Shown: positions 1-64,000 of the stretch, piece after piece | Numbering within the stretch: position 1 is the stretch's first letter | How the letters are laid out: each line of letters opens with the position of its first letter | Assembly (NCBI GenBank): GCA_934130325.1 | Contig: CAKOYA010000002.1 | Coordinates: 16,098 to 80,097 of the forward strand | Length of the DNA stretch: 64,000 nucleotides | Direction of reading: 5' to 3' | Origin: an uncultured Clostridia bacterium | GTDB taxonomy: Bacteria; Bacillota; Clostridia; TANB77; CAG-465 | Program-made: the position numbers and the translations under genes | The notes under the pieces: model-generated | Databases searched by the model: none | What the model saw: the letters and a program-made list of their open reading frames with translations, nothing else | Told to the model about the DNA's origin: nothing

Positions 1-662
1 TCAATTGCTATATCTTCTTTATTGTTTGTTAAACTTTGGTGTATTAATTTTGATTTATCTAAAATCTTTTTAATAATTTTTTTTCTAAAATCAACTATTT
101 TATATATGTATTTACTCATTTTTTCATGTAATACATATACATATTCCTTATCAATATTTTCTTGCTTCAATAATGAATTTTTAATCTTTAAACATTTCAT
201 ATATTCATTGTGATTAATTAAATATGATTTTGAGAGTTGACAACATATCATATCAATAAATGCTCTTCTTTTTCCTGGAGCACCTTTTACTATATCTAAA
301 CTATCTGGTGAAAATATTACAATTAAAATTTCATCAATGTGATCTGATATTTTTTTTACTTTAACATCATTTTTTTTGATCTCTTTTTTATTTAAATTAT
401 TTAAATTTAATTCGATTTTATTTTTAATTCCATTTTTATTATATTTTAAATTTATATTACATGCCTGATTTCCAAAATTAATTATTTCCAAATCCTTAGA
501 GGTCCTATATGACTTTCCAAATGCACATAAATAAATTGATTCTATTATATTAGTTTTGCCCTGAGCGTTGTTTCCAACGTATAAATTAATTCCATTTATA
601 AACTTTATATCTTCTTCTTTGTAATTTCTAAAATTTTTTAGTTTTAATTCTTCTAAAAACAT
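1..662 (-). CDS. recF: DNA replication/repair protein RecF, N-terminal ~220 codons (3' end runs off the window)
   Basis: Own translation of the minus strand from ATG at 662 (AGAGG RBS): MFLEELKLKNFRNYKEEDIKFINGINLYVGNNAQGKTNIIESIYLCAFGKSYR...SPDSLDIVKGAPGKRRAFID. Contains Walker A GNNAQGKT. Frame is open to position 1. Fits dnaA-dnaN-recF synteny. Absent from the ORF track because it has no stop in the window. Confidence 0.9.
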   Translation of the reverse strand, partial: MFLEELKLKNFRNYKEEDIKFINGINLYVGNNAQGKTNIIESIYLCAFGKSYRTSKDLEIINFGNQACNINLKYNKNGIKNKIELNLNNLNKKEIKKNDVKVKKISDHIDEILIVIFSPDSLDIVKGAPGKRRAFIDMICCQLSKSYLINHNEYMKCLKIKNSLLKQENIDKEYVYVLHEKMSKYIYKIVDFRKKIIKKILDKSKLIHQSLTNNKEDIAI

Positions 663-685
663 TTTTTTACCTCTAATAAATAATA

Positions 686-714
686 TTGATTTTTTCTCAT
701 TTTTATGGTATAAT
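686..714 (+). promoter_or_regulatory. sigma-A type promoter for the small plus-strand ORF
   Basis: TTGATT (686-691), 17-bp spacer, TGgTATAAT extended -10 (706-714). Confidence 0.5.
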
Positions 715-752
715 TATGTTAATAAATATATTGATAAGGAGGCAGCATAATT

Positions 753-881
753 ATGTTACTTGATATTATAATAGCAATCTTTGCTCTAATTTTTAAAACA
801 ACCTTTATTCTGTTTGGAATCCCTATTTTAATAATTGCTGCTATAATTTTATTTATTAATTTTGTAGCTTCTCTTATTTAG
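753..881 (+). CDS. 42-aa hydrophobic peptide (MLLDIIIAIFALIFKTTFILFGIPILIIAAIILFINFVASLI)
   Basis: AAGGAGG RBS 6 nt upstream of ATG 753 and TAG stop at 879-881. It has its own promoter and terminator. It lies on the strand opposite the flanking dnaN and recF. Below the size cut-off of the ORF track. Confidence 0.5.
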   Translation: MLLDIIIAIFALIFKTTFILFGIPILIIAAIILFINFVASLI

Positions 882-893
882 GGATTAAAATTA

Positions 894-929
894 AATAACA
901 AGAAATTTAATATTTCTTGTTATTTTTTT
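894..929. terminator. bidirectional rho-independent terminator (small ORF / dnaN)
   Basis: Perfect 13-bp stem AATAACAAGAAAT / ATTTCTTGTTATT with a 5-nt loop, followed by a T-run. Confidence 0.7.
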
Positions 930-933
930 ATAT

Positions 934-2049
934 TTATTGCCTTAATTTTATTGGTAAAACGACATATATATATTCGTTACTTATTACAGGTTTTATCAGT
1001 ACTGGAGAAATACTTGAAGTAAATTCAATAAATATTTCACTATCCTCTATTACTTTTAAAGCATCTATAACATATCTTGGATTAAATCCAATTTCAATTT
1101 CCTTACCTTCAACTGTTGATACAATAATTTCTTTTGCATCTCCTGTATCACTTACACAACTTAACACAATTCCATCAATACCTATTTTCATTTTTACAGG
1201 AGATTTTTTATCTTTTTCTTTATTCTCTTTAGCAAAAAGCGCTACTCTTTCAAAAGAATCTAATAAATTCTTAGTTTTTACTTTTACTTTTGTTTCATAA
1301 TTTTCTGGAATTATAGCATTATAATTTAAAAAGTCCCCCTCTATAATTCTAGAAATAATTACGCTATTATTAATTTCAAATAATGCCTGATTTTTGTTAA
1401 CACCAATTTTTACATTTTCTCCATCTACGTCTATTAAAATTTTCAATAATTCATTTAATACCTTACCTGGGATTATAGCTTTAAAATCATTTATATTTTT
1501 TTCACTTATTTTTTTTCTTAATGCTAATCTGAATCCATCTACAGAAACAATAGTAAGTATGTTATCTTCTACTTTTAATAATGAACCGTTATATATAGGT
1601 CTATTTTCATCATTACTTACACAAAATAATGTTTTTTTGATCATATCTTTTAATACTTTTTGTTCTAAAGTTATTGTACTTTCAACATTAAACACAGGTA
1701 ATTTAGGATACTCATTAGCATCCATTGTAGCAAGTTTAAATACACCATTTATAGATTTTAGGATAAATAAATTCTCCTCTGTCCATAATTCAACTTCTTC
1801 ATCTTCTATCTTTCTAATAATTTCGTTAAGCATTTTAATATCTACTACTGTTTTTCCTTCTTCTAATACTTCTGATTCTAAAATATGTTCACATCCAAGT
1901 TCTAGATTATTTGTAGTAAGTTTTATTTTATTATTATATGCTTCTATTAATACTCCCTCTAATATTGGCATTGTAGTTTTTACTCCTGATGCTACTGATA
2001 CTATATTTAATCCATTTATTAATTCTTTTAAATTACATTTTACTTTCAT
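934..2049 (-). CDS. dnaN: DNA polymerase III beta sliding clamp
   Basis: ORF 934..2091. The internal start MKVKCNLKEL at 2049 follows a GGAGG RBS. Length and position downstream of dnaA fit dnaN. Confidence 0.93.
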   Translation of the reverse strand: MKVKCNLKELINGLNIVSVASGVKTTMPILEGVLIEAYNNKIKLTTNNLELGCEHILESEVLEEGKTVVDIKMLNEIIRKIEDEEVELWTEENLFILKSINGVFKLATMDANEYPKLPVFNVESTITLEQKVLKDMIKKTLFCVSNDENRPIYNGSLLKVEDNILTIVSVDGFRLALRKKISEKNINDFKAIIPGKVLNELLKILIDVDGENVKIGVNKNQALFEINNSVIISRIIEGDFLNYNAIIPENYETKVKVKTKNLLDSFERVALFAKENKEKDKKSPVKMKIGIDGIVLSCVSDTGDAKEIIVSTVEGKEIEIGFNPRYVIDALKVIEDSEIFIEFTSSISPVLIKPVISNEYIYVVLPIKLRQ

Positions 2050-2129
2050 TATTAATCCTCCATTTATAAAATACTTTAAAAAGTTATCCACAATTTCAAC
2101 AACAAAAATGTTAAAAAATATTTTTTGAT

Positions 2130-2400
2130 TCTTAATTACAATATATATATTATTATTATATTATTATTTAGTAGTAGTAGTAGTAGGTATTGTGGATTCT
2201 GTGGATAACCACTCTAATCACTTACTATCACTACATTTAATGCTGTGGATAATTCTGTGGATAACCTGTAAAATTTATCCACAGAAAATTTGTTCAGTGT
2301 GGATAAATTTCAAGTTATTAAGTTATACACATTTTATTCACATGCTTATCCACAGTTAGTTGTGGATAAGTTTTTTTATGAAATATTTTAGAAAAAATAC
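2130..2400. other. oriC: oriC, dnaA-dnaN intergenic part (AT-rich tract, DnaA-trios, about 9 DnaA boxes)
   Basis: TTATCCACA/TGTGGATAA boxes at 2200-2208, 2244-2252, 2256-2264, 2275-2283, 2298-2306, 2346-2354 and 2361-2369. Near-consensus boxes at 2191-2199 and 2323-2331. AT-rich run at 2138-2168. Confidence 0.9.
2169..2186 (+). repeat. (TAG)x6 trinucleotide array, DnaA-trio element
   Basis: tagtagtagtagtagtag lies immediately 5' of two tandem DnaA boxes (2191-2208) and 3' of an AT-only tract. This matches the Bacillus-type trio arrangement (3'-GAT-5' repeats). Confidence 0.75.
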
Positions 2401-2425
2401 TGTAATATTGTTGTAATAATTACTT

Positions 2426-3835
2426 CTAATCCGCTATTGATAAGGCTTTTTTGATATCATCTATTAAATCTTTTGTTTCAGGGTTATTATCATATTCGTC
2501 TTTAATTTTTGAATATGCATGTAATACTGTTGAGTGGTCTCTTCCCCCAAAATCTTTTCCTATTGCTGGAAATGACATATTAGCAATTTCTCTACATAAA
2601 TACATTGCAATTTGTCTTGGAAAAGCTACACTATTTGATCTTTTATCACTAACAATATCTGAAACTTTTATATTAAAGAATTTGCAAACTACTTGCATTA
2701 TTAATTTACTTGTTAATACTTTAGTATTTTTTACAAGTATTGATTCAATAGTATTTTCTACAATAGCGTCAGTTAAATCGTTATTTGTAAATGAAGTATA
2801 CGCAACTAATTTATTAAATACTCCTTCTAATTCTCTAATATTTGATTTAACTTTCGTTGCTATTTTTACTAATATATCGTCATTAATTACATAGTGTTCT
2901 TTTTCTGCTTTTTTTCTTAATATAGCAAGACGTGTTTCATAATCTGGTGTTTGTATATCAACCGATAATCCCATCTCAAATCTGGTTTTTAATCTATCTT
3001 CTAATAATGCTATTTCCTTTGGTGGTTTTTCTGAAGTTAATACAATTTGTTTTCCACTTTCAAATAATGTATTAAAAGTGTGAAAAAATTCTTCTTGACA
3101 TTTATCTTTTCCTGCAAGAAACTGTATATCATCTATTAATAATAGATCTATATTTCTATATTTCTTCCTAAAAGATTCATTTTGATTATTCATAATTGCT
3201 GAAATAACTTCATTTGCAAACAATTCACCTGTACAATATATTATTTTTATATTTGGGTCAGCTTTATACATAGCATTACCTATAGCTTGCATTAAGTGAG
3301 TTTTTCCAAGTCCTACACCACCATATATAAACAATGGATTATATTTTTTTCCTGGATTTTCGTATACTGCTACCGCTGCTGCATGTGCAAATCTATTATT
3401 TGATCCTATTATAAAATTTTCAAATGTATATTTGGGATTTAAAGAAGCTTTCTCATTTGTACTTTCTTGTGAAGTTGAAATATTATTATCAGTATTTTTT
3501 ACTACTTTAACATTTTCAATTTCTATTTTATCTTTTGTGGTTTTTTCATTGTAATCTTGGTTATCTTGGTTACTATCTGGGATAATTTCTTTGGCTTCAA
3601 ATGTAATATTATAAGCTTTTTTGGTTAAAAAAGTTAAAGTATTTTCTATTAAATCTAAATATCTTTTTTTACATATATCAATGTGATAATTTGAAGGAGA
3701 TAAAAAGCAAATAGTATTATTATCTACAAGTCTTGGAATCATAACATCAACATATGTTTTGTATCCAACTGGAGAAATTTCCTCTTGCAGTATTTCCAAG
3801 GCTTGTGACCAGATTTCCATAAAATTTTTTTCCAT
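2426..3835 (-). CDS. dnaA: chromosomal replication initiator DnaA
   Basis: 469 aa. Walker A GGVGLGKTHL, box VII/sensor region, C-terminal DNA-binding motif GGRDHSTVLHA. Confidence 0.97.
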   Translation of the reverse strand: MEKNFMEIWSQALEILQEEISPVGYKTYVDVMIPRLVDNNTICFLSPSNYHIDICKKRYLDLIENTLTFLTKKAYNITFEAKEIIPDSNQDNQDYNEKTTKDKIEIENVKVVKNTDNNISTSQESTNEKASLNPKYTFENFIIGSNNRFAHAAAVAVYENPGKKYNPLFIYGGVGLGKTHLMQAIGNAMYKADPNIKIIYCTGELFANEVISAIMNNQNESFRKKYRNIDLLLIDDIQFLAGKDKCQEEFFHTFNTLFESGKQIVLTSEKPPKEIALLEDRLKTRFEMGLSVDIQTPDYETRLAILRKKAEKEHYVINDDILVKIATKVKSNIRELEGVFNKLVAYTSFTNNDLTDAIVENTIESILVKNTKVLTSKLIMQVVCKFFNIKVSDIVSDKRSNSVAFPRQIAMYLCREIANMSFPAIGKDFGGRDHSTVLHAYSKIKDEYDNNPETKDLIDDIKKALSIAD

Positions 3836-3870
3836 AAAACCACCTTTCTAAAACACATGTTTTTTAAAAG

Positions 3871-3968
3871 TTATCCACAGAGTTATCCACAGGTGTTGAT
3901 AACTTTTCGACACAATAGTAAAATTTTACAAACTGTTTTACATAAATATTGTGGATTCTTGTGAAACA
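3871..3968. promoter_or_regulatory. second DnaA-box cluster upstream of dnaA (oriC left part / dnaA autoregulation)
   Basis: TTATCCACA at 3871-3879 and 3883-3891. Degenerate boxes TGTTGATAA at 3894-3902 and TGTGGATTC at 3950-3958. TTCGACA (Spo0A-box complement) at 3906-3912. Confidence 0.8.
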
Positions 3969-4179
3969 TGTGAAAATTTAAATTAATATTGTTATAGTAA
4001 ATATATCACGAATACTAGAAAAATACAATACTTTTATAATTTTTTGTATTTGAATTTATAAAATTGTTCAGTAAATATTTAATAAGGACAAGTTTTAATT
4101 TATTTAGTACGTTTTTTATAGAAAATTTTATTTTTATTAGTATTAAAACAAAAAAATGATAAAAAATATTAAATTTTAT

Positions 4180-4208
4180 TTGACATATAGACAGAAATAA
4201 TGTATAAT
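4180..4208 (+). promoter_or_regulatory. sigma-A promoter of the rpmH operon
   Basis: TTGACA (4180-4185), 17-bp spacer, TGTATAAT (4201-4208). Confidence 0.6.
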
Positions 4209-4296
4209 TGTATTACTTTGTATTTTAATTTTTTGTAAAATAAGATTTGAAATTTGTCGAAAGACATAGTATATTGCGTTTTAGGAGGTGTAGCAA

Positions 4297-4431
4297 TTGA
4301 AAAGAACATATCAACCAAAAAAGATACAAACTCAAAAAGTTCATGGATTTAGAAAAAGAATGAGTACTGCGTCAGGTCGTAGCGTTTTAAAACGTAGAAG
4401 AGATAAAGGTAGAAAAGTTATAAGTGCGTAG
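4297..4431 (+). CDS. rpmH: 50S ribosomal protein L34
   Basis: TTG start after an AGGAGG RBS. Translation [44 protein letters not shown]. Too short for the ORF track. Confidence 0.95.
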
Positions 4432-4492
4432 GACTGCTTTAAAGAGTGGGTATGTTTTTCATATCCACTTTTAACTTTATTTTGGAGGAAAT

Positions 4493-4837
4493 ATGTTACA
4501 TACATTTATTATAAAAAGAAGTGGTAAGTTAAAGTATATACTAAAAAGAGGAGAATATTATAATAAAAAAAATTTAGTTGTACATTATTTACATAATAAT
4601 AAGAAAAATAACTTTTTTGCAGTTTGTGTATCAAAGAAAAATGGAAATAGCGTTGAGAGAAATAAATTAAAAAGGTGGGCAAGAGAAATATACAAAATGG
4701 AGGAATCACAATTAAAAACAGGATGCGATATAATTATTTTGTATAAAAAAACAACTAAATTTTATGATCTTAATTTTACTACTGTAAAAAATGAAATTAT
4801 TGATTGTTTTGAAAGGTTAAATTTATATGAAAAATAA
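4493..4837 (+). CDS. rnpA: ribonuclease P protein component
   Basis: 114-aa basic protein directly after rpmH, with an RNKLKRW-type motif. Confidence 0.9.
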   Translation: MLHTFIIKRSGKLKYILKRGEYYNKKNLVVHYLHNNKKNNFFAVCVSKKNGNSVERNKLKRWAREIYKMEESQLKTGCDIIILYKKTTKFYDLNFTTVKNEIIDCFERLNLYEK

Positions 4838-5087
4838 TGTTATAATTAAATGTCTTTTAAGAAAATTAATAAAGATTCCCAGTGTAATAGAAATATTTCT
4901 AATTGATATATATAAAAAATATATTTCTAATGCGTTTGGAAAAAGATGTATATATTATCCTTCTTGTTCTACATATGTTAGACAAGCAGTTGACAAATAT
5001 GGTATAATTAAAGGTAATTTAATTGGTATAAAAAGATTGATAAAATGTAACCCATTTTCAAATGGGGGAATTGACTATTTAAAATGA
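4827..5087 (+). CDS. yidD: membrane protein insertion efficiency factor YidD
   Basis: YPSCSTY...KCNPFSNGGIDY motifs, located between rnpA and yidC. Confidence 0.9.
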   Translation: MKNNVIIKCLLRKLIKIPSVIEIFLIDIYKKYISNAFGKRCIYYPSCSTYVRQAVDKYGIIKGNLIGIKRLIKCNPFSNGGIDYLK

Positions 5088-5101
5088 AAAGGAGCGTTTA
5101 A

Positions 5102-5941
5102 ATGATAAATGCAATAGCTAGTTTTTTTGGCATGATAATTAGAATAATATATGATTTAGTAAATCAAAATTATTTTATTTCAATAATTATATTTACGTTT
5201 TTAACTAAGCTTATATTATTTCCATTATCTTGGATGCAAATAAAATCAACTGAAAATATGCAAAAAATTGCACCTATGGCCAAAAAAATACAGGATAAAT
5301 ATAAAAATGATAAAGAAAAGCAAGCAGAAGAGCTAACAAAATTGTATTCTGAAAATAAAATAAATCCACTTGGAGGGTGTTTACCTATTTTAATACAGTT
5401 TCCAATAATAATAGCAATGTTTGCTATTGTAAGGCAACCTCTTACATATATAACACAAACTCCTTTTGAAGAGATAAAGACGTATACTCAAGAGATTTTA
5501 CAAAAAGATGATGTTAGTGTTAATGAAGTAAAAAGTAATGAGCTTACTGTTGCTAAAGAAAAAAATTTAATTGATATGAATGTAGGAATGGGAATTAATA
5601 TGGGAGATGTTCCATCTAGTGTGTTTAGTAAAGATTTGGAAAAAAGAGCGAATCCTATATCTATTGTAATTCCTATACTTACAGTTGTATTTTCTATTAT
5701 ACAATCTAAGATAACTCAAAAAAATTCTACAATGACAGATGAACAAAAAGAAATGCAGAAATCTATGAATTTGACTTTACCATTAATATCTGGTATGTTT
5801 GCATATACGATGCCTCTAGCATTAGGAATATATTGGTTATTTGGAAATATATTACAGATTTTACAGCAATTATTTATTTCTGCTAAGATAAAAAATGATA
5901 ATAAAAAAGGGGTATTATCCTTAGATAAAGGAGGAAAATAA
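5102..5941 (+). CDS. yidC: YidC/Oxa1 family membrane insertase (SpoIIIJ-like)
   Basis: Multi-pass membrane protein. GCLPILIQFPI motif. Synteny. Confidence 0.9.
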   Translation: MINAIASFFGMIIRIIYDLVNQNYFISIIIFTFLTKLILFPLSWMQIKSTENMQKIAPMAKKIQDKYKNDKEKQAEELTKLYSENKINPLGGCLPILIQFPIIIAMFAIVRQPLTYITQTPFEEIKTYTQEILQKDDVSVNEVKSNELTVAKEKNLIDMNVGMGINMGDVPSSVFSKDLEKRANPISIVIPILTVVFSIIQSKITQKNSTMTDEQKEMQKSMNLTLPLISGMFAYTMPLALGIYWLFGNILQILQQLFISAKIKNDNKKGVLSLDKGGK

Positions 5942-5942
5942 T

Positions 5943-6599
5943 ATGAAAAAAGTAACAGAACAAATGGCTAAAACAGTAGAAGAAGCAATAAGAAAAGGAC
6001 TTGAGGAATTAAAAGTTTCAAGAGATGATGTAATTATAGAGGTATTAGAGGAACCTACTTCTGGTGGAGTTTTGGGTATACTTTCTGCTAAGCTTGCTAA
6101 GGTAAGACTTACAGTTAACAAAAAGATTACAGATGAACAGTCTGAAAAGACTAAAAAAAGATTAAATGATATTTTAGAAAATATTTTTAAGATTACAGGA
6201 GAATCAGATATATCATATGTGATAGAAAAGTCAGATAATCAAATGCTTTTAACAATAAAAGGTGATAAAGTATCACATTTAATAGGTTATAAAGGAAAAA
6301 CAATTGAGTCATTGCAATCATTATTGAATTCTATTTTGCAAAGAGAAGATGAAGATTATGCAAAAGTTTTTGTAGAGATTAATGATTATAAAAAACAGAA
6401 AGAAGAAAAGCTAAGAAGATTAGCTAATAAAATGGCAGATAATGTAATAAAATTTAGAAAATCTATAAGATTAGAACCTATGTCAGCTTATGAGAGATTA
6501 ATTATACATACAGAACTTGCAAATAGAAAAGATGTAGAAACTGAGAGTTACGGTGAAGAGCCAAGAAGAAGAGTAGTAATAAAGAAAAAATATTATTAA
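5943..6599 (+). CDS. jag: Jag/KhpB RNA-binding protein (KH + R3H domains)
   Basis: GYKGKTIESLQ (KH) and ERLIIH (R3H) motifs, located downstream of yidC. Confidence 0.88.
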   Translation: MKKVTEQMAKTVEEAIRKGLEELKVSRDDVIIEVLEEPTSGGVLGILSAKLAKVRLTVNKKITDEQSEKTKKRLNDILENIFKITGESDISYVIEKSDNQMLLTIKGDKVSHLIGYKGKTIESLQSLLNSILQREDEDYAKVFVEINDYKKQKEEKLRRLANKMADNVIKFRKSIRLEPMSAYERLIIHTELANRKDVETESYGEEPRRRVVIKKKYY

Positions 6600-6643
6600 A
6601 AGTCAGCTTTTGCTGGCTTTTATATAGGAAAGGAAAAATAGTT

Positions 6644-8020
6644 ATGTCAACAGATACAATAGCTGCTATTGGAACAGCACTTTCAAATAGTGGTATAAGC
6701 ATAATTAGAATTAGTGGAAATAAAAGTTTGGAAATAATAGATAAAATATTTAAAACAAAATCATTAATAAAACCAAATACTATAATTTATGGAAAAATAT
6801 ATGATGGAAATATTCATTTAGACAATGTGCTTGTATCATATTTTAAGTCACCTAAATCTTTTACTGGTGAAGATATTTGTGAAATAAATTGTCATGGTGG
6901 AATAAGCATAACAAGAGAAATATTAGAATTAGTTTTAAGAAGTGGTGCAAGACTTGCTGAGCCAGGAGAATTTTCAAAAAGAGCATTTCTAAATGGTAAA
7001 ATGGACTTATCTCAGGCTGAAGCTGTTATAAACCTTATAAATGCTAAAACTCGCACTGCAACTCGAGTTGCAAGTAATCAACTTGATGGCAATGTGTCGA
7101 ATAAAATAAAATATTTAAGAGAAGAATTGATTGAACTTTTAGCACATATAGAAGTAAGTATTGATTATCCTGAATATGATTATGAAGAAGTAGAAAATGA
7201 AAATGTAATTAAACTGTTAGATAAGAAAATTAATGAAATAAATAAAATCTTGCAAACTTATGAACATGGAAGATATATAAAGGACGGGGTAAATGTAGCA
7301 ATACTTGGAAAACCAAATGTTGGAAAATCTTCGTTATTAAATAATTTAGCTAACTACGAAAAGGCTATTGTGACGGATATACCTGGAACTACTAGAGATA
7401 TAGTGGAAGAAACAATAAATATAGGAAGTATAGTTTTAAATATTTCTGATACAGCTGGTATAAGAGATACTGAAGATATAGTTGAAAAAATTGGTGTAGA
7501 AAAAAGCATAAAAAAATTGGATGAAGTTGATCTTGTAATATATATATTAAGTGCAGATGAAAATATAAAGAAAACAGATATTAATATTCTTTCCAAAATT
7601 CAAAATAAAGGAATTAAATTAATAACGGTGATAAATAAGATGGATAAAAAAGAAAAAACGATTTTTGATAGCATTTTGAACGAATTAAATAAAATAAATG
7701 TAAAAAATTTGGTCCAAGTATCTGTAATTAAAAATGAAGGAATAGAAAAATTAAAAGAAGAGATAGAAAATATGTTTTTGAATTCTAATTTAGATTATGA
7801 ACAAGAGTTAGTTTTAACAAACTCAAGACATAAGGATTTGTTGATAAAGAGTATAGAGTATTTAAATTTGGCAAAAAATGAAATATCTTTAAACAATCCA
7901 ATTGACATAATATCAATATATGTAAAAAAGGCTACATCAACACTTGGCGAAATTATAGGTACTGATATAAATATTGATGTTGCAAATAAAATCTTTGAAA
8001 AGTTTTGTTTAGGAAAATAG
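6644..8020 (+). CDS. mnmE: tRNA modification GTPase MnmE
   Basis: GKPNVGKSSLLN G1 motif, DTAG G3 motif, C-terminal FCLGK. Confidence 0.96.
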   Translation: MSTDTIAAIGTALSNSGISIIRISGNKSLEIIDKIFKTKSLIKPNTIIYGKIYDGNIHLDNVLVSYFKSPKSFTGEDICEINCHGGISITREILELVLRSGARLAEPGEFSKRAFLNGKMDLSQAEAVINLINAKTRTATRVASNQLDGNVSNKIKYLREELIELLAHIEVSIDYPEYDYEEVENENVIKLLDKKINEINKILQTYEHGRYIKDGVNVAILGKPNVGKSSLLNNLANYEKAIVTDIPGTTRDIVEETINIGSIVLNISDTAGIRDTEDIVEKIGVEKSIKKLDEVDLVIYILSADENIKKTDINILSKIQNKGIKLITVINKMDKKEKTIFDSILNELNKINVKNLVQVSVIKNEGIEKLKEEIENMFLNSNLDYEQELVLTNSRHKDLLIKSIEYLNLAKNEISLNNPIDIISIYVKKATSTLGEIIGTDINIDVANKIFEKFCLGK

Positions 8021-8029
8021 GTGGTAAAT

Positions 8030-9934
8030 ATGGAAAAAATAGAGAAAGAAGATTATATATTAGGAGAATATGATGTTATAGTTATAGGTGCCGGACACGC
8101 GGGGTGCGAAGCAGCATTAGCATCGGCTAGATTAGGTAAAAAGACTGCTGTTTTTGTTATAAATCTAGATACACTTGCAAATATGCCATGTAATCCAAGT
8201 ATTGGTGGAACATCTAAGGGACATTTAGTAAGAGAAATTGATGCTTTAGGTGGAGAAATGGCAAAAAATGCTGATAAAACTTTTATTCAGTCAAAAATGT
8301 TGAATAAATCTAAGGGACCAGCTGTACATTCGTTAAGAGTTCAGTCAGATAGAAGAATGTATCATATAGAAATGAAAAAAACAATGGAAGAGCAAGAAAA
8401 TTTAGATATTTACCAAGCAGAAGTAGTTGAAATATTAACTAAAAATGGATGTGTAACGGGTATTAAAACTAAAATAGGTGCAACTTTTTTAACTAAAGCT
8501 ATTGTAGTTGCTACAGGGACTTATTTAAAAGGTAAAGTAATTATTGGTGAAGTTTCATATGAAAGTGGACCGGATGGTGTTTTTCCTGCTAACGATTTAT
8601 CTCAAAGTTTAATTAATATAGGTGTAGGTCTTAGACGTTTTAAGACAGGTACTCCTGCTAGAATTAATGTAAGAAACATGGACCTTGAAAAGATGGAACC
8701 GCAATATGGTGATGAGAAAATAACTCCATTTTCTTTTGAAAATGAGGAAAATGAAGATATTATTAATAAGAAACAGGTTAATTGTTATTTAACATATACA
8801 AATAATAAAACTCATGAAATTATAATGAATAACCTACATAGATCTCCGATATATAGTGGAAGAATACATGGAATAGGACCTCGTTATTGTCCATCTATTG
8901 AGGATAAAGTTGTAAGATTTAGTGATAAAGAAAGACATCAATTATTTATTGAACCATTAGGTGAAAAAACATTAGAAATGTATATCCAAGGAATGTCATC
9001 ATCACTTCCAGAAGAAGTGCAAATAGAGATGTATAGAACAGTTAAAGGGCTCGAAAATGCTAAGATGATGAGGCCTGCTTATGCTATTGAATATGATTGT
9101 ATTGATTCTACTAATTTAAGCCTAAATTTAGAGTACAAGGGGATTTCTGGACTTTTCTTTGCTGGTCAAGTAAATGGTAGCTCTGGATATGAAGAGGCTG
9201 CTGCTCAGGGAATTATGGCTGGTATTAATGCAAGTAGAAAAGTAGATAATTTAGATCCATTTATTCTTGATAGATCAGAAGCTTATATTGGAGTATTAAT
9301 AGATGATCTAATTACAAAAGGAACAAATGAGCCTTATAGAATGATGACATCAAGATCTGAATATAGGTTAATGTTAAGACAAGATAATGCAGATTTAAGG
9401 TTAACACAGAAAGGGTATGAATTAGGTTTAATTTCACATGAAAGATATAAAAAGTTTATAAATAAAAGAAATATGATAGAAAATGAAATTAACAGATTAA
9501 AAAATGTAAAAATAAAGCCTAGTGAAAGTGTTAATATGTTATTAAAAGAGTTAGGTAGTTCACCTATAGAGTCTGGAATTAGACTTTCAGATTTATTAAA
9601 AAGAAGTGAACTTACTTATGAGAATTTGTGTGGTATAGACATTAATAGAGAAGATTTACCAGATTCAGTGAAGGAAGAAGCTGAAATAGCAATTAAATAT
9701 GAAGGATATATTAAATTACAGTTGGAACAGATTGAAGAATTTAAAAGACTTGAAAATAAAAAGTTACCTTTAGAAATTGATTATGAGGAAATTAAAGGAT
9801 TGAGTTTGGAAGCTAGACAGAAATTAAATAAGCAAAAGCCATTATCTGTTGGTCAAGCTTCTAGAATATCAGGTGTTTCACCTGCAGATATATCAGTACT
9901 TTTGATATATTTAAGTCAAAATAATATTAAATAA
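8030..9934 (+). CDS. mnmG: tRNA uridine 5-carboxymethylaminomethyl modification enzyme MnmG
   Basis: [19 protein letters not shown] motif. The track ORF begins at GTG 8021. ATG 8030 sits 5 nt after AGGTGG and is preferred. Confidence 0.95.
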
Positions 9935-9949
9935 GTGTGAGGTTTTCAT

Positions 9950-10684
9950 ATGAAAATAAATGAAATTGATTTTAAAGAAGTTTTAAAAAAAGAGGCATTA
10001 AATATAGGTTTAGAACTTACAAATGAACAATTACAAAAGTTTCAAAAATATAAAGAGTTATTATTGGAGTGGAATGAAAAAATGAATTTGACAGCTATAA
10101 CAGATGATTATGGCGTTATAATGAAACATTTTATTGATTGCTTAGAAGTAGTAAAATATATAGATGATGGGAGTAATATTATAGATATAGGCACTGGAGC
10201 AGGATTTCCAGGAATAGTTATTTCAATATATTTTGAGAATAAAATAAGAATAACTTTACTTGATTCTTTAAATAAAAGACTAATATTTCTAAATGAAGTT
10301 AGAAATAAACTTAATTTAGTAAATGTTGAAATTATTCATTCAAGAGCAGAAGATTATATACAAAAAGATAATATACGTAGCGGATATGATGTAGTTGTAT
10401 CAAGAGCTGTGGCTCCTTTGAATGTACTTTTAGAATATGACATTCCATATTTAAAAGTTGGAAAAAAGGCATTATTTTTAAAAGGTGACAATGTAAAAAA
10501 TGAGATAGAGAATGCTAGTAATGCATTAAAAATTCTTAATTCTAAAATATATAATATATATGAATATAGTTACACAGTTGAAAGTGAAAAATATGATAGA
10601 AGTATATTAGAAGTAATGAAGGTTAGTGAGGTAAACAAGAAGTATCCAAGAAATTATGGGAAAATAAAAAAACAGCCATTATAA
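9950..10684 (+). CDS. rsmG: 16S rRNA (guanine527-N7)-methyltransferase RsmG
   Basis: DIGTGAGFPG SAM motif. Synteny after mnmG. Confidence 0.93.
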   Translation: MKINEIDFKEVLKKEALNIGLELTNEQLQKFQKYKELLLEWNEKMNLTAITDDYGVIMKHFIDCLEVVKYIDDGSNIIDIGTGAGFPGIVISIYFENKIRITLLDSLNKRLIFLNEVRNKLNLVNVEIIHSRAEDYIQKDNIRSGYDVVVSRAVAPLNVLLEYDIPYLKVGKKALFLKGDNVKNEIENASNALKILNSKIYNIYEYSYTVESEKYDRSILEVMKVSEVNKKYPRNYGKIKKQPL

Positions 10685-10710
10685 AATAATTAAAATTATG
10701 TAAAAACAAA

Positions 10711-10758
10711 AAAAGAGTAGATAAAAAATAAAATTTTGAATTTACTCTTTTTTTTTAT
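10711..10758 (+). terminator. putative terminator after rsmG
   Basis: AAAGAGTA / TACTCTTT stem with a long loop, followed by a T9 run. Confidence 0.4.
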
Positions 10759-10798
10759 TGCAAAATGTAATATAATATATTTACGAGGTGAAATTAAC

Positions 10799-11569
10799 GT
10801 GGCAAAAATTATATCAATTGCAAATCAAAAGGGTGGTGTAGGTAAAACTACTACTGCTGTTAATTTAAGTGCTTGTATAGCACAGAAGGGAAAAAAAGTA
10901 TTATTAATAGATATTGATCCTCAAGGTAACGCAACCAGTGGATTGGGAGTGGAAGCACATGAAGGTAAATCAATATATAATGTATTAGTTGAAGATTTAG
11001 ATATTTCAGAAACTTTACATAATACAATGCTTAAAAAACTAGATGTATGTCCAGCTAACATTAATTTAGCAGGAGCTGAAATCGAACTTGTGTCAATGGT
11101 TTCAAGGGAAACTAGATTAAAAGAAGCTATTGAGAGTGTAAAGGAAAATTATGATTATATTTTAATTGATTGTCCTCCATCGCTTGGGTTGATAACTTTA
11201 AATGCTTTTACCGCATCTGATAGTGTACTTGTGCCTATACAGTGTGAGTATTACGCATTAGAAGGATTAGGTCAATTGGTAAATACGATAAAATTAGTGC
11301 AAAAGAGATTGAATAAGAATCTTGAAATAGAAGGAGTTGTCCTTACAATGTATGATTCTAGAACCAATCTTTCAACAGAAGTTGCAAATGAGGTTGAAAA
11401 GTATTTTGGAAATAAAGTATTTCAAACTATAATTCCAAGAAATATTAGATTAAGTGAAGCACCATCTCATGCACTTCCTATATCATTATATGATCCAAAT
11501 TCTAAGGGAGCTGAAAAATATAAAAAATTGGCTAGTGAAATAATTAAATTAAATGGAAAAGGGGTATAA
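10799..11569 (+). CDS. soj: ParA/Soj chromosome partitioning ATPase
   Basis: GTG start after a GAGGTG RBS gives VAKIISIANQKGGVGKTTT (deviant Walker A). The long upstream extension in the track has no RBS. Confidence 0.93.
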   Translation: MAKIISIANQKGGVGKTTTAVNLSACIAQKGKKVLLIDIDPQGNATSGLGVEAHEGKSIYNVLVEDLDISETLHNTMLKKLDVCPANINLAGAEIELVSMVSRETRLKEAIESVKENYDYILIDCPPSLGLITLNAFTASDSVLVPIQCEYYALEGLGQLVNTIKLVQKRLNKNLEIEGVVLTMYDSRTNLSTEVANEVEKYFGNKVFQTIIPRNIRLSEAPSHALPISLYDPNSKGAEKYKKLASEIIKLNGKGV

Positions 11570-11572
11570 TTA

Positions 11573-12463
11573 ATGACTAAGACTAAAGGTTTAGGTAGAG
11601 GGTTAGATGCTTTCTTTGGCAATGATATAAAAGAGGTAGAAGAAATTGTACAGCCAAAGAAAGAAAAAAAATATAAAGAAATTGATAAAGTGGTAGAGTT
11701 AAATATTACAGAAATAGAACCTATGCTTAATCAGCCAAGAAAAATTTTTGATAAAGAAAAATTAGACGAACTTGCTGATTCAATAAAAGAACACGGAGTT
11801 CTTCAACCAATTCTTGTGGTAAAAGATGAAAATGGGTATACTATTGTAGCTGGTGAAAGAAGATGGAGAGCAGCAAAAAAAGCAGGACTTAAAGAAATTC
11901 CAGCAATAATAAAGGATTATACTGATGGTAAAAAGAAACAAGTAGCTCTTATAGAAAATATACAAAGAGAAGATTTAAATATTGTAGAAATTGCAAGGGC
12001 AATAAAGGAACTTATGGAGATTGATGGATACACTCAGTCAGAAGTTGCAAAAATTACTGGTAAATCACTTCCAACAGTTTCAAATATAACAAGGCTTTTG
12101 AAATTACCAGATGAAATTTTGGAGTATATCTTAGATGGAAAACTTGTAGAAGGGCAAGCTAGGGCTTTACTAGCTATTGATAATAGAGATAAACAAATAG
12201 AAATTGCCCAAAAAATTATTGAAAAGAAGCTTACTGTAAGAGAAGTAGAAAAATTAATTTATGGTGCTGAAGAATATACTAGAAAGGCAAATAAAAAACA
12301 ACCTAAAACTGTGTATTATCAGAAAATAGAAGATAGTTTGAAAAATTACTTTGGATATAAAGTAAAAATTGATTCAAATAAGAAACATCAAAAACTTATC
12401 ATTGAATATAACGATGAAGAGGGATTAAATAGTTTATTAGATAAACTAGATATAAAATTATAG
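11573..12463 (+). CDS. spo0J: ParB/Spo0J partition protein
   Basis: GVLQPILV and GERRWRAAKKAGL ParB boxes. HTH region. Confidence 0.93.
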   Translation: MTKTKGLGRGLDAFFGNDIKEVEEIVQPKKEKKYKEIDKVVELNITEIEPMLNQPRKIFDKEKLDELADSIKEHGVLQPILVVKDENGYTIVAGERRWRAAKKAGLKEIPAIIKDYTDGKKKQVALIENIQREDLNIVEIARAIKELMEIDGYTQSEVAKITGKSLPTVSNITRLLKLPDEILEYILDGKLVEGQARALLAIDNRDKQIEIAQKIIEKKLTVREVEKLIYGAEEYTRKANKKQPKTVYYQKIEDSLKNYFGYKVKIDSNKKHQKLIIEYNDEEGLNSLLDKLDIKL

Positions 12464-12472
12464 GTGGGTAAT

Positions 12473-12901
12473 ATGGTAGAAAGAACAGGAAGGGCAATTA
12501 TATTTGATAAAAATGATAATATTATCTTTATTAAGAGAAAAAAATTTAATAAAGATATGTCTATAAATAAGATATATTATACATTTCCAGGTGGTCATTT
12601 AGAAGGAAATGAATCTTTTGAAGAGGCTGTAATTAGAGAAGTGTATGAAGAATTAAGCTTAAAAATATCAATAGATAAAGAGTTTGTACATTTATTTAAT
12701 AAAGATTTAAAAAGAGACGAAATATTTTATATATCAAATATAATAGGCGGTGTATTGCATGCTGGTAATGGTCCTGAATTTCAAAATATAGATTATTTAA
12801 AATATGGAAAGTATGAAATAGTTAGCTTAAATAAAGGTGAATTAGGAAAATATAACATACTTCCTGTTGAGGTAAAGGAAAAAATATTAAAAGAATTATA
12901 A
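12473..12901 (+). CDS. NUDIX hydrolase
   Basis: NUDIX box GGHLEGNESFEEAVIREVYEELSL. ATG 12473 follows AGGTGGG. The track ORF starts at GTG 12464. Confidence 0.8.
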   Translation: MVERTGRAIIFDKNDNIIFIKRKKFNKDMSINKIYYTFPGGHLEGNESFEEAVIREVYEELSLKISIDKEFVHLFNKDLKRDEIFYISNIIGGVLHAGNGPEFQNIDYLKYGKYEIVSLNKGELGKYNILPVEVKEKILKEL

Positions 12902-12919
12902 AAACTCTATATAAAAGTA

Positions 12920-12947
12920 TTGACAAAAGAAAAAAAACTGATATAAT
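12920..12947 (+). promoter_or_regulatory. sigma-A promoter for the tRNA-Ser pair
   Basis: TTGACA (12920-12925), 16-bp spacer, TATAAT (12942-12947). Confidence 0.6.
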
Positions 12948-12967
12948 AAATATTGTATTAGTTTGTT

Positions 12968-13056
12968 GGAAGCGTGTCCGAGTGGTTTAAGGAGTCAGTC
13001 TTGAAAACTGATGATGTCGCAAGGCACCGTGGGTTCGAATCCTACCGCTTCCGCCA
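12968..13056 (+). tRNA. tRNA-Ser (anticodon UGA)
   Basis: Acceptor GGAAGCG/CGCTTCC + G + CCA. Anticodon stem TCAGT/ACTGA with loop CTTGAAA. Long variable arm. GGTTCGAATCC T-loop. Confidence 0.92.
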
Positions 13057-13098
13057 ATTTTAGAGCGGAAATATATAATTTCCGTTCTTGCAGTATAT

Positions 13099-13188
13099 GG
13101 AGACGTACCCAAGTGGTGAAGGGGAATGTTTGCTAAACATTTAGGGTCCGCAAGGGCCGCGGAGGTTCGAACCCTCTCGTCTCCGCCA
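13099..13188 (+). tRNA. tRNA-Ser (anticodon GCU)
   Basis: Acceptor GGAGACG/CGTCTCC + G + CCA. Anticodon stem AATGT/ACATT with loop TTGCTAA. Long variable arm. GGTTCGAACCC T-loop. Confidence 0.92.
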
Positions 13189-13203
13189 AAGATAATGTTG
13201 GAG

Positions 13204-13231
13204 AAAACGTTGATTATTCAACGTTTTTTTC
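13204..13231 (+). terminator. rho-independent terminator after the tRNAs
   Basis: AAAACGTTGA / TCAACGTTTT 10-bp stem, 4-nt loop, T-run. Confidence 0.8.
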
Positions 13232-13365
13232 TTTGCGCTAAAAAATGTGTAACATATACTAATGTTTTCTAAAATCGATATTTTACTTGTTTTTGAAGGA
13301 TAACTGTGATATAATGACCGAGGAAATATTTGTTACTCTAAAAATAATTTAAGGAGGAGATTTTA

Positions 13366-15267
13366 ATGTTAAACGAAACCATTACTAAGGATTTGGTGGT
13401 ATTTGATAATGCGTGGGGAAAAATAAATATTCCAGCCGCATTTTGTAAAATTTTGTATCATCCTGCAGTTCAGGCGTTAAAGTTTAAAAAACAACTAGGA
13501 ATGATTGTAAGAAATCCAAGTTTTTCGGGCGGACATCACACACGGTATGATCATGCTATAGGAGTTTATTATGTTGCTACCAAACTTATAGAATCGTGTA
13601 AGAAAAGATTTAAAGGATTTTTTGAAATCACTAAAAAGGAGGAAAATGCTTTTTATTTGAGTGCCTTGCTTCATGATCTTGGGCATAAAAGTGGTTCACA
13701 TGCATTTGAGAGATTTACAAATGTGAGTCATGAAGTTGAAACTTACAATGCAATCTTGAAAATGGAGTCCGATATAGATGAAATATTTGGACAGGGAACA
13801 TGTTATTATATACTTGAAATTCTAAACGATAAAAACAAGATAAAAAAAGAGACAGCATTGAGGGAAAGTAATAAGATAGATTTACTTTTTATTCTGTCTG
13901 AACTTATGGTTGGATCTGTCGATATTGATAGAATTGACTATATAATAAGGGATTATTTAAATATATATGGTAAGAAGAAAGATTTTTCCATTTTATTTGA
14001 GCATATGGAACTAGAACTTGTAAATAATCGTCCTAAAATTGTTTTTAATGAGTCTGCTCTGGGAATTTTAGAAGATTATCTAATTACGAGATTTAGACTA
14101 TATAACGATGTGCATTTTCATCCAAATGCGATAATTCAAGACGAATATTTTAAAAATTTTGTTTTGTCACATTATGAACCCAAAAATATAGATTTATATT
14201 TTACAGAAACGAATCTTAATTACGAAATTTCTAATGTTGATGTGAATGAAAAGCGTTTTGTTGATATACTAGATTATGGAGATTTTTCTTCAATAGTATA
14301 CAAAAAGTTTGAATCCAAAAAAGAAGCGGATATATTTTGGATTAAGCTTTCTACATTGATAGATACAAATAATTTATCCTATTGTGGATATTTGGAAAGG
14401 AAGATTACAATCTACGATAAAGAAAAAAACTGTATCTTGTTAAAGTCTGGATGTGAAATATTTGATATCACGTCAATTTCTAAGATAATAAAAGATAAAA
14501 TAACACAAAATACAATATGTATTTTTGTAGATATGGTTATACTTCAAGAAACTTTATTAAATAATTGTAAAGGTTTGAATTCAGAAGAGATCTGTAATAG
14601 ATTATCCCTTGTTAATTCACTTTTTTCAAAATCAGATAAAGAAGTAGAATATAAGTTTACTTTAAAATGTCAAGAAAATCAAGAATGGAAAGTGGCGGAA
14701 AGTGTTGTATCCAAGCTTTTTAATAAATATTCAAATATTGCTACAAAAACATCTGAGCATGTCAACAATGATGTATATTATTATGTTCCTGGAGTTTTTG
14801 ATGCGAAAAATGGTTCTGTAAGAATTAGATATGTTGATGGTATGATAAAACCTACTATAAAATTTAATTTAAAAGATGAGACTTCAATAACCAAACGTGA
14901 CGAACATAATTTTGAGAATATATCTGAGGCTGAATTTTTGAATGTAGCAAATGATATTTTGAATAAAAAAGGATTTAACGTTGATTTTAATAAGAAAGTG
15001 TCTATATTGAAAATAGAAACTATAAGACAGTTATATACTATTCATATTAAAAATTCTATCATTGAACTGGCCTTAGATAAATGTTTATATGTAAGCGATA
15101 AACGTGGTAGAAGAAAGTTTGATTTTATGATAGAAGTAGAATTTAAAGAAGGAGAAATTTTGGAGTTTTGGAAATTTGTAAATGAGTTAAAGGAAGTATT
15201 AGGGAAAGAAAACATCCTACCATGTACAGAATCAAAGCTTGCAAGAGCTACTAAAGGATTGGAATAA
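13366..15267 (+). CDS. HD-domain (SAMHD1/dGTPase-like) phosphohydrolase fused to a C-terminal CYTH / triphosphate tunnel domain
   Basis: N-terminal motifs: HHTRYDHAIGV, LLHDLGHKSGSHAFE, DIDRIDYIIRD. C-terminal ~200 aa: EVEYKF (ExExK), VRIRYV, TIKFN, KRDEHNF, IEVEFKEG, ESKLARA. GGAGGAG RBS. Extended -10 TGATATAAT at 13307-13315. Confidence 0.75.
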   Translation: MLNETITKDLVVFDNAWGKINIPAAFCKILYHPAVQALKFKKQLGMIVRNPSFSGGHHTRYDHAIGVYYVATKLIESCKKRFKGFFEITKKEENAFYLSALLHDLGHKSGSHAFERFTNVSHEVETYNAILKMESDIDEIFGQGTCYYILEILNDKNKIKKETALRESNKIDLLFILSELMVGSVDIDRIDYIIRDYLNIYGKKKDFSILFEHMELELVNNRPKIVFNESALGILEDYLITRFRLYNDVHFHPNAIIQDEYFKNFVLSHYEPKNIDLYFTETNLNYEISNVDVNEKRFVDILDYGDFSSIVYKKFESKKEADIFWIKLSTLIDTNNLSYCGYLERKITIYDKEKNCILLKSGCEIFDITSISKIIKDKITQNTICIFVDMVILQETLLNNCKGLNSEEICNRLSLVNSLFSKSDKEVEYKFTLKCQENQEWKVAESVVSKLFNKYSNIATKTSEHVNNDVYYYVPGVFDAKNGSVRIRYVDGMIKPTIKFNLKDETSITKRDEHNFENISEAEFLNVANDILNKKGFNVDFNKKVSILKIETIRQLYTIHIKNSIIELALDKCLYVSDKRGRRKFDFMIEVEFKEGEILEFWKFVNELKEVLGKENILPCTESKLARATKGLE

Positions 15268-15277
15268 AAATATTTTT

Positions 15278-15321
15278 AACTGCTAAAAAAGAGCAAAATT
15301 GTATCTTTTTTGGCAGTTTTC
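15278..15321 (+). terminator. rho-independent terminator
   Basis: 15-bp stem AACTGCTAAAAAAGA / TCTTTTTTGGCAGTT (one G-U pair) followed by T residues. Confidence 0.7.
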
Positions 15322-15381
15322 TATGCTTAAAATTAACTAATATAACAAATATATAATATAATATAGGGAGGTGAATAATTT

Positions 15382-16017
15382 ATGAATTTAAAAGAATTTG
15401 GGGATTGGGCATTAAGAGAAGTTAGTGTAGCAAATCCACCTCCTAATTATAAGTATAAGGGTGAATGTGTAAGTTTAATTCAGCAATTATTATATCGTGT
15501 ATTAAACATACCTTTTAAGGCAAGGGGAAATGCAAAAGATTGGGCAACTAATGCAGACGTTCTTAAATATTTTAATAAACTATCATCTGATACAAGGTTA
15601 AAAAAAGGTGATATTTTAGTTTATGGAAGCAATTATGGCGGAGGGTATGGACACTTAGGATTTATTGATGCTAATGGAAAGTATTTTGATCAAAATGGTA
15701 TAAATCTAAGAAAAGTTGGCTATAGAGATAATCCTTTTAATGGATATATATGTGTATTAAGAAGTAAAGAAAATATGAGAATTGATGATATCAATGAATT
15801 TTGGGTTAGAGTTGATAAACCTGAAGCAAATGTAAGGGTAGAACCTAATACTACCTCAAACATTGTGATACAACCTGGAGGATTAGATTGTCTAAAAAAT
15901 GGTGATAAATTTAAAGCAATTGGAATAGTAGACGGTGAAAGTATAAATGGAAATAATAAATGGTATCAATCAGCTAAAGGAAATTATGTATGGTCATATG
16001 GATTAACTAAGATTTAA
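15382..16017 (+). CDS. CHAP-domain peptidoglycan hydrolase with C-terminal SH3b-like domain, no signal peptide
   Basis: GECVSLIQQ (Cys) and GGGYGHLGFI (His) CHAP motifs. The C-terminal WVRVDKPEANVRVEPN...NNKWYQ resembles SH3b. The N-terminus is not hydrophobic. Confidence 0.7.
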   Translation: MNLKEFGDWALREVSVANPPPNYKYKGECVSLIQQLLYRVLNIPFKARGNAKDWATNADVLKYFNKLSSDTRLKKGDILVYGSNYGGGYGHLGFIDANGKYFDQNGINLRKVGYRDNPFNGYICVLRSKENMRIDDINEFWVRVDKPEANVRVEPNTTSNIVIQPGGLDCLKNGDKFKAIGIVDGESINGNNKWYQSAKGNYVWSYGLTKI

Positions 16018-16070
16018 ATTAATAAAGTAAAAGGAATGGTTATGTTATATAAACTCATTCCTTTTACTTT

Positions 16071-16604
16071 TTATAATTTTAATATGAATATTGATTCAAT
16101 TATATTCATTAGTTCTGAAATTAATAACATTATACCACAAACTTTTCCTACTGTTATAAGGGTTGCAAATGGATTTAATATTATAATTAATCCGATGATA
16201 AATGTTATAATGGATATAATTACTATAGCTTTCCAGCTAGTATTTGAAATTCCTTTTATGTTAAATGCAATTTGCAATTTTATAATACTTTCAATTATAA
16301 TCCAAGCACCTATAACCCAAGTTAAAATAGTGTTAATTGTTTGAGCATTTATAATTATTACTATACCTAAAATTGTAGTTATAACTCCAATAATTAACTT
16401 AAAACTAAATGCTTTAATTTCTTGTGGACTAGTAAAATAAGTAATAAGTTCAACTAAACCTGTAATACCAACAATTATACCAATTATTATTGTTATAGCA
16501 TTAAATGATGTAGTAGGGTCAATTATTAAAAATATTGAAAGAACAATTAATGCAAGTGATATTAAAATATTATATCTATTATATTTTTTTATATAATTTT
16601 CCAT
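16071..16604 (-). CDS. HdeD/DUF308-like multi-pass membrane protein
   Basis: Repeated small glycine-rich TM hairpins. Start MENYIKKY at 16604 follows AAGGAGG. Confidence 0.55.
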   Translation of the reverse strand: MENYIKKYNRYNILISLALIVLSIFLIIDPTTSFNAITIIIGIIVGITGLVELITYFTSPQEIKAFSFKLIIGVITTILGIVIIINAQTINTILTWVIGAWIIIESIIKLQIAFNIKGISNTSWKAIVIISIITFIIGLIIILNPFATLITVGKVCGIMLLISELMNIIESIFILKL

Positions 16605-16688
16605 AAATTTACCTCCTTTTACAAAATTAGTATAACACAAAAATATGTAAATGTTAATAATAAAATCAATTTTTAATATAATTAATAT

Positions 16689-17423
16689 ATGAAATATAAT
16701 TTAGCCTTAAAAATATTAATTATAGTGAGTTTAATTGGTGGTATAAGTAGCTTTATAGGTGGAATTATTAGTTGCATTTTTAGTATAAAAAATAAAAAAG
16801 TTATTGCCTTGCTATATGAGTTAACAGCTGGGATAATGACATCTATTGTATGTTTTGATGTTATACCTGAAAGTATTAATATTTCTGGAAGTTTAATAAC
16901 AATTGTAGGTATATCAATCGGAATAGGATTTGTATATTTTTGCTACTTATATGAAGAAAAGTTAAAATTTAATAAAAGTATTAAAGTATTAAGCGAAACA
17001 TCAATAATGATTATGTTTTGTATGACTTTTCATAACTTTTTAGAAGGCGTAGCTATTGGATCATCTTTTTGTTATTCTTTTTCATTAGGAGTATCTGTTT
17101 TAATTTCCATGATATTACATGATATACCAGAGGGAATAATTGTGGGGATAGTAACAAAAATTAAGAGTGAAAATAATTTAAAGGCACTAAAGAGTTCATT
17201 TTTTTCAGGATTTTTAACCGGTTTGGGGGCTTTTTTAGGATATTTATTAGGTAAAATAAATAATATATATATATCATTTTGTTTATCAATTGCTGCTGGT
17301 TGTATGTTGTATATTGTTTCTTGTGATTTAATACCAAATTCTAAATTTCTTACAAAAGATAAAAAAGTGTATTTAGCATATGTATTTGGGATATTAACAG
17401 GATTAATAATAATTAAAATATAA
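16689..17423 (+). CDS. ZIP family divalent metal (zinc) transporter
   Basis: HNFLEGVAIG and HDIPEG motifs. About 8 TM segments. Confidence 0.8.
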   Translation: MKYNLALKILIIVSLIGGISSFIGGIISCIFSIKNKKVIALLYELTAGIMTSIVCFDVIPESINISGSLITIVGISIGIGFVYFCYLYEEKLKFNKSIKVLSETSIMIMFCMTFHNFLEGVAIGSSFCYSFSLGVSVLISMILHDIPEGIIVGIVTKIKSENNLKALKSSFFSGFLTGLGAFLGYLLGKINNIYISFCLSIAAGCMLYIVSCDLIPNSKFLTKDKKVYLAYVFGILTGLIIIKI

Positions 17424-17603
17424 AAAAATATATTATTAGTTTTATTGCAAATGTTAATTTATGTGCTTTTTAGGTATTTTTTAAAAATTTAAGCAAATAT
17501 TAGTAATGTGTAAAACTTGTTAATATTATGTATATTTAATTGACTTTAAAGATTAAATATGATAATATATTTTTGGAAAAATTTAGGTAAAGGATAGATA
17601 TGT

Positions 17604-18059
17604 ATGAAAAAAATATTGTTTATTTGTACTGGGAATATATGTCGTAGTCCTATGGCAGAACATTATATGCAACAACAAGTAATTAATTTGAATAAAGAAA
17701 ATGATTATTTAATTGACTCGTGTGGAATATATGCAAGCACTGGAGAAACTGCTACTAATAATGCCATTACTGCTATAAAAGATTACGGAGTGAATATGAG
17801 TAATCACAGGGCAAAAAGTATTTATGATATTAATTTATCTGAATATGACTTAATTATTACTCTTACTGAAAAACATAAAGATATTTTGCTAAGATTATTT
17901 CCTAATGAAAGAAATAAGATATATACATTAAAAGAGTATGTTGAGCCTAATATAAAATATAAGGATATTGATGATCCTTGGGGATATGGTTTGAGTGTAT
18001 ATAAATCCTGTGCCAAAGAAATTGTGGAATATGTGGATAAATTATTAGAAAAATATTAA
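17604..18059 (+). CDS. low-molecular-weight protein tyrosine/arginine phosphatase (YwlE-like)
   Basis: CTGNICRSP P-loop and DP general-acid motif, located upstream of rpiB as in Bacillus ywlE-ywlF. Confidence 0.88.
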   Translation: MKKILFICTGNICRSPMAEHYMQQQVINLNKENDYLIDSCGIYASTGETATNNAITAIKDYGVNMSNHRAKSIYDINLSEYDLIITLTEKHKDILLRLFPNERNKIYTLKEYVEPNIKYKDIDDPWGYGLSVYKSCAKEIVEYVDKLLEKY

Positions 18060-18073
18060 AGGATGTAGATAAA

Positions 18074-18544
18074 ATGATAGTAATAGGTTCTGATCATGCA
18101 GGTATAGAATTAAAAGATAAAATTATTGGTTATTTAGAAAGAGAACATATTAATTATTTGGATGTTATGAGTGGTAAGCATCAGGAAAACGACGACTATC
18201 CTGATGTTGCTAAAAGTATATGTATGGAAGTTTTAAAAAATAGTAGTAATTTAGGAATTGCAATCTGTGGTACTGGAATAGGTATATCAATTGCTTGCAA
18301 TAAGATAAGGGGAATAAGAGCAGCTAATTGTACAGATGAAATTATGGCAGAAATGTCTAAAAGACATAATAATGCAAATGTTTTAGCTCTGGGAGCTAGA
18401 TTGAAATTTGCTGAAAAATTTAATAATGTAGAAAGAATAGTGGATTCATTTTTGAATACTTTTTTTGAAGGCGGTAGGCATGAAGTAAGATTAGAAAAGA
18501 TTAAGTCTTTAGAAGGTGATAGTAAATATGGCAGCAGTATATAG
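18074..18544 (+). CDS. rpiB: ribose-5-phosphate isomerase B (RpiB/LacA/LacB family)
   Basis: GSDHAG and CGTGIG motifs. Confidence 0.88.
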   Translation: MIVIGSDHAGIELKDKIIGYLEREHINYLDVMSGKHQENDDYPDVAKSICMEVLKNSSNLGIAICGTGIGISIACNKIRGIRAANCTDEIMAEMSKRHNNANVLALGARLKFAEKFNNVERIVDSFLNTFFEGGRHEVRLEKIKSLEGDSKYGSSI

Positions 18545-19607
18545 CATAATTGTAATTACTTTTATTTTTGCATTAATTTTAACACCAATAACTATAAAAT
18601 TTGCACATAAGTTTAATTTAGTGGATATACCAAATGATAATAGAAGAATTCATAAAAAGCCTATGCCGCGTATTGGAGGAGTTGCAATAGTTGTATCTAT
18701 GTTTTTGGCCTTTTTAATATACTATTTATTTACTAGAAATATAGAGTCTATTGCACTAGATAAGAAATTTTATGGATATGCTATAGGAGCATTGATAATT
18801 GCACTTATGGGAATAATAGATGATATTTTTAATCTAAAGGCAAGATATAAGTTTTTTTTCCAGCTAGCAGCAGGAATAGTTATTTATTATTTTGATATTA
18901 GAATTTCTGGTTTTAAAATTCCTTTTGTACATACTGACATTATAAATTTTGAACTTTTAGATTTTCCCATTACGTTAATTTGGGTAATAGGTGTTACAAA
19001 TGCAGTAAATTTAATAGATGGATTAGATGGACTGGCAGCAGGAATATCTGCAATATCAGCAACAGCGCTGCTTACAATATTTATAGCTACATCGGCTAGT
19101 TTGGACGCTATTATTATAACTGCAGTACTTGTTGGTGCAACTTTAGGTTTTTTGCCGTATAATTTTAATCCTGCAAAAACATTTATGGGGGATGTTGGAT
19201 CAAATTTTCTGGGATTTACCTTGTCTATAGTTTCAATATTAGGATTTGCTAAAGGATATACTATAATAGCAATAATTATTCCTATATTAGCTTTGGGTGT
19301 ACCAATATTTGATACGGTATTTGCAATGGTTAGAAGATTTTTAAAAGGACAACCAATGTTAAAACCGGATGGTGCACATATTCATCATAGATTATTGAAG
19401 AGAGGATTTAACCAACGTCAAGCTGTATTAATTTTATATACAATAACTAGTGTATTATGTATAATTTCTGTAGTTATGATATCTGCTGATATATGGAAAT
19501 TACTACTGTTAATTTTATCAGTATGTTTGTTTATGATTTTTGGAATTATAAGTATGAAAAAAGAATCTAATTTCAATGATGTAAAAGAAGAATTTAAGCA
19601 TAAATAA
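18528..19607 (+). CDS. glycosyltransferase family 4 (WecA/TagO/MraY-like undecaprenyl-phosphate sugar-phosphate transferase)
   Basis: NAVNLIDGLDGLA motif. About 10 TM segments. ATG 18528 follows AAGGTGA. Confidence 0.85.
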   Translation: MAAVYSIIVITFIFALILTPITIKFAHKFNLVDIPNDNRRIHKKPMPRIGGVAIVVSMFLAFLIYYLFTRNIESIALDKKFYGYAIGALIIALMGIIDDIFNLKARYKFFFQLAAGIVIYYFDIRISGFKIPFVHTDIINFELLDFPITLIWVIGVTNAVNLIDGLDGLAAGISAISATALLTIFIATSASLDAIIITAVLVGATLGFLPYNFNPAKTFMGDVGSNFLGFTLSIVSILGFAKGYTIIAIIIPILALGVPIFDTVFAMVRRFLKGQPMLKPDGAHIHHRLLKRGFNQRQAVLILYTITSVLCIISVVMISADIWKLLLLILSVCLFMIFGIISMKKESNFNDVKEEFKHK

Positions 19608-19633
19608 AATATTTAATTTTTAAGGAGGAAATA

Positions 19634-20077
19634 ATGAAAGAAGAGTTATTAAATGATTTAAAAGAAGCAATGAAAAATAAGGATACTTTAAAAAAAGATA
19701 CAGTAACTTGTTTAAGGGCTGCCATTTTACAAGTAGAAAAAGATACCCAAAAATCTTTGTCTGAAGATGAAATGCATGCAATTGTAGCAAAAGAAGTGAA
19801 AAAAAGAAAAGAGTCAATTGAAGATTATGTTAAAGGTGGAAGAAATGATATAGTTGAAAATTTAAATAAGGAAATTGAAATTTTATCAAAGTATTTACCA
19901 GAACAATTATCAAAAGAAGATTTATTAAAATTAATTAATGAGGCTGTAGTTAGTACAAATTCAACATCTCCTAGAGATATTGGAAAGGTAATGCAGTATT
20001 TAAGACCAAAAACTGCTGGTAAAGCCGATGGAAAATTGATGAGTGATTTAGTAAAAGAAAAATTAAATAATTTGTAG
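19634..20077 (+). CDS. GatB/YqeY domain protein
   Basis: 147 aa with typical YqeY layout (LKEAMKNKD...KEIEILSKYLP). Confidence 0.75.
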   Translation: MKEELLNDLKEAMKNKDTLKKDTVTCLRAAILQVEKDTQKSLSEDEMHAIVAKEVKKRKESIEDYVKGGRNDIVENLNKEIEILSKYLPEQLSKEDLLKLINEAVVSTNSTSPRDIGKVMQYLRPKTAGKADGKLMSDLVKEKLNNL

Positions 20078-20130
20078 TTTATAAGAGCCAAGAAATTTTT
20101 ACTTGGCTTTTAAATTTATAGGAGGTTAGT

Positions 20131-21393
20131 ATGATAAATATATATAAGATAAATAAAGAGAAATTTAAAAGTGTATATATTTCTGTTAATTTTACAATGA
20201 ATGTAAATGAAAAAGGAATATCTGAGAGTGCAGTACTTGCATCACTGCTTTCAAAATCCTCTAAGAAGTATAAGAATCAAATAGAAATAGAAAAATATAT
20301 GTATGAGTTATTTGGTGCAGAATTTGATGTTAATGTTCAAAAATATGGTGATTTATATAATGTGGAATTTTTGATAGAGGCTATAAATAAAGATTTTTTA
20401 CCTGAAAATGAAGATGTAATAATAAAGTGTGTAAACTTTTTACATGATATAATAACTGAACCAAATTTAGAAAATAATACGTTTAGTAAAGATTTAGTTG
20501 AAAGAGAAAAAAAGGCGATATTAGAAAAAATAAAATCTAAAAAGGATGATAAACTAAGGTATTCTGTAACTAAAATGGAAGAAATTATGTGCAATGGTGA
20601 AAATTTTGGGGTGTATGTGTATGGTACTGAGAAAGTTGTATCACAAATAACATCTGAAGATTTGTATCAAAGATATATTTGGATGTTAAATAATTCATGT
20701 ATTACAGTTATTATTTCAGGAAATTTAAATGGATATGATAAAATCGATTGTGAAGTAAATAGAATTTTTAATGACATAAACAGTAATATTTCTTATGAAA
20801 ATCTTAACTTTAATAATAAACATGAAAAACATAATGATAAAGCTTTGAATGAGACTATTGAAAAAAGTGATACAACTCAGAGTGTTATAAGTATGGGATT
20901 AAAAGTAGAAGAGGCTTCAATTGAAGAGTTTTACATATTAAGTTTGTATAATGCAATATTAGGTTCAACTCCAAGTTCAAAGTTGTTTCAAAACTTTAGA
21001 GAAAAAGAATCTTTAGCATATACAGTAAGATCTAGATATTATAGATTTAAAGATATTATAATTATATATGCGGGTATAGAATCTGAGAATTTTAATAAAG
21101 CTAAGAAAGTAATAGAAAAAGAATTGAATGATATTGTCATTGGTAATATTACTGATGAAGAATTTAATGCTGCTAAAACTAGTGTTATATCGGACTTTAA
21201 TGAATGGGATGATTCAAAAGTTGCACTTGCAAAAATGTTGTTTGTAAATTTGATCATATATAAAAATGATCAGATATCTATAGAAAAAATGATAAATCTT
21301 ATTTCTAATGTGACAAAATCTCAAGTTATAGATATTGCTAAAAAAATTAAACTAAAGGAAATATTTTTATTAGGAGGTTCTGATTGTGAATAA
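20131..21393 (+). CDS. M16 (pitrilysin) family peptidase-like protein, no HxxEH (YmfF-like partner)
   Basis: Size and pairing with the downstream active M16 subunit. No zinc motif seen. Confidence 0.65.
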   Translation: MINIYKINKEKFKSVYISVNFTMNVNEKGISESAVLASLLSKSSKKYKNQIEIEKYMYELFGAEFDVNVQKYGDLYNVEFLIEAINKDFLPENEDVIIKCVNFLHDIITEPNLENNTFSKDLVEREKKAILEKIKSKKDDKLRYSVTKMEEIMCNGENFGVYVYGTEKVVSQITSEDLYQRYIWMLNNSCITVIISGNLNGYDKIDCEVNRIFNDINSNISYENLNFNNKHEKHNDKALNETIEKSDTTQSVISMGLKVEEASIEEFYILSLYNAILGSTPSSKLFQNFREKESLAYTVRSRYYRFKDIIIIYAGIESENFNKAKKVIEKELNDIVIGNITDEEFNAAKTSVISDFNEWDDSKVALAKMLFVNLIIYKNDQISIEKMINLISNVTKSQVIDIAKKIKLKEIFLLGGSDCE

Positions 21394-22672
21394 AATAGAG
21401 ATTAGTATTTCGGAAAAGTTAGGAGAAAATACATATAAATGTATTTTAAGTAATGGGCTAGAAATATATATATGTAAAAAGAATGGATTTAAGAAAAAAA
21501 TTGGAATGTTTGGTACAAAATATGGGTCTGTTACAAATGATTTTATAGATATACAAACTGGTGAAAGGAAAAATGTACCAGATGGAATAGCACATTTTTT
21601 AGAACATAAATTATTTGAGCAAGAAGGTGCTAATGCATTAGATTTATTTTCTAAAATAGGTGTATCGTCAAATGCATACACTACATTTGATCATACTGTA
21701 TATTATTTTGAAACAATTGATAAATTCGAACAAGGATTAGAATTATTAATAAAGCTTGTAAAAACACCATATTTTACTGATGAAAATGTACAAAAAGAGC
21801 AAGGGATAATTGCTCAAGAAATAAAAATGTACGATGATGATCCAAATTTTTCTGTTTATTTTAATGCATTAAAAGCTATGTATATTAATAATCCGGTAAG
21901 AATTGATATAGCTGGTACAGTGGAATCTATATCACATATAACTAAGGAGTATCTATATACCTGCTATAATACATTTTACAGTCCCCAAAATATGTTTATG
22001 GTAATAGTTGGAGATGTAGATGTAGAAAAAACAATTAATTTAATAGAGCAAAATCTTAAAATTTATGAAAAATACAATAATAAATCTGAAATAAAAAAAT
22101 TCTTTAAAGATGAACCTAAACAAGTATTCCAGAGGGAAATAGTACAAAAAATGGACATATATATGCCTCAGATATGTATAGGATATAAACTTGATGTTGT
22201 ATATGGAAATGAAATATTAAGAAGAAGCATTATTTGTGACTTTATTACAGATTTATATTTTTCTAAGATTACAGATTTTTTTAAAAAGGAATATTCAAAA
22301 GGTATACTGAATGATTCAATAAATTTTGATTATGAGGGTTCTGATTCTTTTTCTCATGTAATAATTAGTGGATATTCAAGTAATATTAATAAATTAAAAA
22401 GTGATTTATCTAATTATTTAGAAGAAATTAAGAATATTGAAATAGATGATGAAACATTTAAGATTATAAAGAATAAAAAAATAGGTGAGTCTATTAGAAG
22501 AGCTGATAATTTAGGAATAAGTTATAGAAGGATAATAGAGAGCTTATTAAATAATTACGATGTTTATGAGGATATAAAAATATTAGAAAGTATAAAAAAA
22601 GAAGATATAAAGGACTTTCTAAATTTATTAACTTTGAATAGGCAAGTTATATCTATATTAGAACAAAAATAA
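21386..22672 (+). CDS. M16 family zinc peptidase (YmfH-like)
   Basis: HFLEH zinc motif (GIAHFLEHKLFE). GTG start after GGAGG, overlapping the upstream gene. Confidence 0.8.
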   Translation: MNKIEISISEKLGENTYKCILSNGLEIYICKKNGFKKKIGMFGTKYGSVTNDFIDIQTGERKNVPDGIAHFLEHKLFEQEGANALDLFSKIGVSSNAYTTFDHTVYYFETIDKFEQGLELLIKLVKTPYFTDENVQKEQGIIAQEIKMYDDDPNFSVYFNALKAMYINNPVRIDIAGTVESISHITKEYLYTCYNTFYSPQNMFMVIVGDVDVEKTINLIEQNLKIYEKYNNKSEIKKFFKDEPKQVFQREIVQKMDIYMPQICIGYKLDVVYGNEILRRSIICDFITDLYFSKITDFFKKEYSKGILNDSINFDYEGSDSFSHVIISGYSSNINKLKSDLSNYLEEIKNIEIDDETFKIIKNKKIGESIRRADNLGISYRRIIESLLNNYDVYEDIKILESIKKEDIKDFLNLLTLNRQVISILEQK

Positions 22673-22761
22673 GATATTTTTAGAAGCATATATTTAATTT
22701 TATTAAAAATTGAGTATATGCTTTTATTATTTATTAAGTATAATAAACCAAATAATGCATA

Positions 22762-22784
22762 ATATATATATATATATATATATA
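22762..22784. repeat. (AT)11 dinucleotide microsatellite
   Basis: Uninterrupted alternating AT run in the intergenic region. Confidence 0.95.
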
Positions 22785-22803
22785 CTTTATTATGTAAAAA
22801 TAA

Positions 22804-22832
22804 TGTCGAAAATTACTAGAAATAATGTCGAA
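22804..22832 (+). promoter_or_regulatory. two direct Spo0A-box matches (TGTCGAA) 22 bp apart
   Basis: AATAATGTCGAAA repeated at 22798-22810 and 22820-22832, 30-60 bp upstream of the -35 of the spo0E-like gene. Confidence 0.55.
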
Positions 22833-22861
22833 ACTTGCGTTCGATTTTTTGACAACAAATA

Positions 22862-22890
22862 TTGACAAGGTAAGTCGTAAGTGGTATAAA
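22862..22890 (+). promoter_or_regulatory. sigma-A promoter of the spo0E-like gene
   Basis: TTGACA (22862-22867), 17-bp spacer, TATAAA (22885-22890). Confidence 0.55.
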
Positions 22891-22914
22891 TATGTTGTAG
22901 AGGAGATGACTAAT

Positions 22915-23076
22915 ATGGTTGTTGAAGAGATTAATTTGTTGAAAAAACAATTAGAGAGTCAAATAATAAAAGAAGACTCATATGATTTAATATATGAGAC
23001 TAGTGTAAAAATAGATAAATTATTAATAGATTATTATAATCAATTAGGTTCAATTAAAAAAGATTTAAACTACTAA
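22915..23076 (+). CDS. Spo0E-family aspartyl-phosphate phosphatase (sporulation regulator)
   Basis: About 53 aa: INLLKKQLESQI...SVKIDKLLIDYY, a Spo0E-like helical hairpin. The track ORF starts at 22825, upstream of the predicted promoter. ATG 22915 follows GAGGAG. Confidence 0.6.
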   Translation: MVVEEINLLKKQLESQIIKEDSYDLIYETSVKIDKLLIDYYNQLGSIKKDLNY

Positions 23077-23476
23077 GATTAATATTCAAGAATATCATAC
23101 CTAGCACTATTATCAGGCTATAGTTGCAATTATTATCAAGTAAAAGCAAGAATATTATTCCAATAATAATAAGATCGTCAATTTCAAAATTAAATCCAAA
23201 TAATGATATAGTACTATCTTGTACTGAAAAATTTGAATTTCTTTTTTTAATGTTTTCATTTTTATTTTCTTGTTTATCATTTTTGTTAGTATTTTCATTA
23301 AAATTTTGAGTATTGGTTTTATTGGAATCTTCTGTAGTTTCTAATTTTTTACTGATTTCTTTGTATTCAATATCGGATGTTTTTTTTAATTCTTGGTACA
23401 AGGTAGGATTATATCTATTTATATTGTTATAATAATTATTAGTATATCTATTATAATATGGATATGTGTTAAACAT
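23054..23476 (-). CDS. hypothetical Asn/Tyr-rich protein with C-terminal TM anchor
   Basis: Low-complexity N/Y/K-rich N-terminal part. Hydrophobic C-terminus LIIIGIIFLLLL...IIVLGMIFL. Confidence 0.45.
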   Translation of the reverse strand: MFNTYPYYNRYTNNYYNNINRYNPTLYQELKKTSDIEYKEISKKLETTEDSNKTNTQNFNENTNKNDKQENKNENIKKRNSNFSVQDSTISLFGFNFEIDDLIIIGIIFLLLLDNNCNYSLIIVLGMIFLNINLSSLNLF

Positions 23477-23941
23477 TTAATCACTACCTTTACTACCAAA
23501 AATATCTATTGCATCTATTAAAGAGAGTATGGTCATATATTCCCCAAATTTATCTTGTCTAGATTTCCTTAAAAATGGTTTTAATGATCTTAGTAGATCT
23601 TTTTTAGGATCATTTTTAGTAAAATTAGATATTAATCTTTGAATTTTGAAGATTGTATTAGGATCTATATCACCAAAATTAAAACTGTTATTTTCTTCTT
23701 TTGATTGGTTATTACCATTAAGGTTCAAACTACTTAGTATGCTTGAAAGATCAATATTATTTAACATAGATTGCGGATTATCTATATTTAAATTGGTATC
23801 TGGGTTAGTATTAGTGTTATTATTTTCTTTCAATTCTGATTGTTCAGTATTGTCTTGAGTGTTAATCTTTGCTTGAATACTTTGTATTAAATCATAAATA
23901 TTTTTTTGATTTTCTTGATTTAAGGATTTTGTATTATCCAT
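23477..23941 (-). CDS. hypothetical Asn-rich protein
   Basis: ORF tightly packed between two neighbours in the same operon. The C-terminal ~50 aa are not low-complexity. Confidence 0.45.
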   Translation of the reverse strand: MDNTKSLNQENQKNIYDLIQSIQAKINTQDNTEQSELKENNNTNTNPDTNLNIDNPQSMLNNIDLSSILSSLNLNGNNQSKEENNSFNFGDIDPNTIFKIQRLISNFTKNDPKKDLLRSLKPFLRKSRQDKFGEYMTILSLIDAIDIFGSKGSD

Positions 23942-23943
23942 AA

Positions 23944-24123
23944 TTATGTATTTGAATTATTATTTTTAGTTTTAAGCATTCCAACAAGATTATTTAAATC
24001 ATCACTAGACATATTTTGTACCATTTTGCTTACTTGATCAAGTTTAGTTTTATCTATATTTGCTAATAGTTCAACTAATTTTGAATTTAAAATATTTCCC
24101 ATATCATTTGAATTATTATTCAT
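23944..24123 (-). CDS. hypothetical small Asn-rich protein
   Basis: AAGGAG RBS 9 nt before ATG 24123. First gene of a 3-gene minus-strand unit. Confidence 0.4.
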   Translation of the reverse strand: MNNNSNDMGNILNSKLVELLANIDKTKLDQVSKMVQNMSSDDLNNLVGMLKTKNNNSNT

Positions 24124-24215
24124 ATTATTCATCTCCTTAACTTTGTTATATATTAATTATATGCTACTAATAGTAAAACTGTGCATAAAAATAATATATA
24201 TATAACTTAATTTTT

Positions 24216-24222
24216 TGTCGAA
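24216..24222 (+). promoter_or_regulatory. Spo0A-box match in the divergent intergenic region
   Basis: TGTCGAAATTTGCG matches TGTCGAAACTTGCG at 22826-22839 in 13 of 14 positions. Confidence 0.45.
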
Positions 24223-24251
24223 ATTTGCGATGAAAAAATATATAAAATATA

Positions 24252-24280
24252 TTGACACATAACATAATCTGTGCAATAAT
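24252..24280 (+). promoter_or_regulatory. sigma-A promoter of the VirB4/Tad-like operon
   Basis: TTGACA (24252-24257), 17-bp spacer, TGCAATAAT extended -10 (24272-24280). Confidence 0.6.
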
Positions 24281-24304
24281 GTATATACAAAAAGGAGGTA
24301 TATC

Positions 24305-24814
24305 ATTAAATTTAAAGAAATAGATAACTTATATAAAATTAAAAATATAACAGATGATTATATTGTAACTCAGATAAATAATAGCATTGAAAATGTATAT
24401 ATTTATGAAATAATTCCTGTACTATTACTTGACATGTCTAGTAATATTCAATTAAATATAATTAATATATATAATCAATTTTTAAGGCTATGTAATTTTA
24501 ACTTTGAAATCTTAATTTTAAATAAACGACTAGATATAGAAAAATATATAAAAGAATATTACCTTAATTATAGTAAAATTTCTGAGGATATATATTTAAA
24601 ATATATTCAAGACATTAGTAATAAATTAAGGCAGGAAGATATGTATGAAACAAAAATGTATATTATAGTTTCAGATAATTTTAAAGTTAAATCTAGTATT
24701 GGAGATTATGAAAAAGTTATATACAGACTTGATGAGATTGGATGTAAAGTAAGAAAAATAAATACAAAAAAAGAGTACGAAGAATTATTATATAAGTGTA
24801 TAAATAAGGTTTAG
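24305..24814 (+). CDS. VirB4-type ATPase N-terminal-domain protein (separate polypeptide), probable ATT start
   Basis: The frame is open from 24263. A perfect AGGAGG (24294-24299) lies 5 nt before ATT 24305. There is no ATG/GTG/TTG until 24434, which has no RBS. The N-terminus IKFKEIDNLYKIKNITDDYIVTQINNSIENVYIYEIIP resembles Gram-positive VirB4 N-termini. Confidence 0.55.
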   Translation: MKFKEIDNLYKIKNITDDYIVTQINNSIENVYIYEIIPVLLLDMSSNIQLNIINIYNQFLRLCNFNFEILILNKRLDIEKYIKEYYLNYSKISEDIYLKYIQDISNKLRQEDMYETKMYIIVSDNFKVKSSIGDYEKVIYRLDEIGCKVRKINTKKEYEELLYKCINKV

Positions 24815-24826
24815 AGGAAAAAAATA

Positions 24827-26575
24827 ATGAATAATGAAAAAATTAAGTATAGTGTATATCCAGCTTGTTTAGATAATACAAATTTTAAATGTTTAAAGTT
24901 AGATGATAAGTATGTAATTAGCATAGATATATATGATTATCCATCTTATATTACTTTTTTAGAGATAATTGAATCTATAGATAAAAATAATATGTACGAT
25001 ATGAGCATATATATTCAAAAACAGGATACATTAAAAGTATTAAAAGAATTATCATATTATATATCAAGTTCAAAATCTGAAATAAAAACTTCAAATGAAA
25101 ATCAAATAGATATTGATATATTAAATAAACAAGAATTAGATGCAAGAAATTTAAGGAAAAATATACAAATTAATAATGAGGAAGTTTTTAAATTAAATAT
25201 TATTATAACTTTTTATTCTAAAAATAAAGAAGAATTATTTTCAATAGTAAAATTGTTTCAAAGTAAACTTTTTTCACATCAAATTTATTCAAATATAACT
25301 AATTTTAGAAATTTAGATTCATATTTAGCAACATTACCATTAAACAATTATTCTAATAATATAATGAAAAAATTATATAAAAATATTACTACATCTGCTT
25401 TGTGTAATATATTTCCTTTTTATACCAAAACTGTTTTTGATAAAAATGGAATAGTTTTTGGATATACAAAAAATGATAATAGATTATGTATAATTGATAT
25501 TTTTGACAATAATTATTTAAACTCAAATGTTACTATATTTGGTAGTAGCGGAAGTGGAAAATCATACTTTACAAAATTATTAATACTTAGACATTTTTTA
25601 AAAGGAAAAATACAATACGTATTTGATTTAGAAGCAGAATATATTTTTTTAGCTCAAAAACTTGGAATACAAATATTAGACTTTAGTAATAACTTGAAAA
25701 AAGAATATATTAATATTTTTGAAATTACTAAAGAGGATATTTCAATTAATGGAAATAATTTTTTTGAAGAAAAGATACAAGAAATTATTTTATTTATAGA
25801 GAGTATTGTACATTTAGAAGAAGTTGAAAAGGAAAGTTTAAAAACAGCTATTATTAAAGTATATTCAGAAAAGTATATAAATGGAAATTTGGAAAGTTTA
25901 TATAAAAAAAATAGTCAAAATTCTATTTATGTAGAAAAAACTATAAAATCTAATAATGAATTTCCTTGTTTAAAAGATATCGTTAAATATTTAAAAAATA
26001 ACAAAACAATAAAAAAGATTAATATTATAATAAATGAGTATGAAATATTTTCGGATCATTCCACTATAGATTTCAATTTTGGATGTGTATTTTGTACAGC
26101 TAATTTAAGCGGAGAAAAATTAAGTATTATAACGCAATATTTGTTACGTAAAATAAATAAAAATTTAAAAAGTCAATTATATACTAAAGAAGTTTTAATA
26201 TATATAGATGAAATTTGGAAATATATAAATTACAAGGATAATGCAGTTGGTATGTTAATATCGCAAATGTATAAAACAATAAGAAAGAAAAAAGCAAGTA
26301 TTATATGTATTACACAAGATATGTCCGATTTTTTTAAACTTGAAAAAGGAAGTTATGGTAAGAGTATACTAAATAATTCTGAGTTTAAAATATTTTTTAA
26401 AATTGAATTTTCAGATACTGAATTATTTGAAAAATTAAATATAATGACAAAACAAAATTTGGAAAAAATAGTTAGGCTTGAAAAGGGGAGTATGTTATTG
26501 GGTTTTTGTAATTGTGCATCAATTTTAAAAGTAAAGTCTAGTGATTATGAAAATGAGTTGATAGAAGGAGGATAA
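24827..26575 (+). CDS. VirB4/TrsE-like type IV secretion ATPase (C-terminal ATPase part)
   Basis: Walker A FGSSGSGKSYF, Walker B LIYIDEIWKYI, RKKKASIICITQDMSDF, ILNNSEFKIFF (typical VirB4 signature blocks). Confidence 0.8.
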   Translation: MNNEKIKYSVYPACLDNTNFKCLKLDDKYVISIDIYDYPSYITFLEIIESIDKNNMYDMSIYIQKQDTLKVLKELSYYISSSKSEIKTSNENQIDIDILNKQELDARNLRKNIQINNEEVFKLNIIITFYSKNKEELFSIVKLFQSKLFSHQIYSNITNFRNLDSYLATLPLNNYSNNIMKKLYKNITTSALCNIFPFYTKTVFDKNGIVFGYTKNDNRLCIIDIFDNNYLNSNVTIFGSSGSGKSYFTKLLILRHFLKGKIQYVFDLEAEYIFLAQKLGIQILDFSNNLKKEYINIFEITKEDISINGNNFFEEKIQEIILFIESIVHLEEVEKESLKTAIIKVYSEKYINGNLESLYKKNSQNSIYVEKTIKSNNEFPCLKDIVKYLKNNKTIKKINIIINEYEIFSDHSTIDFNFGCVFCTANLSGEKLSIITQYLLRKINKNLKSQLYTKEVLIYIDEIWKYINYKDNAVGMLISQMYKTIRKKKASIICITQDMSDFFKLEKGSYGKSILNNSEFKIFFKIEFSDTELFEKLNIMTKQNLEKIVRLEKGSMLLGFCNCASILKVKSSDYENELIEGG

Positions 26576-26576
26576 A

Positions 26577-27794
26577 ATGAATGTATTAGTAGCATTAAAT
26601 AATAAAGAAATTAAATCTAAAATAGATGACGTATTTAATGAAAGAGTATATTTGTATGACATTGATTTAAAGGAAAATGTGATTGAATTTTTATCTAAGA
26701 ATAAAGGTGAATATATAGTTGTTACAAGAGATAATTTACCCGGTAATATTGATGAAAAATTATATATAAAACAAATGAAAATTGCTAATAAAGATATAAG
26801 AATTATATATATTGTTGAAAAATTAACAAATGAATATAAGGAATTCCTATTTGCTAATGAGGTATTTAATATAATTGAAGGAGAGGTAATAAATGTAGAT
26901 GAGATTATTTCAAGTATAATTGAAGATGAAAAAGTTGTATATTTAGATAACAATATTAAAGTAAATGAACCCGCTGAAAAATATGTAATAAAAAATAACG
27001 CTGTTTCAAAGGAAATAATTGCAGTTTATGGAACAAGTGGAAGTGGAAAATCAATAGTATCAAGTATAATCTCAAAAAATATTTCTAAAAATTTTAATCT
27101 CAAAGTATCATTATTAGATATGGATATTCAAAATCCCTCAATCGATATAATTAATAATATTAATCCTAACGAATCATCATTAACTCAAATAGTTGAAAAT
27201 ATTGATAACTCAAACGAGGTAAATGATATAATTTCAAAATATATGATAAAGGATGCAAAAAATAAAAATTTATGGTATATAACAAATAATTGTAGTTTAT
27301 TTGAATGCCAAAATAGACTATCAAATAAATATTATGAAAAAATATATGGAAGTGTATATAATAAATCTGATTATATAGTAATTGATTTACCATCTTCACC
27401 ATTTTTGGATGTAGTTCCATATACTTTAACAATAGCAAGTAAAATAATGTTTGTAGTAAATGCAAATTATATGAGCATAAGGCAGGCTATAAAATATATT
27501 GAATTAATAACAAAGTTTTGGGACAATGAAAATGGTAAAATATATATCATTGTAAATAAAATGCAAAGAGACTCGCTAGATATAAAGCAAATAGAATCAT
27601 TACTTTCTGGATATAAAATTATAGCAATATTTGATTATTATAAGGAAATGGAAGGCTATATAAATGGTGGAATAAGTGAATTAAATGTTAATACTAATTT
27701 AGATAAACTTTATAATATTTTGGGATTGAAAGAAAATAAAAGTAATGGGATTATTAAATTTATAAATAGGATTGGTAAAAAATATGTTGATTAA
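26577..27794 (+). CDS. TadZ/CpaE-like ParA/MinD-family ATPase with degenerate receiver-like N-domain
   Basis: N-terminal REC-like fold without the DD pair (VLVALNN). P-loop AVYGTSGSGKS. MDIQNPS switch region. Confidence 0.7.
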   Translation: MNVLVALNNKEIKSKIDDVFNERVYLYDIDLKENVIEFLSKNKGEYIVVTRDNLPGNIDEKLYIKQMKIANKDIRIIYIVEKLTNEYKEFLFANEVFNIIEGEVINVDEIISSIIEDEKVVYLDNNIKVNEPAEKYVIKNNAVSKEIIAVYGTSGSGKSIVSSIISKNISKNFNLKVSLLDMDIQNPSIDIINNINPNESSLTQIVENIDNSNEVNDIISKYMIKDAKNKNLWYITNNCSLFECQNRLSNKYYEKIYGSVYNKSDYIVIDLPSSPFLDVVPYTLTIASKIMFVVNANYMSIRQAIKYIELITKFWDNENGKIYIIVNKMQRDSLDIKQIESLLSGYKIIAIFDYYKEMEGYINGGISELNVNTNLDKLYNILGLKENKSNGIIKFINRIGKKYVD

Positions 27795-28956
27795 TCCTTT
27801 TGAAGTAAAGTATAGCCCAAAAAAATTTAAAACTAAGAAGAATACTGTTGAAAGTGTGGATATTGATGAAGTTATAAATTATATAACTGTTAATTATTCA
27901 AGATATATAAAGGATGAAAATAAAAAATTTTTTGAAGATAAAATTAAAGAATATATCTGCTTAAAATATTTTTTACCAGATAATTTTAACTATACTGATA
28001 TAATTAATAAAGTCATAGATAAAATATTTGGATATGGAATATTACAAAAATATATAGATAATAACGAAATCACGGATATAAGAGTAGTTCAATATGACGT
28101 TGTATATATAAAGCAAATGGGAAAATGGAAAAAAGTAGAGGAAAGTTTTTGTAGTAGGGAAGAGTTTAGAGAATATATTATTTATACTATAACTAAAAAT
28201 AATAAAACTATTAATTATGATAATCCAATTATAGTAGTAAGTGATAAGAAAAATAAATTAAGATTGGAGGCGGGAATTTCTCCAGTTAATGCGCTAGATG
28301 ATAGTTTAGTTATTAGAATACACAGATATACTGATAATTTAACATTGTTAGATTTGTTAAACCAATACAAAATGTTAGATAGAATGTCATATAAAGTGCT
28401 TATAGAAATTTTAAATAAATATAAGAATATTATTATTGCTGGAAAGGGAGGAAGTGGAAAAACTACTCTATTAAGAGCAATATTAAAACAGATTCCGGAT
28501 AATGTTTCAGTATCTGTTAATGAAGAAACAAGTGAATTATATATAAAGAATAAGAATTTAATTCAAAGAGAAGTAATAATTGACAAGGAGAAAAATAATG
28601 TAACATTAGAAAAATTATTGAAACATAGTCTGGTAATGTCAAATGATGTATTAGTAGTAGGTGAATTAAAAGGGGGAGAAACTTCTATTTTTATTGATGC
28701 TATAAGTACTGGACATATGGGTCTTGCAACTGTTCATTCTAATTCTATTTATAATGTGATAGATAGACTTACTTTACTTTTTAAAAGAGATAAAAAAGCT
28801 GAAAAATATAGTGAAGAGTTTATACAAAATTTATTATATAATAGCATCAATTATATTATATATATGAAGGATTTTAAAATAAGTAGTATAGGTAAAGTAA
28901 GCGTAAATAACAAAAATAAGTATTATGTTAAGGAGATTTACAAACTAAATGTTTAA
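27784..28956 (+). CDS. CpaF/TadA/VirB11-family secretion ATPase
   Basis: ITDIRV, Walker A AGKGGSGKTTLLRA, VVGELKGGE, GHMGLATVHSNS (T2SSE family blocks). Confidence 0.85.
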   Translation: MLINPFEVKYSPKKFKTKKNTVESVDIDEVINYITVNYSRYIKDENKKFFEDKIKEYICLKYFLPDNFNYTDIINKVIDKIFGYGILQKYIDNNEITDIRVVQYDVVYIKQMGKWKKVEESFCSREEFREYIIYTITKNNKTINYDNPIIVVSDKKNKLRLEAGISPVNALDDSLVIRIHRYTDNLTLLDLLNQYKMLDRMSYKVLIEILNKYKNIIIAGKGGSGKTTLLRAILKQIPDNVSVSVNEETSELYIKNKNLIQREVIIDKEKNNVTLEKLLKHSLVMSNDVLVVGELKGGETSIFIDAISTGHMGLATVHSNSIYNVIDRLTLLFKRDKKAEKYSEEFIQNLLYNSINYIIYMKDFKISSIGKVSVNNKNKYYVKEIYKLNV

Positions 28957-29743
28957 AAATTTAATAAAAATTTTTGTAAATAGATTAAAATGTTTTAAAG
29001 AAATTGAAATGAATCTAGAAAATTTAACTAAAAAGCTGTCAAAAAAAGGAAAATTATTTAATTCATATACCATTATATACACATCATTTATTATATCAAT
29101 TATATGCTTTTTCATTTTATTTAATTATTCAAAATTAATAATTAGTTCTATTTTATTTTCAGTAATTATACTTTTTTTTCCATTAACTATTATAGAAATT
29201 GTAGTAAATTTTATAGATTCGAAGATAAAAAAAGAATTTATTCTTTTAATAATTAATCTCCAAAGTTTTTCAAAAAGTACAAATAATATTATTTTAGGGT
29301 TTAAAGAAATAAAAATACATGGATATATAAAAAGGTATATAGATAATTTTAACACGTTAATAAGTAGTGGATTTAGTATTGGACAAGCTTTTGATAATTT
29401 AATCAAAGAAATTAACATCAGAGAAATTGGGAATATTATATATTTGCTAAAATTAAATTATATAAATGGTGGGGATTCATATGAAATTTTAAAAGAATCA
29501 CATAATTATTTATTTGAAATGGAAAAAATAAAACAAAATGAAATTGAAAAAAAATTTAATATTTTAGCTATTTTTATGGTTATATTAGCAATAAATATAT
29601 TTTTTTTAGTATTTTTTGTACTAAAAAATAATGAATATAAAAAAATACTGTTAAATACATTTTTTGGAAAAATTATATTGGATTTTAATAGTTTTATATA
29701 TTTTTTAGCATATTTTTATTTAAAAAAATTAATTAAGGAGTGA
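28949..29743 (+). CDS. TadB/TadC-like (GspF family) platform membrane protein
   Basis: TM - cytoplasmic helical domain - TM topology. Directly downstream of and overlapping the CpaF-like gene. Confidence 0.6.
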   Translation: MFKNLIKIFVNRLKCFKEIEMNLENLTKKLSKKGKLFNSYTIIYTSFIISIICFFILFNYSKLIISSILFSVIILFFPLTIIEIVVNFIDSKIKKEFILLIINLQSFSKSTNNIILGFKEIKIHGYIKRYIDNFNTLISSGFSIGQAFDNLIKEINIREIGNIIYLLKLNYINGGDSYEILKESHNYLFEMEKIKQNEIEKKFNILAIFMVILAINIFFLVFFVLKNNEYKKILLNTFFGKIILDFNSFIYFLAYFYLKKLIKE

Positions 29744-29747
29744 TAAT

Positions 29748-30479
29748 ATGGAAAATACTTTAAGTTTTAATAACTTAAATAATGAAATTAATTTAGATAA
29801 AAGTTTAAATCTTGAGGTAAAAAATACTGAAAAAGCTTTTTCTAATATTGTACAAAACACAATTGGAAAGGGAGCAGATTATGTTATAAAAACTATGCCG
29901 GTAAGTGAACCTATTAAGAATATTTTACTTGATGTAAGAAAATCGTTTGAAAGTAGAGATTTTAAAAAAATATTAAGTACGGCTATTCAAAGTAGTATTG
30001 AAGAGGGAGTAAAATTTTTAAATATTCCTAAAAATTGTTTAAGAGATATTTCAACTATAGTAAATGCATCATTTAAAGGAGGTTTGAAAGAGGCTGTTTC
30101 GGCAACAATAGATATTGTAGCAAATAAATATTTAAAAAATAATATTTTTTACAATTTTGTAAAAGATTTTATAAATAAAACAAAGGCGTTTGTCTTTAAT
30201 AGAGATTTTAAGGATAGAATAGATAAATCAGTGCAAAATTTACTGAAAAAAGTGGAAAACTATAAAGAAAAGTGCAATGAGTGGTATGAAAGTTATAATA
30301 AATTGGATTTTAATAAAATTAACGATTTAGCTAAATCATTAAATAAGGAAAAGAAGTTTGTAAATTCAAATTCAGAGTGTTTGAAACAAAATAATATAAT
30401 ACAAAATATGACAAAATTAGTAAATGTAAAAAAAGATAAATTATCAAATATTCAAATGCAAATTTGTAGCAATTTATAG
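29748..30479 (+). CDS. hypothetical soluble helical protein, last gene of the operon
   Basis: RBS AAGGAG. No TM segment, signal peptide or recognisable motif. Confidence 0.5.
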   Translation: MENTLSFNNLNNEINLDKSLNLEVKNTEKAFSNIVQNTIGKGADYVIKTMPVSEPIKNILLDVRKSFESRDFKKILSTAIQSSIEEGVKFLNIPKNCLRDISTIVNASFKGGLKEAVSATIDIVANKYLKNNIFYNFVKDFINKTKAFVFNRDFKDRIDKSVQNLLKKVENYKEKCNEWYESYNKLDFNKINDLAKSLNKEKKFVNSNSECLKQNNIIQNMTKLVNVKKDKLSNIQMQICSNL

Positions 30480-30526
30480 TATAAAAATCATCATATTTAA
30501 TTATAATAAAAATATGGTGAATTTAT

Positions 30527-31744
30527 ATGAAAATACAAAAAGTTGATGGTAATGAAAATGAAAAAAACGAAATTACAAAAAGACAAATTATTATACTTAT
30601 TATACTTTTATTAGTTTTAGTTTTTGTAATTTATCAAGCATATATTTTAACTCTATATACTTTTGGAAAAAAAGAAAAGAAACAATTAAAATTATATAAT
30701 TATTGTGATAGTATAATATCTAAAGTAATGGGAAAAGAAATTATATTAAAGGAAGAGTATTCACTTAAATTTGCAGGAATTGGTGATATTAGCGCATCTG
30801 AAAAATTAGGAAACTTTAAAGTTTTACAAAATTATAATAATATATTAGGATTAACTCAAGTTATAGATAAATTAAATACATATGATATTATAACTGCCAG
30901 TGTAAGTGGATCAATATTAAAAGAAAATTATGATTTTGAGGGGATAATGAAATTACTAAAAAATTCTAATATTTCTACTGTTGCTCTTGCAAATTACAAT
31001 ATATTTAATAAAAATGAAAGTGGATTAATAAAGACTATTGAGAATTTAGATGAAAATGGAATTAATCAAATTGGGGCAAATAGCACTAACACAAGAAAAG
31101 ATCCAATTATAATAAGTAAAAATCAAATATCTATAGGATTTTTATCATATACTACAAAGACAAATCAAAAATTAAATAAAAATAATACAAATATGGTAAA
31201 TATATTTTCAGATGAGAATTTAAAATACGATTTGGAATATTTAAATTCAAAAAATGTAGATTTTATTGTTGCATATTTAAATGTTCCTACAAATAATTCT
31301 AACGTTATTACATATGAGCAAAAAAATATAGTAGAAAAACTTTTTTTATCCGGAGTTGACGTAGTACTTGGAACAGGGAATACTAATGTACAGGAACAAA
31401 TAGAAGAAGTGGAAATAGATAAACCTGTATACGCAATATATAGTTTAGGAAATTTTTATGGAAATTTTGAAGATAATGAAGAAAATTTTAGTGTAATTGC
31501 AAATATTGAATTTAAAAAGAATGTAACAAAAGATCAAGATGGAAATTTAAAGCAGGTAGAAAAGGATATGATTATGAATGAACCTATTACTGTGTTAAAA
31601 GATATTAATAAAAATAAAATTGAATATATTATGTTGAGTGAAGAAATAAAAAGATATGATGAAGGAAATTCTAATATTACATTAGAATATTATAATAAAA
31701 TAAAAAATATGGAAAATAGGCTAAAAAACATTATAGATCCATAA
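30527..31744 (+). CDS. CapA/PGA_cap-family metallophosphatase-like membrane-anchored protein
   Basis: N-terminal TM. LKFAGIGDI and ALANYN...ENGINQIGA blocks resemble CapA family motifs. Confidence 0.55.
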   Translation: MKIQKVDGNENEKNEITKRQIIILIILLLVLVFVIYQAYILTLYTFGKKEKKQLKLYNYCDSIISKVMGKEIILKEEYSLKFAGIGDISASEKLGNFKVLQNYNNILGLTQVIDKLNTYDIITASVSGSILKENYDFEGIMKLLKNSNISTVALANYNIFNKNESGLIKTIENLDENGINQIGANSTNTRKDPIIISKNQISIGFLSYTTKTNQKLNKNNTNMVNIFSDENLKYDLEYLNSKNVDFIVAYLNVPTNNSNVITYEQKNIVEKLFLSGVDVVLGTGNTNVQEQIEEVEIDKPVYAIYSLGNFYGNFEDNEENFSVIANIEFKKNVTKDQDGNLKQVEKDMIMNEPITVLKDINKNKIEYIMLSEEIKRYDEGNSNITLEYYNKIKNMENRLKNIIDP

Positions 31745-31843
31745 TAAATATAATAAATATATTGACTTATACCTATATATGTAGTATATATAAGTGTAAG
31801 TTTATATTTTTTGACAAATTTAATTAAAGGAGTTGTTTTTATA

Positions 31844-33691
31844 ATGAAAGTATATTTTAATTCTTGGAATGAAAAATTTAAACGGCCATTTGGTGCCATT
31901 TGTTCAAATTCTACATGTAAATTTAATATTAAAATTGAAGAACTAAATGGTCAATTTGATGTGAAATTGGTATTATTTGAAGATGGAAAGTGGGAGAGAT
32001 ACCAAGCTAAAGAGTATTTATTAAAAAAAATTAGCGATGATGTATATTCTACTGAAGTTAAATTTTTAAAAATTGGATATTATTTTTATTATTTTGAAAT
32101 AATATTTAATAACAAATTATTAAATATTGTTTTGGATCCGCTAACAAATAATGCTAAAATTTGTAATGATACTTACAATAAATGGCAAGTTACAGTATAT
32201 GATAAAGAATTGGATTGTAAGAAAACTGGTTTTGAAAATTCTGTAATGTATCAGATATTTCCAGATAGCTTTTACAGGGATAAAGTTTTGCAAGATGGAA
32301 TTCTCCCTGATAGGAAAATAGTTGAAACAGGATATTTAAATATTGTGGATGATTCAAGCAGAGTAAATGTAAAGAATAACACGTATTATGGTGGAAATAT
32401 AGATGGAATACGTAAAAAATTGCCGTATTTACGTGAACTTGGTATAAATATTATATATCTTAATCCCATATTTGAGGCACATTCAAATCATAGATACAAT
32501 ACTGCTAATTTTATGCAGTTAGATCCATTGTTGGGAAAAAATAAAGACTTTACTCAGTTTTGTGATGAAGCACACAAAATGGGAATAAGTATTATTTTGG
32601 ATGGTGTGTTTAATCATGTTGGCGCAGATAGCATTTACTTTAATAAGTTTAAAAGATATCCAAATGAAGGAGCATTTAATTCAAAGTCTAGTATTTATTA
32701 TCCTTGGTTTAAAAATAATTTTTTTACTTATCCTAACAGCTATAAAGGTTGGTGGGGAGATGCTAATGGACTGCCTGCTGTTGATACGTTTTCACCTGAG
32801 TATATTGAATATATTTGTGGTAAAAACGGTGTGGTAAAGACTTGGCTTGAAAGAGGTGCGGATGGTTTTAGACTGGATGTTATTGATGAGTTACCAAATG
32901 AATTTATTGATATATTATGTGATTCAATAAAAAAGTATGGCGGAAAAATTATAATAGGTGAAGTTTGGGAAGATGCAACTGAAAAATTTGATATGTATGG
33001 AACTAGAAGAAGGTATTTATTAGGTGAACAAATAGATACTGTAATGAATTATCCTTTCTTTAACTCTGCATATAATTATATTAAATATGGAGATTTTTTA
33101 AATATATATGCGGGGACAATGAGAATTTTGGAGCATTATCCTAAGTATTCTATAAATTTGCTTATGAATTTGATTTCTACTCATGATATTGAAAGAATAA
33201 GTAATAGACTTGCAAATGAGGGAAAAAGGGAATTCACTCGTGAACAAATTGAATTTTCAAGAAAAATGTTGCCTTTATTACTAACGATGCAGTTTACATT
33301 TCCTGGGATTCCGTGTATCTACTATGGTGATGAAATTGCTATGATGGGAAGAGGTAATCTAGAAAACAGAAAGTATTTTGATTGGAATTGCAAAGATAAA
33401 ACTTTTATAAACTATATAAAAGAATTATCAAATATCAAAAAAAATAATTTAGCATGTTCTGGAGATTTTAAATTTTTGTATTTAACTCAAGATTTATTAA
33501 TATATAAAAGAAATTATTTAAATAATGTGTTAATCATTATTATTAATAGGTCAGATAAAACATATCATTTAAAAGATATAGAAGTTTTAAAAAGCGTGCT
33601 AAAAAATAGTAATATCATTTTTACAACATCTGCTAGTAATAGTATTGAAAAAATATATCCATATAGTGCGATAATTGTAGATAGATTCTGA
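31844..33691 (+). CDS. GH13 alpha-amylase family glycosidase (neopullulanase/cyclomaltodextrinase-like)
   Basis: GH13 regions DGVFNHVG, GFRLDVIDE, GEVWED, LISTHDIER. ATG 31844 follows AAAGGAG. Confidence 0.88.
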   Translation: MKVYFNSWNEKFKRPFGAICSNSTCKFNIKIEELNGQFDVKLVLFEDGKWERYQAKEYLLKKISDDVYSTEVKFLKIGYYFYYFEIIFNNKLLNIVLDPLTNNAKICNDTYNKWQVTVYDKELDCKKTGFENSVMYQIFPDSFYRDKVLQDGILPDRKIVETGYLNIVDDSSRVNVKNNTYYGGNIDGIRKKLPYLRELGINIIYLNPIFEAHSNHRYNTANFMQLDPLLGKNKDFTQFCDEAHKMGISIILDGVFNHVGADSIYFNKFKRYPNEGAFNSKSSIYYPWFKNNFFTYPNSYKGWWGDANGLPAVDTFSPEYIEYICGKNGVVKTWLERGADGFRLDVIDELPNEFIDILCDSIKKYGGKIIIGEVWEDATEKFDMYGTRRRYLLGEQIDTVMNYPFFNSAYNYIKYGDFLNIYAGTMRILEHYPKYSINLLMNLISTHDIERISNRLANEGKREFTREQIEFSRKMLPLLLTMQFTFPGIPCIYYGDEIAMMGRGNLENRKYFDWNCKDKTFINYIKELSNIKKNNLACSGDFKFLYLTQDLLIYKRNYLNNVLIIIINRSDKTYHLKDIEVLKSVLKNSNIIFTTSASNSIEKIYPYSAIIVDRF

Positions 33692-33707
33692 TTTAAATTC
33701 TTAAATA

Positions 33708-33739
33708 AAAAGATAAAAGTATTTGCTTTTATCTTTTTT
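33708..33739 (+). terminator. rho-independent terminator
   Basis: AAAAGATAAAAG / CTTTTATCTTTT 12-bp stem plus T-run. Confidence 0.8.
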
Positions 33740-33778
33740 GTATTATATAATATTTTTATATTGAAAGGATGAATAAAA

Positions 33779-34117
33779 ATGGATTTTAATAAAAAATTAA
33801 ATGAATTGGCCCAGAGTTTAAAAAACTCAAATGAATATATAGAATTTATAAATTTAAAAAATGAGGTAAAAAAAGATGAAAATGCTTTTAATATGCTAAA
33901 GGAATTTAAAAGTAAACAAAAATCTCAACAGTTAAAATATCTAAATGGTAGTGAAACATCAAAATCAGAGGAAACAGAATTACAGAATTTATACTCAATT
34001 TTAGTTCAAAATGAGAATATAAGAAAAATGCTTGAGTGCGAAATGAAAATAAATATATACTTAGCTAATGTTCAAAAAGTAATGGGAGACGCAATTAAGG
34101 AGATAGTTGATTTTTAA
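33779..34117 (+). CDS. YlbF/YmcA family regulator
   Basis: 112-aa helical protein with family-typical N-terminal LAQSLKNSNEYIEF...K motif. Confidence 0.6.
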   Translation: MDFNKKLNELAQSLKNSNEYIEFINLKNEVKKDENAFNMLKEFKSKQKSQQLKYLNGSETSKSEETELQNLYSILVQNENIRKMLECEMKINIYLANVQKVMGDAIKEIVDF

Positions 34118-34743
34118 TGAGTTTTTTAGATAAATTTAAATGTCTAGGCAAGCAGAATAATGATAGTGCATTAAATCAAATTTCAAGTACATTGCCAGTT
34201 AATGAAGAGATTGCAAAAACAATTTTAAATAAATTAGGAAATAAAACTTCTAAGGTAGTTTTTGATAAAGATATTAAAAATAGTTATTATGTATATTTTA
34301 AAGATACTATATATATATCAGAAAGTAGAAGAAACAACAAATATACAAGAGTATGTCTTATAGCACATGAATGTGCACATTCGATGCAATCTAAGGGGTT
34401 ACAGAGGGTTAACTTTATATTATCAAATATTGAGATTTTAGCTTTTATTATTTGCTTTATATTCATTTTAGTTTCAAAAATAGATAATATATTTTATATT
34501 TATTTGTTATTTTGCATAATTTCAATTATTCCTAGGGGAATCTTGGAAGTTGATGCAATAAAGAAATCTTTAAATATATCATCTAATTATTTAAAGCCAA
34601 TTTTAAATAATAAAGATTATAATTTAATAATGTATGCATATACAAGGCAAATTAAGTTTTTAATGCCTTTTGCAATTATTACATTATTTTTTGAAAAAAT
34701 ACTTAGATGTTTAATACTTTTTTTATTAACATTTTTAATATAA
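34117..34743 (+). CDS. membrane zinc metallopeptidase-like protein (HExxH)
   Basis: HECAHSMQ motif followed by several TM helices. Confidence 0.55.
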   Translation: MSFLDKFKCLGKQNNDSALNQISSTLPVNEEIAKTILNKLGNKTSKVVFDKDIKNSYYVYFKDTIYISESRRNNKYTRVCLIAHECAHSMQSKGLQRVNFILSNIEILAFIICFIFILVSKIDNIFYIYLLFCIISIIPRGILEVDAIKKSLNISSNYLKPILNNKDYNLIMYAYTRQIKFLMPFAIITLFFEKILRCLILFLLTFLI

Positions 34744-34788
34744 ATTATATTCGATATACATAGTATATATTGGGTGATAAGTTTGAAA

Positions 34789-34917
34789 ATGACAGATAAA
34801 CAAAAATATATTTCATATATAGCTTTAGTGATTATTATATTACTTATTTTTTTTGTTAAAGAATATCTGTATCCTACAGAAATTATTAATAATAATTTGG
34901 ATCGGAAAAGAGATTGA
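34789..34917 (+). CDS. possible 42-aa single-TM peptide
   Basis: MTDKQKYISYIALVIIILLIFFVKEYLYPTEIINNNLDRKRD. Weak RBS. Confidence 0.25.
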   Translation: MTDKQKYISYIALVIIILLIFFVKEYLYPTEIINNNLDRKRD

Positions 34918-35033
34918 AATATATCATGAGTTTATAAATTGATTTTTTGTGATATTTTTGATAAATAAATATGATTTTTAATTGTTTGTATTATATTTTA
35001 TAAAGTGCATATATATGTATAAGGTGATATAAT

Positions 35034-35258
35034 TTGAAATTATCAAAATATAAAAAAAGTATATGTTTATTTTGCTGTATTATAGGTATTATTACTGTAA
35101 TATACAGTATAGTTAATGTAGTAAAAGTATCGAATCAAACTGCTAAGGTAAATGCACTTCCTATAACCAATAAAGTTATAGTAATTGATGCAGGACATGG
35201 GTTACCAGATGAGGGGGCGTTCTTATTGTACAAAAAGAATAAACAACTAACCTTTTAA
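35034..35258 (+). CDS. cwlD: cwlD 5' segment (N-acetylmuramoyl-L-alanine amidase, germination-specific), truncated by the insert after codon 61
   Basis: TTG start after AAGGTGA. Signal anchor, then VIVIDAGHGLPDEGA (Amidase_3 zinc-ligand motif). Downstream of 35218 the sequence is unrelated and stops at 35258. Confidence 0.85.
   Translation: MKLSKYKKSICLFCCIIGIITVIYSIVNVVKVSNQTAKVNALPITNKVIVIDAGHGLPDEGAFLLYKKNKQLTF
35208..35218 (+). repeat. left junction core (attL) GATGAGGGGGC
   Basis: Identical 11-mer at 39776-39786. Confidence 0.9.
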
Positions 35259-35603
35259 AAATAAAGCAATGGGGTGCGTTACTTCACTTTATTTTTTTTA
35301 TGGATAGGGGATAAATTACAGAACAAAATTGATATTATAGATAGGATTAAAGACATGGCTATAAACATAATTTTATAGGTAAGTAGAAAATCAAGCTATA
35401 ATTTTTGCATATTCAAAAAAATAAAAAAAGGTTTACAGGGTAGTTTATAAAATATTAAAATAAACTATCCTTATATTTTTGAATTTATAAAATTAAAATA
35501 CTTTGAAAAAAAGTACTGATTATAAAATGAAAATTAAATATAGAACGTACTGAGTAAGAATGGCATGAGTTGAAAGCCATCCTTTTTTAAAATTATTTAG
35601 AAG

Positions 35604-36167
35604 TCAAGTAGACAGATCCTTTTTACAATGGTTTTGAAATTCTTGAGCAGTTATTCCATACTTTGGTTTTGAGTATTGGTTTAGAATATAACCACTAGAT
35701 AAATCACTTAAATTATATATTTCTTTAATCCATGATTTAAAAGAACTTGAGATAGCCTCTATTGCTTCTTCTTTTGAGTTATATTCAAACACACCTGTTT
35801 CATTTGAAGAAGAATTGTCTTCAATGTTATACCATTTGTTATTTTGCCTAAAAATAATAAAAGTATGAGTATTGTGAATTTTTAACTTATCGTTTATATA
35901 TTCAATATAATAAGTTTCATTATACAAATTTTTGGCATCTAAATAATATCTTAAAAGTTCAACAACATCCCAACACCAAGCACATTTATTTTTAATTACT
36001 TGTTTGGGAGATTGTAAGATATATAAGCTATCTATATCAACATTTTCAAAATCAGTAGGATAGTATTTTTTTTCCGCTTTATCTACAAATCCGTAATATA
36101 TATTGCTTTTAATATATGTGTAGAATTTTTGTGGGGAAAGTTTTACCAATTCTTCCAATTTAATCAC
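35604..36167 (-). CDS. hypothetical cargo protein of the element (possible Cys/His hydrolase fold)
   Basis: 187 aa. KCAWCWD ... HTHTFIIF ... YNIED spacing suggests a Cys-His-Asp triad. No firm family assignment. Confidence 0.4.
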   Translation of the reverse strand: MIKLEELVKLSPQKFYTYIKSNIYYGFVDKAEKKYYPTDFENVDIDSLYILQSPKQVIKNKCAWCWDVVELLRYYLDAKNLYNETYYIEYINDKLKIHNTHTFIIFRQNNKWYNIEDNSSSNETGVFEYNSKEEAIEAISSSFKSWIKEIYNLSDLSSGYILNQYSKPKYGITAQEFQNHCKKDLST

Positions 36168-36366
36168 CTAATATATAATAACACAACGATAATAAATATT
36201 CAAATATGTAATGTTAAATTTTAAATTCCAAAACAACACTTACTCAGATTTATGTTCTTTTGAAAACAATTACGAAGATGAAAGAAAAAGAACAATTCTG
36301 TCAATGACAAACTTGATGAGTAATATTTTTTATTTTAGGGAATAGAGTTTATCAAGGGGGGAAAAT

Positions 36367-36516
36367 ATGCCAAAAACTGAAAATACAGAAAAATTTGTTG
36401 TTGAAAACAAAGAATATATAGTAATATCTAAAAGCTATAATAAAGTTGATGAAGATGTTATATATGATATATTAAGTAGATATGCTCTTCAAAGGTTAAA
36501 CTGTAATGTATTTTAA
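36367..36516 (+). CDS. 49-aa TnpW-like small protein preceding the recombinases
   Basis: GGGGGG RBS. MPKTENTEKFVVENKEYIVISKSYNKVDEDVIYDILSRYALQRLNCNVF. Its size, position and pattern resemble small ORFs upstream of clostridial serine recombinases. This comes from memory of the family, not a search. Confidence 0.4.
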   Translation: MPKTENTEKFVVENKEYIVISKSYNKVDEDVIYDILSRYALQRLNCNVF

Positions 36517-36546
36517 AAGATAGTAACTAAATTAATGAAAGTCGTC

Positions 36547-36581
36547 TTTACAATAATACTAGTATAGAATATTATTGTAAA
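36547..36581. promoter_or_regulatory. perfect 12-bp inverted repeat upstream of recombinase 1 (operator or terminator)
   Basis: TTTACAATAATA-11 nt-TATTATTGTAAA. Confidence 0.4.
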
Positions 36582-36624
36582 AAGTTAGTTGCTATCTTTT
36601 TTTATGAAAGGAGAGCAACAAGCT

Positions 36625-38190
36625 ATGGAATACAAAAAGTTTAAAGTAGCAGGATATTTGAGATTATCACAAGATGATGGTGATAAAGAAGTAAGTGATA
36701 GTATAGTTAGTCAAAGAACAATCATAGAGAATAAAATTAAAGAATTAGGAAGAGATTTTGAATTAGTAGATTTCTATATTGATGACGGATATACAGGATT
36801 AAATACAGATAGACCTGCATTCCAAAAAATGTTATTTGATATAGAAAAAGGCATTATAAATACAGTAGTAACAAAAGACTTGTCCAGATTAAGCCGTAAT
36901 AGTTTTGAGGCAAATTATTATATTGAAATCTATTTTTTAGAAAGAAATATAAGGTACATATCAGTTCTAGATAATGTAGATACATATATTAAAAATTCTA
37001 ATAATGATATGATTCAATTTAAAACTCTTATAAATGATTGGTATAGTAAAGATATCTCGAGAAAAGTTAGAACAGCAGTATGGGCTAGAAAAGAGAAAGG
37101 TTTATATTTGGGAGCATTGGCTCCTTATGGTTATGATAAGGCAAAAGAAAATAAAAATCAATTAGTAATAAATGAGAGTCAAGCAAAGGTAATTAGGCTT
37201 ATATTTGATATGTTTGATAATGGGGTTGCAGCAAAAGAAATAGCAGATCATTTAAAAAGACAAAAAATCAAATGTCCTAGTTATTATGATTTTGGTGGTG
37301 CAAGAAGTGGTGAGTATAATTGGAAAAGCGAAACTGTTAGAAGACTATTAAAAAACAAAGTATATTTAGGTCATACTGAATATGGAAAGCGTTTAAATTT
37401 AAGTTATAAATCAAAAAAAGTAAAAACAGTTCCAAGAGAAGATTGGAAGATTGTAGAAAATACTCATGAGCCCATAATTTTTAAAGAGCAATTTGAAAGA
37501 GTGCAAAGAAAATTAGAAATACGAAAAAAAATTAGAAATCCTTTATATGTTTGGGGGTTAAATGGAATTGTATATTGTAAAGAGTGTGGTACTAAAATGC
37601 AAGTTAAAGTAAGGCGAGATAAAAATTACGAAGTAAAATATACAGATTTAATATGTGGTTCTACATATAGAAAAGGAAAAAATATAAGCTGTGAAAGAAA
37701 ATATAAAGCTTTTGCTGAGAAATCTTTTAATAAAATAATTTATGATACTATAAACAAAAAATTAAATAAGATTATAAAGAGTGATAAGTTAAAAGAAATT
37801 ATTGAAAAAAATTATAACAATAATTCTAATAAAGTATTTAATGATAATATTGAGTTATTAAAGAAGCAATTAAAAAAAGTAGAAAATATTATTTCATCTT
37901 TATATATTGATTTAAAAGAAGAAATAATTGATTTAGATGACTATAAAAAACTTTATAAAAGTGAACAAGAAAGAAAATTGTCAATAAAATCTGAAATAGA
38001 AAATTTACAAAATAAAAAAGAGGATAGAGCTAAAATTTCTAAGAAACAACTTATAAAGGTTACAAATGATTTATTAGATTGTAAGAAGTGGACAGCAGAA
38101 ATGTTATCAGAAATTATCTATAATATTCAAATAGATAAAGAAAATCATATTTATATTAATTATAAATATGATATATTTACGGAGGTGTAG
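36625..38190 (+). CDS. large serine recombinase 1
   Basis: The start MEYKKFKVAGYLRLSQDD follows AAGGAGAG. Resolvase catalytic domain (YLRLS..., DDGYTGLNTDRPAF, VTKDLSRLSRN). Recombinase domain. Cys-rich zinc ribbon (CKECGTKM...C). C-terminal coiled coil. Confidence 0.9.
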   Translation: MEYKKFKVAGYLRLSQDDGDKEVSDSIVSQRTIIENKIKELGRDFELVDFYIDDGYTGLNTDRPAFQKMLFDIEKGIINTVVTKDLSRLSRNSFEANYYIEIYFLERNIRYISVLDNVDTYIKNSNNDMIQFKTLINDWYSKDISRKVRTAVWARKEKGLYLGALAPYGYDKAKENKNQLVINESQAKVIRLIFDMFDNGVAAKEIADHLKRQKIKCPSYYDFGGARSGEYNWKSETVRRLLKNKVYLGHTEYGKRLNLSYKSKKVKTVPREDWKIVENTHEPIIFKEQFERVQRKLEIRKKIRNPLYVWGLNGIVYCKECGTKMQVKVRRDKNYEVKYTDLICGSTYRKGKNISCERKYKAFAEKSFNKIIYDTINKKLNKIIKSDKLKEIIEKNYNNNSNKVFNDNIELLKKQLKKVENIISSLYIDLKEEIIDLDDYKKLYKSEQERKLSIKSEIENLQNKKEDRAKISKKQLIKVTNDLLDCKKWTAEMLSEIIYNIQIDKENHIYINYKYDIFTEV

Positions 38191-47025: not shown

Positions 47026-48993
47026 ATGGGAAGTATTGTATTACTAGATGAATTAACAATAAATAAAATTGCAGCAGGAGAGGTTGTAGACAGACCAGCT
47101 TCTATTGTAAAAGAACTGATTGAAAATTCAATAGATGCAAAGGCAACAGCTATAACAATAGAAATAAAAAATGGAGGAGTAAAATATATAAAAATTGTTG
47201 ATAATGGTATTGGATTTACTTCTGATGATGTTGAAATTGCTTTTGAAAGGCATGCAACAAGTAAGATAAGAAAAGAAGAAGATTTGTTATCAATTACATC
47301 TATGGGATTTAGGGGTGAAGCTTTAGCATCTATTGCTGCAATTTCTAAGGTAAGACTTACTACAAAGAGTATAAATGAAGATATTGGTACAAAGGTAGAA
47401 GTGGAAGCAGGGGAGATAATTAATAAAGAGGAAGTAGCATCAGTAAATGGTACAAAAATTGAAATTAGTGATGTATTTTTTAATGTACCTGCTAGATTTA
47501 AATTTTTAAAAAAAGATTACACTGAGGCAGGGTATATTGAAGATGTGGTAATACGAACAGCGCTTTCTAATCCGAGTGTCAGCTTTAAGTATATTAATAA
47601 CGGTAAAGTTGTGTTACAAACTTCGGGTGATGGAAGTTTAAAGAGTACAATTTATGATATTTTTGGAAAAGAAATATATAATAATGTTATAGACCTAAAT
47701 TATGAGTATAATAATATGAAAGTGACAGGCATGATAGGACTTCCAATAATTTCACGCTCTACGAGGATGCATCAATTTACATTTATAAATTCTAGATATA
47801 TAAAAGATAAAACAATCAATTCAGCAATAGATAAAGCATGTGAACAAAAATACGCCATAAATAAATTCCCTTTTGTTGTTTTAAATGTTTTAATGAATCC
47901 ATCTAATTTAGATGTAAATGTACACCCTGCTAAATTAGAAGTAAAGTTTGAAGATGAATCAAAAGTTTTTGACGTGATATATTATGCTATAAAATCAGCA
48001 TTAGAGGAACATAATAAGGCTACTAGTCCTTTTACTAACATAAATGCTGTTAAAAATGTGGATAAGGTAGAGCAAATTTCCAGAGATTTGTTGAATAATG
48101 GTGTAATAAAAAAAATTGAAGGAGAAATATTTCCAAAAAGATTTGATTTTGGAAGTCTTAATAATAATAAAATTGAAACTTCAATAAATGAACAAGAAGA
48201 GGTATATAGTGCTAAAAATATTGACAGCAATAAGGTTGATAAAAAAAATGAGAGTCTAGAAATTAGTAGTGAGTTATTTGATAAAAATGAAAAGAAAATT
48301 GAAGATTTGACTGAAAATATTAATTTTAGAGATAAGGTTGACATTGAAAATAAAAATAGTGTAATAGATTATAGTGAAAACATAAAAATAGAGGATACTT
48401 TAAATCAAGAAAAAGAAGAAATATATTATAAATATGTTGGACAAGTATTTGATACATATATAATAATACAAATAAAAGATAAAATGTATATTATTGATCA
48501 ACACGCTGCTCATGAAAGATTATTATATGAGCAAATAAAAGATGCATATTATAGTAAAGAAAAACAAACTCAAATTTTACTTATACCTGTTCTTGTACAG
48601 CTTACCCCTAAAGAAATGGAAGTAGTAAAGAATAATTTTGAGATGTTTGAAAAATCTGGATTTATGATTGAAGAGTTTGATGAAAGTACAATAAAAATAT
48701 CTGGTGTACCAAATATAGGTTATGATATAGATTTTAAATCAATGTTTAAAGATATTATTGACGATTTATTTGGTGCAAACAAAACACAAACTAAAGAAAA
48801 AGAATTTAGATTTTTAGCTACTCTTGCATGTAAAGCAGCGGTTAAAGGAAAAATGAAATTAGATCAGAAAGAGCAAATAGCATTAATAGATGACATGGTA
48901 AAATTAGATAATCCGTTTACGTGTCCGCATGGAAGACCGACTGCTTATGAGATTTCAAAATACGAGATAGAAAGAAGATTTTTAAGAAAATAG
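47026..48993 (+). CDS. mutL: DNA mismatch repair endonuclease MutL
   Basis: INKIAAGEVVDRPASIVKELIENSIDA, GFRGEAL, C-terminal DQHAAHERLLYE and CPHGRP. ATG 47026 follows AAAGGAG. Confidence 0.96.
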   Translation: MGSIVLLDELTINKIAAGEVVDRPASIVKELIENSIDAKATAITIEIKNGGVKYIKIVDNGIGFTSDDVEIAFERHATSKIRKEEDLLSITSMGFRGEALASIAAISKVRLTTKSINEDIGTKVEVEAGEIINKEEVASVNGTKIEISDVFFNVPARFKFLKKDYTEAGYIEDVVIRTALSNPSVSFKYINNGKVVLQTSGDGSLKSTIYDIFGKEIYNNVIDLNYEYNNMKVTGMIGLPIISRSTRMHQFTFINSRYIKDKTINSAIDKACEQKYAINKFPFVVLNVLMNPSNLDVNVHPAKLEVKFEDESKVFDVIYYAIKSALEEHNKATSPFTNINAVKNVDKVEQISRDLLNNGVIKKIEGEIFPKRFDFGSLNNNKIETSINEQEEVYSAKNIDSNKVDKKNESLEISSELFDKNEKKIEDLTENINFRDKVDIENKNSVIDYSENIKIEDTLNQEKEEIYYKYVGQVFDTYIIIQIKDKMYIIDQHAAHERLLYEQIKDAYYSKEKQTQILLIPVLVQLTPKEMEVVKNNFEMFEKSGFMIEEFDESTIKISGVPNIGYDIDFKSMFKDIIDDLFGANKTQTKEKEFRFLATLACKAAVKGKMKLDQKEQIALIDDMVKLDNPFTCPHGRPTAYEISKYEIERRFLRK

Positions 48994-49009
48994 TATTTGG
49001 TAAATTATT

Positions 49010-49970
49010 ATGGAAGAAATAAAAAAAACAAAGTTAAAAAAAAATAATGTAATATGCATTGTGGGACCTACTGCTTCTCGGTAAAACTTCACTGGGGATT
49101 GAATTAGCTAAAAGGATTAATGGTGAAATTATATCTGCTGATTCGATGCAAATATATAAAAATTTAGATATTGGGACTGCCAAAGTTACAAAAGAGGAAA
49201 TGCAGGGTATCCCACATCATGTGATTGACGTGTGTGACGTTCAAGATTCATTTAGTGTTGCAGATTTTCAAAAGATATGCTATGATAAAATAAATGATAT
49301 AATTAAAAGAGGTAAAACTCCTATTATTGTAGGTGGTACTGGTTTATATGTTAGTGCTGTGGTTGATAATATGACATTTGAAGATGAAAAAATTGATCAA
49401 AAATATAGAGACTATTTATATGCTCTTGCTAAATTAAAATCAAATGAGTATGTTTATCAAATGTTAAAAAATGTAGATTATGAATCAGCTGAAACAATAC
49501 ATCCAAATAATTTGAAGAGAGTTATAAGAGCTCTAGAAATTGCTAAAAATTCTACTAAATTAAAATCAGAACATATACAAGATGATAGAAATAATAGTAT
49601 AAAAAAAGGAAATGACTACTTATTTAATACATTTTATATAAATTTTAATAGGGATACTTTAAATCAAAGAATAAATAAAAGAATAGATGTAATGATGAAT
49701 CAAGGATTACTTGATGAGGCTAAAAAGGTATATGATATGAACTTATCACTTAATTGTACTTGTATGCAAGCTATTGGCTATAAGGAGTTTTTTCCATATT
49801 TTTTAGGAAAATCTACTCTTGAAGAATGCATTGAAAAATTGAAACAGGAAACTAGAAAATATGCTAAGAGGCAAGAAACTTGGTTTAAAAACAAACTTGA
49901 TGTTGTAAGTCTAGATGGAGAAAGTAGTATAAATTCAAAAATAGAATATATTCTAAAAATTATAAATTAA
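49010..49970 (+). pseudogene. miaA: tRNA dimethylallyltransferase MiaA with a +1 frameshift in the P-loop codons
   Basis: ATG 49010 gives MEEIKKTKLKKNNVICIVGPTASR then stop (49082-49084). Skipping c49079 restores [31 protein letters not shown], continuous with ORF 49059..49970. Confidence 0.85.
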
Positions 49971-49986
49971 CATTTGGGAGTAACGT

Positions 49987-51210
49987 ATGAAAAAAGGTAA
50001 AAAAAATATATTTAAAGAAAATATAAAAACAATTATAATAATTTTAGTTGTTGTAGTTATCGTAGTAATATCTTTAATATATAATAATTTTATTGATTAT
50101 AAAAAAACATACACTGTTATAAATGGAAGCGTAGAAAAGGTATCTGACACATACATGTATGTTTTAAAAAATGAAACTGTGTTGGATATAGATAAGAATA
50201 TGGTAGCTGTACCTATAATAGAGCAAAATAAAAGAGCTAGTAAAGGTGAAATAGTAGCTATATATAAAAATAACACCTATGATAAAGCCCAAGAAGAAAT
50301 TTTAAATTTAGATAAAGAGATACAAACAATGATTAAAGATTTACCTACAGTTTATTCTAGTGATGTTAGTTTGATAGATTCAAAAATTTCTGATGTAGTA
50401 GCACAATTAAAAGATGAAACATCTTATGTTAAAATGCAAGAATATAAAAATAAAATAGATGATTTATTATCAAAAAAAATAAATGTACTAGGACAATTAA
50501 GTCCAAATGGTTCTAAAATAAGAGAGTTAATTGAAAAAAGAAATACTTTGCAAGAGAATACAAAAAACTCTAATAATAGTATAAAAGCTTCTGTTGCAGG
50601 TGCTGTTACCTATAAAATAGATGGTTTGGAAAATGCTTTTGAATATAATGATATTTTGAATTTTTCAACTGAAAAATTTGAAGAGGTTATATCAAAATAT
50701 AATAGCAATAATACTAATAATTTTGGAATAAAGATTGTGGATAATTTTCAATGCTATTTATTAGTAAAAGAATCAAATGATGAAAATATAGAGTACATAA
50801 AACAGGGGAGAAGCTATCAAATAAAGTTATTAAATATAGATAATGAATTTAGTAATTATGTGAAATTGGAAAAAACTATAAAAGGAAATAATTGCACATA
50901 TAATATATTTAAGTTAGAAAATAATGTTTCAAGTTTGCTTGATACAAGGGAAATTGGTGCTGAAATAATATGGAAAAAAGAAGAAGGGCTAGTAGTTCCG
51001 CTAAATGCAATTACAAGAGAAAATGAAATTGATTATGTGACTTTAGTAAGTGGTGGTGAGTACATAAAAATACCTGTGAAAATTACAATATCAAATGATA
51101 CAATAAGTATAGTTGAAAACTATACAAAAGAGGAAAAAGAAAAATTAGGGATAACAGATACTGATAGTTTAAAAATCTATGATCAATTGTTAATAGAGAG
51201 TAAAAAATAA
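49987..51210 (+). CDS. membrane-anchored protein, possibly HlyD/barrel-sandwich-like
   Basis: N-terminal TM, central coiled-coil-like segment, beta-rich C-terminus. Weak assignment. Confidence 0.4.
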   Translation: MKKGKKNIFKENIKTIIIILVVVVIVVISLIYNNFIDYKKTYTVINGSVEKVSDTYMYVLKNETVLDIDKNMVAVPIIEQNKRASKGEIVAIYKNNTYDKAQEEILNLDKEIQTMIKDLPTVYSSDVSLIDSKISDVVAQLKDETSYVKMQEYKNKIDDLLSKKINVLGQLSPNGSKIRELIEKRNTLQENTKNSNNSIKASVAGAVTYKIDGLENAFEYNDILNFSTEKFEEVISKYNSNNTNNFGIKIVDNFQCYLLVKESNDENIEYIKQGRSYQIKLLNIDNEFSNYVKLEKTIKGNNCTYNIFKLENNVSSLLDTREIGAEIIWKKEEGLVVPLNAITRENEIDYVTLVSGGEYIKIPVKITISNDTISIVENYTKEEKEKLGITDTDSLKIYDQLLIESKK

Positions 51211-51255
51211 AAAAGTCTGGAAAATTAAGACATTACAGTGGTTTAATTTTCCAGA

Positions 51256-51837
51256 CTAAAAATTATTTTTCTTTGTATATTCTATATTAGTATTCTTTGA
51301 TTTATATAACTTGATTTTATCTGTTACGTTAAAAATTTCAAATATTTTCTTTTGTTGTCCTAGTATTAATAGCATTTGATATAATTCATAATTTGTAAAA
51401 CATTCGTTATCTAACATTTCTTGGATAGATTTTTTGTAAAAAAATTCTTTAGAGTTTTCAACAACAAGAGGTGTATCTATAATCCTATTGTAAATACTAA
51501 GATTCTCAGGTAGAATAGTAGAACAAATAATTGCAATAGGTTCTTCGTATGAACCTATTGTATAATTTGAATAATCGCAAATAAATTCATTAATGCTGCT
51601 GGTATTGTCAAATATTTTATTATATACAAATATGTTTAAATTAGTAGTTAATACTTTTAGGCATGTAAAATTTGAATCATTATAGTCTATACTATCTGTT
51701 GGAGATAAATAAGCTGTTATTCCTTTTTTTTCTGGGTTAGTATCTAATCTTTTATTTACATATTCAGATAATTTCATTCCATATTTTACTGCATCATTAA
51801 CTTTATCATTTTCAATAAATAAATATAAGTATTTCAT
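51256..51837 (-). CDS. hypothetical protein
   Basis: 193-aa ORF with RBS GGGAGTGA. No recognisable motif. Confidence 0.45.
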   Translation of the reverse strand: MKYLYLFIENDKVNDAVKYGMKLSEYVNKRLDTNPEKKGITAYLSPTDSIDYNDSNFTCLKVLTTNLNIFVYNKIFDNTSSINEFICDYSNYTIGSYEEPIAIICSTILPENLSIYNRIIDTPLVVENSKEFFYKKSIQEMLDNECFTNYELYQMLLILGQQKKIFEIFNVTDKIKLYKSKNTNIEYTKKNNF

Positions 51838-51904
51838 CTTTTCACTCCCATTGAAACTATATTATAACATGATTTTTTAAATAAGTTAATACATTTTGAG
51901 GAAT

Positions 51905-52912
51905 TTATACAATATATTTTATGGAACAATCTGGAAAATTCTGTTTTAAAAGATTCAGTAAAAATTCTCCTTTACTTTTTTTAATATCATTTTTGTAATG
52001 ATATTTTCCTATTCCTTTTGAACTCATTAAATCTTTGGAATATAAATTAATTGCTTTTGGAAAAGCATCTTCATTAATTTTTCTGTGAATATAACTATAT
52101 GTCATAAAAATTAGCTCGAAAATAATGTTATGCTGTGCTTCTTCAATTAAATTTTTTTTCATGTATTCGATTAATTCTGTATAATCATTTTCAAAATTTT
52201 CAGTTATGATTATTGGAGCTATTAAAATATATGGATGGTAACCGTTTATACATAGATTATTAATTGCACTTATTCTCTCTTTTAATGAGCTAGTTCCAAA
52301 CTCTACTTTTGTTATTATCCTATTTGGATTTAAACTCATTCTAGGTATGATTCTACTTTTGTTTGAAATATTTAATAATGGATTAATTAAATCAAACTTT
52401 GTAGGAAAAGTTAAAATACCTTTATTTGTATTTTTAAGGAAGTACTCTAAGTTATTTTCTAAAGAGTCAGTTACTAAATTTTCAAGAAGCAAATCACTAT
52501 TACTTCCTATTTCAAATACTAATTCATTTTCAGATTTATTTGAAAATTTAATTAATCTATTAAGAATTTCTTCTGTATTAACAAATACTCTTAGATAAGA
52601 ACATTTATTATAGTTACATACTAAATAACAGTACATACACATTGCATAACAACCTGAAGAAGAAAATGGAACTAAATAATTAGATATTTTATGATTTTCA
52701 GTATATTTATGTGTTTTTCTAGTACCTATTATCAGGTATCTTTTTAATTTTGTGAAATCTTTATTTTCGTATTTTCTCAATTCTTCAATGTTATTATGCG
52801 AGGAAATTTCTTTTTTTTCTATATTTTTATATTTATTTAATAAATATTTGCCGAGTGGATATTCAGAGATATTTGATTCATAATATATTCTATTAAATTT
52901 TAATTCTTGCAT
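51905..52912 (-). CDS. splB: spore photoproduct lyase (radical SAM)
   Basis: CYAMCMYCY (CxxxCxxC). EYPLG, SHN, IGTRKT, FVNTEEIL, FELIFMTY, GIGKYHY and C-terminal IKYI blocks align with my recollection of B. subtilis SplB. Confidence 0.85.
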   Translation of the reverse strand: MQELKFNRIYYESNISEYPLGKYLLNKYKNIEKKEISSHNNIEELRKYENKDFTKLKRYLIIGTRKTHKYTENHKISNYLVPFSSSGCYAMCMYCYLVCNYNKCSYLRVFVNTEEILNRLIKFSNKSENELVFEIGSNSDLLLENLVTDSLENNLEYFLKNTNKGILTFPTKFDLINPLLNISNKSRIIPRMSLNPNRIITKVEFGTSSLKERISAINNLCINGYHPYILIAPIIITENFENDYTELIEYMKKNLIEEAQHNIIFELIFMTYSYIHRKINEDAFPKAINLYSKDLMSSKGIGKYHYKNDIKKSKGEFLLNLLKQNFPDCSIKYIV

Positions 52913-53033
52913 TTTTATCACCATTAATATTATTAGTTAAAAAAGCATAATTATAATTTATTAAAAATAAAACTCAAATATTTTCAATATATGAAATTAT
53001 TTGAGTTTTTAAACAATATATATTTACTATAAA

Positions 53034-54254
53034 TTAGATAGAATTTAATATTTTTAATGATAATATTTCGGCCTCTTTTTCGGTAAATTCCATTGTTTTA
53101 GGTAGATCATATCCTTGCCAAGTTGAAATAGTATAGTTGGTAGAATTTACAATTGACCATTGATCTTTACTGTCATTAGGAGTGCCGAATTTTAAATAAA
53201 GAGTTTCATTATTTGTTGATGATTTAATACAAGATTTTATGTCATTACAAGTTTCTAACGTTACTATTTTTCTATTATCCTGTTGATTTGCTAAATAAAT
53301 ATTATTATTTTTGTCAAGAATTTTTGAATAAAAACAAGATTTTTTATACGTACCATCTGTTAGTATTGTTCTGTATGCTGCACTTATTTCAAGCAAAGTA
53401 CAACCTTTAGTCAATCCACCTAAAGCTAATGAAGCTATATTTTTATCTTCATCAGTAAGTGGAATATTTAATTTTTTTACAAACTCAAAACAATCATCTA
53501 TATTGGTAGATTGCAGAGCTTTTATTTTTATAATATTAGAACCATATTCGATAGCTTCTTTTATAGTCAATTCTCCTTTATAATCAACATAATAATTTTT
53601 TGGTTGAAATTTACTATTTTCAATAGGAGTATCTAAATATTTAGAATTTAAAGTGAAAGTTCCATTGTTTAAGCCATAAGCATATACTGAAATTAATGAT
53701 AGCATGGGTCCAGGTTGCCTTAGAGATTCGGTTGCCCTATTTAAGTTAAAATTGCTTTTATCCATACCAAATGTAATTATTTTATTTTCTTTATTTCTAC
53801 CACCAACTATTGCTAGAGTTTCACCACTGATATTATCTAAAACAATACTAGAAGATTCTTTATCATTTTCAAAATTATCATTGTTGGCATAAATTTCCTC
53901 TAGTTTTTTTTGAATATTAAAATCCATACAAGTATATATTTTTGATTCACTTGTTGCCAATTTTTTTTCAGCGTCTTCTTCACTTATATTTTCTTTTTCT
54001 TTTATATCATCTAATATTTCTTCTAAAGCTGATGCTAAGTAATATGATTTTATATTATCAAAAAAAGTGGTATCACCATAAGGTATTACTGCAATTTCGG
54101 AATTATTTCGATCATACAGATATGTATTTGACTTATTGCTTTGGAATATTTTTAATATATAGTCTGGTTTACTAAACAATAAATATACTATAGCACTAAT
54201 TAATATAATTATAATAAAAATATATAACAGTATTTTTTTATTAATTTTATTCAT
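53034..54254 (-). CDS. penicillin-binding-protein transpeptidase-like protein lacking the SxxK active site and any glycosyltransferase domain
   Basis: TM anchor. Blocks IYTCMDFNIQ, AIVGGRN, NLNRATESLRQPG, QPKNY, GSN, SLALGG...LLEISAAY. RQPG is followed by PMLS where SxxK is expected, and KTGT is replaced by KFGT. Confidence 0.65.
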   Translation of the reverse strand: MNKINKKILLYIFIIIILISAIVYLLFSKPDYILKIFQSNKSNTYLYDRNNSEIAVIPYGDTTFFDNIKSYYLASALEEILDDIKEKENISEEDAEKKLATSESKIYTCMDFNIQKKLEEIYANNDNFENDKESSSIVLDNISGETLAIVGGRNKENKIITFGMDKSNFNLNRATESLRQPGPMLSLISVYAYGLNNGTFTLNSKYLDTPIENSKFQPKNYYVDYKGELTIKEAIEYGSNIIKIKALQSTNIDDCFEFVKKLNIPLTDEDKNIASLALGGLTKGCTLLEISAAYRTILTDGTYKKSCFYSKILDKNNNIYLANQQDNRKIVTLETCNDIKSCIKSSTNNETLYLKFGTPNDSKDQWSIVNSTNYTISTWQGYDLPKTMEFTEKEAEILSLKILNSI

Positions 54255-54285
54255 GATATTTTCTCCTTGACTACCGAGTATAAAG

Positions 54286-54795
54286 TTATTTTCCGGTGCT
54301 GCCAATTCCACCCGTTCTAATTCCACTTGCTTTATCATTATCGGCAATTAAAAATTTTTGAAAATATGCTTGTCCAACTTTTTCTCCTTTTTTTATCGTT
54401 ATATCGTTAGGGAAAAAATTATAATATTGGAATATAATATTACCATCATTTGAAGGATTATTGTAATAGTCACATTCAAATATTCCAATTGAGTTAGCCA
54501 TAACTAATCCTAATTTTGATGGACCTGAACTTCTATTTGCAATTATCATAACCTCATCTTCACCAAAATATGCTTTTATTCCAGTTAATATTTTAGTAGG
54601 TTGTATATCTATATAATCTTTTTTACCGCAGCAAAAACTTTTTAAGTTTTTAAATACACTTTTCCAAATTGATGGAATAGTAATATCTTCAGGTGCAAAT
54701 ATATCATAACCAACCGAGTTTTTAGTACTCCTTTTAGGTAGTGTTAAGCTTTTTTCTTCATATCCTTTACAGATTTCAAATCCTCTTACTTTCAT
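54286..54795 (-). CDS. dut: dUTP diphosphatase (trimeric dUTPase family)
   Basis: SVGYDIFA, NRSS, GEKVGQ, C-terminal RTGGIGSTGK motif V. Confidence 0.8.
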   Translation of the reverse strand: MKVRGFEICKGYEEKSLTLPKRSTKNSVGYDIFAPEDITIPSIWKSVFKNLKSFCCGKKDYIDIQPTKILTGIKAYFGEDEVMIIANRSSGPSKLGLVMANSIGIFECDYYNNPSNDGNIIFQYYNFFPNDITIKKGEKVGQAYFQKFLIADNDKASGIRTGGIGSTGK

Positions 54796-54859
54796 TTTTT
54801 TCCTCCTTATATAGTCAGATTATATCATAAGGAATAAAAAAATTCCACAAAAAGTGGAA

Positions 54860-55732
54860 TTAATTGATATGTTCGAGTCTTGCTATTCTTTCACTTATAG
54901 GTGGATGAGTAGAAAACAAATTTGTTTTTTCTTTTTTCGGTTTTAAAGGGTTAACTATATACATGTGGGCAGTTGCTTTATTGGCAGTGGATAATTTAGA
55001 TTTATCTTCTGATAATTTTTTTAAAGCTGAAATTAACCCCTCTGGATTTCTAGTTATCTCAACAGCTGAAGCATCTGCAAGATATTCTCTTTTTCTTGAA
55101 AGTGCAAGTTGCATTAATTGGCTAAATATAGGTGAGAATATTAGAAAAATTAAACCAATCAACATAATTATCGGATTTTGTTTTTCGTTATCATGTTTTC
55201 TAAAACCATATCTAATTACATAATCTGATACTATAACAACAAATCCCACAAAAATAGATACAATTGTTGAAAGTAAAATGTCATAATTTTTTATATGAGA
55301 AAGTTCATGCGCTAAAACTCCTTCTAATTCATATTTATTCATTTTTTCTAATAGACCAGTTGTTACACAAATAAAAGCATTTTGTGGATTTCTTCCAGTT
55401 GCAAATGCATTTGGAGAAGAATCATTTATCACATATAATTTTGGCCTTGGAAGACCAGAAGCAATGCATAGGTTATCAAGCAAAGAACTTAATAATTTAT
55501 CTTGTTCTTCTGTAGCAGGTCTTGCTCCATTAATTCTCAAAACCAGTGTATCACAGCTATAATATGAAGCAACTGCAGATGTTATAGCAAATATTAAAGA
55601 AATAATTATAGAGAAACTTCCCAGTTCAAAGTAAATACATACATAATAAGCAATAATCATAACAAATAAAATAAATAGAGAAATAATAAAATATGATTCT
55701 ATTTTATTATTTCTTACTGATTGTAATATCAT
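54860..55732 (-). CDS. htpX: M48 zinc protease HtpX
   Basis: HELSHIKNYD motif, 4 TM segments, C-terminal STHPPISERI. Confidence 0.92.
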   Translation of the reverse strand: MILQSVRNNKIESYFIISLFILFVMIIAYYVCIYFELGSFSIIISLIFAITSAVASYYSCDTLVLRINGARPATEEQDKLLSSLLDNLCIASGLPRPKLYVINDSSPNAFATGRNPQNAFICVTTGLLEKMNKYELEGVLAHELSHIKNYDILLSTIVSIFVGFVVIVSDYVIRYGFRKHDNEKQNPIIMLIGLIFLIFSPIFSQLMQLALSRKREYLADASAVEITRNPEGLISALKKLSEDKSKLSTANKATAHMYIVNPLKPKKEKTNLFSTHPPISERIARLEHIN

Positions 55733-55741
55733 AAATTATAC

Positions 55742-56299
55742 CTAAAATTGTACTTTTACAGCTTCTTTTTGAGCTGAATCAGTAATTTCAAAGAAACTTT
55801 CTTCCTTAAAATTAAACATATTTGCTAATATATTTGCTGGAAAAGACATTATAGCTGTATTATACATTTGAACTGTGTCATTGTAGAATTGTCTTGCGTA
55901 TGCGATTTTATCTTCTGTAGAAGATAGTTCTACTTGTAAATCCGAGAAGTTTTTATTTGCTTTTAAATCTGGGTATGCTTCTGCTAAAGCAAATATTGAT
56001 TTTAATGTATTATTTAAATTGTTATTAGCTTCAGCTTTTCCCTCAACACTATTTGCTGATGCAAAGTTATTTCTAGCAGCTACTACTTCTTTAAGAGTAT
56101 TCTCTTCATGAACCATGTAACCTTTTACAGTTTCAACTAAATTTGGGATTAAATCAAATCTTCTTTTTAATTGAGTATCAATTTGTGCCCACGCATTTTT
56201 AACTCTCATCCTTAAGTGAACTAGTTTGTTATATATGCTTATAATCATAATTATTAATATGAAAATAATAGCAAGTATAATTAAAGTAGTTAAATTCAT
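55742..56299 (-). CDS. lemA: LemA family protein
   Basis: N-terminal TM then the conserved [16 protein letters not shown] block. ATG 56299 follows AAAGGATGA. Confidence 0.88.
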
Positions 56300-56577
56300 A
56301 GAATCATCCTTTCTTGTGATCATACACACAAATATTTTATCATTTTCTAATATTATATGCAATACGTTGTAAAAAAAATATTAACATCTGATATTAATAA
56401 TTTTGATTTATAATTAAAAAATGTAATATAAATAATATATTGTACAAAAAGTCTTGATATATTCATTATTTTTATATAGATTAGCACAATAACTATCCGT
56501 TTTACTGTAATAAAAAAATTGACAAAACATAGAAATTATAGTATAATGGTAACATCCTACGTAAAGGAGGAGATTTT

Positions 56578-57651
56578 GTGGATAATGACAAAGCACATAT
56601 ATTAAGAAAAACATTAATTATGGTATCAATGTTCTTAATATTTACTACAGTTGGTTTGTTTTTAATCTCATTTAATATAAAAAATATTACGTTTGAGTAT
56701 TATGGAGATATAAAAAATATAAAAACAATGTCTAACACTGTAGAGGGCTTTTTAATACAAAATAAAATATATTTAGCAGATGATGTAGTAGTAGAACCAA
56801 GTAGAGATACTTTGATCTCTGATGGGATGAATATAAAGATCTATTCTACAAATGAAGTAGCTAGAATAGATATAGATGAGTTAAGAAAAGAATATAACCC
56901 GGTTGTTGCTAAAATCGAAGAAGTTATCGAGACTATTCCTTTTGAAGAAGAGCAAAAAGATAACCCAACAGTAAATAGAGGAACTACTAGTGTTATTCAA
57001 GAAGGTAAAGAAGGTCAAAGATCTATAAAATACCTAGTAAAGTATAATAAAAATGAAGAAATATTTAGAGCAGAGCTTTCAAACGAGATTTTAAGTGATG
57101 CGCAAAATAAAGTTGTTGAAGTTGGAACTAAATTAAATCTTACTGCTTCAAGAAGTGCTTTAGTTCAAAGTATAGGAGCTACTCAAGTTGATGATGGATT
57201 TAAGGAGTATAATATAAAACTTTCTAGAGAATTGCAAGAGTACGCTTATAATGTTTGTAAAAAGTATGGAATACAATATGAATTATTTTTAGCTATTATG
57301 TATAAAGAGAGTGGATTTAATCAATATGCAGTTGGTGGAGGTAATTCTTATGGCTTATGCCAGATTCATGTATCTAACTTTTCAAATTTAAGGTCAAGAT
57401 TGGGAGTAACTAGTTTTACTGATCCTTACGATAATATGACAGCTGGAGCTTATTTGTTATCATTATACTTTGGCTCAGCAAAGAAAGCAGTTTCTGATTG
57501 GGATGCAGTTGAAGCATATGCATTAAATTCATATAACATGGGTGAAGGTGTATTTGTAAGGAACTGTTATAGTCAAGGTGTTTTACATAGGGCATATAGC
57601 AATTCTGTAAAATCTATAAGAAATACAATTATTGCAAATGGTGGAATATAA
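56578..57651 (+). CDS. YabE/RpfB-like cell-wall protein (DUF348 + G5 + lytic transglycosylase SLT domain)
   Basis: GTG start after AGGAGGAG. G5 block VIQEGKEGQRSIKY...VVEVGTK. SLT block MYKESGFNQYAV...YGLCQI. Upstream of rsmA, as yabE is in Bacillus. Confidence 0.8.
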   Translation: MDNDKAHILRKTLIMVSMFLIFTTVGLFLISFNIKNITFEYYGDIKNIKTMSNTVEGFLIQNKIYLADDVVVEPSRDTLISDGMNIKIYSTNEVARIDIDELRKEYNPVVAKIEEVIETIPFEEEQKDNPTVNRGTTSVIQEGKEGQRSIKYLVKYNKNEEIFRAELSNEILSDAQNKVVEVGTKLNLTASRSALVQSIGATQVDDGFKEYNIKLSRELQEYAYNVCKKYGIQYELFLAIMYKESGFNQYAVGGGNSYGLCQIHVSNFSNLRSRLGVTSFTDPYDNMTAGAYLLSLYFGSAKKAVSDWDAVEAYALNSYNMGEGVFVRNCYSQGVLHRAYSNSVKSIRNTIIANGGI

Positions 57652-57661
57652 ATATAGTAAT

Positions 57662-57697
57662 AAAGGGTAATAGCCAGTTGCTGGCTGTTACCTTTTA
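57662..57697 (+). terminator. rho-independent terminator
   Basis: AAAGGGTAATAGCCAG / CTGGCTGTTACCTTT imperfect stem plus T residues. Confidence 0.6.
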
Positions 57698-57714
57698 TTA
57701 CTAGAAAGGAAATT

Positions 57715-64000: not shown

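Follow-up and report, generated by a model that had tools for sequence, protein, structure and literature searches.

A strain-variable clostridial gene predicted to join a SAMHD1-type dNTP triphosphohydrolase to a triphosphate-tunnel phosphatase

The HD-CYTH fusion gene at 13366..15267 (+ strand) of the window, by which we mean the whole 64,000-nucleotide stretch of uncultured gut Clostridia DNA that was analysed, opens with an ATG in the ORF list and encodes a protein of 633 aa. Judged by fold and by residues, residues 1 to ~415 of this protein are a complete SAMHD1/EF1143-type HD core, with the dNTP triphosphohydrolase activity predicted to go with it, and residues ~420-633 are a CYTH/triphosphate-tunnel (TTM) domain, as indicated by homologues, a family profile and a structure model. 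The first-pass annotation had read such a two-domain fusion from the DNA, and the HMM searches, profile comparisons and structure predictions that we ran agree with one another on it. We lean towards the view that the protein is a single-polypeptide two-step enzyme, in which the HD part would free PPPi from dNTPs and the CYTH part would hydrolyse that PPPi, and that the gene is a dispensable accessory that would lower or reshape dNTP pools.

The HD part (residues 1 to ~415; 13366..14610, + strand) was assigned from Pfam HD, profile searches against the PDB and Foldseek as a SAMHD1/EF1143-type (COG1078) core with its C-terminal lobe. All three HD motifs named at first pass are present, as HHTRYDH (57-63), HDLGHKSGSHAFE (103-115) and DIDRIDYIIRD (186-196), and Pfam HD scores 27.2 bits on the window protein (cut-off 22). 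A phmmer search of the PDB matched residues 11-271 to 2hek, 2o6i (EF1143), 2q14 and SAMHD1 (E 1e-17 to 1e-10), and the family profile reached 2o6i at 8e-47, with 2q14 and 2hek also found and SAMHD1 at ~1e-36, over positions ~9-313. Foldseek aligned 430-490 columns with SAMHD1, EF1143, 2q14 and 2hek (E 2.5e-15 to 1e-13; TM, target-normalised, 0.62-0.73), the C-terminal lobe superposing too. The metal motif H...HD...D is formed by H63, H103-D104 and D188, all invariant among 13 homologues. The homologue alignment also shows R60, H107, H112, H122, R189, Y192 and D196 to be invariant, and we take these to be SAMHD1 R164, H210, H215, H233, K312, Y315 and D319, a map drawn from the phmmer and profile alignments together with what is known of SAMHD1. 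Pfam HD_assoc_2 (PF19276) matches one of the 13 close homologues and several members of a clade of longer proteins described below, and does not match the window protein, in whose model Foldseek places the corresponding region. A weak Pfam PDEase_I match to the window protein (E=0.035) was read as generic HD-superfamily similarity and set aside.

The CYTH domain (residues ~420-633; 14623..15264, + strand) was assigned, as phosphatase type, from profile searches against the PDB, a structure model and Foldseek. Its motifs are where the earlier reading had suggested, with EVEYK at 426-430, VRIR at 485-488, TIK at 497-499, IEVEFK at 589-594 and ESK at 622-624. Run on the single window sequence, Pfam CYTH (PF01928) gave no match even at E<=1; run on full-length homologues, it matched 6 of 13 (best E 1.2e-14). 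A profile of the C-terminal domain retrieved only CYTH/TTM structures from the PDB, namely YgiF 5a60 (5e-9), 3sy3 (4e-8), and also 2gfg and SaTTM, with E values up to 2e-3. AlphaFold modelled residues 415-633 at pLDDT 85.6 with the strand set expected of the fold; the strands span model positions 13-19, 45-60, 69-76, 79-87, 97-101, 132-147, 150-163 and 169-181 and are predicted to form an eight-stranded antiparallel tunnel. The full-length protein was modelled at pLDDT 84.2 and pTM 0.80, the models being built on shallow alignments of 11-13 sequences. When the CYTH model was submitted to Foldseek, the top 13 matches were all TTM/CYTH proteins, and Med18/20 beta-barrels appeared from rank 14; the best match was YgiF with bound PPPi (1.5e-8, TMq 0.67), and SaTTM, PH1819 and HpAC1 were also found. 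Invariant or nearly invariant residues of the domain are E426, E428, K430, R486, R488, K499, R554, E567, D571, E590, E592 and K624.

The HD-CYTH architecture occurs in at least 33 clusters at 50% identity, in bacteria and archaea, with a rare and patchy distribution. Conservation was scored on 37 proteins of 560-760 aa, each representing one 50%-identity cluster: every HD catalytic residue is kept in 33 of the 37, and the acidic and basic tunnel residues of the CYTH domain in 37 of 37. Within the ExExK motif, E428 and K430 are present in all 37 representatives and E426 in 36. The family members that we looked up are all metagenome-derived, and none has an NCBI source or name. Searches of phage records, plasmid records, IMG/VR contigs and BFVD structures matched the HD part or the CYTH part singly, never the two fused. 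A GTDB genome scan by full-length alignment had, among the matches listed, generic HD proteins, the best of them at 29% identity over the N-terminus only, and is uninformative on cultured genomes; a word-indexed search, for which the profile covered the middle region and CYTH, found seven proteins, none of them named, and is too insensitive to serve as a census. The first-pass annotation held the architecture to be uncharacterised. This stands as far as function is concerned, since our literature search turned up neither biochemistry nor genetics on an HD-CYTH fusion, but not for the fusion itself: as conveyed by a citation in PMC8233210, Iyer and Aravind had already noted CYTH-HD hydrolase fusions, the same superfamily pair in one polypeptide, in 2002.

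Two serine tRNA genes precede the fusion gene on the + strand, tRNA-Ser(UGA) at 12968..13056 (ARAGORN; Rfam tRNA 57.5 bits) and tRNA-Ser(GCU) at 13099..13188 (ARAGORN), and the 3' end of the latter is the left edge of a strain-variable slot. A terminator-like hairpin followed by a U-run at 13200..13231 (+ strand; fold -16.4 kcal/mol, z = -4.8, equalled by none of 200 shuffles) would be predicted to stop the tRNA transcript and to shield the HD-CYTH gene from upstream transcription. Reading the sequence beyond it, we found a putative promoter with an extended -10, TGaTATAAT, and a weak -35 at 13307..13315 (+ strand), which a consensus promoter scan did not list because its -35 is poor, and a ribosome-binding site, AAGGAGGAG, at 13351..13359 (+ strand), 6 nt 5' of the ATG. 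Immediately 3' of the stop codon lies another terminator-like hairpin, followed by UUUU (15278..15318, + strand; fold -19.1 kcal/mol, z = -5.2, equalled by none of 200 shuffles). The gene is monocistronic, in keeping with the first reading, and lies between these two hairpins with the extended -10 element as its putative promoter. The gene downstream, previously called a leaderless lysin, does encode a CHAP-domain protein, of 211 aa; it has its own RBS, and therefore 'leaderless' can mean only that a signal peptide is absent.

Within a species the HD-CYTH gene is dispensable, a strain-variable accessory. Of two strains of a sister species, one has HD-CYTH, and in the other exactly this slot by tRNA-Ser(GCU) is taken by an unrelated 221-aa ORF. 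Comparison of these two strains, L001 and L100, reveals a clean gene replacement between flanks of 96.7-98.3% nucleotide identity, with homology stopping 5 nt past tRNA-Ser(GCU), and this swap bears out the expectation that accessory DNA would be found beside the tRNA-Ser pair. The 221-aa gene matched no defence model and gave only a weak match to DUF4230. Between the window and the sister species, the orthologue lies in the same place, and the alignment runs without a break at 79% nucleotide identity from parA as far as the gene end; the HD-CYTH proteins are 73% identical and the products of neighbouring genes 64-92%. Divergence so similar to that of the neighbours fits vertical inheritance and not mobility. 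Recent horizontal transfer into the window was rejected on this neighbour-like divergence, the syntenic orthologue and a GC content that is flat, at about 26-30%, around the gene.

For the clade to which the window protein belongs, phage defence by dNTP depletion and non-defence control of dNTP pools are about equally plausible. The gene may be a housekeeping regulator of dNTP pools with no role against phage, acting for instance in stationary phase or sporulation, and the swap may be ordinary flux at a rearrangement-prone locus; this is a serious contender to which we give considerable weight, if rather less than full parity. The window gene lies among housekeeping neighbours, ~9 kb past an mnmE-mnmG-rsmG-parAB cluster and in DNA of even GC. 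Other family members keep comparable company, P0006 lying between FemAB and rpsF-ssb-rpsR, P0005 beside MscS and isoprenoid genes, and the archaeal P0083 surrounded by replication and ribosome-biogenesis genes. In related genomes the slot after tRNA-Ser holds either MurT/GatD and NAD kinase or DapF and an aminotransferase. Nor does the window protein match the defence models: its hit to the PADLOC dGTPase model PDLC02374 (E=0.0036, 14.7 bits) covers ~90 N-terminal residues only and does not make it a member, and it falls outside the NCBIfam defence dGTPase models (NF041026 / TIGR01353), scoring 15.3 bits on TIGR01353 against a cut-off of 152. Against a housekeeping role stand the dispensability of the gene within a species, the rarity and patchiness of a family with no NCBI-named member among our look-ups, and the genomic surroundings of a sister clade.

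In this sister clade, whose proteins are longer, the HD-CYTH gene adjoins a second HD gene in all four bacterial contexts. The neighbour is a Dgt-type dGTPase in three of them, upstream or downstream and in one case 3 bp away (PADLOC dGTPase E 1e-78 and 3e-79); in the fourth, a different HD protein is encoded at a distance of one gene. The Dgt-paired loci have transposases, toxin-antitoxin fragments or restriction genes beside them. One long-clade member, P0098, is in a defence island, where its flanking genes encode a type IV restriction enzyme (2e-194) and a GajB-like helicase; another, P0142, adjoins transposases. No Dgt partner was seen in the five contexts of the window's own, short clade, nor within the 64-kb window. 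An anti-phage role for the HD-CYTH gene, as raised at first pass, is thus possible on circumstantial grounds: the strain swap, the long-clade pairing with Dgt and the one defence island speak for it, whereas the missing match to defence dGTPases, the housekeeping neighbours, the flat GC and the lack of full-length relatives in phage, plasmid and viral records speak against it.

In the two-step enzyme that we favour, the HD part would cleave dNTPs to deoxynucleoside and PPPi, and the CYTH part, of ~215 residues, would most likely hydrolyse the PPPi to PPi and Pi. Removal of PPPi would render dNTP breakdown irreversible, and it would both avoid product inhibition and prevent the build-up of a strong chelator of Mg2+/Ca2+. 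The earlier proposal of a PPPi producer fused to a PPPi destroyer is the most economical reading, given that the family preserves the two active sites, with the two activities themselves predicted from sequence. In the long clade, the adjacent Dgt genes tie the fusion to PPPi-releasing enzymes by a separate, genomic line of evidence. Bacteria have specific CYTH PPPases, the source of their substrate in the cell being unresolved (PMC3440374). The need for a dedicated PPPase is not evident, because the ordinary pyrophosphatase of E. coli is already able to hydrolyse PPPi (PMC3440374).

Alternatively, the CYTH domain might be a regulatory sensor that binds NTP/dNTP, PPPi or short polyphosphate and switches the HD dNTPase, replacing or adding to allosteric sites like those of SAMHD1 and EF1143. 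SAMHD1-type enzymes are under allosteric control by nucleotide triphosphates, the CYTH domain is placed where other COG1078 proteins end, and the pTM of the full-length model suggests a fixed arrangement of the two domains. However, 37/37 representatives retain both ExE glutamate sets together with the Lys/Arg set, as is typical of active TTM enzymes, and pure binding domains usually lack part of the catalytic set. A purely sensory role is in our view improbable.

We consider it more improbable still that the CYTH domain acts on nucleotides and not on free PPPi, whether as an NTP/dNTP gamma-phosphatase or as a signal-making nucleotidyl cyclase. The TTM of Clostridium thermocellum has an NTP gamma-phosphatase side activity. 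Some TTMs are known to hydrolyse NTPs, and class IV cyclases, which have the same fold (PMC8233210), are among the weaker Foldseek matches of the CYTH model (2fjt, 3n10 and 2aca; E 4e-5 to 3e-4). Yet the best matches are PPPases, every cyclase determinant is absent, and a gamma-phosphatase would compete with the HD part for substrate to no obvious benefit. The published determinants of a cyclase are the motif HFxxxxExExK, a small residue replacing the first Arg of xRxR, and a change of ExE to ExA (PMC8233210). At these positions the window protein has LFSKSDK-EVEYK, S-V-R-I-R and E-V-E, and the cyclase features are found in 0 of 37 representatives; a class IV adenylyl cyclase of CyaB type was therefore rejected. 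The signs of a phosphatase are shared by the window protein and 33/33 HD-CYTH fusions: the HF motif is missing, RxR is intact and preceded by a small residue, and ExE is likewise intact. The residue before RxR is T/S/N/A in 36 of 37 representatives. Plant TTM1/2 have a W/YxRxR motif and prefer PPi (PMC8233210); this motif is absent from the window CYTH, which has S484 in place of the aromatic residue, and the thiamine triphosphatase or plant TTM1-2 type was likewise rejected. By these determinants the CYTH domain should be a phosphatase, neither an adenylyl cyclase nor a thiamine triphosphatase. The placing of the domain in the triphosphatase class at first pass agrees with the published sequence signature, and PPPase activity is predicted from the determinants and from the nearest solved relatives.

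We regard as very unlikely the proposal that the HD part acts on some other phosphorylated substrate, such as an alarmone, a ribonucleotide or the end of a nucleic acid, and the CYTH domain on a different triphosphate product. In its favour, the HD superfamily is functionally broad, the window protein has no HD_assoc_2 match, and 2hek and 2q14, top PDB matches, come from structural genomics and were deposited as 'hypothetical protein' and 'phosphohydrolase' without an assigned function. Against it, the SAMHD1-equivalent metal, catalytic and substrate residues are invariant, the whole SAMHD1 core superposes and the family profile reaches EF1143/SAMHD1 at 1e-47 to 1e-36.

Known systems offer a counterpart for each half of the proposed two-step enzyme. 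EF1143 of Enterococcus faecalis and human SAMHD1, which are like the window protein in fold, in the H...HD...D site and in catalytic and substrate residues, convert dNTPs to deoxynucleoside and PPPi, and by analogy the same would be expected of the window protein. It is 16-23% identical to them, has no SAM domain and carries a C-terminal CYTH domain that neither of them has. The window CYTH domain shares the ExExK motif, the RxR/K/R lining, the strand-8 ExE and the eight-stranded tunnel with the inorganic triphosphatases YgiF (E. coli), NeuTTM (Nitrosomonas), SaTTM (Sulfolobus) and CthTTM (Clostridium thermocellum). In contrast to these proteins, which are stand-alone or CHAD-fused and ~18-21% identical to it, the window CYTH forms the C-terminus of a dNTPase and has an extra helix, residues 440-455, that separates strand 1 from strand 2. 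The anti-phage dGTPase of the Dgt family, which the genes neighbouring long-clade members match, is also a PPPi-releasing HD enzyme acting on dNTPs, but the window protein belongs to the SAMHD1/COG1078 branch and has a CYTH domain. In plant TTM1/TTM2, CYTH is fused to a P-loop kinase, a nucleotide-metabolism partner different from HD.

In vivo, PPPi has been detected only very rarely (PMC3440374). The conserved fusion of CYTH to an enzyme with PPPi as its product, together with the Dgt adjacency, points to a concrete candidate source of PPPi for the CYTH PPPases, which have been known for more than a decade. Should massive dNTP depletion really carry a cost, through accumulating PPPi or product inhibition, the fusion would also bear on SAMHD1-like and Dgt-like defence. 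A broader idea, which we advance tentatively and about which we have more doubt than conviction, is that HD-CYTH proteins are unrecognised dNTP-depletion immune effectors with built-in PPPi disposal, operating in one clade together with a Dgt-type dGTPase as a module of two genes, and that dNTP triphosphohydrolysis is the physiological PPPi source for bacterial and archaeal tunnel PPPases. Since the family appears strain-variable and came only from uncultured organisms in our look-ups, it is a candidate accessory or defence gene of a kind missed by current defence-finder models. One family member, P0076, carries an extra C-terminal AAA_28 P-loop domain.

The HD-CYTH gene (13366-15267, forward strand) appears in the ORF list as a single 633-aa reading frame, and all the HD motifs quoted by the first-pass annotation are found in the N-terminal part of its product: HHTRYDH (57-63), HDLGHKSGSHAFE (103-115) and DIDRIDYIIRD (186-196). 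Pfam HD scores above threshold (27.2 bits versus 22), and in a PDB sequence search residues 11-271 match 2hek, EF1143 (2o6i), 2q14 and many SAMHD1 entries (E 1e-17 to 1e-10); the dGTPase models of NCBIfam and PADLOC give marginal, N-terminal matches only. The full HD catalytic set is invariant in an alignment of 13 homologues. The AlphaFold model of the whole protein (pLDDT 84.2, pTM 0.80) aligns over 430-490 columns with 2q14, 2hek, SAMHD1 and EF1143 (E about 1e-15), from which residues 1 to ~415 are predicted to form a complete SAMHD1-type core, C-terminal lobe included, beyond a mere HD motif.

The CYTH motifs quoted earlier are likewise present in the C-terminal part: EVEYK (426-430), VRIR (485-488), TIK (497-499), IEVEFK (589-594) and ESK (622-624). 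A homology search retrieved only ~15 full-length relatives (24-73% identity, all from metagenome sources), several of which carry a precomputed PF01928 match. Invariant among the 13 aligned homologues are E426, E428, K430, R486, R488, K499, R554, E567, D571, E590, E592, K594, S623 and K624, the complete residue set that a triphosphate tunnel metalloenzyme (TTM) should have. The C-terminal part of a whole-family profile matches the E. coli inorganic triphosphatase YgiF (5a60) and two Bacillus CYTH proteins, and a profile of the C-terminal domain finds solely CYTH proteins in the PDB (5a60, 5e-9; 3sy3, 4e-8; 2gfg, 6e-6; SaTTM, 2e-3). Modelled alone, residues 415-633 show the expected strands (AlphaFold pLDDT 85.6), and each of their top 13 Foldseek matches is a TTM enzyme: tripolyphosphate-bound YgiF ranks first (E 1.5e-8, TMq 0.67) and SaTTM, PH1819, HpAC1 and BH2851 come next, with class IV adenylyl cyclases scoring clearly lower. 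The first-pass annotation had made this domain stand or fall with a tunnel fold and CYTH profile matches; at family level it stands, the tunnel being present in the model and 6 of the 13 homologues individually matching Pfam CYTH (best E 1.2e-14), but the window protein as a single sequence does not reach that profile even at E ≤ 1.

Searching 1.84 billion cluster representatives with a CYTH profile gave 2210 matches, and architectures were taken from the best 150 of these, among which are dozens of 600-720-aa proteins with a C-terminal CYTH domain. Across 37 family representatives of that size (one per 50%-identity cluster), every HD catalytic residue is kept in 33 and the CYTH residues in all, a pattern indicating that both predicted active sites are under selection. 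All ten representatives that were looked up come solely from metagenome assemblies (Logan, ENA or JGI). The window itself belongs to an uncultured gut member of the Clostridia: its closest named MnmG relative, 82% identical, is that of a 'Clostridia bacterium' MAG, and human gut samples are the source of the contigs.

Sequence determinants of CYTH function have been described by Vogt et al. (PMC8233210): in true class IV cyclases HFxxxxExExK is present, the first Arg of xRxR is substituted and the ExE of strand 8 has become ExA, and W/YxRxR marks thiamine triphosphatases and plant TTM1/2. The window protein reads LFSKSDK-EVEYK, S-V-R-I-R and E-V-E at these sites; unlike the cyclases it lacks HF and keeps both the first Arg and ExE, and unlike the thiamine triphosphatases and TTM1/2 it has Ser before RxR. 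HF is absent and RxR and ExE are kept in 37/37 representatives, with a small residue before RxR in 36/37. Because both sets of determinants are missing, the domain classifies by these criteria as a phosphatase-type TTM, the class that contains the specific inorganic triphosphatases (PPPases).

In the window the gene follows mnmE-mnmG-rsmG-parA-parB-Nudix and, as first annotated, a tRNA-Ser pair, with anticodons UGA (12968-13056) and GCU (13099-13188). It has its own extended -10 element (TGaTATAAT, 13307-13315) and ribosome-binding site, and RNA fold analysis places strong terminator-like hairpins on both sides; the monocistronic reading therefore stands. Genes for a 211-aa CHAP-domain protein (15382-16017, forward strand), DUF308, a ZIP transporter, an LMW phosphatase and RpiB lie downstream, GC content is flat across the region (about 26-30%), and no Dgt-type gene occurs within the 64 kb. 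The Nudix gene (12464-12901, forward strand) begins directly after the parB stop codon and matches the PADLOC candidate-defence model PDC-S07 (1e-12), which may be generic Nudix similarity only. Ahead of the CHAP gene the sister species has a reverse-oriented gene of 80 aa and a holin of the Phage_holin_4_1 family (L001 9995-11506; L100 11538-13053, contigs of two strains), and the window has just 114 bp there, so the holin half of an apparent holin-lysin cassette is lost from it. An ordinary housekeeping RNA, the bacterial small SRP RNA, lies at 60022-60109 (forward strand, 60.3 bits).

The sister species carries an HD-CYTH orthologue in the same place (73% amino-acid identity; MnmG 90%, ParB 92%). 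Nucleotide homology with the window runs unbroken from parA through the whole HD-CYTH gene, whose divergence resembles that of its neighbours; together these observations argue for vertical inheritance over recent transfer. Within the sister species, the second strain's contig, L100, was recovered by anchoring on ParB in metagenome contigs. Its flanks are 96.7-98.3% identical in nucleotides to those of L001, and the 2.1-kb HD-CYTH segment (L001 7802-9923) is cleanly replaced by 0.84 kb (L100 10625-11466), with breakpoints 5 nt past tRNA-Ser(GCU) on the left and 6 nt past the stop codon of HD-CYTH on the right. The replacement encodes an unrelated 221-aa protein with a weak DUF4230 match only and no match in a defence-model search. 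The HD-CYTH gene is thus dispensable and strain-variable. Some more distant relatives carry MurT/GatD, NAD kinase and an ATP-grasp gene at or within the tRNA-Ser pair, and in one (L095 4840-12013; ParB 83% identical) the pair is split by an insert of about 7 kb, encoding a P-type ATPase, an aminotransferase, DapF, a Nudix protein and small secreted proteins. The tRNA-Ser flank is therefore a hot spot of gene turnover in general rather than a defence island in particular. The proposed landing site for accessory DNA is borne out by the clean swap. A second strain-variable gene of the mnmG-rsmG-parAB region, a 263-aa ORF between rsmG and parA (L001 4497-5288) with no Pfam or PADLOC match, is missing from L100 and from the window.

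Elsewhere, the short clade to which the window protein belongs (610-640 aa) has its gene alone among housekeeping genes: P0006 between FemAB and rpsF-ssb-rpsR, P0005 adjoining MscS and isoprenoid genes, and P0011 near Nudix-NrtR and PAP2, the NrtR-type Nudix gene lying two genes upstream. The archaeal protein P0083 has genes for MCM, primase and ribosome biogenesis around its own. The long clade (667-693 aa; members 37-50% identical to one another) has a second HD gene alongside in 4/4 bacterial contexts examined (L159 8236-9762; L166 12007-13428; L171 6495-7970; L170 10586-12094), suggesting a conserved two-gene module. In three of the four it is Dgt-type, on either side and as near as 3 bp: 239 bp upstream of P0142 (TIGR01353 243 bits, PADLOC dGTPase 1e-78), 3 bp downstream of P0098 (PADLOC 2.6e-79) and 30 bp upstream of P0091; for P0088 it encodes an HD protein of a different kind (502 aa) and lies one gene downstream. 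Transposases and toxin-antitoxin fragments adjoin the P0142 locus, and the island of P0098 encodes a methyl-directed restriction enzyme of type IV (2e-194) and a UvrD helicase resembling GajB, along with an HNH protein and a kinase/vWA/PP2C set. That set, downstream of the HD-CYTH/Dgt pair (L166 13718-19339), runs from a protein kinase through a vWA protein and two unknown proteins to a PP2C phosphatase, then a large DEAD helicase, and may be another conflict system.

A role in phage defence would fit the strain-level presence and absence at a tRNA flank, the rarity and patchiness of the family, the Dgt pairing, and one clear defence island plus one mobile-element context. Set against it are the housekeeping neighbourhoods of the window's clade and the archaeon, the vertical inheritance between sister species, the absence of matches to defence models, and a search of phages, plasmids and viral contigs that found no copies. 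For the window gene we judge defence and non-defence control of the dNTP pool about equally likely.

As to chemistry, we lean slightly towards a two-step reaction in which the HD domain would cleave dNTPs to deoxynucleoside and inorganic triphosphate (PPPi) and the tunnel domain would then cleave the PPPi released. The basis is the presence of both folds, each with an active site that is intact and conserved, the phosphatase-type tunnel and the recurrent genomic proximity to other enzymes that release PPPi. A tunnel domain acting on nucleotides as a gamma-phosphatase is less well motivated, and the fully conserved catalytic set argues against a sensor. The residue set and fold of the HD domain make a substrate other than dNTPs unlikely. 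An adenylyl cyclase is excluded by the sequence determinants of PMC8233210. PPPi chelates divalent cations strongly, and the specific CYTH PPPases have been read as enzymes of 'metabolite proofreading' acting on a substrate of unknown source (PMC3440374); a CYTH domain fused to a PPPi producer would fit that picture and supply the missing source.

Both domains are well known individually. The first-pass annotation took their combination to be uncharacterised, and a full-text literature search found no study of it, but the fusion itself is not new, a CYTH-HD hydrolase being among the CYTH architectures listed in 2002, as cited in PMC8233210. What adds interest is its pairing with Dgt genes, the variability of its slot between strains and its bearing on the open question of PPPi. 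The architecture also varies: P0076 is an 874-aa HD-CYTH-AAA_28 protein, and P0137, P0138 and about ten others among the matches listed are giants of 1140-1660 aa, with 480-940 N-terminal residues without domain assignment ahead of HD-CYTH. Also among the matches listed are proteins of about 900-950 aa in which a CYTH domain of the same subfamily is N-terminal.

Follow-up and report, generated by a model that had tools for sequence, protein, structure and literature searches.

In a 64,000-nt stretch of DNA from an uncultured Clostridia bacterium (hereafter the window), a VirB4 ATPase of the conjugation type is encoded in one operon with parts of a Tad pilus, which raises the question of what such a combination is and what it could do for its host. 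The first-pass annotation had reported this co-occurrence, six co-directional genes with overlapping or abutting boundaries, and a sigma-A promoter in front of them, and had found no pilin, prepilin peptidase or DNA-transfer gene at the locus; each of these points was borne out. Family, structure and profile matches identify the operon (24305-30479) as a hybrid of VirB4 and Tad-like parts, with VirB4 split over two genes, followed by a MinD/ParA-type ATPase, a CpaF/archaeal-GspE-type ATPase, a T2SSF protein and a helical protein. The features are as follows:

23054-24132, minus strand: divergent three-gene unit for 62-aa, 154-aa and 140-aa Asn-rich proteins (synteny in 36 loci)
24216-24236, plus strand: composite Spo0A-box-like motif TGTCGAAATTTGCGATGAAAA, 15 nt upstream of the -35 hexamer
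24252-24280, plus strand: sigma-A-type promoter with TG extension, TTGACA-17-(TG)cAATAAT (11/12 positions matched)
24305-24814, plus strand: g1, separate gene for the VirB4 N-terminal (TraC-like) domain, 169 aa, ATT start (hhalign, orthologue Pfam)
24827-26575, plus strand: g2, VirB4 middle and C-terminal P-loop ATPase domains, 582 aa (NCBIfam, Pfam, hhalign)
26577-27794, plus strand: g3, TadZ-like ATPase, putative receiver-like N-domain (~125 aa) and MinD/ParA-type domain (Pfam CbiA/ParA, profile search)
27772-28956, plus strand: g4, CpaF/TadA / archaeal-GspE-type hexameric ATPase, optional module (Pfam T2SSE, E 5.8e-28)
28949-29743, plus strand: g5, single T2SSF-domain platform protein (TadB-like), optional module (PF00482 in orthologues)
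29748-30479, plus strand: g6, 243-aa soluble all-helical protein specific to the system (AlphaFold; no family match)
30527-31744, plus strand: CapA-like (PGA_cap) membrane-anchored protein, 47 nt downstream of g6 (Pfam PGA_cap, E 1.6e-23)

Components of the operon

The six genes are separated by gaps of 12 nt (g1/g2), 1 nt (g2/g3) and 4 nt (g5/g6) and overlap by 23 nt (g3/g4) and 8 nt (g4/g5). The promoter is the best sigma-70-type match between 22.6 and 34.2 kb, and its TTGACA is conserved among orthologous loci. Screening of the ORFs for hidden pilins gave no pilin-like ORF at the locus, where the intergenic space is too small for one, and no pilin or prepilin peptidase was recognised within the 64-kb window. 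Likewise, reading of the ORFs over the whole window, in which family libraries were applied to a minority, turned up no recognisable relaxase, VirD4 or integrase gene. Around the operon we found no integrase, flanking or att repeats or flanking tRNA, and no other mobile-element hallmark at the locus itself.

g1 and g2 together make up one VirB4, as annotated. Both are collinear with a 942-aa PrgI-VirB4 fusion, the g1 profile aligning to residues 129-285 (93% probability, E 3e-7) and the g2 profile to residues 338-927 (E 3e-49; both by hhalign). g1 has no ATG, GTG or TTG start and begins at an ATT preceded 6 nt upstream by GGAGG; this start is supported by the orthologue N-termini (MxKYKDIxxLY...), which align at the ATT, and the g1 orthologues carry PF26593 (TraC-like). 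The best family matches of g2 are the VirB4 of Mycoplasma ICEs (NCBIfam VirB4_plasma, E 4.8e-49) and the CD1110 family (E 2e-41), both far under the curated cut-offs (167 vs 590 bits and 142 vs 325 bits), while in Pfam DUF87 scored above and P-loop_TraG slightly under its cut-off. The VirB4 motifs GSSGSGKS, IDEIW, RKKKASIICITQDMSDFF and NNSEFKIFFK are all present, with key residues (Walker A/B, RKK/ITQD) invariant in 12 homologues, and the best-matching plasmid VirB4s do not exceed 27.5% identity. The split is not a peculiarity of this genome but the normal state throughout the family, and VirB4 is even spread over three genes in L049/L058.

For g3, annotated as TadZ/CpaE-like with a degenerate receiver domain, the ParA-type ATPase assignment stood. 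Among solved structures its profile matches MinD (E 1.6e-18) and ParA 3ea0 best; no solved TadZ comes as close to it as MinD, its Walker A (GTSGSGKS) is classical, not deviant, and its catalytic residues are invariant. The receiver part came from weak in-register matches (E 0.04-0.6), 16 of 23 of them to receiver domains (CheY, RcsB, Spo0F); these sub-threshold matches point weakly to a receiver-like N-domain, in which no conserved phospho-acceptor Asp was found. The nearest solved structures to g4 are archaeal GspE, CpaF, FlaI and VirB11 (2oap, E 2e-22; CpaF, E 1e-18), and its NCBIfam matches to VirB11, TadA, TrbB and FlaI are all under the cut-offs. g5 matches T2SSF weakly in the window (E 0.003), whereas 21 of 21 g5 orthologues match PF00482 (best E 1.5e-8); it is the sole membrane protein of the operon (hydrophobic segments aa 36-92 and 199-230) and lacks the N-terminal transmembrane helix found in its orthologues. 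g6 had no match in Pfam, NCBIfam or PDB sequences, its all-helical AlphaFold model (pLDDT 88) resembled no fold in the PDB or BFVD, and its family comprises only 262 clusters among 1.84 billion representatives; it is a lineage-specific component that completes the operon.

Conservation, losses and relatives

The operon is core-genome, origin-proximal and under purifying selection. We recovered 54 species-level genome loci, all from uncultured organisms, and synteny held over more than 50 species-level genomes. About 36 species of uncultured gut Clostridia (the window clade) share the operon at one chromosomal position, in the order M16-M16-Spo0E-like-three divergent genes, g1-g6, cap-ylbF. In a second, deeply diverged clade it lies between gyrB (or minC) and gyrA, beside dnaA-dnaN-recF. 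The locus is near oriC/gyrBA/parAB throughout, and position and gene order are kept down to 37% VirB4 identity. dN/dS ranges from 0.05 to 0.20 over g1-g6 (g1, 0.17; g2, 0.11; g3, 0.05; g4, 0.11; g6, 0.14).

Phylogenetic profiling showed that the genes travel together in the two clades and that g4 and g5 are dropped in some branches. g4 is missing from 15 window-clade loci, always together with g5, in ~5 separate branches of an unbootstrapped window-clade tree, and the pair is also missing from one branch of the second clade. Wherever it is lost, g1, g2, g3 and g6 are retained. VirB4, the TadZ-like ATPase and g6, all predicted to be soluble, are thus the indispensable core, and the CpaF-like ATPase and platform protein, joined in the window clade by the CapA-like protein, form an optional membrane module. 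The envelope-spanning translocation machine favoured by the first-pass annotation is unsupported because the T2SSE/T2SSF pair has been lost several times, which leaves a predicted soluble core without the only membrane protein. No substrate, channel or cell-wall-spanning component was identified for the operon, and the VirB3/PrgI-like membrane partner present in sister clades is absent from the window operon. The CapA-like protein, whose membership had been left undecided, has a predicted N-terminal transmembrane segment, and no terminator was found between g6 and its gene. This gene co-varies with the motor pair (15/19 loci with g4/g5 vs 2/14 without) and is absent from the second clade; it probably encodes an accessory of the g4/g5 module in the window clade.

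The relatives of the operon indicate where it came from. In one relative (L041/L063), a PrgI-like gene, g1, g2, TadZ, TadA and TadB are followed directly downstream by a second T2SSF protein, an Flp1-like pilin and RcpC. Another relative (L062) is a true conjugative element with a fused VirB4, MobC, a relaxase, VirD4, a T4SS pilin and a g3 homologue (TadZ-like) that adjoins RcpC; its VirB4 and that of L041 share 53% identity, the L041 protein itself being only 28% identical to window g2. Since these relatives combine the two sets of parts, we read the window operon as an exapted conjugation/Tad module: it is a derived, domesticated combination, neither a de novo hybrid nor a remnant. Two findings that would have pointed to a remnant or to an ordinary Tad system are thus seen in part, in relatives but not in the window operon: a fused VirB4 inside a real conjugative element, and a Tad-like gene set with an Flp-like pilin. 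That the operon is a host-fixed module of this kind, of Firmicute origin, we regard as highly probable.

Chromosomal VirB4 genes maintained without relaxase or integrase are a pattern that has been read as exaptation ("MOBless T4SS"; Guglielmini et al. 2012, PMC3548315). The operon follows this pattern, as does the H. pylori ComB DNA-uptake system; however, known exapted T4SS, ComB included, have retained their membrane channel (VirB6-B10), whereas the operon keeps VirB4 only and joins it to Tad parts. With Gram-positive conjugative systems (MPF_FA/FATA; CD1110 family, PrgJ) it shares the VirB4/TraC domain order, all ATPase motifs and a sister clade that includes real conjugative elements. Unlike them, it has a split VirB4 scoring far under family cut-offs, lacks VirB3/PrgI, VirB6, VirB8, VirB1, VirD4 and relaxase, and sits at a fixed site in the core chromosome.

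Promoter motif and sporulation context

A possible sporulation-linked control site had been annotated upstream of the operon, and its conservation strengthens this suggestion. The composite motif at 24216-24236 occurs once in the window (0.02 expected). Of 35 orthologous window-clade promoters, 20 have a TGTCGAA-containing motif in the corresponding position and 15, including those of the closest relatives (L003, L005, L026), lack it, while the second clade has tandem 0A boxes (TGTCGAA-N3-TGTCGAA) 9 nt before the -35 hexamer. TGTCGAA itself is found six times in the window against two expected; the sites fall at oriC, at the operon promoter and within a 20-nt tandem repeat that precedes the neighbouring Spo0E-like gene. 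Retention of the Spo0A-box-like motif in both clades suggests control at entry into sporulation; judged from the 7-mer and its conservation, we put Spo0A control of the operon at roughly even odds.

The host is probably spore-forming. A cwlD-like gene in the window was confirmed by comparison with an Amidase_3 orthologue, and spmA/spmB and a spore photoproduct lyase gene were named from reading of the translations. A separate element within the cwlD-like gene accounts for two serine recombinases at 36.6-39.7 kb. Sporulation offers a precedent for pairing a T2SSE-type ATPase with a GspF-like membrane protein, SpoIIIAA-SpoIIIAB of the SpoIIIA-SpoIIQ channel, and the operon likewise lies in a probable spore former behind a Spo0A-box-like motif. 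However, g4 scores 21 bits against the 281-bit SpoIIIAA model cut-off, equivalents of SpoIIIAC-AH are absent from the operon, and spoIIIA is sigma-E dependent, unlike the Spo0A and sigma-A control proposed here. The divergent three-gene unit is a conserved neighbour in the window clade only, being absent from the second clade; its proteins gave no family matches, carry conserved motifs (dN/dS about 0-0.24) and include a last member with C-terminal transmembrane segments. Whether the unit is part of the system is uncertain.

Alternative readings and a possible mechanism

We considered four other readings of the operon. First, VirB4 could be an add-on to an ordinary Tad (type IVc) pilus, for which other parts of the genome would supply the pilin, the prepilin peptidase and a second platform protein. 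The TadZ-TadA-TadB order, the CpaF/archaeal-GspE-like ATPase, the TadB-like T2SSF protein, the TadZ-like protein with its atypical, possibly receiver-like N-domain, and the Flp1-like, RcpC and second platform genes of L041/L063 all resemble Tad/Flp and archaeal-type pili. In the window operon, in contrast, the TadC/Flp/RcpC block is replaced by the novel helical g6, VirB4 precedes the Tad genes, the single platform protein lacks the transmembrane helix of its orthologues, and the motor pair is dispensable while VirB4, g3 and g6 persist under purifying selection; we find this reading unlikely. Second, and with no better prospects, g3 could replace MinD in a cell-division or chromosome-segregation device in which VirB4 (FtsK-HerA superfamily) acts on the origin region. 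This would fit MinD as the best solved relative of g3, the constant proximity to oriC/gyrBA/parAB, and one sub-clade in which the operon follows mreC-mreD-pbp-minC at the exact place of minD. However, the minC adjacency may be incidental, since gyrA, not minC, is the constant neighbour in the second clade; moreover, g3 lacks the signature-lysine Walker A of MinD and appears to carry a TadZ-type N-domain, its homologues sit with RcpC and Flp genes, and we know of no VirB4 that pumps chromosomal DNA in cis.

Third, a captured conjugation ATPase could serve in entry exclusion or in defence against plasmids or phages. Defence systems repeatedly include ATPases of the HerA/VirB4 type, the operon encodes three NTPases, and g2 matches the PADLOC mad8 model (E 1.1e-22). 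This reading is nonetheless very improbable: the search found neither further MADS components nor a nuclease or effector domain, the locus occupies a fixed origin-proximal core-genome site and not a variable island, and the Spo0A-box promoter and Tad ancestry would be left unexplained. Last, a conjugative element that integrated and is now decaying, which the annotation had already thought less likely, would account for the conjugative ancestry of VirB4, the true conjugative elements in the nearest outgroup and the loss of VirB3, VirD4, relaxase and pilin, but it is largely refuted and barely credible given the shared position and gene order in dozens of species, the low dN/dS and invariant catalytic motifs, the conserved promoter motif and the lack of integrase, att repeats or flanking tRNA.

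Returning to the domesticated module, the conserved motifs suggest that the operon would be transcribed from the sigma-A promoter under Spo0A~P activation, i.e., as cells enter stationary phase or sporulation. If TadZ and VirB4 are a guide, the TadZ-like ATPase may be a positioning hub that brings the VirB4 hexamer (g1 and g2), with g6 as adaptor, and the CpaF/TadB motor where present, to a membrane site such as the pole or septum, where ATP-driven VirB4 would extract or translocate a substrate other than a locus-encoded pilin. The Gram-positive VirB4 PrgJ binds DNA, and VirB4-based and Tad-based systems have each been recruited elsewhere for DNA uptake; for these reasons DNA or nucleoprotein would be the most likely substrate, although a DNA-handling mechanism is a tentative and rather doubtful proposal. 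Towards the overall explanation, which blends the identity and domestication of the operon with the Spo0A control and DNA-handling layers, we lean slightly. In these bacteria, a conjugation ATPase and Tad motor parts appear to have been recruited for a host function, perhaps switched on by Spo0A.

Gene order and assignment of the operon products

The window has a G+C content of ~25% and spans the replication-origin region of a Clostridia-class chromosome, with the operon starting ~20 kb from dnaA. The six co-directional genes (g1–g6) lie at 24305–30479 with gaps of ≤12 nt or short overlaps, in agreement with the single operon proposed in the first-pass annotation.

Features of the origin region and the operon (window coordinates)
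0.9–3.8 kb, minus strand: dnaN and dnaA
4.5–12.5 kb, plus strand: rnpA, yidC, jag, mnmE, mnmG, rsmG, soj and spo0J
24252–24280, plus strand: sigma-A-type promoter, TTGACA-17-(TG)cAATAAT, the best sigma-70-type site in the region
24305–24814, plus strand: g1, N-terminal part of VirB4; ATT start 6 nt after GGAGG, canonical start codon absent
24827–26575, plus strand: g2, VirB4 middle and C-terminal P-loop ATPase
26577–27794, plus strand: g3, MinD/ParA-family ATPase with a ~125-aa N-terminal domain
27772–28956, plus strand: g4, Pfam T2SSE ATPase (98 bits versus a cut-off of 24.9)
28949–29743, plus strand: g5, single-domain T2SSF platform protein
29748–30479, plus strand: g6, all-helical protein (AlphaFold pLDDT 88)

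The N-termini of 27 g1 orthologues align to the same point as the ATT start of g1. With a 942-aa PrgI-VirB4 fusion from a Vescimonas plasmid as the hhalign reference, the g1 profile aligned to residues 129–285 (93% probability, E = 3e-7) and the g2 profile to residues 338–927 (E = 3e-49). Since both align in order to one fusion protein, g1 and g2 are, judged from their sequences, a collinear, split VirB4. The N-terminal (TraC-like) domain is present as the separate gene g1, whose orthologues match PF26593, while g2 is without the first ~185–300 positions of full-length VirB4 models. g2 matches the Mycoplasma-ICE VirB4 (VirB4_plasma, E = 4.8e-49) and the CD1110 VirB4 family (E = 2e-41) nearly full-length. 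The motifs GSSGSGKS, IDEIW, RKK...ITQD...DFF and NNSxFKxFFK were all found, and the key residues of Walker A, Walker B and RKK/ITQD/NNSxFKxFF are invariant among 12 homologues, down to 38% identity. The g2 scores fall below the NCBIfam equivalog cut-offs (CD1110, 142 versus 325; VirB4_plasma, 167 versus 590; TraC-F, 104 versus 567), and on the grounds of architecture and motifs we count g1 and g2 as VirB4 proteins of a divergent subfamily that scores under all curated cut-offs. The earlier claim that the two ORFs together constitute VirB4 is upheld by the alignments to the fusion protein and the invariant motifs. The split form appears to be the normal state, because ~580-aa VirB4 homologues are abundant in Clostridia MAGs; the family is large, and the VirB4 of L041, a related locus from another genome, alone gave 4457 matches at E < 1e-10. 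In one species, represented by 24 independent contigs, a further cut divides the VirB4 body into 448-aa and 167-aa genes (L049:9899–11735, L058/L059:4609–6445); this three-piece VirB4 may be functional or in early decay.

The g3 product has a classical P-loop (GTSGSGKS), and the best solved relatives of its profile are MinD (E = 1.6e-18) and ParA (3ea0). Its N-terminal domain gave weak, sub-threshold matches (E = 0.04–0.6), most of which (16/23) align in register with receiver domains such as CheY, RcsB and Spo0F; a conserved phospho-acceptor was not found in this domain, and the hhalign comparison of the g3 profile with CheY was negative. The single-sequence AlphaFold model of g3 had a pLDDT of 36.7, too low to use. 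Hence, of the TadZ/CpaE-like protein with a degenerate receiver domain described in the first pass, the ATPase part stands as MinD/ParA-like, whereas the receiver part stays sub-threshold.

The CpaF/TadA-type assignment of g4 was confirmed by its T2SSE score and by its solved relatives, namely archaeal GspE (E = 2e-22), CpaF (E = 1e-18), FlaI and VirB11; g4 scores under the TadA and VirB11 equivalog cut-offs. PF00482 is weak in the window g5 and is matched by 21/21 orthologues, as expected for a single GspF/TadB-like platform protein. The window g5 (264 aa) is without the N-terminal transmembrane helix of all its orthologues (293–323 aa) and no frameshift explains the difference; the membrane module of the window genome may therefore be weakening.

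The g6 product had been described as a helical protein of no known family, and it gave nothing in Pfam, NCBIfam or a sequence-profile search against the PDB; its AlphaFold model has no fold neighbour in the PDB or BFVD (Foldseek, best E = 0.4–0.6). It is unrelated to T2SSF (1.4% hhalign probability against the TadC-like protein of L041), leaving g5 as the only platform protein of the operon. The g6 family is restricted: a profile search of 1.84 billion representative proteins gave just 262 clusters (50% identity), almost all of them stand-alone proteins of ~240 aa, with no informative fusions found.

Conservation, missing components and relatives of the locus

A scan with one genome per species recovered 54 loci, of which ~36, at 37–60% g2 identity to the window, share its arrangement and site (the window clade). 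They come from 'Clostridium sp. CAG:1219', 'CAG:921' and rabbit, human, mouse and ruminant gut MAGs, and the shared order is two M16 peptidases, a small Spo0E-like gene, three divergent small genes, g1–g6, a CapA-like gene and ylbF. In the closest unsaturated pair (L003/L026), dN/dS was 0.17, 0.11, 0.05, 0.11, 0.20 and 0.14 from g1 to g6, comparable to that of the neighbouring housekeeping peptidase measured in other pairs.

The six genes travel together in part. Fifteen window-clade loci are without g4 and g5, yet have g1, g2, g3 and g6, which are always kept together. The g4/g5-less loci form ~5 separate groups on a neighbour-joining tree of g2, the sole basis of this count, and g4/g5 therefore appear to have been lost repeatedly. 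The CapA-like gene (30527–31744, plus strand), whose membership had been left open, is present in 15/19 loci with g4/g5 and in 2/14 without, and so belongs with the g4/g5 sub-module in the window clade, and in that clade only. Transmembrane segments were predicted in none of g1, g2, g3 and g6, and g5 is the sole membrane protein of the operon. The always-kept part is thus a soluble ATPase set, a poor fit to the envelope-spanning machine favoured in the first pass; that reading was not supported, given that g5 is dispensable.

The divergent trio (23054–24132, minus strand) encodes Asn-rich proteins of 62, 154 and 140 aa and adjoins the operon throughout the window clade. Motifs are strongly conserved, in that the 154-aa protein has LKPFLRKSRQDK...EY and the 62-aa protein has SKL.ELL..IDK.K.EQVS.MVQNMS; neither the window copies nor nine orthologues of the trio gave a Pfam or NCBIfam match. 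By eye, a promoter element, TTCACA-N15-GCATATAAT, also seems to be conserved when the intergenic regions beside the trio are compared among orthologous loci. After ylbF, a 208-aa membrane protein (34117–34743, plus strand) contains AHECAH (HExxH) and may be a membrane-embedded metalloprotease; homologous sequence also follows ylbF in most window-clade loci covering the region.

The reported lack of prepilin, prepilin peptidase and DNA-transfer genes was borne out. Every ORF of ≥25 aa in 22.6–31.9 kb was examined: none is pilin-like, none encodes Flp prepilin, TadV or RcpC/CpaB, and no unassigned intergenic space is left there. Nor did a reading of the ORFs of ≥110 aa in the remainder of the window turn up Flp, TadV or RcpC/CpaB. 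A second T2SSF platform protein (TadC) is not at the locus, and among the related loci only L041/L063 have one. VirB3/PrgI, VirB6, VirB8, cell-wall hydrolase, VirD4 and relaxase are absent from the operon by Pfam and NCBIfam, and none of these, nor an integrase, was recognised in the other ORFs of the window, which were read mostly without a family-library search. The absence of ICE marks also proved correct: flanking att-like direct repeats do not exceed chance, the nearest tRNAs, the only ones in the window, are 11 kb off, the only recombinases in the window lie in a separate 4.5-kb element that interrupts cwlD, and the site is fixed in ~36 species. The operon has no DNA match in plasmids, g3 has none there by tblastn, and the VirB4 is only ~26% identical to fecal 'phage' contigs. 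By the defining component sets, the locus reads as neither a T4SS, nor an ICE, nor a Tad pilus.

A second, deeply diverged clade occurs in two forms. First, the full form (~30% g2 identity) has g1–g6 in the same order directly upstream of gyrA, preceded in some loci by mreC-mreD-pbp-minC and in another by metG-tatD. Second, the reduced form, g1-g2-g3-g6 (L065, L061, L043, L053–55), lies in the gyrB–gyrA interval, just behind dnaA-dnaN-recF, in L065, L061 and L054 (gyrB flank identified by Pfam in L065 and L061, and by a GyrB-like C-terminus read by eye in L054).

More distant relatives retain parts that these two clades lack. L041/L063 encode PrgI(VirB3)-like, g1, g2, TadZ-like, TadA-like, TadB-like, a second T2SSF, Flp1-like (67 aa, E = 1.4e-5), RcpC/CpaB (E = 6.6e-8) and SLH proteins. 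Neither the window clade nor the gyrA-linked clade has a match to the PrgI-like genes of the sister clades, and Flp, RcpC and TadC of L041 are unmatched in every other locus. L062 is a genuine conjugative element (MobC, relaxase, PrgI-like gene, T4SS pilin, VirD4, M23 peptidase and ParA) with an unsplit, 861-aa VirB4, 53% identical to that of L041, and a TadZ-like gene, a g3 homologue, adjoining RcpC. Kin of the operon VirB4 are therefore found in a true conjugative element, as a check for a remnant had anticipated, but the site of the window clade is fixed and the window locus is no remnant. L067 has VirD4 with PrgI-like, g1 and g2, and L066/L068 pair PrgI-like, g1 and g2 with a giant multi-AAA+ protein, apparently another recruitment of the same VirB4.

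We read these loci as a reduction series, from a conjugative T4SS plus Tad module, to a chromosomal PrgI-VirB4 plus complete Tad, to VirB4 with TadZ/TadA/TadB and g6, and to VirB4 with TadZ and g6, the direction being taken from a midpoint-rooted neighbour-joining tree. We hold with high confidence that the operon is a domesticated, exapted conjugation/Tad gene set.

Two of the relatives deserve separate mention. The complete VirB3/VirB4-plus-Tad hybrid of L041/L063/L064 (e.g. L063:174–9692; uncultured Clostridiales bacterium UBA4821) also has a receiver-like protein, followed by the SLH proteins, and may be interesting in its own right. In L066:9120–16005 and L068:9125–16810, the giant protein (1022–1293 aa) has three AAA+ (SpoVK/CbbX-type) modules and is followed by SLH-domain proteins, with no Tad genes; a CotF spore-coat gene lies near this module.

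The operon promoter and a possible link to Spo0A

The sequence TGTCGAAATTTGCGATGAAAA lies 15 nt upstream of the operon promoter and occurs once in the window. The same composite motif occupies the same position in 20/35 orthologous loci, whose intergenic regions cannot otherwise be aligned. The second clade has a tandem form, TGTCGAA-N3-TGTCGAA, in L061 and L050, placed 9 nt before the −35 element, and a single box in L065. TGTCGAA, the Spo0A box, occurs six times in the window versus two expected; the sites include two in the dnaA-rnpA intergenic region (presumed oriC), two in a 20-nt tandem repeat and one at the operon promoter. The possible sporulation-linked control site of the first pass is thereby strengthened by its recurrence in both clades and weakened by the 15/35 window-clade loci without the composite motif, and from these motifs control of the operon by Spo0A~P seems to us evenly poised between true and false.

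The two sites between dnaA and rnpA are at 3906–3912 (minus strand) and 4255–4261 (plus strand); rpmH was not located. They recall Spo0A binding at oriC in Bacillus subtilis. Beside the operon, the Spo0E-like phosphatase gene (22795–23076, plus strand; true start probably near 22906) matches PF09388 in 14/14 orthologues (best E = 7e-8). The 20-nt tandem repeat (22795–22814 and 22817–22836) precedes it with TGTCGAA in each copy, an arrangement that suggests a feedback loop on Spo0A.

The organism is probably an endospore former, because the window also contains spmA/spmB and a spore photoproduct lyase gene (named by eye from translations only) and a cwlD-like gene, confirmed by comparison with an Amidase_3 orthologue. 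The latter, encoding an N-acetylmuramoyl-L-alanine amidase, is split at 35034–40327 (plus strand), with residues 1–62 at 35034–35219 and residues 57–241 at 39770–40327; the syntenic gene is intact in L002. The 4.55-kb insert contains tandem large serine recombinases (36589–38190 and 38191–39711) and a 187-aa minus-strand gene, and resembles 'skin'-type intervening elements, which are excised from sporulation genes during development.

Alternative explanations, possible mechanism and significance

Among the alternatives, a division or segregation device would account for the MinD-likeness of g3, the proximity to the origin and the adjacency of minC. It is weakened by the homologues of g3, which sit with RcpC and Flp, and by the constant neighbour being gyrA, not minC, for which reason the minC-g1 adjacency was down-weighted as a division link. 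An ordinary Tad pilus with its remaining parts encoded elsewhere would explain the T2SSE ATPase, but the window operon has one platform protein and is without Flp, TadV and RcpC; we disfavour this explanation, as the motor was lost repeatedly while VirB4, the TadZ-like protein and g6 persist. A defence system finds only a generic mad8-like P-loop match on g2 (PADLOC, E = 1e-22); unlike MADS, the operon has negligible matches to the rest of the mad1–mad8 set, and the locus belongs to the core genome, in a fixed position. An ICE remnant, the decayed conjugation module already thought unlikely in the first-pass annotation, is essentially excluded by the same site and order in ~36 species, dN/dS of 0.05–0.20 and invariant catalytic motifs.

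The operon also differs from the SpoIIIA channel, in that g4 scores 21 bits versus a cut-off of 281 (TIGR02858, SpoIIIAA) and AC-AH-like genes are absent from it. The nearest concept is that of MOBless or exapted T4SS (Guglielmini et al. 2012, PMC3548315), whose known examples keep the channel, whereas the window operon keeps the ATPase only, joined to Tad parts. Beyond this general concept, no description of a VirB4-Tad chromosomal operon was found in the literature searched.

Returning to the exapted gene set, we propose that g3 would act like TadZ as a positioning hub, g1 and g2 would form a VirB4 hexamer, g6 would be a lineage-specific adaptor, and g4/g5 together with the CapA-like protein would be an optional membrane-proximal motor. 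The substrate would be something other than a locus-encoded pilin, with DNA or nucleoprotein as the best guess by analogy: PrgJ binds DNA, ComB is a VirB4-based DNA-uptake system, and transformation in Micrococcus is Tad-dependent. Such a DNA-handling mechanism is doubtful. The full reading, in which exaptation of VirB4 and of a Tad positioning ATPase gave rise, with g6 of novel fold, to a new Spo0A-controlled developmental machine moving DNA or protein at the pole or sporulation septum of endospore-forming Clostridia, we rate as unlikely.

Type IV secretion is considered to be defined by one ubiquitous ATPase, VirB4. The long retention of VirB4 here without channel, coupling protein or relaxase is an extreme exaptation, beyond ComB-type systems; it is joined to Tad-pilus parts, lies within the best-conserved chromosomal region (dnaA-gyrB-gyrA or parAB) and may be wired to Spo0A. 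CONJScan or TXSScan would label such loci partial T4SS or Tad, and they are neither. The finding should surprise secretion-system specialists and is evolutionarily informative, with carriers confined to uncultured organisms, and the graded relatives offer a rare opportunity to study how molecular machines are taken apart and put to new use. If the developmental function is true, the operon would be a new player in the sporulation of abundant, uncultured gut Clostridia; if the reading as a Spo0A-controlled machine is true, it would be an unrecognised, origin-linked part of the sporulation or stationary-phase programme in a large uncultured gut group.
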